From: Ylistrum balloti
Taxonomy: Eukaryota
Length of the DNA stretch: 64,000 nt
Reading direction: 5' to 3'
NCBI RefSeq assembly: GCF_031769215.1
Contig: NW_026782534.1
Location: 310,001 to 374,000, forward strand
Part shown: positions 1 through 64,000 of the stretch, in pieces
How positions within the stretch are numbered: position 1 is the stretch's first letter
How the letters are laid out: each line of letters begins with the position of its first letter
The notes under the pieces: model-generated
What the model saw: only the letters and a program-made list of their open reading frames with translations
Told to the model about the DNA's origin: nothing
Databases searched by the model: none
Translations under genes and position numbers: made by a program

Positions 1-130
1 ATTTGTTTCTCCAAGCAAACAACAATAATGATTTGTAAGCAACAAGTAGTCTGTACACATGTGCTTTTAAATAGCAAGTTGTTGCAATTATATTCTACTA
101 AACCCTACTTCAGAATCATCATTTAGTTTG

Positions 131-1780
131 CTATACTTTGTTCTTGTATACAGGAGCATTAGATCGAGGCAGTGGTTTGTTTCCCAGGATAATGTCAGCG
201 GCCTTCTCAGCCAGCATTATTGTCGGGCCGTTCAGGTTCCCAGTAACTATATTTGGCATGATAGAGGCATCAACTACTCGAAGATTATCTACACCTAAAA
301 CACGAGTCTGAGAATCCAACACAGCCATCGGGTCACTCTCATCTCCCATTTTACATGTACATGATGGATGATAGGCACTGTCTGCGTAAGCACGGTTAAA
401 GGCATCAATCTCGGCATCTGTTTGACAATCAGGTCCTGGCAACAGCTCTCGACCAGCGCGGAAAGGATCAAACGCTTTCTGTTTAAACACTTTCCTGGCA
501 ACTTTGACACTGTCCCTCATTGTCCTCACATCATATTCTGTAGACAGATAGTTGGCTACAATCTTCGGATGGTCTCTTGGATTTTTGGTTTTCAGCTTGA
601 TGTTACCTTTACTGGTAGCATGCATTGGTCCTGTATGCAATTGGTAGGCATGTTCATCACCAGTTTTACGCCCGTGATCTTTCACAACAGAAGGTAAGAA
701 GTGAAACTGAATGTCGGGGTACTCAAGACCTTCTTCACTATGGACAAACCCACCACTCTCCAAATGTGCGCTGGCTCCATCTCCTTTCTGAGTCAGAAAC
801 CACTGTAGACCTATCCGAATCATATTGTGAGGGAATTTCCACTGAGCAGAATAAAGAGTGATTGGAAGCTTGCATGCCTCCTGTACATACACCTCAAGAT
901 GGTCTTGGAGATTTTCTCCGACACCAGGAAGGTGTTGAACCACAGGAATGTCCAGTGCCTTCAGATCGTCTGCATTACCCACACCCGATAACATGAGAAG
1001 CTGAGGAGAGTTGATTGATCCTCCACTCAAAATCACCTCCTTCTCTGCTCTGATCACCTTTTTTACACCCTTCTGTTCATACTCTACACCCACGGCTCGC
1101 TTGTTCTCAAACATAATCCTCGTGGACAGGGCATTTGATTCCACTGTCACATTGTCACGCTTCATAGCTGGCCTGAGGGAGGCCATAGCAGCACTCCATC
1201 GCCGGCCTTTGTGAATGGTCATGTCCATCAAACCTACACCCTCCTGTTGATAGCCATTCATGTCGTCTGTAAACAGAAAGCCAGCCTGCTGACCTGCTTC
1301 TATAAAGGCCTGATGCAGTGGGTTGTTGGTTTTTCCTCGTGACACATGAAGAGGACCATCACCTCCCCTGTAGTCATTCTCCCCAAGTTCATGGGTCTGA
1401 GATTTTTTAAAGTATGGTAAGCAATCTGCATATGACCATCCCTTTGCCCCAGCCTTCTCCCATCCATCATAATCACCAGCATTTCCACGGATATAGACCA
1501 TGGCATTGAGTGAAGACGATCCTCCCCAGACTCGTCCTCGTGGCCAGTACATGACCCTGTTGTTCATGTGAGGCTCTGGTTCCGTATGGTAGTACCAGTT
1601 GTACTTGTCATCACACAGGTTGTACATGAGGGCAGCAGGCATGTGGATCTTCCAGGTGTAGTCTCTTGGACCAGCCTCCAGAACACACACCTTGTTGTTA
1701 GGATCTGCAGACAATCGATTGGTGAGAGTACAGCCAGCTGATCCTGCACCAATGATGACGTAATCGTAGGTGGATCCAGC
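131..1780 (-). CDS. CHDH: Choline dehydrogenase (GMC oxidoreductase) domain, within the terminal exon of the fusion gene
   Basis: FAD-binding GxGxxG ([12 protein letters not shown]), GMC signature GGSSSLNAM, catalytic His (AYHPSCT) and Asn (GNLNGPT). As recalled, the sequence closely resembles vertebrate CHDH and bacterial BetA. Stop codon at 131-133. Confidence 0.95.
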   Translation of the reverse strand, partial: AGSTYDYVIIGAGSAGCTLTNRLSADPNNKVCVLEAGPRDYTWKIHMPAALMYNLCDDKYNWYYHTEPEPHMNNRVMYWPRGRVWGGSSSLNAMVYIRGNAGDYDGWEKAGAKGWSYADCLPYFKKSQTHELGENDYRGGDGPLHVSRGKTNNPLHQAFIEAGQQAGFLFTDDMNGYQQEGVGLMDMTIHKGRRWSAAMASLRPAMKRDNVTVESNALSTRIMFENKRAVGVEYEQKGVKKVIRAEKEVILSGGSINSPQLLMLSGVGNADDLKALDIPVVQHLPGVGENLQDHLEVYVQEACKLPITLYSAQWKFPHNMIRIGLQWFLTQKGDGASAHLESGGFVHSEEGLEYPDIQFHFLPSVVKDHGRKTGDEHAYQLHTGPMHATSKGNIKLKTKNPRDHPKIVANYLSTEYDVRTMRDSVKVARKVFKQKAFDPFRAGRELLPGPDCQTDAEIDAFNRAYADSAYHPSCTCKMGDESDPMAVLDSQTRVLGVDNLRVVDASIMPNIVTGNLNGPTIMLAEKAADIILGNKPLPRSNAPVYKNKV

Positions 1781-4700
1781 CCCAGATGTCGTGGAAGCAT
1801 TCCTCACCTGTACAGCACTGGTGGAACAGGGTGATTGTCTCCCTCGTGACATTGTGCTGAACAAACGACATTGGACATTGACACTTCCCGGCTTTCTCAG
1901 TTTAGGAAGAGCATTTGGTATCATTTGTTTGCCAGGAGTGGTTGGTGGGTCTTCTAAGATATGATCAATCACATGGTCTACAGTAGGCACCACTAGGTCG
2001 GTGACCCACTTTAGGTCATCTGCAGACCCTACACCTGATAGTACACCAATCTTTTGTATCTTAGCTGATCTTTCAAATGAAAAATCTTTGGTAGAATCGC
2101 CGACTATTACAGTTTTCTCAGGATTTACATTCAGTTCATCACATATGATTTGTGTGCTGTGATCAGGAGACCGTGAGACAGAGTGTGGATCATCTCCACA
2201 GATCATCATATCAACATATTTCAACACACCCAGATTTGTCAAATCTGACAGTGCAAGTTCACGCTTATCTCCAGTACATATTGCTATTTTGATTCCTTTT
2301 CTCTTTAGTGTTTTGAAGAATTTTTTGATGTCCTTGTGAAGTGATTTTGGTTCTTGAAGAAGCGTAGATTCACACTCCTGCCAGACTTTGTTTACAACCA
2401 TCAGAGACTCCTCATACGTCAAATGTTTATGGATCATCTCCACCAGTGACGACCTCACCTCCATGTTAGTGGTTCCATGTTCATTCAACAGCCCATCCTT
2501 TATTTTACTTGTTTGTTCACATATTCCAAGCCTCTGGTGAATTTCTGATCGCAGACCACAAAGACCAGTCGCCTGTTCTAACCTGTAACAAAAATTGAGA
2601 AAATCAATGCACTAACTGACCTCAATTACGATAAGAGAAATCCTGTAGAAATATTTTGATTCATTATATATAACACACTGAGATTGTAGAAATCCTGTTT
2701 ACAATATCCTGCACCCTTTATGTTATACAATGAGATTAGAGAAATCCTGTTTACAAGATCCCACACTCTTTATATAATATACAAAGATTAGAGAAATTCT
2801 GTTTACAATATCTCCCATTCTTTATATAACACACTGAGATTAGAGAAATCCTGTTTACAATATCTCCCATTCTTTATATAACACACTGAGATTGTAGAAA
2901 TCCTGTTTACAATATCTCCCATTCTTTATATAACACACTGAGATTAGAGAAATCCTCTTTATATAACACACAATATCTCCCATTCTTTATATAACACACT
3001 GAGATTAGAGAAATCCTTTATATCTCCCATTCTTTATATAACACACTGAGATTAGAGAAATCCTGTTTACAATATCTCCCATTCTTTATATAACACACTG
3101 AGATTAGAGAAATCCTGTTTACAATATCTCCCATTCTTTATATAACACACTGAGATTAGAGAAATCCTGTTTACAATATCTCCCATTCTTTATATAACAC
3201 ACTGAGATTAGAGAAATCCTGTTTACAATATCTCCCATTCTTTATATAACACACTGAGATTAGAGAAATCCTGTTTACAATATCTCCCATTCTTTATATA
3301 ACACACTGAGATTAGAGAAATCCTGTTTACAATATCTCCCATTCTTTATATAACACACTGAGATTGTAGAAATCCTGTTTACAATATCTCCCATTCTTTA
3401 TATAACACACTGAGATTAGAGAAATCCTGTTTACAATATCTCCCATTCTTTATATAACACACTGAGATTGTAGAAATCCTGTTTACAATATCTCCCATTC
3501 TTTATATAACACACTGAGATTAGAGAAATCCTGTTTACAATATCTCCCATTCTATTATATAACACACTATATAACATTGTAGAAATCCTGTTTACAATAT
3601 CTCCCATTCTTTATATAACACTTTATATAACACACTGAGATTAGAGAAATCCTGTTTACAATATCTCCCATTCTTTATATAACACACTGAGATTAGAGAA
3701 ATCCTGTTTACAATATCTCCCATTCTTTATATAACACACTGAGATTAGAGAAATCCTGTTTACAATATCTCCCATTCTTTATATAACACACTGAGATTGT
3801 AGAAATCCTGTTTACAATATCTCCCATTCTTTATATAACACACTGAGATTGTAGAAATCCTGTTTACAATATCTCCCATTCTTTATATAACACACTGAGA
3901 TTAGAGAAATCCTGTTTACAATATCTCCCATTCTTTATATAACACACTGAGATTGTAGAAATAATTCTTTATATAACACACTGAGATTGTAGAAATCCTG
4001 TTTACAATATCTCCCATTCTTTATATAACACACTGAGATTAGAGAAATCCTGTTTACAATATCTCCCATTCTTTATATAACACACTGAGATTAGAGAAAT
4101 CCTGTTTACAATGTCTCCCATTCTTTATATAACACACTGAGATTAGAGAAATCCTGTTTACAATATCTCCCATTCTTTATATAACACACTGAGATTAGAG
4201 AAATCCTGTTTACAATATCTCCCATTCTTTATATAACACATTCTTTATATAACACATATAACACACTGAGATTAGAGAAATCCTGTTTACAATATCTCCC
4301 ATTCTTTATATAACACACTGAGATTAGAGAAATCCTGTTTACAATATCTCCCATTCTTTATATAACACACTGAGATTGAGTAGAAATCCTGTTTACAATA
4401 TCTCCCATTCTTTATATAACACACTGAGATTAGAGAAATCCTGTTTACAATATCTCCATTCTTTATATTCTTTATATATAACACACTGAGATTAGAGAAA
4501 TCCTGTTTTTCCCATTCTTTATATAACACAATATCTATTCTTTATTCTTTATATACACACTGAGATTAGAGAAATCCTGTTTATCCTGTTTACAAGATCC
4601 CACACAATATCCTACCATTCTTTATATAATACAATGAGATTAGAGAAATCCTGTTTACAATATCTCCCACATTCTTTATATTATACAATGAGATTAGAGA

Positions 4701-7700
4701 AATCCTGTCTCCCATTCTTTATATAATACACAATATCCCACACTCTTTATATATACAATGAGATTAGAGAGAAATCCTGTTTACAATATCTCCACACTCT
4801 TTATGTTATACAATGAGATTAGAGAAATCCTGTTTACAATATCTCCCATTCTTTATATAATACAATGAGATTAGAGAAATCCTGTTTACAATATCCCACA
4901 CTCTGTATGTTATACAGTGAGATTAGAGAAATCCTGTTTACAATATCCCACACTCTTTATGTTATACAATGAGATTAGAGAAATCCTGTTTACAATATCT
5001 CCCATTCTTTATATAATACAATGAGATTAGAGAAATCCTGTTTACAATATCCCACACTCTTTATGTTATACAATGAGATTAGAGAAATCCTGTTTACAAT
5101 ATCTCCCATTCTTTATATAATACAATGAGATTAGAGAAATCCTGTTTACAATATCCCACACTCTTTATGTTATACAATGAGATTAGAGAAATCCTGTTTA
5201 CAATATCCCACACTCTTTATGTTATACAATGAGATTAGAGAAATCCTGTTTACAATATCCCACACTCTTTATGTTATACAGTGAGATTAGAGAAATCCTG
5301 TTTACAATATCCCACACTCTGTATGTTATACAATGAGATTAGAGAAATCCTGTTTACAATATCCCACACTCTACAGTGAGATTAGAGAAATTCTTTATAT
5401 AATACAATGAGATTAGAGAAATCCTTTATCCCACACTCTGTATGTTATACAATGAGATTAGAGAAATCCTGTTTACAATATCCCACACTCTGTATGTTAT
5501 ACAGTGAGATTAGAGAAATCCTGTTTACAATATCTCCCATTCTTTATATAATACAATGAGATTAGAGAAATCCTGTTTACAATATCCCACACTCTTTATG
5601 TTATACAATGAGATTAGAGAAATCCTGTTTACAATATCCCACACTCTGTATGTTATACAATGAGATTAGAGAAATCCTGTTTACAATATCCCACGCTCTT
5701 TATGTTATACAATGAGATTAGAGAAATCCTGTATACATCAACCCACATTCTTTATGTAATAATCAGAGGTAGACCAAAACTGGACACACTTTTGTGAGTA
5801 ACTGAAGATGTATTGTATGAATCAGTTGAGGTCTATAACTGTGGCAAAAACCAGGCTTGTATAAAATGTATGAATTTCAATGTCTTTCTTATTGTTTTCA
5901 TGTCCTGATGTGTGGATATCAATTTTCACACTTTTTGAAATTTTCAATTGTCACCAATTTACTTTCCTTGTATTGAAAGAATAGGAAAACAGGGTACACA
6001 CCTCGAGCAGATTTGGTCTGTCCATTTGCTGTACTTGCTGTGGGCACAGAGGATGGTACCATGGAGATCTAAGATGATCAAGGCAACAGTCGGTACATGA
6101 TTCTCAACACTAGCATACTCATCAGAATTGGAAGATTCCAAGGAATATGGTTCGATCAAGATTCTTTTGTCGTTGGAGTAAGCGTAGCATTCCCTCCATT
6201 GGTCCTCCGGTAGGATGAGGGGCAACAAGTCTTGGACACTTTCTATCACATGACTGGCCGCTGGGTACAAATCATTTGTCTGACCTACACCACTTAATAC
6301 CCCTATATTCCAGCCAAGCTGTGCTGCCTTTCCCATTCCCACATCAGCTTTGGTGTCTCCCACCATGACAGTATCTTCAGGGTTCACACCAAGCTTTTCA
6401 CAGATCATTTGAGCGTTATCTGCAGCAGGTTTTGGGACATTGTTGGGGTCATCACCACACACAATGTGATCAACTAAACCATGGATTCCTAAATCTTCTA
6501 AAAAGTTCTCAGTTCCTTTCCTGCAGTCAGCAGTGCAAACAGCGATCTTTACATTATTGCTTTTTAATATCTTAAACAAAGTGTTAAGGTCGGCTAAAGT
6601 TTTAGTTTCATAAATGCCGTGTCCATCTTCCCAGATGTTGTTCACAATGGCACGACCTTTGACCTCATCCACACCCTCCTGACTGAGAAGCTCCACTATA
6701 GCATCCTGGACCATTTCTGTGGTAGCTTCTGCAAGCAAACCTGGGATTACTCTGTCAGATGTGGTACAAAATCCAATTGTTTCAAATACTTTCTCCTGAA
6801 TGTCTAGTCCGGTGGCTTCTTCCAATCTGAAATAATAAAATTTTTAAAGTTAAATTATTTAAATCCAAATTATGGATCATTTACAATTATCAAGTAAGTA
6901 AATAAGAATTTAACATCAATGGTTAGACACCTACACTATACAAATAGATATACCAATGATTGGGCATAAGTAATTATCAGCTTATGGACATGCATGATAT
7001 GGATGATAAATTATCTACCCAAGATACCTCTAGCTTATAGTTATACAGGTTGGTATTTTCTAAATATACATGGTGAACACTTTATTCTGTATAATAAAAC
7101 ATGCATAAGCATCAAGCCTTTATATAGCTATATATGTATATAAGGAGTACAAAGCGCCATTCACAGGAATTTACACAAATGAGTATACATTGTGTTACAC
7201 TAATGAGTATACATTGTGTTACACTAATGAGTATACGTTGTGTTACACTAATGAGTATACATTGTGTTACACTAATGAGTATACCTTGTGTTACACTAAT
7301 GAGTATACATTGTGTTACACTAATTAGTATATGTTGTGCTACACTAATGAGTACATGTTGTGTTACACTAATGAGTATATGTTGTGTTACACTCATGAGT
7401 ATACATTGTTACACTAATGAGTATACATTGTTACACTAATGAGTATACATTGTGTTACACTAATGAGTATACGTTGTGTTACATTAATGAGTATACGTTG
7501 TGTTACACTAATGAGTATACATTGTGTTACACTAATGAGTATATGTTGTGAACAGGAAACTGAAATATGAACCGGTAATCATAATGTGGATCGCTGACCT
7601 CTGGGATATACATAAGGAAGTAGCACCTTGACCTACTCCTAAATTTTCATTCTTCTTTCCTCATCAATACGTGTTGGATTGCTATGACTTTTTATGAGTT

Positions 7701-9587
7701 TAATACTTGCTTGCCAAAATGTTTATTCATGCATGAAAACAATCAATACTATATGAAGCAACAAATTAGAAAAATGAAAAATGAAAATAAATACAGTAAA
7801 TTTTAATTTTTCCCAATAAATTGTATGTAAGAACACCATTATGCTAGTCTATCTTAATATACTGCTGAGCTTAAAAATAAGTAAGAAAACAGAATATATT
7901 ACACACTATCAAACATGCTAGTCTGATAAAAACCATGAATAAAAAATAAATCTTATAGTTAGAAAAAACAACAAAAATTAGATGTATCTATCCATACACA
8001 ACAGCCAACACTGAAGTTGATTAGTACATTTCTATGTGTATTTACTTAGAGGCTATTTTCCTGGCCCAAGGGGACCACATTGATTGGAAGCATATCAAGG
8101 TGCCGTCTTTGTCGAAAATAACTAGGGATGCCTTCTTCCCGGCATCAGTGGACTTGGTAGGTTTGACACTGTTGATAGTTCTGACTTCTGACAGGATGGT
8201 GTTATGATCTGTTACGGAGCTGTAGGTGGCGTAACTGCCACGAACGCCTGTAAGATAGACACAGCATGACAGACGGGGAAAGTGTGGCTCGTAGGGAGAC
8301 ACACAACATGTTGACAACAACTGTCCACACTACAAAAAACAATTCTGTTACAATAAATATGATAATACGTCCCACCAAATGAATGGCTTTGGTATCAGCC
8401 AGTAACACATAATGTCTGCCTATTTGCAGTGCTACTAGAATTTCAATTTAGAATCAGAATTCCAATTTATTGGATTAACAGTGAGAGGTATAAAACACAG
8501 TTTTAAAATGAGTTTTTTTAGATATTCATGAGATTTAAAATAAATTTGCCACAAAATATTCCAGGTATGTTTAATAGGAATATTGTGGTTTCTAAAATGT
8601 AGGTGTAATGAACCGTGATGACAACTACCTGAAAACTTAAAAAAGACAAAAATATTTTGATAATCAGGCAACTTAAGAATAAGGGACCATACTGCATCTA
8701 ACATTTTGTGTTAGAGAGGTTATCATAATTGAAGTGAACTATATTTTGTAGCATTATTTGAAAAAGAAGCCTTCCAATTTAAAAAAAAAAAACAGTGAAA
8801 TACTGGCATATTTTGTCATACTCTTGAAATATCAATACTCTTTAATAGAAAACTGTCACATAGTTATCGATTTCATTATCATCCACCTATATTGTTAAAT
8901 AATCATTTATCTATATTTGCCCGCCACCATCCCAATACAACAGTACTAGACTGTCAATGTATCAGTAATTATGTGGCTATAAAACTGGGATTGATTCCAC
9001 GGTATTAAGACACTGCTCTTCCCAATACTAGATCAGTTTTCTCTCAGTATAATACAAATTCAACTTACAGAAGTGTAGATTGCCTAAAAACATTGTTCAT
9101 AAATATAAAATAATTCAATATTTTCTATAGGTGATTTTGGTTGATATTATTCGAAGATACCCCTCTGTTAAATCTTCTCAGAAACTGGCCCTTATCAGAT
9201 TTCATAGGATCTCCTATGAAGTAATGAGCTAATGACTGTCGTCTCATGTTTCTGTCAAAAGTTGACATTTAAATCTTTCAAGGAGCAAACATTTATAGGT
9301 AACAGCATAAAGCAATAAATAAAATATTTATAAACCATTAAATATATCAATTATATAACCACACAAGCAATATCATTTATATAACATTATAAACAATTGG
9401 ATATAATAGGTATAAAATCGTAAACAAATAAATATTATATGAGAACTGTACAGACCAACACACCTAGCATAGTTTGCAGTTTGGGGTGGTATGCCGATAT
9501 ATTCTTTGAAGCATTCGATGCAGTGAAGATTCTGCTGAGACAACCGGGACGAAGCAGTCCTATACAGGTCTTCCTAACAGTTGCCAT
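131..9587 (-). CDS. CHDH: Mitochondrial tandem-HAD phosphatase / choline dehydrogenase fusion protein, 1200 aa, 4 coding exons (9587-9464, 8247-8046, 6826-6002, 2582-131)
   Basis: Exons joined by hand at GT-AG sites with phases 1, 2, 2 give 3603 nt, or 1201 codons including the stop. N-terminus [24 protein letters not shown] is Arg/Ser-rich and lacks acidic residues, like a presequence. HAD1 has [17 protein letters not shown] and VGDTKAD. HAD2 has [17 protein letters not shown] and VGDSTKD. The C-terminal part has [43 protein letters not shown] and [13 protein letters not shown], typical of CHDH/BetA. The symbol applies to the C-terminal domain only. Confidence 0.88.
1940..6090 (-). CDS. HAD-superfamily domain 2 (degenerate paralogue of domain 1), split by intron 6001-2583
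   Basis: Motif I is DLHGT (6069-6055) instead of DxDGT, motif III is SRSPD instead of KP, and GDSTKD is retained. It aligns by eye with HAD1 (LEEATG/LEQATG, IAVCTAD/IAICTGD, GVLSGVG in both). Confidence 0.85.
2620..5760. repeat. 52-bp minisatellite of about 60 copies in two sub-arrays, filling the last intron of the HAD-CHDH gene
   Basis: Unit GAGATTAGAGAAATCCTGTTTACAATATCTCCCATTCTTTATATAACACACT at about 2800-4560. Variant ...ATATCCCACACTCTTTATGTTATACAAT at about 4600-5740. The 52-bp period was checked at 3061/3113. Confidence 0.97.
6230..8140 (-). CDS. HAD-superfamily hydrolase domain 1 (phosphoglycolate-phosphatase-like, catalytic motifs intact), split by intron 8045-6827
   Basis: Motif I DKDGT at 8113-8099, motif II T (VCTAD), motif III K (PKPAAD, about 6432-6418) and motif IV GDxxxD (VGDTKAD). 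Confidence 0.88.
7180..7550. repeat. 24-bp minisatellite, about 15 copies (intron)
   Basis: Unit TAATGAGTATACATTGTGTTACAC, period 24 (7201/7225). It generates the spurious ORFs 7112-7396 and 7134-7439. Confidence 0.95.
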
Positions 9588-10876
9588 GGTGAATGTTAAC
9601 TTGTGCGGTAACTTGTTATATTATTGATGCTGCTAGCCTGTAATAAACTAAATACAACAAGACAAATTAAATTCACATTCATTAAAAATTAATGATTGAC
9701 TTTGTTCACCATGAAGAATACATAGAATCCAGAATAATTACAACCTTCATCAGAGACCTATCTCTAACTTCATCAACATGAGGTAACCCATGATATCTAA
9801 ATTACACATTTTTAACATATTCCTTTCAAAATAAAGTGAAGTATAATTCTGTATTTTTATACTTCTAGTTTCTTTTGTATTTCTATCTACATTCTTCAAG
9901 CCTATCAAGTGAAGACTAATAAAAATATTAACACTGTGTCACAAAAACTGTCTCGAATGGCTAAATCTTACAATCTACAGAAAGCTCAGATTGAATGAGT
10001 TATTAAAATCTCCGTTGGATCAGTTAATGTACATCTATAGTACTCATAAAACAAGGGAATACTGAACTGCTGTAACACAACAATATCAAAATGTTAATGA
10101 AATGAAAACCCTGTTTTACGAAGCTGCAACGAACAGGAAACTATCCTGAGGTTATTAGTTTACAAACAGAAGGACTAATTATATTGTTAAAAGCGCTGTG
10201 TACAGTAAAAACATACAAAATACTGACAAGGCTAAGTATATGCTGTTAACAAATCCAGAAATAAGTATCTTGAAACAGCATTAAGACCAAATGCTATCCT
10301 TATGTTAAAAACAAACCGTTCATAATTCTGTTATATCGGTATCCACGGTTCCATCTTTCAGCCCCGACCGCTGACCACTCGTGTAAGAAGCTGTAAACAA
10401 TTGGTGAACACGAGTGACGGACGTGTGGTCACTTAACCGTAAGCAGGTATAGCGATTAGACAGATCAGGTACTTACAACAACTCAACCTAATATAAACTG
10501 TCTATTCCCAACCCCCAACCCCCAATAACCCCCCAACAACCCCATTCGTTCACAAACACGTAACAATAGCTCCTATGGAACAATCTAATACCTTCCGTTA
10601 CTAGAAGTCAAAGGTCATCATGCCAGCATCCGCAATAACACGTTACACACCCATACGTCTATATCGAAATCAAGACTCGGCCACTAAGACTGATAATGTA
10701 TAATTTTATCTGAACAATTATACCTACAAGTCTAACCTACTTTTTGTGATATACTAGTATTTTCCCCCATTCTTCTGACATTCCAAACAGTAACTGTTTG
10801 AAACCACAAATACCAGCCTCGTCTTAAAGTGTATTGACAGACGAGGCTAGTACCTATGTTTCAACAACAAACTTAC

Positions 10877-10990
10877 AGTGTTAGATTCTGTCAAGTTCAC
10901 CGCAATGTGTTTGTCAAGAGGCACGAGAGTAATTTGGTTCCTCGGCGCCGTTTGGGGAATTCCCAGGACGCTCAAGGTCATGGTCGCCAA
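10877..10990 (-). promoter_or_regulatory. Probable non-coding first exon and core promoter of the HAD-CHDH gene, with a palindromic kappaB-like site GGGAATTCCC (10955-10964)
   Basis: Local CpG enrichment, a minus-strand CT|GTAAGT donor at 10876, and a UTR acceptor ttacag| at 9638 just upstream of the ATG exon. A second possible donor lies at 10476. The TSS cannot be determined from sequence. Confidence 0.45.
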
Positions 10991-12369
10991 GTCCATTTTT
11001 TGAATATTCAATAACCTAGCTTATTAATATTCAAAATATGATTAACGTATGTATACAGTGGGTGTAGAAGAGCGCGTATGTGTATTTTAATTTTGATAAT
11101 GATGATGAGGATTGATATTGAATCGATGATGGCATGTATAATTAATTTATAAAATGATGATATATTGATGTATCTAAGCGTGTATATTAATTACTGTATC
11201 TTGTGTAATATGTATGATTAGGTAAAAATCTTGCAAAAATGATATATATACATATATATAAAAAAAACTGTGTGGCGAGCCCTTTTTATATTCCGTAAGT
11301 ATAACATATATTATCCATATAATTTAGCAGTTCAGGCGAACAACCCCAACAGAAAAAAAAGTAAAAACTCTTTAATAAGCTCGATCATATGTTCAAAATG
11401 CCAACGATGACTTTATGTTGGAGTGATTTTCCGATATCTTACTGTGTATGTGCATTGTAATATGAGTGGAGTACTTATAAATGTAATGAACGACAACAGA
11501 AGGCCTACTGTACACACTCTGTTTTACAACAGGGAAATAAGGGTTTATTTGTGTAGGAATGAATTTGAATTTCCAAGCTGCTGAATACTAGGCATGAGTC
11601 CAAGAACTTATAACAAGCCGATTGTTGAAATGAAAAATTGTGATGAGTTTCTATCCAGAGACGTCTCTGTTTCGATCTAATATGAAATAGAAACGATTTT
11701 AAGATTCTATTTATCACTTATAAAGATATGATTTAGATACTATTGGAAAAGTTCATGAAAACTGGCAACTTGAAACATATTTTTGTTGTCTCTTGATAAC
11801 ATATACGACCACACTACCAGAATAGCTCCATGGATGTAGCGTCTGACACACTATGTATCCCAAAGAGGACAGCAACAACCTAATGCCAATTTTTTTGACA
11901 GTCACGTTACATACATTTTGTTATGCTTTCTCCGTGCATGATCACAGGAATAACGTGGCATTTCGCAATACCTTTACACCTCTGTACAAAGTCGTTACAT
12001 CCCGGCCATCACGTACTTTGGCCTATAGAGGATGTAACTTATGCAATTACATGGTCTATTTGTAACATTTCTATGAGCATCAATTAGACAGCGAGACGAG
12101 GGGGCTGAAATATTTCATTCCTGCACGTATATAGTGGACGTAAAACCCACTGAATACAACCCGTGTCAGGCCAACAGTTCACTTCAGTTCTTTTATTTCC
12201 TTGATCAAAAAGCACATCAGAGGGGAAGTACGATTACACATACATACAAAAATGTACAGATTGAGGGAGAAACAAACAGTTGAAAACTGGCTAATGATAT
12301 ACAATCAGACATTAGAACATTGTTATAAACTTACTTCAGAGATCATTAAAATGAAATTATCTTGAACTT

Positions 12370-13922
12370 TATGGCAAGCCGTTTTAACATTTAATCCTAT
12401 TTCCTCTTAAGATGAAGTGTGGAATAAATTTATTTCACTTAAGTGAAATTATTTTTGTCTTAAGGTAATTAAACATCTTTTCGCATTATGATTTATTTCA
12501 CTTAAGTGTAAAACTATTTCACTTAAGTGAAATAATTTTTATAAGTCTTAAGAGGTTTATTATTTCACTTAAGTTAAAATCGTTTTCACTTAAGTGAATT
12601 TAAACAAGCAGTGGGATGTATGAACACCTACCTTCTTCAACAGTTTTGGACTAATCCATTTTATTAACCAATCATTTGGTATTTTCTATCTGACCAATCA
12701 GATTCGCTTTCTCTGGTCGATTGCGTCGTTAGTACTAACAATATGGCGGCCACCATAAAACCTGTTGACATGTATTGATAAAAATTACTCATTTAGTTTT
12801 GCAAGTTTTTAATCAATATTTATATAAGCTATGGCATAAATTCGATTGCCCAATGTCTTTTGATAGTTGATTCATGGAGATTGGCTAATAACAAATTGGT
12901 TGTTCATATTAAGTCAGATATACCTTCAAATATTCCTCAATATTTTGATATCAAAGCAAGATTTTGCACAAGTATTTCACTATGATGATCACCAACATTA
13001 ATTTCAGATTAGTGGAAAAACATGTATGAATTTAGTTTTTTTCACTAACCGGAAAAACCACATTGTGGAAATAAAAAAGATTGGTAAGGGGAAGAAACTA
13101 TGGAAATAGATTTCTTTTATATAAGTTAAGGAAACACATAATGGAAATAAAAATCTTTTTCACTTAAGTGAAATAACACATAATGGAAATAAAAATCTTT
13201 TTCACTTAAGTGAAATAACACATAATGGAGATAAAAATCTTCTTCACTTAAGTGAAATAACACATAATATTTTTATTTTCACTTAAGTGAAATAACACAT
13301 AATATTTTTATTTTCACTTAAGTGAAATAACACATAATATTTTTATTTTCACTTAAGGGAAATGGATAGAAAAGTCAATTATTTATCATGTTATGACATT
13401 ACATGTGATACAGTTACCTAGGTATTTTATTTTGTTTTTAATGTTCTTTACAGTATTTTTGTTTGATTTGTCAGCTGTAAAACTCTGCTTATGTCTCCCG
13501 CCATCATTTAAAATAGCTTTCATTTCCGGTATGAAAACGAGGTACAAGGAAGTGGCTCTTCCCATTTTGAAATGGGGGTGGATAGCATACTGACTGTTTT
13601 ATTTACCTTAAGTGGAAAAAATATCCCTTAAGTGAATGTAATTTAGCATTATGTCAGCACATATCACTTTTTCACTTAAGTGAAATTCTTTTAAACTTAA
13701 GGGAAATAAACATTATTATGCATTATGATATATTTCACTTAAGTGAAAAAAAGAATCCCTTAAGTGATTTTCTCCCCCTTAAGTTGTATTAATAATTTGC
13801 ATTATGTTTCATTTCCCCTTAAGTGCAATTGTTTTTCACTTAAGTGAAAAAGAATTTCACTTAAGTGAAAAAACTATCCCCTTAAGAGGAAATAGGATTA
13901 AATGTTAAAACGGCTTGCCATA
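12370..13922. mobile_element. Non-autonomous TIR (foldback/MITE-like) element of 1553 bp with many internal 16-bp palindromes
   Basis: Perfect 42-bp inverted termini: TATGGCAAGCCGTTTTAACATTTAATCCTATTTCCTCTTAAG at 12370-12411 and its reverse complement at 13881-13922. Flanked by the direct repeat GAACTT (12364-12369 and 13923-13928). About 15-20 copies of TTTCACTTAAGTGAAA and variants. No transposase ORF. Confidence 0.88.
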
Positions 13923-14199
13923 GAACTTCTCAGTCAGTATTCCCGGAGAGCGGTTTTTGAAAAATGAAATGGAAATTATATCATTTTGGTTTTAATATTT
14001 CAAGTATTTCCCCTATCTTACTCATGATGCTACACATGTTTGTGATCTAGTTAATAGACAATAACGTCCGTGTGTTTGAATAAATATTCAAATGGGGCGA
14101 TAGGCGATTGAATTATGTCATACGATGTGGCTTATCTGACATACAACAGATTACAGCCCAGTCTTAACAAACAAGCGAGTAACGCAGGTTGTAGAGTGG

Positions 14200-15690
14200 T
14201 ATTAATAAACAAGGGGCCGAATGGGCCTGCAAGGCTCAACTTGTATATATATACCAGCCAAATACCATGTCTCTAGGTCTTTTAGTTCATGAGAAGAAGT
14301 CATTGAATATAAGTCAAGGTCATTTCTTTTCACAAGCTTTGTCGGGCTGCATCTTAGGAACATACCAAACGTTTTTGGACTTCCTCCTAGGAACATACCA
14401 GCCAAATATTATGCCTCTAGACTTCTTCGTCCAACAGAAGAAGCTGTTTAAATGCTGTAACAAATTTGATCCTTGTGACCTTGAATATAGGTCAAAGTCC
14501 TTTCTTTTCACCACTTTGTTGGGCTTCATCCTAGGCCAAATGTCAAAACATTTGATCCATTGGTTATTGAAAAGTTGTTGCAAGTAAAAAGTTGATGCCA
14601 GAGAATGCACCACCGCATTTTTGTATTGGCTATATAACCATGATCATAATACAATTGTAAGGGCTAAATAAAATTAAGGTAAAGTTTGATTACAGATCTC
14701 ACGACATATACATGCATACTTTCCTAGCTTTCTTCACCCTGAATCCAGATTGTTTGCTAGCCCCAACAGTGTATCTTCATCTGAACCTACAGATAGATTG
14801 AATATTTCATTTGTGTATCACTAAGACTGTTGAATTCAATTTGGTTGTTATGTCTTTAGCAAACGTTTAGGGTCTCATATAGCACTTAATCCGAAACAAG
14901 TGGGCCATGGCCCTTAACAGTCATCTGACATTGAAGGAATGAATGGATAAACCACTGAATACACTGATGGTGGTCAGACAAATCTGATGAATTCAAATTT
15001 TGAACATTCCTTGTAAGTATCAGAAACTCATAAATGGTTGGTTCTGTGCAAGAAAAAAAATTGCACCATCATGTTACAAAACAAAAGGCACAATAGGCCT
15101 GCAGTGCTCACCTGGTATACATAAACCAGCCAAATATCATGCCTCTAGGCCTTTTAGTTCATGAGTAGAAGCTGTATAAAGGTTTTAACAAATTTGACCC
15201 CTGTAAACTTGAATATAAGTCGGGTTCATTTCTTTTGGCAGACTTCATCCTAGGAACATACTAGCCAAATATCATGCCTCTAGGCCTATGAGTTCATGAG
15301 AAGAAGTTGTTTAAAGGTTTTAACAAATTTGACCCCTGTGACTTTGATTCTAAGTCAAAATAATTTCCTTTCGCAAACTTTCAAACTTTGTTGGGCTTCA
15401 TCCTAGGAACATACCAGCCAAATATCTTGCCTCTAGGCCTATGAGTTCATGAGAGAGTTGTTTAAAGGTTTTAACAAATCTGACCTCTGTGACCTTGAAT
15501 ATATGCCAAGGTCATTTTCTTTTGCAAACTTTGTCAGACTTCATATTAGGAACATAACATCCAAACATCAAAACATCTGCTTAATTGGTTATTGAGAAGT
15601 TGTTTGAATGAAAAAGTTGACGCTGGTCACCAGACGCTGCACCACAGCATAAGCTCACTTGGCCCTTCAGACCAGGTGAGCTAACAACGG
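14200..15690 (+). mobile_element. Composite non-autonomous Helitron/Helentron-like interspersed repeat(s) with internal degenerate tandem units
   Basis: Starts AAACAAGGGGCCGAATGGGCCTG. Repeated ACCAGCCAAATATCATGCCTCTAGG...TTTGACCC/TGACCTTGAA units. Ends in the hairpin AGCTCACTTGG-CCCTTCAGA-CCAGGTGAGCT (about 15652-15682). The superfamily is inferred from architecture only. Confidence 0.5.
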
Positions 15691-16149
15691 TGAATTGGAT
15701 TTAGCCCCCATCCCACGAAAATTGATCTTCATATAATTGAGCTATCACCATTATACAGGTACTGATGTTCAGGTTACTGATGTAAAATACATAGATGCAT
15801 GTGTATATGTTGGTGAAGTAACCACTGTGGAGTACACTGACAAGATACAAGTACATTTACATACGTGTACAAGTAACAACAGGTATAGAGAACAACTAAT
15901 CTTGTGTACAATAAACTAATGTAATCAGCATTTGTAAAAACTACTCTTGTGGAGTTCATTTATACAAATGCAAAAGTAAATGTTGTAGACTACAGTTATA
16001 TACGTGTACAAGTTGCTGCTGTTTAGTACCTTACAAACACAAAGAAGACACTATTGTGGAGTATATTCAAATACATATACAGGTGACTATTGTAGAATAT
16101 ATTTATATACATGTTCAAGTATTGTGGAGTACATTTAAACACATGTATA

Positions 16150-16570
16150 AGTAACTATTGTAGAATACATTTATACATTTGTACAAGTAACTATTGTAGA
16201 ATACATTTGTACAAGTAACTGATGTGGAAAAAATTTGTAGTGTAAAAGGTATTGTCAAGGTGAATGTTTATACGGGTGTAGTAGTAACTGTTGTAGAATA
16301 CATTTATACATGTGTACAAGTAACTATTGTAGAATACATTTGTACAAGTAACTGATGTGGAGAAAATTTGTAGTGTAAAAGGTATTGTCAAGGAGAATGT
16401 TTATACGGGTGTAGTAGTAACTGTTGTAGAATACATTTATACACGTGTACAAGTAACTATTGTAGAATACATTTGTACAAGTAACTGATGTGGAGAAAAT
16501 TTGTAGTGTAAAAGGTATTGTCAAGGAGAATGTTTATACGGGTGTAGTCGTAACTGTTGTAGAATATACT
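16150..16570. repeat. About 133-bp unit repeated about 3 times, built from shorter TACAAGTAACTATTGTAGAATACATTT subunits
   Basis: The near-identical ORFs at 16191 and 16324 are 133 bp apart. Degenerate subunits extend left to about 15800. Confidence 0.85.
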
Positions 16571-18219
16571 TATACTGATTCATATAATTATGTACTATTT
16601 TACGCAATAGTTTTAACAACAGAATTTATTGTAACATTATCCATGCTTCACAAAACACAAAGAATTAAAGACAATGTACATCATTTATTAAAGAGGCCTT
16701 AACATGAAACTGAGAGAAAAAATCAAAGATTTACAATTTTGTAGTAATTACACACCATTTTACATGTCATCAGCTTGTACTTTGTAGCCTGTCTCATGAA
16801 CAGATGCTTACAACATCCTTCTATACCAAAATGGTTGATGTTTAACTGTGCTTAAAAAGTGACAATATTTTCCTCATTAACCTTCAGATGTCGTCAAAAA
16901 AACCTGCCCAAATATGAACTATTTTTGCTATTTGAATTTCCAAGTACATATAATATAGTATCACATCATCTGTACCTGTTGGACAATATGATTACAAACA
17001 ACATTTTCTTTAGTATAGTGTATGTAAACTTTGACAAAAAAAGTTATTCTGAAGGAAAATAACAAAAACAAAAAATCATCACACTTTTGGTAACCATGAA
17101 TATAGTGCTGGATACAATTTTATGGTTTTACAAATGTTACAGTACAGAAAAACATCCTTTCCTTGTGATGATTAGTCATCACGTTTAGAAGTCTCATTGT
17201 TTATCTAAACAAAAAACGAAGACAACAAGAGTAATGTAGACAAGGATATCTCTACTTCTGGGTGATCAGAATGAGAGAATCAGTTTATCAAGTTGATAGA
17301 AATTCAGAATACCATTGACCTGTATAAGCAGGTTGTTTTATTTCCAAGTAAAGCTGAGACATAAGTATACAGATATTACAATTGGCAGGCATCACCATAG
17401 GAACCTTATAGGCGTTCTTGGTCAGTACTCAAGGTTATTGTTGACAATTATAAGATGTTTGATAAAAAACCTTACATGTCTCTGGTAATTTGGAAAACAT
17501 TGTAGGCACAGCAGTGTTATCTAATCCTAATACAAACAACTGAATAGGGTATAAATAGCTACTGAATTCAAGATCATTCCTGACAGTGAATGGTTTTGGT
17601 CAAACGATTGGACAAGGAATAAATTACTACTGAATTCAAGATCAATTTTCCAACAGGTAGCTTATTTTCACCATGCAACAAGTGTACTAAATATGTTTAA
17701 AAAAAATATGCCCATTGAGGATGCTAAAAAGGTTTTCATTACAAGAGAAGTTGCTTAAGCTCTGGCGGTAGGGTCTCTATCATTTTATTCTGGAAAACAA
17801 GAGTACTTTTATCACCTGTGGTACCTTTTCTGTAGCAGTTTGAAAAATTCTTAAAAACACTGTTGTGACGACAAGAATTATTTCATTACAATGCCTATAA
17901 GGTGCGATTATTTCAAGTTTTCATTTCCAACTTCAAGAACAAGGGGCTTTAATTATCATTGGAGTTCTACAAAGCTGTCATTTATATAAACTTTATTTAT
18001 TTTGCAACAATTGCAAAACAAGCTATCAGCTTATATTGACAACTCTAGTTGGCCCAGCTGGAAGCCTGTGCTGTCATTTCTGTTGTTGTAACATATACCA
18101 TAGAAAGCATCTTTGTTACGATAACTTTAGCTACATGTAATGAAGGTAACTTTAAACTTCCATCCCATTATCATAACTTATCTTGAGTAATAAGCTTGAA
18201 AAATTTCCTGTTTGAACTC

Positions 18220-18830
18220 CCTATCCAAGGGAAATGCCATACTTTGGGATAATGAAATTCACAATTTTGGTAAACAACTTTAGACCCTTCCATCCTTGGA
18301 TATTATTTGAAGTATCCTATCTTGAACTTCTGGAGATTTTTAAAATTTGAGTCATTTTGGCCTCTTTTGGCCCCATCTATCAGCTCTTGTGGGGTTACCC
18401 AGGGTCAACATGTGCAGACTTACAAACGGTCATCATAATCCTAACCAAGTTTGCATTACTTCCAACTGAATTTAAACCATGCACAATTAAATTTTATCCC
18501 ATCCCAATGGAGTAATGCGAGACATTTGGGTCATGAAATTTAGTTTTGATACCTTCCATTATGAAGAAACTTTAATTCTATGATATTTGGGTCTTCAGAA
18601 GCATACATTTGAACTTTTAGTCAATATCTCCCCTTTTACCATGCCTCTTGGGATGAGGACCATATAATTAACATTTTTTCACCTTTGGCCACTGAAGGCT
18701 TTTGCCAAATTGCATTGAAATTGGCTCTGGGGTTTAGGAGAAGTTAAAAATGTCACTTGTTAATGGACACATGACTTCAGACTTTGTCTCCAGTAGCCTG
18801 AAAAATATTACCTGACCTTTGACATTGAAT
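18220..18830. mobile_element. Decayed interspersed repeat of the same family as the copies at about 21830-22290 and 49990-50375
   Basis: Shared motifs GAAATTCACAATTTTG, TTTGAGTCA and TTTTGGCCC. The 50346-50378 copy ends in the hairpin TAGGTCACC-ATGAGACTTT-GGTGACCTA. Confidence 0.4.
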
Positions 18831-20494
18831 ATTAAGAAGTAATGTTTCATGTCATGAGTGGTCAGGTGGCGGTGCAGTGTTAATTATCTCGCCTTTTGCC
18901 AAGGTGATTGGCATTTGATTCTTTGGTCTGATGTGAAAAGGTAAAATGTCTTATGCCCGACCATGTCGGTTTTATCCAAGGTATTGCAGTTTCCTCCCGC
19001 AATGAGAACCCTAATGCTTCAACCAAGGTCAGCATGGAATTATCACTTAACCTTCCATCTTTAAACATTAAAATTTCATTTACTTTTCATCAATTACGAA
19101 GCAAATTATTTTTTCAATTGATGCTAATCAGTCCTAATCCTATTTTCACAATCGTTGAAAATAAAACAAATTTTATTGTATTTCTCTCATGGAAAGATAT
19201 GAGAATTATTAACTCTGATTTCAAAAACTTGACAAATGAAAACAATTGTTCTTCTATAATTCTATAATGCTAACTGTGAGAAAATGAATTAGATTATACA
19301 TTAATAGTAGATTGAAATTGAAGTCACTGTTGTTCTCTAACCAACAGTTCTGACCTAAGTATGGCTTCTCTCATCAATACATGAAAAACCTAGTATGCTG
19401 GTCATAAGAAAACTTAATTATAGTGATGTGTTGATACTATTGTGAAAAAGAGAGAAAATTCAACTCTGTTCCAGTTAATGACTTTACTTCAAACAAGACA
19501 ATATACATTTTCACTTGGAGAATAAAGTGTTCTGGAATGCTGAATGCATAACAACCATAAAATTGGGATATTTTGGATCTAGTTGCTTTCTTATTTATTT
19601 GGTGTCTGGCTTTAAAGTATAGAAATTAAACACATGTCAAATTAGCTCTTTACACCAATATATATTTTGCCTAACACTTGTCAGGACTTCCAAACAGAAT
19701 TAAACTTGCACATAATTGAGTTAAGGATTCAGTAAACTAATGACAAAATAGAGTACTAAAATTAGCATAAGGTTGAGGAAAATGCAACATTTAGACAAAA
19801 ATAAAACCATTCCACTTCTCAAATTTTCCCAAAACCAGAATATCCCAACTTACTGTTTATCAGAATAAAATGTTTAACATGTGTACAAAGTAATGCAGCC
19901 AGCAAAATATAACAGATCTCACAGATCTCCTAAACAAAGCATGTACATATATATATAAATATCTTCTTCTATAATTTTTTTCATATAAAACTGATATTAG
20001 CTACGCCATATAATGATATTCAGAGACGACCTGATAATCAATCAAATTTGTCCCTGATAACTAGAATAGTATTTTTCCTTCTTAGTCTATTTCTGATTAA
20101 TTTATTATCATCAATGTCACCATTGTTGAAAGTGTTTAAATCCTTAAGATCTGTATACAGAATGTATACTGCTTATCAAACTCTGTCAATGGCTTCCTCA
20201 CTTTACTGCCAATAAGCCAATATATAGAGTTTAAACCTTTCATCACAACTATACCATTCTGTATTTCACCAATCATAAAATTTTGTACAAAAAACAAATT
20301 TTGAAACAAAACTTTATGATTTTATCACAGACTTTTCTTCCATACTTTAATAAACATCCTTTAAATTCAGAGAAGCCACAATCATATGTAGAGATTAGGC
20401 AGGAGCCTGTTTGTGCTGCAGTGTTGGCTTGTCACAGGACCAAATCCTTTCAATGTGACCAAACAAAAAAAAAAAAAAATTTACAGTCCACTCT

Positions 20495-26805
<6,311 letters not shown>

Positions 26806-28959
26806 TGCTTAAAACGTTTTATCTATTTTTTGAAGTACGCCAATAGTTCAATCAAATTCACAAATGGGAATACCCTTCCAGTCCATCACGACATTTCGCT
26901 CACTTCTGGTTGAATTGTGACGTATATCCTGTTCTTCTAAATGCAGGCGTTTACTAAAGATCTGTTTCTCCACGCGAAAATTGTCGTATGCTGGTTGACA
27001 TAAAACCACTTAAATAAACAAATTACCAAGCATACAATCACAAGTCTGACCTAAATCGATGTTTTCATTTAGAGAACAAATAAGTATATGCCTGTATCTC
27101 AATATTTTACAATTTGTTTAAAAACACTATGATGACTGCGTATCGATGAGCACGGAACTATGACTGAATCAACACGTTCAAATTATTATTGTACTTCATA
27201 AAATCTAATTAATTTCAAAGTAGGGGGGAAATAATCGTAGGATTTTAAAACTAGAATCCCTAATAGGAAGATTAAATGTTTTCTATTCTGATTTCATCAT
27301 ATTTTCTGTTTTTAGTATGTCCCTTTCTATTTCCATGTTTTCAGACGACCTAGATACAGTGGGGTGAGTTTAGGCCTTTTAAATAACATTTCGGCCTAAT
27401 GGTTCGGCTATATTTAGAGTACACAAATTACCTACTCCATTTCGCAGAATTGCATCAGTTTCAATAATAATTGGAGTACATAAACCGATAAACTTCTTAT
27501 CACAGCTAAAAATAGTTTCCATTAAAATCACAAATTATAAATAGTGAATATTAATGGTAAATTTATGTTTTTACTTAGAACTAATTGCAGCAAAATGTAT
27601 ATATCGCCTGGATATCGGTTCCAGACCGTTATGTATTTCGGAACATCCAGAAAGAAAAAAAAAATGTGATTTAAACTATTCACCAGAAAATATTAGTAAA
27701 TATTTCATTAGCAAATTTGTTTATTTTTTTCTTTATTCAAAATTTCACGTGAAAAACATCCTACCACAAATGATGAAATAACCGATCAATCCATCCTTGG
27801 ATGTCAATATTTTGTTGTCTCTCATGTGAATAAAAATCTACCAAGAATGATAGGCCACGCCTTCGTGTAAATTATTACTTATGATTACTCATTTCTTATT
27901 TTAATTAGATAACGAATTGTAGACCAACCAAAGAAAAATGGACATTATTTAAATAGTTTGTGTTTTAAATAAGAAGTTTGGCGAGAAATATGTTGGATTC
28001 ATTTGAAAAACATAAGGCAACATAAGGAAAAAAAATTAAAACTGAATCTAACCCATCAGAAAAGATACACAAATCAACACAGATATTTCAGGTAAAAATA
28101 CTTGTTTTTTCTGATCAGTTTCTAAAAATTTTTTCTAGTATTTGTTTGGTGGCAATTAATTTGACATAGCATAGCTAGTGAAAAATGGTTGTTTAGGGGT
28201 AAGAAACTAAAGCACAAAGGATATATATATATATTGAATTTGATATATGATTCTAACACTAAAAAGGTTACCAAAAATTAACAATGTGGAAATGCTTTTT
28301 TTTCTCTCCACAAAGTGATGACTAGGAATCAAAGTTGGAATATCTACCACCTGTTTAACACTTCAAATATATAATTATAAGCTATTATAGTTCTTATATC
28401 AATCATCGTAAAATATGGATAAGCCAATATCTTTAATAGGACTGTTATACAAACAAAATATCACATCTTGAATAATGCTATACAGCATTCCTGTTTTGAA
28501 TGTATTAATCTTTTTATGCCCTGTGTGTTTGTAAACAATTGTTGTTATTGCTTATTCTTGAAAAGTACATGATGGATCTTTCTCAAATTTGATCTGTAGA
28601 CCAAAAAAACAAAATGAACGATAGGTGGCTATATTGGATTTTGACAAGGAACATTTTTATTGTACAATGTATCTCTCAAATTTAAACATAGCTTCCACTT
28701 GGTCCCTAGTTGTGCTTGTTTGATTTTGGGACTGATCTGAAAACCAATATGACTGACAGGCAGTCATCTTGGACTTTGTGTTTCTGAAAAAATACTGGGT
28801 CGATCTTTATTAAATTTCATTTGTAGATTTCCCTTGGTGCTTGGTTGTGCCTGTGTCATTCTGGGACTGGTCAGAAAAAATGGCTGACAACTATCTTGGA
28901 TTTTGACTTTGAAATTAAGTAGAAGACATTTAGGCCTGTTATTGTTAAAAAGAGAAATT

Positions 28960-29800
28960 GTATTTATTTATAAAGTCTTCAATGGGCCATCCTCGGTGAC
29001 TCAAAAGCCTTGTATATATTGTTGTCATGAGGAGGAAAGTATAGCGAACAAATTGAGTGTTCTAAGTAGTGTAAAAGTTACAGCTTTCAGAGTTATATCT
29101 CATTTGATGCTTATATGATGGTTTGGTTTCCTTACAAGCACTGCTGAGCCACCAACCGGACGATCAGCTGTTGGTGGGACGTTATAGTACATATCATAAT
29201 TTCTTAACTGGGTGGGATCTTTCATCATGATGTCTTACAAACAGAAGACTGATAGGTTCAACGACTTATAGAAAAGTTGAAATTCCTCAATATTGGCTTT
29301 GAATCCACAAACGTTACATTGGTTTAATTAACTATTTGAATATTTGTGTTATTTGGCATTAGTATTGCTCCGCTCAATATTTGGGATTACAGGACTACAA
29401 GGTTGCGGCAGTGTGGTCTCCATATCTGAACCATCCTCATGATTCAATAGAATGTTATATCTGTTGAAATCCTTGATGGGGTCTTCAGATCCTTTCCCAA
29501 GGTTGACATTCAAAAGCTGGTTTACAATTGGTAAACCACTTGAGACTCTTCCTCAGCTGTTCTGTGGGCTATTTTGTTTTGTTTCTGTGGGGACTTTGTA
29601 TTGGTTAGGTTGGATGTGTGTATTGAAGTCTGGGATTGCATACTCTGATGTTGTTTTGATAGTTTTGACCTATTCAGGGAAATGCGTTTCAATTGTACAT
29701 TGGGTTATGACTGCTTTGGAGATGTGACAGATTTTTTGGATGTTGTTTGGTTATTGTGAAATCCCTTTTCTGTAGGAATGATTTGAATGCTAGGCTGTAG
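28960..29800 (-). pseudogene. Decayed non-LTR retrotransposon fragment (end of ORF1 and AP-endonuclease start of ORF2)
   Basis: The minus-strand translation CNVCGFKANIEEFQLF...SVFCL*DI...LRNYDMYY...DRPVGGSAVLVRK...I*DITLKAVTFTL matches the WNCRG / CLQET / GGxAILV pattern of LINE APE endonucleases. The upstream DPIKDFNRYNILL is ORF1-like. Many stops and frameshifts. Confidence 0.7.
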
Positions 29801-31169
29801 TGGAATCAATTTTGTATTTGCAGTCTTGTCCTCTGGGTAATAGGTGTGGGACCCAGTAGGTGAAATAAAGCAAATTCTTTTAAGTCTACTTCTCTAGGAA
29901 TGCCAGCTGAGGTGGAAAAGTTGAAAGCAATTAGGAAAAATAGAGCAAATTCTTAAAAGACAAATAATTCTTCTGTGGAAATGCATGGATTCTGTCTCAT
30001 TTTAGTCTGAAATATACATGCATGAAGATAAATCAATTTTGTATACACAGTGGGTGTTGGTTTCTGGATGGGAGAGATGTGGCCTCAATATAGAAAATAG
30101 AGCAAGTTATTTAAAATCCTTGTTTTCCTGTAGGAATTGCAGGATTTTATCCCAATTTGGTCTGAAGTAAGAATGATTTGTTTGGTCTGAAGTAAGAATG
30201 ATTTGACTGACCCCCTGGAGGCCAGAGGGTTAGGACCCAATTGATAAATAGATATGGTGCTTGTTGTGTACTTGGATATTTAGAATACATTTTCCCTTTA
30301 GTTTCAATGAAGCAATTTCAGCCAAAGCTAGGTGAGTGATACAGGCACCCTAAGATGGAAAGACATGATAGGGAAGTTAAAATTGAGAGAATCAGGAGAG
30401 TTGGTATGCATTTAACTATAGAAGAAGTGTGAAATTTCAATTTCCCAATTTTGGATTTTTCTTTTCTTTATGGTAACCACTGTTTCCTCAGTGAATTTGA
30501 GAATAATCCCTCTGGTAGTTTTTGGGCAAATAGCTACAACAACTTCTAAATGTCCCAATCCAGGATGGCTGCCTTACTGTTATTTTATTGTAAGAAGTAT
30601 GAACATTAGATCAGGTAAAGTATGATACAAAATCTTAACAGATACAACTTGTCAGTTTTGAGAACAATTGTTTAAAGACAGGACAGTACCTAGAAAAAAG
30701 AATATCAAATTAATTACCCACCAACGAATGATGGTGGACCAAACAGATAACACAAGGTCAGAGTTTAATTTAAGTATTAACTTAATTATTTTAATTACAA
30801 AGCTGTTGATAATAAATATAGATTATAAGCAATTGAGTTTAATACAATAATGTAATCAATAATAAGTTAAACAATTTACAACAAATTAAGATAATCAACA
30901 AAAATCCTGTAATTTTCTCTGGACGGAATGTACATAGGTATAGCTGACAAGTTTACAGACACAAACTTAATTCAGTAAACATGATTAATTCTAGTGAAGA
31001 AGAGCCATCTATCAATGGTGTTTCACACACCTACTCAGACATGTCTTAGCATAAAAACAATTTCATAACTTTAAAGAATATATTGGCATGGTTTTGCCAT
31101 GTATTACATGCAGCTATATAAGCATATTCTTACCCTTTCCCAAATTCCTTTGGTCCTGACAATTTTCCT

Positions 31170-32100
31170 TTTCAACATATATGGTTCTGACATTTCCCCT
31201 CTAGCTTGACCCATTAGTTCTGACAACACATCTTCATAATCCTACAGTTCTTGCATTCCTCTTTCCCCATAATCTTTAGTGCTGACATTTCTCATTCCTA
31301 ATACTTTTTTTATAGTTACATTCCTTATTTGACTATAATCCTTTAGTTCTGACTTGCCACTTCCTCATAATCGGAGACTTTCCTCCTCCTGATCTTTTAG
31401 TTCTGATATTTCACCCTTTCCAATAATCCTTTAGTTGTGTATTTCCCTTTTCCCCATAATTCTTTAGTCCGGACATTTTGTCCTTTTCCCATAATTCTTT
31501 AGTCCTGACATTTTCTCCTTTTCCCATAATTCTTCAGTCCTGACATTTCCTCATTTCCCATAATTCTTTAGTCCTGACATTTCCTCATTTCCAATAATTC
31601 TTCAGTCCTGACATTTCCTCATTTCCAATAATTCTTCAGTCCTGACATTTCCTCATTTCCAATAATTCTTTAGTCCTGACATTTCCTCATTTCTAATAAT
31701 TCTTCAGTCCTGACATTTCCTCATTTCCAATAATTCTTTAGTCCTGACATTTCCTCATTTCCAATAATTCTTTAGTCCTGACATTTCCTCATTTCTAATA
31801 ATTCTTTAGTCCTGACATTTCCTCATTTCCAATAATTCTTCAGTCCTGACATTTCCTCATTTCCAATAATTCTTTAGTCCTGACATTTCCTCATTTTCCT
31901 GACATTTCCTCATTTCCAATAATTCTTTAGTCCTGACATTTCCTCATTTCTAATAATTCTTTTCCTGACATTTCCTCATTTCCAATAATTCTTCAGTCCT
32001 GACATTTCCTCATTTCCAATAATTCTTTAGTCCTGACATTTCCTCATTTCCAATAATTCTTTAGTCCTGACATTTCCTCATTTCCAATAATTCTTTAGTC
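31170..32100. repeat. 34-bp pyrimidine-rich minisatellite with about 18 homogeneous copies and a degenerate left flank
   Basis: Unit ATAATTCTTTAGTCCTGACATTTCCTCATTTCCA, period 34 (31681/31715). Diverged ancestral-looking units at 31170-31480. Confidence 0.95.
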
Positions 32101-35100
32101 TTTTTTCTTTAGGGTGTATAAGAGAATTATACTCTATTTCAAGGACTGAGAGACTTTGAAGAGTAAGAGATAATACATTATCCAAAGTTGACTTTGGACA
32201 CATAACAATTACTATAACAATGGCATGAGGTACTCACAAAGGTTACAAAAAGTTTAAGTACTGAAATAAACCGGGGCCCATCAAAAAGAGGTGTCAGGTC
32301 ATCGGTTAAACAAGTAGTATTGCTTGATCACAGAATATATAAATCACTTTCTATAAAACCTGACTTTGATATTTATAAGTATTTCAATTTATTTAAGTCT
32401 GTGCATTAGCTGAGTGAGCTTTCCCCTTTTTACACAAAAGCAAGCAGATGTCAAAGGGTGACAACAACAATATACAGTTACCATTATATGTTCATTATCA
32501 GATGTTTCTGACGTGTCATTCTGTCGCCACTCATCTGTCTACTGAAGTCAAAGTAAGAAACCTTATAGACTCAGATTCAACATTACAGGTATCAGATAAA
32601 GTAAATTTCATTGAACTTAATATTGAAAAAAAACCTGTTTTGGTGTTACCTTTCGTCAAGAACATTGTTTGAAAGGAAAACTACCCTCCTCCCCCCTTAA
32701 AAAAAACTCTTCCTTTTGGGTATTGCTGTCAGCAAAGTAGCTATGAACTCTGTCTAATGTTAACAGTGACTAACCTCCCCACATACAAATGGACATTCAA
32801 ATATTACATATATAAAGGTTAAACCTTCGACAAACATGATTTGTTAATGCACCTAGTTGGTAGATAAAGGTACAGGATTCCAGTGTGTTTGGGAACTTGT
32901 TTCAAGCATCACTTCTAGAGGCTAGTAAGGGAGGTTGATACAAAGGCACTGTTCTGTAATCAAGGTGGCCAGGATTCAATTTCCCGATTGAACATTAAAA
33001 GGCCTTGGCTACAGTGACCAACTGTGTGGGTTTTAGCCAGGCATGCTGACTTCCATAGAAAAAATGGTAAGATTCTCTATAGTGGCCTAATAATACAAGA
33101 CCTTAAACCTTATCTAAGCCTCAGAGAAAGAAAGTTTGATGTTTTTACAGAATAAAGAATAGCAATCTTGTAAACATACAAGACTATTCTGGGATGCAAC
33201 AATATACGCCAGTACTATGCAAAGGAAACATATGCGAAGGAAAAATAATTTGAAACGTAATACAGATATCAATATGAAAATGAGTGTCAATGCAAAATGC
33301 CATCAAGAAAACACGACTTATTATAACCAATTATCCTGAGTTTGAACTTAATTGACCGAAAAATGAATGAGAAGATTTACAGACAAGTTCAAAAAGTTTA
33401 AAAGAATGAAAGATAATAATGCTTCCAAAATAGTTGAGCCAAATTGCCAGGGTGAATCCAGTGCTACATGTTTTCAAGATATAACAAGTTTGATAGAGAG
33501 ACACTGAGAGAAGTACCTGGGGAAATAAATTAAAAAAAGATTAGGCAATCAAATGCTGATAAAGTTTATACCGTTTTACATCATGGTTGTATACCTGATA
33601 AACTGAAAGAGACAACATTAAATGCTGACAATGTCATATTTACAACCTACCAAGTCTGATGGAGACTGTTTGAAAACTGAATAGGGGATCAATAACTCTT
33701 CAAAATACAGTAAAATCTAACTGAAATACTGGAAAGCATCAAGTCCTGGTAATTATGTCTAAAAAGTGATCGGATGGAGTGAGTGAGAAGAGATCTCCAG
33801 ACATTGTAAAAGTTCATGATTGATGGACAGTCAATACCATACCTTAATACATTACTTGTATATCTCAAAAAAATAATTAACATCACAAAAAAATGATACT
33901 ATTACTTAACACTGAATATGAGATATTTGTTATAACAACACAATTTTTGAAAGATGCCACAGCAATGCACTTGTACTTGGACACAGTATGCAGTACTATG
34001 CTAGGTGTACTACAGTGACCAAACGCAAGAATATTGAGTTTGATCCTTCATAATACAACAAAACTTTAAAATGTTTATGTGAACCTAGGACACATATTGC
34101 TACTATAAGTATTACAGAAGACCTATTTAAGTGGTAGGATAACAACCATGATAAAGCTATGTGTGTACATTAGTAAACCTTTCCATGACCAAAGGATTAG
34201 AAATAATAATTTTAACTGAGAACAGGTTAATTCGTTGTTATTGAAATTAACTTTCATATTTCAGTTCATGTATTTCCTTACAAATAATAGATAAATACTG
34301 AACAGACACATGTATTTTGTGAAAATAACTGATTCATCAATTCGTTTTGTACATAAACATCTTTTTACTGCCTTACCAAATCCTAACTTCACACTATTAA
34401 ATGTCCTAATACAACCCGACAAGCAAAACTAATGAGTATAAAACTACGAGATTCAATATTAGTCCATGATTGATCACAACATACTCAATGGTCAAACAGA
34501 CTAAACTACAGTTTTAGATAATATAGATAAGTCTATTACATGAAGGCAATCTGTGACTGGTCAGTATCAACAATGTACAGTATGTGTGAAACATTATTAT
34601 GTATTGTCAAAATGTTAACTATTATTCTGTACTGTTAAATGTGTGAAGCATTATTATCCTGTATCATTAAATGAACATGTGATATTTGAAACAGTACAGA
34701 TGACAATGCCAAACTTTTGATATGGGAAACAATGTCTTTGGCAGTTCTAATCCTGATTAGCATTTTGCCAGATCTCTTGAAATGATGATTTCACAGTTTT
34801 TTTTTCTTCATTATTTAGCTCAGACTACATCAAATGATATTACACATGATCTAAAAATACAGCTTTATACCGACACTGTACAGAACTTTCTCCAGATCTA
34901 ACTCTATCTTCCACCTTCCAACAAATAAAATTGAACTTACAAATCTATCCCTGCTTTCTAAATCATTTACTAAGGAACTCTAAAAGCAAATACAATATGA
35001 AATGATGTAATTTAATCTGACAATTATCAATAAATATGCTGCTAAAACTTTTCAAAGGAAACTTTCTACACAATGATGCCAACATTTCTCGATGAAAAAT

Positions 35101-35559
35101 CTCATTACCGGTACATTCAATAATATCTTGCAGATATCCTGCTTTCTGCTTATTGGGATTATATTTTGAGTGAGTGTACAAACTGGCATGCATGTAAACA
35201 GATATATAGCATACATCTTTCTGAGATTTAATTCAACGTCAAAATACTCGCTGGATTTGTGCTATTTTTAATGACTACTAATATAGCAAAACGATATAAC
35301 TAAAATTATAAAACTATTCATAGAACTATGTGGACAAGTTAAGTGAACAATTTAAAATAACTTGACAAGCTTGGCTTCACAGTAATTAGAGAACAACAAT
35401 ATTTAACAGTTCATACCACTACACCAACAATCTGTGGTTATAACACTAGAAAATGAAGATACTGGCATAATACATGTGTATCAACATCAGGTCATCAAAA
35501 TGTGGCAACAAATAAAATAAACATTTTCAAATATGAACATTCGTAAAAAAGGACAAAAT

Positions 35560-36960
35560 AATATGTCAGTCACATGTCTGATGTCACAAAACAACTAAAA
35601 TGTCAGTCATGTCTGATGTGACCAGAAGGACAATCTAGATGTCAGTCACATGTCTGATGTTACAAAACAACTATAATGTCAGTCATGTCTGATGTCATGA
35701 GACAACTAAAATATCAGTCATGTCTGATGTTACCAGAGGGCAGCCAAAATGTCGGTCATTGTCTGATGTCAACGAAGGACAACTAAGATGTCATTCACAT
35801 GTTTGATGTCATAAGAAGATGACCAAGATGTCATTCACATATCTGATGTCACTTGAGGACAATTAGGATGTCAGCTACAGTCAGATGTCACCGGAGGACA
35901 ACCTAGATGTCAGCCACATGTCTGATGTCACTTGAGGACAACTAAGATGTCAGCTACAGTCAGATGTCACCAGAGGACATCCTAGATGTCAGCCACATGT
36001 CTGATGTCACTTGAGGACAACTAAGATGTCAGCTACAGTCAGATATCACTAGAGGACAACCTAGATGTCAGTCATATGTCTAGTGTAACTAGCAGACAAC
36101 CTAGATGTCAGTCACATGTCTAGTGTAACTAGAGGACAACCTAGATGTCAGTCACATGTCTAGTGTAACTAGAGGACAACTTAGATGTCAGCTACAGTCA
36201 GATGTCACCAGAGGACAACCTATATGTCAGCCACATGTCTGATGTCACTTGAGGACAACTAAGATGTCAGTCAGATATCTGATGTCACTTGAGGACAACT
36301 AAGATGTCAGCTACAGTCAGATGTCACTAGAGGACAACCTAGATGTCAGCCACATATCTGATGTCACTTGAGGACAACTAAGATGTCAGCTACAGTCAGA
36401 TGTCACTAGAGGACAACCTAGATGTCAGCCACATGTCTGATGTCACTTGAGGACAACTAAGATGTCAGCTACAGTCAGATGTCACCAGAGGACAACCTAG
36501 ATGTCAGCCACATGTCTAATTTCACTTGAGGACAACTAAGATGTCAGCTACAGTCAGATGTCACAATAGGACAACCTAGATGTCAGTCACATGTCTAGTG
36601 TAACTAGAGGACAACCTAGATGTCAGTCACGTCTAGTGTAACTAGAGGACAACCTAGATGTCAGTCACATGTCTAGTGTAACTAGAGGACAACTTAGATG
36701 TCAGTCACATGTCTAGTGTAACTAGAGGACAACCTAGATGTCAGCCACATGTCTGATGTCACTTGAGGACAACTAAGATGTCAGTCAGATATCTGATGTC
36801 ACTTGAGGACAGCTGAAATGTCAGCTACAGTCAGATGTCACCAGAGGACAACCTGGATATCAGCCACATGTCTGATGTAATTAGAGGACAACTAAAATGT
36901 CAGCGACATGCATGTCTGATGTGAGTGGAGGACAACTAAGATTTCACTCATATTTCTGAT
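35560..36960. repeat. 39/40-bp minisatellite with dimeric (79-bp) higher-order structure
   Basis: GAGGAC anchors at 35855, 35894, 35934, 35973 and 36013 alternate between 39 and 40 bp. Each unit contains two GATGTCA half-motifs. Confidence 0.93.
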
Positions 36961-37552
36961 GTCATTTGCTAATACTACAGGTAATCAATAGTACTAGATT
37001 GTCAAATTGTACAAGAGCCATAGATTCCTGCCTGGCAGTTTACAAGAAATTTAACAAAATGTTTTGAGAAGTAGAAGTGAATGAAGGTTGACAAAATATC
37101 AATGGACCTTTGCTTAAGAAGACATGTTAAAAGTAGTTGTAGACTAATGTTATGACAGTGTGTTACAGAACATGACTGGTGTCAATTATACAAAACAATT
37201 ATATAAAAATATATATCGCTGACACAAAAGAGTATTTAATACAAAGTTTGTGATCATACAAACAGGTATAAAGGAAATGAGGACTAGAAGACACCTACAG
37301 CATCAACAATGTTGTAAATTTTACATCAACTGATAATAACGCAGGAATGTAGCTGGTACAGCAGACCTGAGAATTCATCAAGACAATACTCAAATCAAAA
37401 TCTGTAATAATGTGCAAAACAAAAGCACATGTCAGTAAAATGATAGAAAAAACTGGTGAAATAAAAAGTCATACAACTGAATTGCTATTTTTGACCCAGT
37501 AAGACAAAAGTGAATCTTTGGACGGATAATGTATACATATTTGTGACTCCTG

Positions 37553-40500
37553 TCATCCCTCCATGATGTCCAGGATCAGTGTTTTCTCGCGATACTCCAA
37601 CTTATTAAGCTCTGTGGTGAAAATATCTGTTGACCCTTTGAAAGAGAAAAAAATATGAAGACTGTTAATATGATACATAATTAATGATTACAGAATATTT
37701 TGCACTGTCTACAATCAATGTAGCCAGTTGGTCAACCAGCTAGGGTCTAACCTGTATTTCTGAAAACTTGCAATATCAACTTGATAACCCAGACTGTAAT
37801 AACAGTATTGAAAAATATTAAACACAAGCAATAGTGAATGCTTAACATAAAATGTAATTTTTACTCAAAACAAAACCACTTAATAACTCCATGTATACAG
37901 AATCACAACACAGCCAGATATACAATGAATTTTCTATACAGAATATACAATATATTGTCTATACATCATAATCCATCAGACACAACACCGCCAAATATAA
38001 GATGTATTTTCTATACAGAATATACGATATATATTGTCTATACAGCATCGGTCAGACACAACACAGTCAGATATACCATATATTGTCTATACAGAATGTA
38101 AGTGACACAACATGGCCAGATATACAATATAATGTCTCAATAAGATCTATCAGACACAATACCGCTAGATGTATGATTTAATGTCTGGACAGAATCTAAT
38201 CTATCACAGCCATATAAACAATGTATCATTTTTAGCCAGAAGGGTATCAGGGATGGAGCCAATTCCTTGGTTTTACTTATGGATACCCAAAGGAATGCAA
38301 GGTGGCTGTGTTGTAGCGATCAATCCAGGGGAAAGGAACCACAACAGCTTCTAAGTTTGAGTTTTTCTATTCATTACAGTTGAGTGTAATAAATTAAATA
38401 ACTCAGACATGGAAGCTGCTGTGGTTGTTTTCATCTGGATGGTCTATAGCCAGATATACAATATATTGCCTTTGCAGTATCTATCAAGATAAAACACAGC
38501 CAGAAGAAATGGCATATTGTCTGGTTTGTGAAACAGATAGCACATAAGTCTTATATGGTAATGATTAAAGATTGACCAAATAATTAGTAAGTTATATTAA
38601 AAGTGACTTTTATTCTTTCTGTCAGTTTGTAGATAGGGAAAATATTTTGTGTGTATATGATCATCGTTAGTAATCTGAAAGTTAAACTAGCTCACCTGAA
38701 TTACAAATTTTTCGGAGCTTTATGAGGAACTCCAAGAATGCTTCCTTCAGTGCTTCAGATCCCTGTAAAGATAAATCATAAGTTAAATTGTTGTGTAGCA
38801 GTAAACAACCAGTTAACCTGTTCTGTAACAGTAAACCACCAGTTAACCTGTTGTGTAACAGTAAACAACCAGTTAACCTGTTCTGTAGCAGTAAACCACC
38901 AGTTAACCTGTTCTGTAACAGTAAACCACCAGTTAACCTGTTGTGTAACAGTAAACAACCAGTTAACCTGTTGTGTAACAGTAAACCACCAGTTAACCTG
39001 TTGTGTAACAGTCAACAACTATTTAACCTGTCCTATAACAGGGAACATTTAAGACATAAATATGTAACAGACACAGAACAGACTTTTATTTTTGAGTGAC
39101 AATAACAATAAATCTATGGTTTACTTCCTTGCCATTCACTTTTAAGCTAATAACCAATTAAATTCCTTGTACCCCTAAACAAAAGTCATGGAGATGTTGT
39201 AATTGAATAGCTCTAAATTTATTGTTTGTATTGTAATAATACAAAGAATACTATCACATTCACATAGATGTCAATGTGTAGCTAAACATATCAATAGTGT
39301 GGAGTGTTGTTTCATCTAACTTTGACTCTACCCAACACTCAGTAGCAGGGTTTTATATGTAAACTTGATTCATTTTCCACCTCGTACTAGATATTCCAGT
39401 CAGAAATAGATTCCTTCTGTATCTGCTCCTGAAACTCATCTTGTCTTCCTCCTTGTCCCAGCTATCCCAGTCAGTATCTGTACCCTCCTGTTTTCATTCT
39501 CCGTACTTACCTCATTTTCCTCCTCATCCCAGCTATCCCAGTCAGAATCATTGCCCTCCTGACCATGCTCCCCATCATCATTTTCCAAACTTTGTGTGGG
39601 GGAGCGTGCTCGTCCTTTATCACTATACTGACTTAATGAACTGAGGCGACCAGATGGAAGGCTACCACTGTTGTTGCTAAGGTCCAGAGTCAAGCACTCC
39701 GGAAACACTCCAGGACTTCCTGTGTAGATTCAAAATGGCAAACAGTTGGGTATAAAATAAGCAAACAACTCCATGGTCTAAATATGAAACATTTACAGAA
39801 GACAAAACAGGAACAGTGCATTAGTGTAGATTAAAATGGTTATTTATTGTTATTTTGACCACATGTAGTCATAAGAACTACACAATAGTGATGTATATTT
39901 ATCTGAATTACATAAAACTGATTTGTAATTTATGTGTGAAATTCAATCAATAATATAATTATGATCAGTCCTTTCATAATGAAAAAAAAATTAAGATTAA
40001 CTTCTATAAAAACTGTGATAGTGGTAGAAGGAGAAGTACTGACCAGTGATGACCACATACTCTTGGTCCCAATGTTGGGCTGTGTCGGGACTGCTGGACA
40101 ATGGAATGTTGTTAGATAATAAGGAAAGGTCATCCCCAGGACGAGGTGAGTGTTCAGCACTGAAGTAGATATCCTAGAAAACACAGTCACATTTTAACAT
40201 GGGAAGCATAATTGTACAGATAAACCTGAACATTGACAGCCAAACAAAATGGTTTAACAAGGGAAGCGTGGTTTATAGATAAACTGTAACACTGACAGCC
40301 ATACAGAAAGGTTTAACAAGGGAGGCATGGTTGTACAGTTAAACCTGAACATTGACAGACAGAGAGGTTTAACAAGGAAGGTGTGGTTGTACAGTTAAAC
40401 CTGAACATTGACAGACAGAGAGGTTTAACAAGGGAGGTGTGGTTGTACACATAAACCTTAATACTGAGACCCATACAGAGAGGTTTAACAATGGAGGCAT

Positions 40501-43500
40501 GGTTGTACACTTAAACCTGAACATTGACAGAGAGGTTTAACAAGGAAGGTGTGGTTGTACAGTTAAACCTGAACATTGACAGACAGAGAGGTTTAACAAG
40601 GGAGGTGTGGTTGTACAGTTAAACCTGAACATTGACAGACAGAGAGGTTTAACAAGGGAGGCATGGTTGTACATGATAAATCTTAATACTGACAGCCATA
40701 CAGAAAGGTTTAACAAGGGAGGCTTGGTTATACAATCAAACCTGAAAGTTGACAGACAGAAGGGTTTAACAAGGGAGGCATGGTTGTACAGATAAACCTT
40801 AATACTGAGACCCATACAGAAAGGTTTAACAAGGGAGGCATTGTTGTACATGATAAATCTTAATACTGACAGCCTTACAGAATTATTCAATAAGGGAGGC
40901 GTGGTTGTACAAATAAACCTTTATATTGATAGTCATAATAGATTATTTGGACTAATTTTGTTTTAGAATGTAATTCCAATTGATTAACCAGATTTAGAGT
41001 AAGAATTTGATAAGTTCTACTTTGAAATGCTGAAACATTGATGTTTATATATACATAAGTAATCCACATTCATTTATCAACTTGACTTCTTTCCATAGAA
41101 TTACAATAAAACACAAGATTTTAAAGAGTACAACATCTCTATAAACATATTAATTGCATAGAAATTAAATATATCCTCCTGATATAACTGATTCAAATCA
41201 GAACACATAGTAAGACTGCAACTCACCTTGTTAACCCTGGAACAGATAGCCATCAGGATAAGATGTAGATGCTTGACTGGGTTTAGGGCCTGACACAACG
41301 TAATGTAGATATTCAACACTTTCTGTACCAAGTGTACCTCTGAACTCTGCAACAATCATGCTTAGATGTTAATAGATATTGAAATAGATATGAAAAAGCA
41401 TTATTGACTGTTATTTGACCAGTCAGATAAATAGCAGAGCTTCATTAATATGACAGCTGACCAGCCAGACAAGTTGCTGAAGAGTCGGATAAATTGCCCA
41501 CCTTCATTGTTACAATAGCTGACCAATCTGATAAATTGCCCACCTTCATTGTTACAATAGGTAATCAGTTAGATAAATTGCCCACCTTCATTGTTACAAT
41601 AGCTGATCAGTTAGATAAATTGCCCACCTTCATTGTTACAATAGCTGATCAGTTAGATAAATTGCCCACCTTCACTGTTACAATAGCTGATCAGTTAGAT
41701 AAATTACCTACCTTCATTGTTACAATAGCTGACCAGTCAAACAAATTACCTACCTTCATTGTTACAATAGCTGACCAGTCAGACAAATTACCTACCTTCA
41801 TTGTTACAATAGCTGATCAGTTAGATAAATTGCCCACCTTCATTGTTACAATAGCTGATCAGTTAGATAAATTGCCCACCTTCATTGTTACAATAGCTGA
41901 TCAATCAGATAAATTGCCAACCTTCATTGTTACAATAGCTGATCAGTTAGATAAATTGCCCACCTTCATTGTTACAATAGCTGATCAGTTAGATAAATTG
42001 CCCACCTTCATTGTTAATATAGCTGATCAGTTAGATAAATTGCATACCTTCATTGTTACAATAGCTGATCAGTTAGATAAATTGCCCACCTTCATTGTTA
42101 ATATAGCTGATCAGTTAGATAAATTGCCCACTTTCATTGTTACAATAGCTGATCAGTTAGATAAATTGCCCACCTTCATTGTTACAATAGCTGATCAGTT
42201 AGATAAATTGCCCACCTTCATTGTTACAATAGCTGATCAGTTAGATAAATTGCCCACCTTCATTGTTACAATAGCTGATCAGTTAGATAAATTGCCCACC
42301 TTCATTGTTACAATAGCTGATCAGTTAGATAAATTGCCCACCTTCATTGTTACAATAGCTGATCAGTTAGATAAATTGCCCACCTTCATTGTTACAATAG
42401 CTGATCAGTTAGATAAATTGCATACCTTCATTGTTACAATAGCTGATCAGTTAGATAAATTGCATACCTTCATTGTTACAATTGCTGACAGCTCTTTTAA
42501 GGACAAATTAACACATTTGAGACAGCTTTGTCTTTGTTCATTGTCTTCCATTCTCATGGTTAACTCCACTACCTTGGCACCAACCACACTGAGACTGAAA
42601 CCAAAAACAATAATCATACATGTACTTTATTTACTAAAACATACCATTTTAACCTTATCAAATTATATCATTCTACTGAAATTGAGGGTCTGTCATTTCT
42701 TTCTCTTCACAAGAATTTCAGACCTATGTAAAAAAACAATTTGTTACTCCTAAAAACTTCATTCCAAACAAAGTTTACTCCTCATTCCAACCCTAATAAC
42801 ACAGGTAACGACTGGTAACTCAAACCCATCCCATTCTTATCCACACAACAGACCTTGATTTGGCTAAATTACTGACCATACACCAACCTACCATTCTGTT
42901 AATGCTTTACAGATATGCGAGTCCTCCACAAATATACCAGTGTAGTGAGCCACCATAGGAAGTAGGAGGGAGGAACTTTCTACTGGCAGGTTTTGTAGGA
43001 AATGTCTACAGGTGTGATGGATCTCCGTGATGAATAGTTTCTCCACTTGTTTGGCACATTGTAGTTTATTGTCAGGTCTGACCAAGCAACAACTGCAATA
43101 AATGCAAACATTCCTTTGTCATATAAACTTTTCTATAAGATTGTAAAACTTCTCTCTGTTAATGCTGAGAATCATGTTATATCACATCGTCCCCAATTAA
43201 CCTCAGTCTACTTTATAATGTCTAAATTGATACAATTCCTCTGTACAAATATTCAACACTGTTACTATAGCTATCATTAATTAAAAACATTTCATTTTTG
43301 CCAAACAGCTAAAATAAGGATTCAGGTAAATTACAGTATTGTACATGAACATTACCCAACACAACTCTTATGATGAGAGGAGCTTTCATACAACAGCATT
43401 ACATTTCAAAGCATCTTACCTCAGATAGCCCTCTAACTGACGTGAAAAGCTTTAATACAATCAGTAGCACAATTTACAGTAGCTTACCTCAAATAGCCCT

Positions 43501-58500: not shown

Positions 58501-61500
58501 GATCCATAAATAACTAATAACCTCTCTCAGGATCACAAATAACTATTTAACTCTCTCAGGATCCCTAAATAACTTCCTAACTCTCTCAGGATCACAAATA
58601 ACTAATTAACTCTCTCAGGATCCATAAATAACTAATAACCTCTCTCAGGATCCATAAATTACTGGTCAACTCTCTCAGGATCCCTAAATAACTTACTAAC
58701 TCTCTCAGGATCACAAATAACTGATTAACTCTCTCAGGATCCATAAATAACTAATAACCCCTCTCAGGATCCATAAATTACTGATCAACTCTCTCAGGAT
58801 CCCTAAATAACTAATTAACTCTCTCAGGATCCCTAAATAACTGATTAACTCTCTCAGGATCTCTAAATAACTGCTTAACTCTTTCAGGATCTATAAATAA
58901 CTAATTACCTCTTTCAGGATCCAAAAATAACTGATTTACTCTCTCAGGATCCCAAATAATGCATTACCTCTCTCTGATAATCATACATAAATATATCACA
59001 AGTGGAATTATGAATATATATTATATTTATATAGTCCAGAAGTAGAAAATCTAGTTTTCTGGGGTGAGTTTCTTGTAGGCGAGTGGAAGAATCTGGGGCC
59101 TGTTCGACCATATTCAAAATATCATTTTAAAACTTTTTTGTGCATTTAACTGATTTTTATCATAAATACTTTTATATAATATACGTAATATTTGTGTCTT
59201 GATAAAAGTGCAGATTGCATTGAAAATTTGACAATTAACATGTCCTTTCAGTCATTATTACTTTATTGATCAGATATACATGTTACAGTACATGTTTGCG
59301 CAAGATTCCCTCTTTTCTCCTTAAACCATTCAATTCAATGTAACAATAACAGTTTGTTTACCTGAGAGTCTGCCTCCAGAAAAAACTGAGGAGTGTGTGA
59401 CTGAGAACTTGAACTATTCTGGCACTGCAGAATCATAGAATTGATGCCTGCAAGGAAATGTAATTCTCAATTAAATGTTGTATGTTTATTAACACAGCTT
59501 ACACTTATATAAATCTATTAACTATATTTACTATATATATATGTATGTCATTCAGCAGTATGGACAGTATTGAGACTCATCAATGTACAATTTAATCCTT
59601 TGAATGTTTTAGATTGATATTATCTGATGCTTTGAAATAAAAATGTGATATGACAATAGTTGTGAGGAGTATACAGAACAAAGAAATTCACAGTAAAATA
59701 CAAATACACCAATATAGGACTCAACATACTGATAACAGCAGTAGGTTCAAATAATTAAAATGTTTCATATTCAAGACTTGACAATTTACTAGAAAAACAA
59801 TGTTCTTTTTTTAGTAAGTGTTTGATTAGCAATAAAACTAAAACAAATGTAAACAATACCCATAATAGCGCCCTCTTTAGCTTGCCATAAACTTTTATCG
59901 CACTTGCAAATCTGAAATTGATGTAAACATACAAATTATTAGATTGAAATATTAAGCTGACATTCATTCAATACATATTACATACATATTAAGCTACTGA
60001 GCACAGATCTTTTAATAAATTTAAGTTGAAAAAACAAATTCAAAGTACTGGCAGTAACACGATTGTCTTCCCATTCAATTTATCTCAAATGATTGTAAAA
60101 GGAATCATAAAAATTAACAATAAACAAGATTATAAACAGACCTGCACTAAGCTGTTGAAAAGAAGCTCCTGTTCTGTCAGTCTGAAATATCCAACTATGT
60201 GTACAAACTGTTTAGCACATGCATTTCTTATTGCAGACCAGACATCAGTTAGAGCTGATTTAATCAGGTCCTGCAACAAAAACTGATAAATTATTTCACA
60301 CATCATCAAACCAATATAATACAATTTATGTCAACTTCAATCATGTGAATCATAAGCCAGCAATACTTTGGGTTTTCCCAAATTTTAAGTCTCAGTTTGA
60401 GAACATTAAGATTTCAAAAGAGAAAATGAAGAATGATTTAATAGTACATTTGCATTTTGTTCAGTTATATTATGACATTGTGACATTATACACACTGTAA
60501 ATGTTTTTCAATATGTCACAATGGGTTTTGTTATTAAAATAAATATACCAAATATTTACCAAAACTTGTTAACAGATTAATAAAAAACTTTCTGGCATGA
60601 TAAGTATGATATGGAGTACACACTTACCAATGTACTGCTGGCATACTGACAGTCAGCAAGACTGTGTCTGTTCTCCTTCAACCACTCCATTATATGGACA
60701 ACTGTTCGGTTTCGCACTACTGGCATGTTTGCAACTGGAATAAAAAAAACAGTAATAATCCCTGCTAGAAGTTACTTAAGATCTTTTGAATATATATATA
60801 TATATATATAATATGTAAAGTAAATACTGCTGTTTTCTCTGAGCTGACATATCTTAGATAGAACAAAACATTGTTTGGTTTCATGTAACTTATATAGACA
60901 GGAACTTCTTTAATATTAGCAAATTTATCTGAACATCAAACTTGAGGTAGATAAGAGAAAAGTACCTGTCACAGATGAGATCAGGAAAGAATTAGCCAAT
61001 CAAGTCATTTGTTCTTATATGCGAATAAACAAGTTACACCTAAATACATGTATAGTACAAGAGAATCAAACTTTGAAAAAAAGTTTGAAAAAAAAAAGAC
61101 AAGAAAAACAACAAATCCTTTTACTAGTTAAGTGGTCTTCAGGTTATGTGAACTTTGAAACTGATAGTTTGTTAACACACCATATATACGTCTGTGTGTA
61201 TTTTGACATACCTACCCTGTTTCAGACTATCAGTGTGTATTTTGACAAACATACCCTGTTTTAGTGTGTACTTGTAGGCCTCAGTAAGGGAACTGTACAG
61301 GTCCTGCTGAGCATACCTAACAAAACAGTCATCTCTTCAGTTAAGCATAATATACCTAGGTTTATATATATATATCTTGTTGAACTATCAAAATGCAAAT
61401 TTATTTAAAGGTGTGTATTGTATCAATATTTTGATTGAGAAATCATTTAAAAGTTAAAACACACTTTCCTTTAATCAGCAACATGCATGTAGCACCTATC

Positions 61501-62056
61501 TCCACAACAGAACCCCCAATAAGATACTACTGTATTAACATGGTACCAACATATATATTGTATTGACATATTTGAAAAACAAAATGTTACAAACTGGATA
61601 AAATAATATGTCAAGACATATCTGTGTTAACTAATTCAGAGTTCTCACATACCATTTTAGAAATACATCCAATAGATCAATGATGATTGCCTTGTGATGA
61701 CCATCACTGGAGGCTAACACAGTTCCTGTACAGGACATCCGTCTGACTCGTCCCCCACCATCACTATTGGCCTCAGACCAACCAAACCGACGATCAAAGA
61801 CATAACATGTAAATTTATTGAGTGCTTCTTGTGTACCACAGAATTCCAAGGGATCTGTAAAATTCTGACAGCGACCATTGACGGGGAGTATGACCTCCTC
61901 CTCAATTAGATCATCTCTAGGAATTTGTATTGGAGAGGAATGTTTCAATGACAAAGGCTGTAAGTTGGAATGAACCTTTTGCAATAGCTCCAACTCTCCT
62001 TTAGCTGAAGTTGTGATCAACAGAGCATTAATCTGCTCCAAGGTATTTGCTGCCAT
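37553..62056 (-). CDS. Uncharacterised HEAT/ARM-repeat-like protein, about 1189-1198 aa, 28-29 coding exons
   Basis: Exons: 62056-61653, 61316-61255, 60734-60628, 60270-60142, 59911-59860, 59447-59362, 57190-57059, 56750-56664, 56348-56277, 54955-54835, 54538-54386, 53042-52850, 52194-52134, 51675-51604, (50978-50952 uncertain), 48310-48252, 47807-47690, 46079-46003, 45485-45347, 45032-44847, 44316-44137, 43630-43488, 43092-42892, 42594-42468, 41346-41227, 40173-40044, 39719-39511, 38762-38696, 37635-37553. All are GT-AG and phase-compatible, ending in TGA. HEAT-like helix pairs include LTDVWSAIRNACAK, LWQAKEGAIMGI, LLSNPQLTIRENAAKAL, YLSHPASTVRQAASNIF, WESREGRLFAYELI and LSDSRWELGRMAQQ. Confidence 0.8.
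38780..39040. repeat. 30-bp minisatellite, about 9 copies (intron, next to an acceptor)
   Basis: Unit CAGTAAACCACCAGTTAACCTGTTGTGTAA. It explains the three overlapping repetitive ORFs at 38738-39099. Confidence 0.93.
40190..40920. repeat. 52-60-bp variable minisatellite, about 12 copies (intron)
   Basis: GGTTTAACAAGGGAGG anchors at 40251, 40310, 40366, 40422, 40482 and 40534. Confidence 0.9.
41450..42490. repeat. 42-bp minisatellite of about 24 copies derived from an exon tail plus splice donor
   Basis: Unit AAATTGCCCACCTTCATTGTTACAATAGCTGATCAGTTAGAT. The rightmost copy overlaps the last codons and donor of exon 42594-42468. Confidence 0.95.
43940..44056. mobile_element. Possible short MITE relic (Tc1/mariner-type, TA-ended)
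   Basis: TATAAGCCGCA ... TGCGGCTTATA inverted pair, with right end ...GGCCAGAAAATATGGTA. The left terminus is degraded. Confidence 0.35.
46690..47690. repeat. 34-bp minisatellite of about 29 copies starting at a splice donor
   Basis: Unit TGGTTAAGGCCTACTTGGTACAGAGTGAACTTAC, period 34. On the minus strand many units begin GTAAGT. Confidence 0.95.
55000..56130. repeat. 46-bp highly homogeneous minisatellite, about 24 copies (intron)
   Basis: Unit ACAATGTTTGATAAACTGGATCAACATAGCTAATCTGGTAATGTTA, period 46 (55082/55128). Ends at a T-run at about 56132-56149. Confidence 0.96.
57410..58970. repeat. 29-30-bp minisatellite of about 50 copies with cycling variants (intron)
   Basis: Unit CTCTCTCAGGATCCCTAAATAACTGATTAA with CCCTA/CACAA/CCATA variants recurring in blocks. 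Confidence 0.95.
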
Positions 62057-62343
62057 GACAGGTGCTCTAAAATAGAAATAACCAATATAGTTTAACAAGA
62101 CAAATTAATGTTAACAATTCAAAAAATAACAAATATATGTAGAAAACATTGAAGTATATTGGCCTCGCCATAGTACTTATGATACTTGATTTATATAACA
62201 AAGTAATGACAGGAAACGTAACACATTGAGATGTTTATGTATGGAGCAATATTTGTCTTTAAAATTCACTATAAATACAACAGCAAGGCATTTCGATGCT
62301 GAAATAAATCTCAAATATAGCAGGGTGCACACAAAACATTCAA

Positions 62344-62700
62344 GTATTATCAGAAGTTCCTCATGAGACAATGCTTGGACCCCTCCTTGTATATATCAAA
62401 GAACTGTCTTCTTGCAATTTAATTCTGTTACAGTATAGAACAATCTACACTATTGCAGACTCATAAAATTTGCAGTAGGACCTGGATGTAGATCTGTTAT
62501 ATGCAACCCACAAACCAATTATAACACTCATAACCTGAAAAAGATTTAACGAAAGGCAGCCAGTATGTCTGTGATTATAATAGTAATCACAGTATAGTCA
62601 TGTCACAAGGATGCTTCAGAAACTCAGCAGGAGGATCCATCTGGAATCCAGCAATTGATGTTCTACAAAATTATCCATGGCCTCATTGACATCAGACTGG
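62344..62700 (+). pseudogene. Decayed CR1/L2-type LINE reverse-transcriptase fragments in intron 1 of the HEAT gene (antisense)
   Basis: VLSEVPHETMLGPLLVYIKEL resembles [21 protein letters not shown]. LQ*DLD is present. AARYVC-like, VTRMLQKL and MFYKIIHGLIDI segments match the conserved C-terminal region of such ORF2 proteins. Confidence 0.7.
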
Positions 62701-63135
62701 ATCCCTATCAAGGATCTCAAAACAGTTCACTTCTTAATTTGCATCTCATATTGTTGGTCACATTGCACTCACTCTTAGACAGTGGCGGATTTAATCATTT
62801 TTTTAATATATATTTTCTTCGGATTATTTTTTGTTAAACAAATGTCAAAGACAACATATACAGGCAAAAGAGATGGTCAGTAATCAGAGAATTATGGAGG
62901 GGGAGGTGTTTGACAAAACAGGTTTTGAAGGGAAAGAGATAATCTGTGACAGTTACATCCATGGATAAAGTTGTGTCAGCAGAGTCAATGTGATCATTTA
63001 ACAGTTCAAATATGACCTGTGTCACTGTTGTGTTGTGTCATCTCATCTGCACTGCACGCTTTCTGGTTTATCGTAAGAATTTCAAGTTCTAAACTAAAAC
63101 GAATCTTATCAAATTTAATCTTGGAACAGAATTAC

Positions 63136-63320
63136 CTCAGTCATTATATATATGCGTTTCTGATCTACTCCAGAACAATTTATTCGACAGCAGACGGGTC
63201 TCCGGCAAGAAAGAATGTTTGGTCGGCCATATTTGTTTACCATTACGCCACTTCCGGTAGACAATAATCGGATTAAAAATATTTTGGTACAAATTATGGA
63301 TTGTTGATAGTTTTTGGTAA
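63136..63320. promoter_or_regulatory. CpG-enriched core promoter and non-coding first exon of the HEAT gene, possibly bidirectional
   Basis: Minus-strand donor GAG|GTAATT at 63135. YY1-like AAATATGGCCG on the minus strand (about 63225-63236) and ETS-like CCGGAAGTG on the minus strand (about 63249-63257). A plus-strand GGTAAGT donor-like site lies at about 63316. Confidence 0.5.
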
Positions 63321-64000
63321 GTAAACGTGTGCTAAACATTAATGGTTTTTAAAAATCATAAGTTTATCTTTATTACCCAAGTTTATAATAATTACGAAAA
63401 TGAAGGTAGTGTAAATATAAAAGCGGTTCCTTTCCGGATATATTATATATCCATCGAGTCAGGGGTCGGATCCAAGAACGAAATACATAGATTTTTTTTT
63501 CTTCGATGACTCTGATGGATTGCTCAGCAATTCTTTAAATAAAATATTTGAAAAAATACTCCAGAGACCTTGTTAATACGATTACTGTACTGTGCATGTT
63601 GTGTCTGAAGTATTTCATGAAACAATAAATTAAGAACCTCAAGGTCCATATCATAGGCTTTTAAATAACACTACATTTATTATGGTATACGCACATTTTT
63701 GTGACATAAAAGTTACATCTTCCTGTCCTGAATAAGCCCACCACGAGGGATTTATTCCTGACATAACGTTAAACAAGCATGATTGTTCCCTGTATTCAAT
63801 GATGGTAGGTTGAAAGGGACTTTTTCATAATTTGGACAGATTTATTTGTTTATTCATTTTTTACATAGTCTGGACTGATACTATTAGTACATTCGATGAT
63901 AAATATGTAAAATATACACATTTTATTTAATCATTCATTTATTCGGTACTTTTTACATGAACCTAGTACACGCTGGAAAATGTTAACGTCCGCCTTGACC

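Follow-up and report, generated by a model that had tools for sequence, protein, structure and literature searches.

Within the window (the whole 64,000-nt stretch of scallop DNA that was analysed) lies a gene of four minus-strand exons, which we rebuilt both by hand and with a script (Table 1). Its spliced CDS of 3603 nt encodes 1200 aa and has one terminal stop, and all three introns (1216, 1219 and 3419 nt) begin with GT and end with AG. The encoded protein consists, in order, of a presequence-like region, a first HAD domain (HAD1), a second (HAD2), a disordered linker and a BetA-type choline dehydrogenase (CHDH), and Pfam and NCBIfam searches recovered two HAD regions together with GMC_oxred_N and GMC_oxred_C. 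A first-pass annotation had proposed such a continuous ORF, in which a presequence is joined to a pair of HAD domains and a full CHDH; our reconstruction bears this out, and the 8046/6826 and 6002/2582 junctions fall exactly where that annotation placed them. Both junctions are in phase 2 and occupy the equivalent place in their respective HAD units (..K/LEEATG and ..R/LEQATG), which points to tandem duplication of a two-exon unit. Within exon 4, HAD2 reads through into CHDH with no stop between them. A tblastn search of the window with the protein model returned only the four exons, plus cross-matches between HAD1 and HAD2 at ~35% identity. The single public sequencing run found to contain this DNA yielded genomic-like contigs, with no spliced joints.

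Table 1. Features of the HAD-HAD-CHDH gene in window coordinates.
Feature	Position	Strand	Description
Exon 1	9464..9587	-	ATG 9587-9585 in ACCATGG context; most of the N-terminal presequence-like region (including a 15-residue stretch)
Exon 2	8046..8247	-	End of presequence and start of HAD1; motif I FDKDGT 8116-8099; flanking GT-AG introns checked
Exon 3	6002..6826	-	Remaining HAD1, conserved inter-HAD segment (17 residues), HAD2 motif I LDLHGT 6072-6055
HAD1 motifs in exon 3		-	II CTAD 6537-6517; III PKP 6438-6418; IV GDTKAD 6363-6343
52-bp satellite array	2630..5761	.	Takes up most of intron 3
Exon 4	131..2582	-	Stop 133-131
Exon 4, remaining HAD2	1934..2582	-	Degenerate motif III VSRSPDH 2179-2159; motif IV GDSTKD 2104-2084
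Candidate cryptic 3' splice site	2034..2036	-	ctatcAG/GT within exon 4; a splice from exon 1 to this point would be in frame and leave presequence plus CHDH without HAD domains
Exon 4, linker	1772..1933	-	Disordered, poorly conserved; MPP-type motif RLFST 1867-1853
Exon 4, last part	131..1771	-	Complete BetA-type FAD choline dehydrogenase; GAGSAG within 1768-1733
Choline dehydrogenase active-site stretches		-	His region (11 residues) 376-344; GNLNGPT 241-221

The C-terminal module closely resembles BetA and vertebrate mitochondrial CHDH: its 546 aa match BetA end to end (full-length match to PDB 9lq0, E=1.2e-176), and it carries GMC_oxred_N (PF00732, 4.9e-59) and GMC_oxred_C (PF05199, 2.3e-36). 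It also scores above the cutoffs of the betA equivalog model TIGR01810 (775.2 bits against 732.1) and of NF002550 (836.8 against 605). The FAD-binding GAGSAG lies at residues 662-667, and the active-site His and Asn stretches (HPSC.CKMG and GNLN; the His region and GNLNGPT of Table 1) align with those of 9lq0. By analogy with CHDH and BetA, we infer that this module would oxidise choline to betaine aldehyde in mitochondria. BetA and vertebrate CHDH differ in being stand-alone proteins of ~560-600 aa, whereas in the scallop protein two HAD domains come first and the former presequence appears to have turned into the linker that follows them. The earlier description of a phosphocholine-to-betaine pathway in one polypeptide was overstated, since the product of CHDH is betaine aldehyde; a further step by betaine aldehyde dehydrogenase is to be expected.

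HAD1 contains all four motifs of the superfamily: FDKDGT (I), CTAD (II), PKP (III) and GDTKAD (IV). Across 104 family members these motifs are invariant or nearly so, the invariant residues being D, D, G, T, T, K, GD and D. An AF2 model (pLDDT 96) has the HAD-IA C1-cap fold, in which a helical cap is inserted after motif I into a Rossmann-like core, and Foldseek ranks C1-cap HAD-IA enzymes as its top matches (TMq 0.52-0.64). Neighbours in sequence and fold include phosphoglycolate phosphatase, NANP, beta-PGM and the phosphatase domain of MtlD, at 17-22% identity, and PhnX-like proteins also rank among the top matches in NCBIfam, PDB and Swiss-Prot. Judged by its motifs, HAD1 is predicted to be an active Mg-dependent phosphomonoesterase. 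The first-pass annotation had suggested that the HAD module may release choline from phosphocholine, and for this we found no support: its neighbours are generic HAD-IA enzymes, and a Pfam search gave no match of HAD1 to the PHOSPHO1-type family PF06888 at E<=0.01. PHOSPHO1, plant PECP1 and Pseudomonas PchP would catalyse the proposed reaction and share with HAD1 the HAD superfamily and its DxD chemistry, but the relatives of HAD1 are phosphoglycolate-phosphatase-like. On sequence comparison it is placed in an orphan HAD-IA clade with no specific similarity to PHOSPHO1/PECP1-type enzymes or PchP.

The two HAD domains had also been taken together as a phosphatase module. HAD1 looks competent for this role but HAD2 does not: it has lost the Asp+2 general acid and, in this scallop, the motif III Lys as well (VSRSPDH). 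The nucleophile Asp is kept in its motif I (LDLHGT). Replacement of Asp+2 (D-x-H/N) was found in all 23 molluscs tabulated, by His in 21 and by Asn in two, and many other molluscs retain the motif III Lys and motif IV. HAD2 forms a longer-branched clade, that of a diverged duplicate, and in an orthologue model it is folded (pLDDT ~80-85). Only HAD1, then, is probably active, as far as motifs can tell. HAD2 is most likely non-catalytic, with a ligand-binding, regulatory or scaffolding role comparable to that of the one-Asp HAD domain of ACAD10, while the strict His at Asp+2 could instead reflect altered rather than lost catalysis. In the annelid Owenia it is HAD1 that has degenerated rather than HAD2, so the description of HAD2 as a pseudo-domain holds as a mollusc rule only.

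The first-pass annotation had called for an architecture search across animals, and this revealed the fusion in many molluscs and in other phyla. Many bivalves, gastropods and cephalopods have annotated fusion proteins of ~1,200 aa with this architecture, and similar two-HAD forms of ~1,150 aa occur in Owenia and the flatworm Macrostomum. Single-HAD fusions occur in the hemichordate Glandiceps (907 aa), the copepod Lepeophtheirus (863 aa) and the acoel Convolutriloba (1013 aa); the fusions outside the molluscs are in part automatic gene models. The partner is CHDH every time, in six phyla. In nematodes, tunicates, hemichordates and copepods, proteins of the HAD1 type also stand alone; these have ~300 aa, and many of them carry extra N-terminal sequence ahead of the HAD core. 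Flukes have a tandem HAD pair without CHDH. Scallop orthologues are 85-93% identical per domain, and conservation reaches the cephalopods; identity by domain is 37-42% for HAD2, 54-56% for HAD1 and 70-73% for CHDH. In the scallop this conserved bilaterian gene exists as at least two tandem paralogues, of which the locus is one. Freshwater snails and mussels carry the HAD-CHDH fusion too, which weakens the link to marine osmoconformers drawn earlier. The claim of novelty fared unevenly: our literature search found no paper characterising the HAD-HAD-CHDH architecture, but more than 40 predicted proteins of this kind are already in databases under automatic names. Even should the functional readings fail, these results give a correct annotation to a gene now listed by public pipelines as ‘uncharacterized’ or simply ‘choline dehydrogenase-like’.

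Four intron-free Logan contigs (4.0-4.7 kb) from other molluscs contain an uninterrupted CDS of 1181-1202 aa, and a 6.5-Mb genomic contig from another bivalve has the same exons with introns at identical protein positions. Together these indicate that the fusion transcript is spliced in other molluscs. On other contigs, exon-4-only ORFs of 816-822 aa were called.

The first 45 aa of the scallop protein contain seven K/R and no D/E, a bias similar to that in most complete orthologues, and the N-terminal region is modelled as disordered in an orthologue (pLDDT ~25). The linker is likewise modelled as disordered (pLDDT 25-33), and outside one motif it is only ~20% identical. That motif, R-x-F/Y-S-T, recurs in 13 of 14 deep lineages, where shuffled sequences would give 0.44; here it reads RLFST (residues 623-627), the Arg standing at -2 and the aromatic Phe at +1. 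The linker looks like the old CHDH presequence. From composition, the motif and analogy, we infer mitochondrial targeting and cleavage, the precursor probably being cut in two inside mitochondria at R-x-F/Y-S-T. The analogy is with yeast Arg5,6, where the mitochondrial processing peptidase (MPP) cleaves within the protein at RSY, a site that again has Arg at -2 and an aromatic at +1 (PMC8734313), with Atp25, a further internally cut mitochondrial composite precursor (PMC5063612), and with ACAD10, which is internally cut at MPP consensus sites (PMC11342911). As in these proteins, two enzyme units follow one N-terminal presequence, a putative one in the scallop protein, and are joined by a disordered, presequence-like junction with the same Arg and aromatic positions (RSY in Arg5,6, R-x-F/Y here), which is kept among the fusion homologues (PMC8734313, PMC5063612, PMC11342911). 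Experiments have established their cleavage, whereas that of the scallop protein is predicted, and the enzyme partners in Arg5,6 and Atp25 are unrelated to the scallop ones. In ACAD10 the HAD domain, like scallop HAD2, has only the first Asp of DxD. That domain has negligible phosphatase activity and a regulatory effect, tuning a neighbouring enzyme, and the flavoenzyme is freed by internal cleavage (PMC11342911). ACAD10 differs in combining its HAD domain with a kinase and an acyl-CoA dehydrogenase rather than a GMC oxidoreductase, and in having no second intact HAD. If the scallop motif works in the same way, its conservation would add an animal-wide case to the few mitochondrial precursors that MPP cuts into two enzymes.

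We therefore favour, with somewhat better than even confidence, a composite mitochondrial precursor with an active HAD1, a non-catalytic HAD2, a functional CHDH and a linker that is cut by MPP. Upon import, MPP would cleave at R-x-F/Y-S-T and Icp55 would trim, so that equal amounts of a HAD1-HAD2 protein and of mature CHDH would result, in the manner of Arg5,6, Atp25 and ACAD10. The conserved linker site weakens the single-polypeptide claim of the first-pass annotation, since the mature products may be two proteins. The uncut form of that claim, a bifunctional enzyme in which HAD1 makes choline beside the CHDH active site and the linker motif is a presequence relic, appears doubtful to us. It accords with the continuous ORF, with a domain order that is constant across phyla and with bacterial MtlD, a dehydrogenase/phosphatase for a compatible solute whose phosphatase domain is a fold neighbour of HAD1. 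A relic, however, is unlikely to have kept the motif so widely in so divergent a linker, the known mitochondrial composites that bear a motif of this kind at the junction undergo cleavage (PMC8734313, PMC11342911), and the full-length model has no fixed inter-domain arrangement (pTM 0.41).

As for what the phosphatase of the cleaved precursor might contribute, the wide retention of the fusion leads us to speculate that HAD1 probably shares a pathway with CHDH. That a phosphatase has stayed joined to CHDH in animals ranging from acoels to cephalopods gives a strong ‘Rosetta stone’ hint, suggesting a phosphatase step in this pathway that has gone unrecognised in most invertebrates. Conversion of phosphocholine to choline is the best single candidate reaction for HAD1, but a tentative one, as pathway logic is its sole basis; we know of no mitochondrial matrix pool of phosphocholine. 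MtlD of Acinetobacter (mannitol-1-phosphate dehydrogenase/phosphatase) offers a precedent for a HAD-IA phosphatase fused to a compatible-solute dehydrogenase, and its phosphatase domain resembles HAD1 in fold (7ocs, E ~4e-10, TMq ~0.6), with weak hits from NF046057 as well. It differs in that its phosphatase acts after the dehydrogenase, whereas scallop HAD1 would have to act before, and in having ~17% identity and another dehydrogenase fold.

Alternatively, the HAD module may supply no substrate to CHDH, being a regulator or sensor, or an unrelated housekeeping phosphatase (for example, of phosphoglycolate-type repair) that shares the CHDH import signal. The nearest named relatives of HAD1 (phosphoglycolate phosphatases, NANP and beta-PGM) include no choline enzymes, the ACAD10 HAD domain is regulatory and non-catalytic (PMC11342911), and members of the family occur without CHDH, alone or as the fluke pair. 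We nevertheless regard this as rather unlikely, because strong constraint on every HAD1 catalytic residue fits an enzyme better than a sensor, and the constancy of CHDH as partner across six phyla would be hard to account for if the two modules were functionally unrelated.

A bolder form of the cleaved-precursor reading, which we consider unlikely as a whole, is an ancient bilaterian polyprotein with an MPP junction site kept for more than 500 million years. It would release a hitherto unrecognised phosphatase for phosphocholine (or a related amino-alcohol phosphate) along with CHDH, while HAD2 would sense a phospho-ligand and tune the pathway. Glycine betaine serves both as a major osmolyte and as a methyl donor. 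If the polyprotein reading were true, the choline for its synthesis would come from an enzyme co-delivered with CHDH, and the stand-alone HAD proteins of nematodes (filarial parasites among them), tunicates and hemichordates, an orphan family, would gain a function. Oysters make betaine from choline in their mitochondria, and the supply-limiting step is unsettled, according to work cited in PMC11849188.

It is quite improbable that a CHDH-only product is also made, through a cryptic acceptor, internal promoter or start codon, with the fusion as one isoform of several. Such a product would resemble a 642-aa protein of Pecten maximus, which consists of a presequence, the last 20 aa of HAD2, the linker and CHDH, and it could in this scallop arise from the candidate acceptor in exon 4 (2036-2035) or from an in-frame Met (MIPNAL) 19 aa upstream of RLFST. 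The Pecten protein, however, is 87% identical in CHDH to full-length copies, which indicates a separate locus rather than an isoform, and the internal Met is missing in other scallops and other molluscs.

Finally, the idea that the long ORF is an artefact, either two adjacent genes read together or a decaying pseudogene, is hardly credible: although one run X1 contig skips 173 nt within the CHDH exon (600-774), the fusion is no gene-model error, as the first-pass annotation had argued from the single stop-free exon shared by HAD2 and CHDH, and the intact 1200-aa ORF with canonical splice sites, the high per-domain identity among scallops, the same architecture in other animals out to cephalopods and the full-length spliced contigs in other molluscs all agree with it.

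The exons of the gene lie on the minus strand, and rebuilding it from all four confirmed the first-pass annotation's reading that two phosphatase-like HAD domains (HAD1 and HAD2) and a choline dehydrogenase (CHDH) form one continuous spliced ORF. Junction-by-junction reading and scripted assembly also bore out its coordinates, junctions and ORF length. All three introns are GT-AG, and the spliced CDS of 3603 nt, which starts in the context ACCATGG and has a single stop at its end, encodes 1200 aa. One open frame in exon 4 covers the rest of HAD2, the linker and the entire CHDH. Each HAD unit is split by one phase 2 intron, at an equivalent point of the two units (between ..IASK and LEEATG in one and ..ICSR and LEQATG in the other). 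Given these matching sites and the ~35% identity between the units, the tandem arose through duplication of a two-exon unit including its intron.

Exons of the HAD-HAD-CHDH gene and the linker motif (window positions)
Feature	Position	Strand	Basis
exon 1	9587-9464	minus	junctions read base by base, then assembled by script
exon 2	8247-8046	minus	junctions read base by base, then assembled by script
exon 3	6826-6002	minus	junctions read base by base, then assembled by script
exon 4	2582-131	minus	junctions read base by base, then assembled by script
RLFST, linker motif of this scallop	1867-1853	minus	sequence

Intron 3 consists almost entirely of a 52-bp satellite (2630-5761, ~60 copies, 79-98% match). 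Intron 2 holds a 24-bp minisatellite of 16 copies (7171-7550), which accounts for spurious repetitive ORFs on both strands at 7112-7439.

Contigs from X1, the one public run found to contain this DNA, are genomic-like over 131-3100; they continue into the intron, and no spliced joints were seen. Two of them diverge from the window sequence 7-17 nt inside intron 3 (at 2589 and 2599), where their free ends do not match exon 3. One X1 contig lacks 173 nt within the CHDH exon (600-774), and the ends of this gap (TG..TG) are not those of an intron. X1 probably stems from a different haplotype, from a paralogue or from a related species. Among relatives, three studies supply four Logan contigs (assembled public reads), 4.0-4.7 kb long, in which a CDS of 1181-1202 aa runs without interruption between two UTRs. 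In another bivalve, introns separate the matching exons at identical protein positions on a 6.5-Mb genomic contig; the uninterrupted contigs therefore represent spliced mRNAs of the fused gene. Further contigs gave ORFs of 816-822 aa from exon 4 only; the proteins P0017-P0019, of this length, were considered as a shorter 'single-HAD plus GMC' architecture and rejected as exon-4 ORFs called on unspliced contigs.

Every sequence and structure comparison that we applied identifies the C-terminal module as a choline dehydrogenase. Pfam assigns HAD_2 and Hydrolase to each HAD unit, and GMC_oxred_N and GMC_oxred_C to the final 546 aa. The C-terminal part scores 775 bits against the NCBIfam betA equivalog (curated cutoff 732), and it aligns over its whole length with the BetA structure 9lq0 (E=1e-176), including the active-site stretches HPSC.CKMG and GNLN.

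Mapped across animals, as the first-pass annotation had proposed, fusion proteins are found in molluscs, an annelid, a flatworm, a hemichordate, a copepod and an acoel. The HAD2-linker portion of exon 4, used as a query, retrieved proteins of ~1190-1200 aa with the same domains from scallops (Ylistrum at 84%, Pecten, Mizuhopecten and Argopecten), an oyster, gastropods and cephalopods. HAD1 alone, searched against long proteins, added many further bivalves and gastropods, among them the freshwater genera Dreissena, Sinanodonta, Lymnaea, Biomphalaria and Bulinus, as well as fusions in the annelid Owenia (1160 aa) and the flatworm Macrostomum (1145 aa) and single-HAD fusions in the hemichordate Glandiceps (907 aa) and the copepod Lepeophtheirus (863 aa). 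An exhaustive profile search found a single-HAD fusion of 1013 aa in the acoel Convolutriloba. The HAD-CHDH fusion is thus genuine and old. As to novelty, our literature search for the HAD-HAD-CHDH architecture found no describing paper and the fusion is uncharacterised, yet it is already present in sequence databases for many taxa, always under automatic names ('uncharacterized protein' or 'choline dehydrogenase, mitochondrial-like'). The paper in which 'ChCDH' of the oyster Crassostrea hongkongensis was cloned states no ORF length.

The two HAD domains have diverged unequally. We tabulated catalytic motifs in 25 full-length fusions, 23 of them from molluscs. In every mollusc HAD1 is canonical (FDKDGT, [CSI]T[SA]D, PKP, GDTxxD). 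In mollusc HAD2 the nucleophile Asp is always present and the general-acid Asp+2 is replaced, by Asn in Mactra and Nucella and by His in the other 21 of 23 sequences. Scallops, oysters and the cephalopod have lost the HAD2 motif III Lys, which several clams and snails retain; the cephalopod lacks motif IV as well. Between the scallop and oyster, snail or octopus, identity is 70-73% for CHDH, 54-56% for HAD1 and 37-42% for HAD2. A domain tree separates mollusc HAD1 from mollusc HAD2 in two well-supported clades (98/99 and 100/98), with longer branches for HAD2, which places the duplication before the bivalve/gastropod/cephalopod split. The Owenia fusiformis protein (P0319) is the reverse of the molluscs: its HAD1 has DKNGT and Arg for the motif III Lys, while its HAD2 is intact (DKDGT). 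HAD2 of Macrostomum lignano (P0326) keeps DKDGS and lacks the motif III Lys. The general rule may be one intact plus one degenerate HAD; the HAD tree is compatible with either a shared or a separate duplication in annelids, flatworms and molluscs. A close parallel to HAD2 is the HAD domain of mammalian ACAD10, which likewise keeps the first Asp alone; its phosphatase activity is negligible, and it holds back the adjoining kinase (PMC11342911). Judged by these motifs, one of the two HADs probably lacks enzymatic activity.

Stand-alone proteins of ~300 aa, 40-47% identical to HAD1 and mostly with an N-terminal extension, make up the family to which HAD1 belongs; they come from many nematodes (Steinernema, Brugia, Loa, Strongyloides, Anisakis), a tunicate, Saccoglossus, the copepod Eurytemora and flukes; we found no characterised member among them. 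Over 104 family members the catalytic residues are invariant, and the family signature comprises FHxMWxPW directly after motif I, GxLAExT in the cap and CTxDxR at motif II. These aromatic and acidic residues would suit a cationic head group. A PDB sequence search with HAD1 gave no close solved structure (best AlnB, NANP and PGP, E ~1e-5 to 1e-6). Its model (pLDDT 96) matched generic C1-cap HAD-IA enzymes alone in Foldseek searches of PDB and Swiss-Prot, at 17-22% identity (phosphoglycolate phosphatases, NANP, beta-PGM and the MtlD phosphatase domain), and an ESM Atlas search returned nothing beyond generic HAD-IA neighbours. Neither sequence nor fold searches linked HAD1 to the PHOSPHO1-type family or PchP. 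Phosphocholine as its substrate is still deduced from the partner enzyme, CHDH, and not from HAD1.

The genomic context of distant HAD homologues, on one alphaproteobacterium-like and one giant-virus-like contig, gave no substrate clue. On the 102-kb contig L006, which has giant-virus hallmarks (a 12,373-aa ORF, a PARP_regulatory domain, XRN and RING proteins), a homologue of 354 aa (8001-9065) immediately precedes a glutamine synthetase gene, a pairing seen again on contig L007. Two proteins of parasitic flukes have no CHDH part: a tandem pair of the HAD family in Clonorchis (P0030), and a complete HAD domain with a short piece of another in Paragonimus (P0208). Either the CHDH module was lost in flukes or the gene models are split.

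The linker of ~55 residues between HAD2 and the GAGSAG motif of CHDH is barely alignable between classes (~20% identity) and disordered in the model of a full-length orthologue (pLDDT 25-33). One motif persists in it, R-x-[F/Y/L]-[S/A/C]-[S/T], 14-48 residues ahead of the FAD motif and often twice. It occurs in 29/32 sequences examined and in 13/14 deep-lineage representatives, against 0.44 expected when each linker is shuffled. A classical site for the mitochondrial processing peptidase (MPP) has Arg at -2 and an aromatic residue at +1. Exactly this type of site is used in yeast Arg5,6, where MPP cuts at an internal RSY to give two enzymes, with trimming by Icp55 predicted (PMC8734313), and Atp25 (PMC5063612) and ACAD10 (PMC11342911) are cut in the same manner. 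Read most simply, the linker would be a former CHDH presequence that persists because it still serves as a putative cleavage site. By analogy with these precursors, the fusion protein is probably split.

Other routes to a separate CHDH were considered. An in-frame Met lies just upstream of RLFST; it is missing in this scallop's closest relatives, and we therefore rejected an internal start codon as a conserved mechanism. 'Isoform X2' of Pecten and Mizuhopecten was also rejected as a CHDH-only form, since it starts at an internal exon 3 Met (residue 147) and includes HAD2 and CHDH. A Pecten maximus protein of 642 aa does combine a short presequence with the final 20 residues of HAD2, the linker and CHDH. 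Its join corresponds to ctatcAG followed by GT within exon 4, a candidate acceptor site that the window gene has at 2036-2034, in frame with exon 1; the Pecten protein comes from a separate diverged locus (CHDH identity 87%).

Altogether, the fusion stands, but the 'single-polypeptide phosphocholine-to-betaine pathway' proposed for it exceeds the evidence, because one HAD is probably inactive, the other is untied to known phosphocholine phosphatases, CHDH ends at betaine aldehyde and the precursor is probably split. The suggested link to marine osmoconformers is weakened by the freshwater carriers. Of lasting interest are the HAD-CHDH pairing, kept across six phyla, and the conservation of the junction motif.

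Compared with two Ylistrum paralogues (P0001 and P0005), the window gene shows mosaic similarity: its HAD1 is closer to copy b (84% vs 76%) and its HAD2 to copy a (92% vs 85%), which suggests gene conversion between the scallop tandem paralogues. A neighbouring gene on the minus strand (20495-25635) looks N4BP1-like: a UBA_N4BP1_C domain (1.9e-15) forms the end of a 160-aa ORF, and the end of a 521-aa ORF upstream resembles the start of an NYN-type RNase domain. On the plus strand, a 419-aa ORF at 41494-42753 consists of a 14-aa unit (PTFIVTIADQLDKL) repeated ~28 times in tandem and is most likely a 42-bp minisatellite, not a gene.

Follow-up and report, generated by a model that had tools for sequence, protein, structure and literature searches.

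On the minus strand of the window, a stretch of 64,000 nucleotides of Ylistrum balloti DNA (NCBI RefSeq assembly GCF_031769215.1, contig NW_026782534.1, positions 310,001 to 374,000), lies a gene whose predicted product is one long mitochondrial protein with two phosphatase-like HAD domains and a choline dehydrogenase (CHDH). Once imported, this composite precursor is probably split into two enzymes by an internal cut of the mitochondrial processing peptidase (MPP), in the manner of yeast Arg5,6 and human ACAD10; we put the probability at roughly 55 %. Cleavage is favoured because the junction of the two modules resembles an import signal and has a cut motif that is kept across animal phyla. 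Mitochondrial import and the internal cut are both inferred from sequence. The new observation is the MPP+ICP55 consensus, conserved at the HAD-CHDH junction across animal phyla.

The predicted spliced product has 1200 amino acids encoded by four exons with canonical GT-AG borders throughout, and its domain order is a presequence-like N-terminal start, HAD1, a degenerate HAD2, a disordered linker and CHDH. Exons 1 and 2 were located by tblastn of scallop orthologues, splice sites and translation, exon 1 also by composition. Exon 1 (9464 to 9587) contains the start codon at 9587 and the presequence-like segment, which is part of the 54 N-terminal amino acids, while exon 2 (8046 to 8247) holds the end of the N-terminal extension and motif I of HAD1, DKDGT (8113-8099). 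The remaining HAD1, an acidic HAD1-HAD2 linker (6219-6088) and the degenerate motif I of HAD2, DLHGT (6069-6055), are located on exon 3 (6002 to 6826), and Pfam HAD_2/Hydrolase matches were obtained on the ORF 5959-6825 of this region. Exon 4 (131 to 2582, acceptor AG 2584-2583) encodes the remaining HAD2, the linker and the complete CHDH up to the stop codon 133-131. Its ORF (2488-131, minus strand) runs over 785 codons without a stop from HAD2 via the linker across the whole GMC/CHDH domain, with Pfam matches to HAD_2 (amino acids 23-149), GMC_oxred_N (241-531, E=4.6e-59) and GMC_oxred_C (625-760, E=2.2e-36). A read-through artefact of the gene model was rejected, as HAD2, linker and CHDH are fused inside a single exon and ORF. 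The sole public sequencing run covering the exon 4 region, of a type not recorded as RNA, yielded short contigs over 1-2640, several of which diverged from the window and are probably derived from paralogues. Contigs of this run extended past the exon 4 border, with loose ends beyond 2589 and 2599 that are absent from the whole window, exon 3 included.

The folded CHDH starts at 1733 to 1768 (minus strand) with the strand beta-1, YDYVII, and the FAD-binding GAGSAG (1750-1733), as placed by Pfam and AlphaFold2. The assignment to choline dehydrogenases is based on both GMC domains, the N-terminal GxGxxG FAD fold and the score of the orthologue P0001, not of the window ORF, which reached 787.5 bits on NCBIfam TIGR01810 betA against a cut-off of 732.1. 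In the HAD-IA motif I, DxDxT, which provides the nucleophile/general-acid pair, HAD1 conforms with DKDGT, whereas HAD2 departs from it by a His in place of the second Asp. No NCBIfam equivalog cut-off was reached by the HAD module.

The linker of 58 amino acids (1769 to 1942, minus strand; amino acids 598-655 of the spliced protein) had been quoted in the earlier note as a presequence-like segment without Asp or Glu and rich in Arg, Ser and Thr. The quoted sequence was an exact match to the minus strand of the window at 1942-1769, and the description held: zero D/E, 8 R/K and 16 S/T (28 %) were counted, whereas the remainder of the protein has 12.7 % D/E, 10.9 % R/K and 12.3 % S/T. An acid-free, basic and Ser/Thr-rich segment of the iMTS-L type, judged by composition and not by an iMLP score, is thus positioned exactly at the junction of the two modules. 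The longest acid-free run of the 1200-aa protein, amino acids 596-656 (61 aa), contains the linker, and the runner-up is the N-terminus itself, amino acids 1-54. Among 20,000 shuffles, a longest run of at least 61 residues occurred with P = 0.046, and with a second run of at least 54 residues with P = 0.003. The HAD1-HAD2 linker as internal control was acidic (9 D/E in 44 aa). Low acidity was also retained more widely: in 73 fusion relatives the 45 amino acids before beta-1 had on average 3.9 % D/E, the CHDH domains 11.2 %. Scans for amphipathic helices, with a crude substitute scoring, placed the moment of the linker only at about the 95th to 96th percentile; they discriminate weakly, because the best helices fall in folded domains. 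Two 25-aa windows within CHDH likewise passed the filter for acid-free and basic segments. In the AlphaFold2 model of the 785-codon ORF, the linker (amino acids 180-237) had pLDDT values of 26-33 and no secondary structure between the confidently predicted HAD2 and CHDH, so that a cleavage site in it would be accessible.

Two R-2/R-3-like sites before the FAD-binding motif had been proposed. Both are present, and the position of the consensus proved to be conserved across phyla. The distal CRLFST (1853 to 1870, minus strand) fits the MPP+ICP55 consensus RX(F/Y/I/L)|(S/A)(S/T) (PMC8847149); in the alignment it falls into the distal R-x-[FY]-S-T column seen in other phyla. The proximal VRNAST (1790 to 1807, minus strand), 12 amino acids before beta-1, is of the R-2 type (R-N|A-S), lacks an aromatic residue and is specific to scallops, among whose paralogues it is kept. 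The proximal motif shared across the phyla is degenerate in the window copy (QSPCSTS); the R.FSTS of the relatives is compatible with the R-10 pattern of MPP/Oct1 (PMC8847149). A pair of motifs with a spacing of about 15-25 aa is typical of lophotrochozoan CHDH fusions. The pattern R-x-[F/Y/L]-[S/A]-[S/T] was found within the 45 amino acids before beta-1 of the FAD fold in 65 of 73 fusion relatives, with 2.4 expected from composition-preserving shuffles; these 65 are not independent events because the sequences are phylogenetically related. The density in this segment was 25 motifs per 1000 aa versus 0.07 per 1000 aa in all other parts of these proteins. Twenty-six of 28 named lineages scored carried the motif, and among the fusion relatives that have it are molluscs, nemerteans, an annelid, a flatworm, amphioxus, hemichordates, crinoids and a copepod. 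In a MAFFT alignment of 41 sequences, the only linker residues with a majority consensus were R..ST (distal) and R.FSTS (proximal). Since the motif columns alone, conserved from molluscs to deuterostomes, reach this level, selection acts on the motif rather than on the remaining linker. A functionless low-complexity linker that obtained its composition by chance is hardly credible: the modest improbability of the acid-free run in this one protein would by itself leave some room for it, but not the frequency of the motif, its conserved columns and the conserved low-acid character.

Conservation of the motif has to be weighed also against a fusion that remains intact, with the linker serving as a flexible tether. 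Its presequence-like character would then reflect an internal MTS-like import aid bound by Tom70 or a constrained relic, and R-x-F-S-T would have a role other than cleavage, e.g., in phosphoregulation. The reading frame across the linker is kept in all relatives, which places the fused translation product itself under selection. R-x-x-S/T is a basophilic kinase consensus as well, so the motif could have another role. Uncleaved internal MTS-like segments that aid import are widespread (Backes et al., PMC5881500). For tethering or Tom70 binding, however, composition matters and not a fixed pentapeptide, and the motif is the only conserved part of an otherwise free-running linker. It matches the consensus of MPP and ICP55, and related motifs occur at the equivalent site in the N-terminal extensions of stand-alone CHDHs. 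We consider an intact fusion unlikely.

According to Friedl et al. (PMC8734313), internal cleavage by MPP depends on a strong N-terminal presequence. The N-terminal 54 amino acids of the predicted protein are acid-free, have 7 R/K and include a RIFTA motif, again judged by composition, and in nearly all full-length fusions HAD1 is preceded by a basic N-terminal extension, about 40-90 aa long, whose first part contains few acidic residues. Such a presequence would drive the import into the matrix. MPP would then meet the unfolded linker and cut after R-x at CRL|FST, followed possibly by removal of the Phe by ICP55; an additional cut may take place at VRN|AST. This would yield a HAD-HAD protein on one side and, on the other, CHDH bearing a short N-terminal tail.

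The linker could also serve as presequence of a CHDH-only product made by alternative expression, either from an internal start codon, from an internal promoter or by splicing of exon 1 to a cryptic acceptor. The in-frame Met codon at 1924 noticed earlier is present (1922 to 1924, minus strand), and a peptide beginning there is basic, acid-free and ends in CRLFST. Stand-alone paralogues of Argopecten and clams begin inside the region aligned to the linker, and NCBI models include N-terminally shorter isoforms X2 for Pecten and Mizuhopecten. In Pecten maximus, HAD-less paralogues splice exon 1 to tatcag|GT within the HAD2 tail; the window shares this hexamer, and its tatcag|G (2034 to 2040, minus strand; AG at 2036-2035) is a candidate cryptic acceptor. 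Against these observations stands that the pyrimidine tract of the window candidate is poor, unlike that of the Pecten paralogue. The Met codon has a C at -3 and an A at +4, a weak start context, and is situated about 1.8 kb into the mRNA. It varies even among scallops: among the scallop relatives examined only one other, Mizuhopecten (P0004), has it, and many lineages are free of Met in the 70 amino acids before beta-1. The dual start suggested in the earlier note was dropped as a conserved mechanism for this reason. The open frame, conserved despite a variable linker length, favours translation through the linker. A CHDH-only product of alternative expression is altogether quite improbable.

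Stand-alone CHDHs give indications on the origin of the linker. The N-terminal extensions of those of venerid clams, scallops, echinoderms and fishes align with the linker and have motifs of the type R/K-x-[FYL] at the equivalent position; the strict consensus was present in 9 of 27 stand-alone CHDHs, with 0.8 expected. The relation to a CHDH targeting peptide, as put forward before, is supported by this alignment, but the proposed direction, with the linker as the ancestral targeting peptide of CHDH, appears reversed in the phylogeny. At least four times, stand-alone enzymes, including those of scallops, clams and echinoderms, branch from within fusion clades of the CHDH tree, so the fusion looks older within bilaterians. 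Thereby the presequences of the stand-alone enzymes look derived from the linker, and not the linker from presequences, within this group. HAD-CHDH may even be an MPP-processed polyprotein since early bilaterians, present in at least seven animal phyla, with a linker repeatedly recycled as presequence of stand-alone CHDHs after HAD loss: in paralogues of scallops and clams, in eleutherozoan echinoderms and possibly in vertebrates. We offer this history tentatively, with the odds somewhat against it; if true, a targeting signal arose from an internal cleavage site and not the other way round. A second search using only HAD2 and the linker returned close relatives alone and no wider taxonomic spread. 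Neither the supplements of a mouse heart N-terminome nor a literature search provided an experimentally determined N-terminus for vertebrate CHDH.

To our knowledge, very few composite mitochondrial precursors with an internal MPP cut are known. The animal cases retrieved by our literature search were limited to ACAD10 and a TOP3A isoform that is processed; a HAD-CHDH fusion was not described in it, and the papers on mollusc CHDH contained neither a protein size nor a mention of a fusion. Cleavage of HAD-CHDH would add a phylogenetically broad animal case to the precursors cut internally by MPP. Repeated losses of the upstream module that spared the linker amount to natural experiments. The combination of R-x-F-S-T with an acid-free, disordered junction is a simple signature that could serve in the screening of other fusion proteins. 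For the metabolism of the osmolyte betaine in marine invertebrates, cleavage would decide between one tethered machine and two enzymes at 1:1 stoichiometry.

The closest known systems are composite mitochondrial precursors with an internal MPP cut, among them yeast Arg5,6, Atp25, S. pombe Rsm22-Cox11 and Etp1 (PMC8734313, PMC5063612); the precedent of Arg5,6 had been cited correctly (PMC8734313). With the Arg5,6 type, HAD-CHDH shares a presequence, here a presequence-like start, followed by two enzyme modules, and a presequence-resembling junction with an R-2 or R-3 MPP motif, the latter with ICP55, that is conserved among the fusion homologues, a feature of MPP-processed composite precursors. 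The enzymes are different ones, and the distribution is bilaterian-wide in animals rather than fungal. Arg5,6 and Atp25 are proven to be cleaved; for HAD-CHDH this is inferred. In human ACAD10, a presequence is followed by a degenerate HAD, then by a kinase and a disordered linker holding two MPP-consensus cuts, and last by the ACAD flavoenzyme (PMC11342911); its cleavage was established by western blot and proteomics (PMC11342911). Both are animal mitochondrial proteins (HAD-CHDH putatively so) with an N-terminal MTS (putative in HAD-CHDH), an upstream HAD with an incomplete DxD motif and a C-terminal flavin dehydrogenase, which is released in ACAD10 and would be released from HAD-CHDH. The MPP-consensus sites in the disordered linker of ACAD10 are about 18 aa apart, comparable to the spacing in lophotrochozoan CHDH fusions. 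ACAD10 differs by the kinase between HAD and linker and by its flavoenzyme, an acyl-CoA dehydrogenase instead of a GMC oxidoreductase; the two linkers are compared here by layout. The catalytic domain is that of stand-alone mitochondrial CHDH, such as vertebrate CHDH, and of bacterial BetA. Some stand-alone enzymes, including those of fish, share R-x-[FYL]-[SA]-type motifs before beta-1, but in HAD-CHDH this region is internal, behind about 600 aa of presequence and two HAD domains.

The gene lies on the minus strand in four exons (exon 1, 9587-9464; exon 2, 8247-8046; exon 3, 6826-6002; exon 4, 2582-131) with canonical GT-AG borders throughout, and its spliced product has 1200 aa. A basic, acid-free N-terminus of 54 aa is followed by a first phosphatase-like domain (HAD1), an acidic linker of 44 aa, HAD2, the linker of 58 aa and a complete choline dehydrogenase (CHDH). 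The window is scallop DNA; its best relative was Ylistrum balloti, with 91 % identity across the last exon. The exon 4 open reading frame matched HAD_2, GMC_oxred_N and GMC_oxred_C in Pfam. With NCBIfam, the CHDH part of the orthologue scored 787.5 bits against the betA equivalog cut-off of 732.1, while the HAD domains reached no equivalog cut-off. HAD1 carries motif I as DKDGT (8099-8113, minus strand). HAD2 reads DLHGT (6055-6069, minus strand), degenerate with respect to DxDxT, thus the second HAD is probably no phosphatase; it resembles the one-Asp HAD of human ACAD10. A gene-model artefact was ruled out as origin of the fusion, since HAD2, linker and CHDH are covered by one exon and one stop-free open reading frame. 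Intron 3 (2650-6000) is filled by a unit of roughly 45-50 bp (gtgtgttatataaagaatgggagatattgtaaacaggatttctc...) repeated in tandem, and intron 2 (7112-7439) holds a second short tandem array, read as repetitive ORFs on both strands. A low-complexity ORF of 521 aa on the minus strand (24070-25635) is probably an exon of a neighbouring gene; its ending resembles the start of an NYN/PIN RNase domain of the N4BP1/KHNYN/ZC3H12 type.

The description of the linker in the earlier note was confirmed in sequence and coordinates (1942-1769, minus strand), including the in-frame Met codon (1924-1922) and the Arg motifs CRLFST (1870-1853) and VRNAST (1807-1790), all on the minus strand. The linker contains no Asp or Glu, eight Arg/Lys and 28 % Ser/Thr. 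In a protein with 12 % Asp+Glu overall, no acid-free run is longer than the 61 aa of the linker run, and the N-terminus comes second with 54 aa; shuffling gave P = 0.046 for the linker run and 0.003 for both. As physical proxies for a presequence, such measures are crude. An AlphaFold2 model built from a 41-sequence alignment assigned pLDDT values of 26-33 and no secondary structure to residues 180-237 of the exon 4 ORF, exactly the linker, between a confident HAD2 helix (170-177) and the first strand of the CHDH FAD fold, beta-1 (240-246).

Fusions of two HADs with CHDH (about 1150-1235 aa) occur in bivalves, gastropods, a cephalopod, nemerteans, an annelid and a flatworm, fusions with one HAD (about 870-925 aa) in amphioxus, hemichordates, crinoids, a copepod and a EukProt entry labelled Rmarinus. 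Linker length and sequence vary greatly between phyla; the frame was kept in every case. Within the linker, majority consensus in the MAFFT alignment was restricted to R..ST on the distal side and R.FSTS on the proximal side. In the distal column, CRLFST stands beside RRLFST, the form seen in Haliotis, Aplysia and Tubulanus; at the proximal column the window copy has the degenerate QSPCSTS. VRNAST, nearer to beta-1, is conserved in scallops as their own motif. Within 45 aa upstream of beta-1, R-x-[FYL]-[SA]-[ST] was found in 65 of 73 fusion proteins against 2.4 expected from per-segment shuffles, the sequences being related, and in 26 of the 28 named lineages scored; its density was 25 per 1000 aa in this segment versus 0.07 in the rest of the same proteins. 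Chance is hardly credible as an explanation. The published consensus for the mitochondrial processing peptidase (MPP) followed by ICP55, RX(F/Y/I/L)|(S/A)(S/T), is the same as the linker motif, and R.FSTS also matches the R-10 pattern of MPP/Oct1 (PMC8847149). A composite precursor cut internally by MPP is the best-supported reading of these sequences, with a probability of roughly 0.55. An uncleaved tether or an import-helping iMTS-L, with another role for the motif, would account for the linker composition; however, it fails to explain why the sole conserved element is a pentapeptide identical to a cleavage consensus, and we regard it as doubtful.

CHDH-only isoforms from the same gene appear improbable, even though such routes and cleavage could coexist. 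The dual start proposed earlier was not borne out: Met 1924 is shared only with Mizuhopecten among the scallop relatives examined, its codon has a C at -3, a weak start context, and many lineages lack any Met in the 70 aa upstream of beta-1. Splicing of exon 1 to tatcag|G at 2036-2035 is a conceivable route, but this acceptor is weak in the window gene. At one Pecten maximus locus of a HAD-less paralogue, examined at DNA level (LR736848.1, 23.3 kb), a 1.35-kb intron separates exon 1 from the last exon, which is entered at tatcag|GT within the former HAD2 tail (11440-11460 of the locus). No HAD exons were present between the two exons, and an assembly gap (500 N, 14784-15283) lies outside the gene. 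Since the hexamer also occurs in the window gene (2034-2040), a HAD-skipping isoform is conceivable there. The locus holds three tandem HAD-less CHDH genes (674, 642 and 647 aa) inside 23 kb. These copies (P0012, P0016) form a separate clade with a 587-aa enzyme of Argopecten and deviate at several CHDH positions conserved elsewhere. The NCBI isoforms X2 of Pecten maximus (P0002) and Mizuhopecten (P0004) begin within HAD1 at MVQDA/MCQDA; the linker is present in them, and both the N-terminal presequence and motif I of HAD1 are missing. Such isoforms, if real, would either not be imported or rely on internal signals.

Both linker motifs are kept in the HAD-less Pecten paralogues, and N-terminal extensions of stand-alone CHDHs align with the linker, and several bear a comparable motif in the corresponding place. 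KYNLSTS and KNEFSTS of clam enzymes correspond to KQNFSTTS of fusions, R-x-[FL]-x-V of urchins and starfish to ARSFSTS of crinoid fusions; fish enzymes have YRCFS[AT]. Judged by these alignments, the linker hence shares ancestry with sequences acting as, or ending, CHDH N-terminal extensions. On a maximum-likelihood tree computed from 44 CHDH domains and rooted only at its midpoint, at least four changes between fused and stand-alone states were required. Stand-alone CHDHs were nested inside Pectinidae (support 100/100), beside Mercenaria and Mactra fusions (100/97) and inside Ambulacraria adjoining crinoid fusions (99/95 and 94/83); fish enzymes adjoined a long-branched copepod, an unreliable placement. 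Nesting within well-supported taxon clades is independent of the midpoint root. For the ancestral targeting peptide suggested in the earlier note, the polarity is probably reversed, as stand-alone enzymes nest in fusion clades: within bilaterians, a change from fusion to stand-alone is more likely.

Internal cleavage by MPP would proceed as follows. The N-terminal presequence would drive mitochondrial import, MPP would cleave the disordered linker at R-x| before the chain folds, the exposed Phe might be trimmed by ICP55, and a HAD-HAD protein and CHDH would result. A basic N-terminal extension, acid-poor at its start, was present in nearly all full-length HAD-CHDH proteins. The interpretation in the earlier note, taken as a whole, is partly supported; its polyprotein reading is plausible and has gained the backing of cross-phylum motif conservation. 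Neither the HAD-CHDH fusion nor its processing is described in the papers retrieved. Yeast Arg5,6 is a composite precursor with an internal MPP cut that requires a strong N-terminal presequence, and the iMTS-L at its junction is conserved in all fusion homologues (PMC8734313). Atp25 is a composite precursor with the same cutting behaviour (PMC5063612). Human ACAD10 combines an N-terminal MTS, a HAD with incomplete DxD and a disordered linker that is cut at two sites of MPP consensus, so that a flavin dehydrogenase is released (PMC11342911). The processing proposed for HAD-CHDH would correspond to the behaviour demonstrated for Arg5,6, Atp25 and ACAD10.
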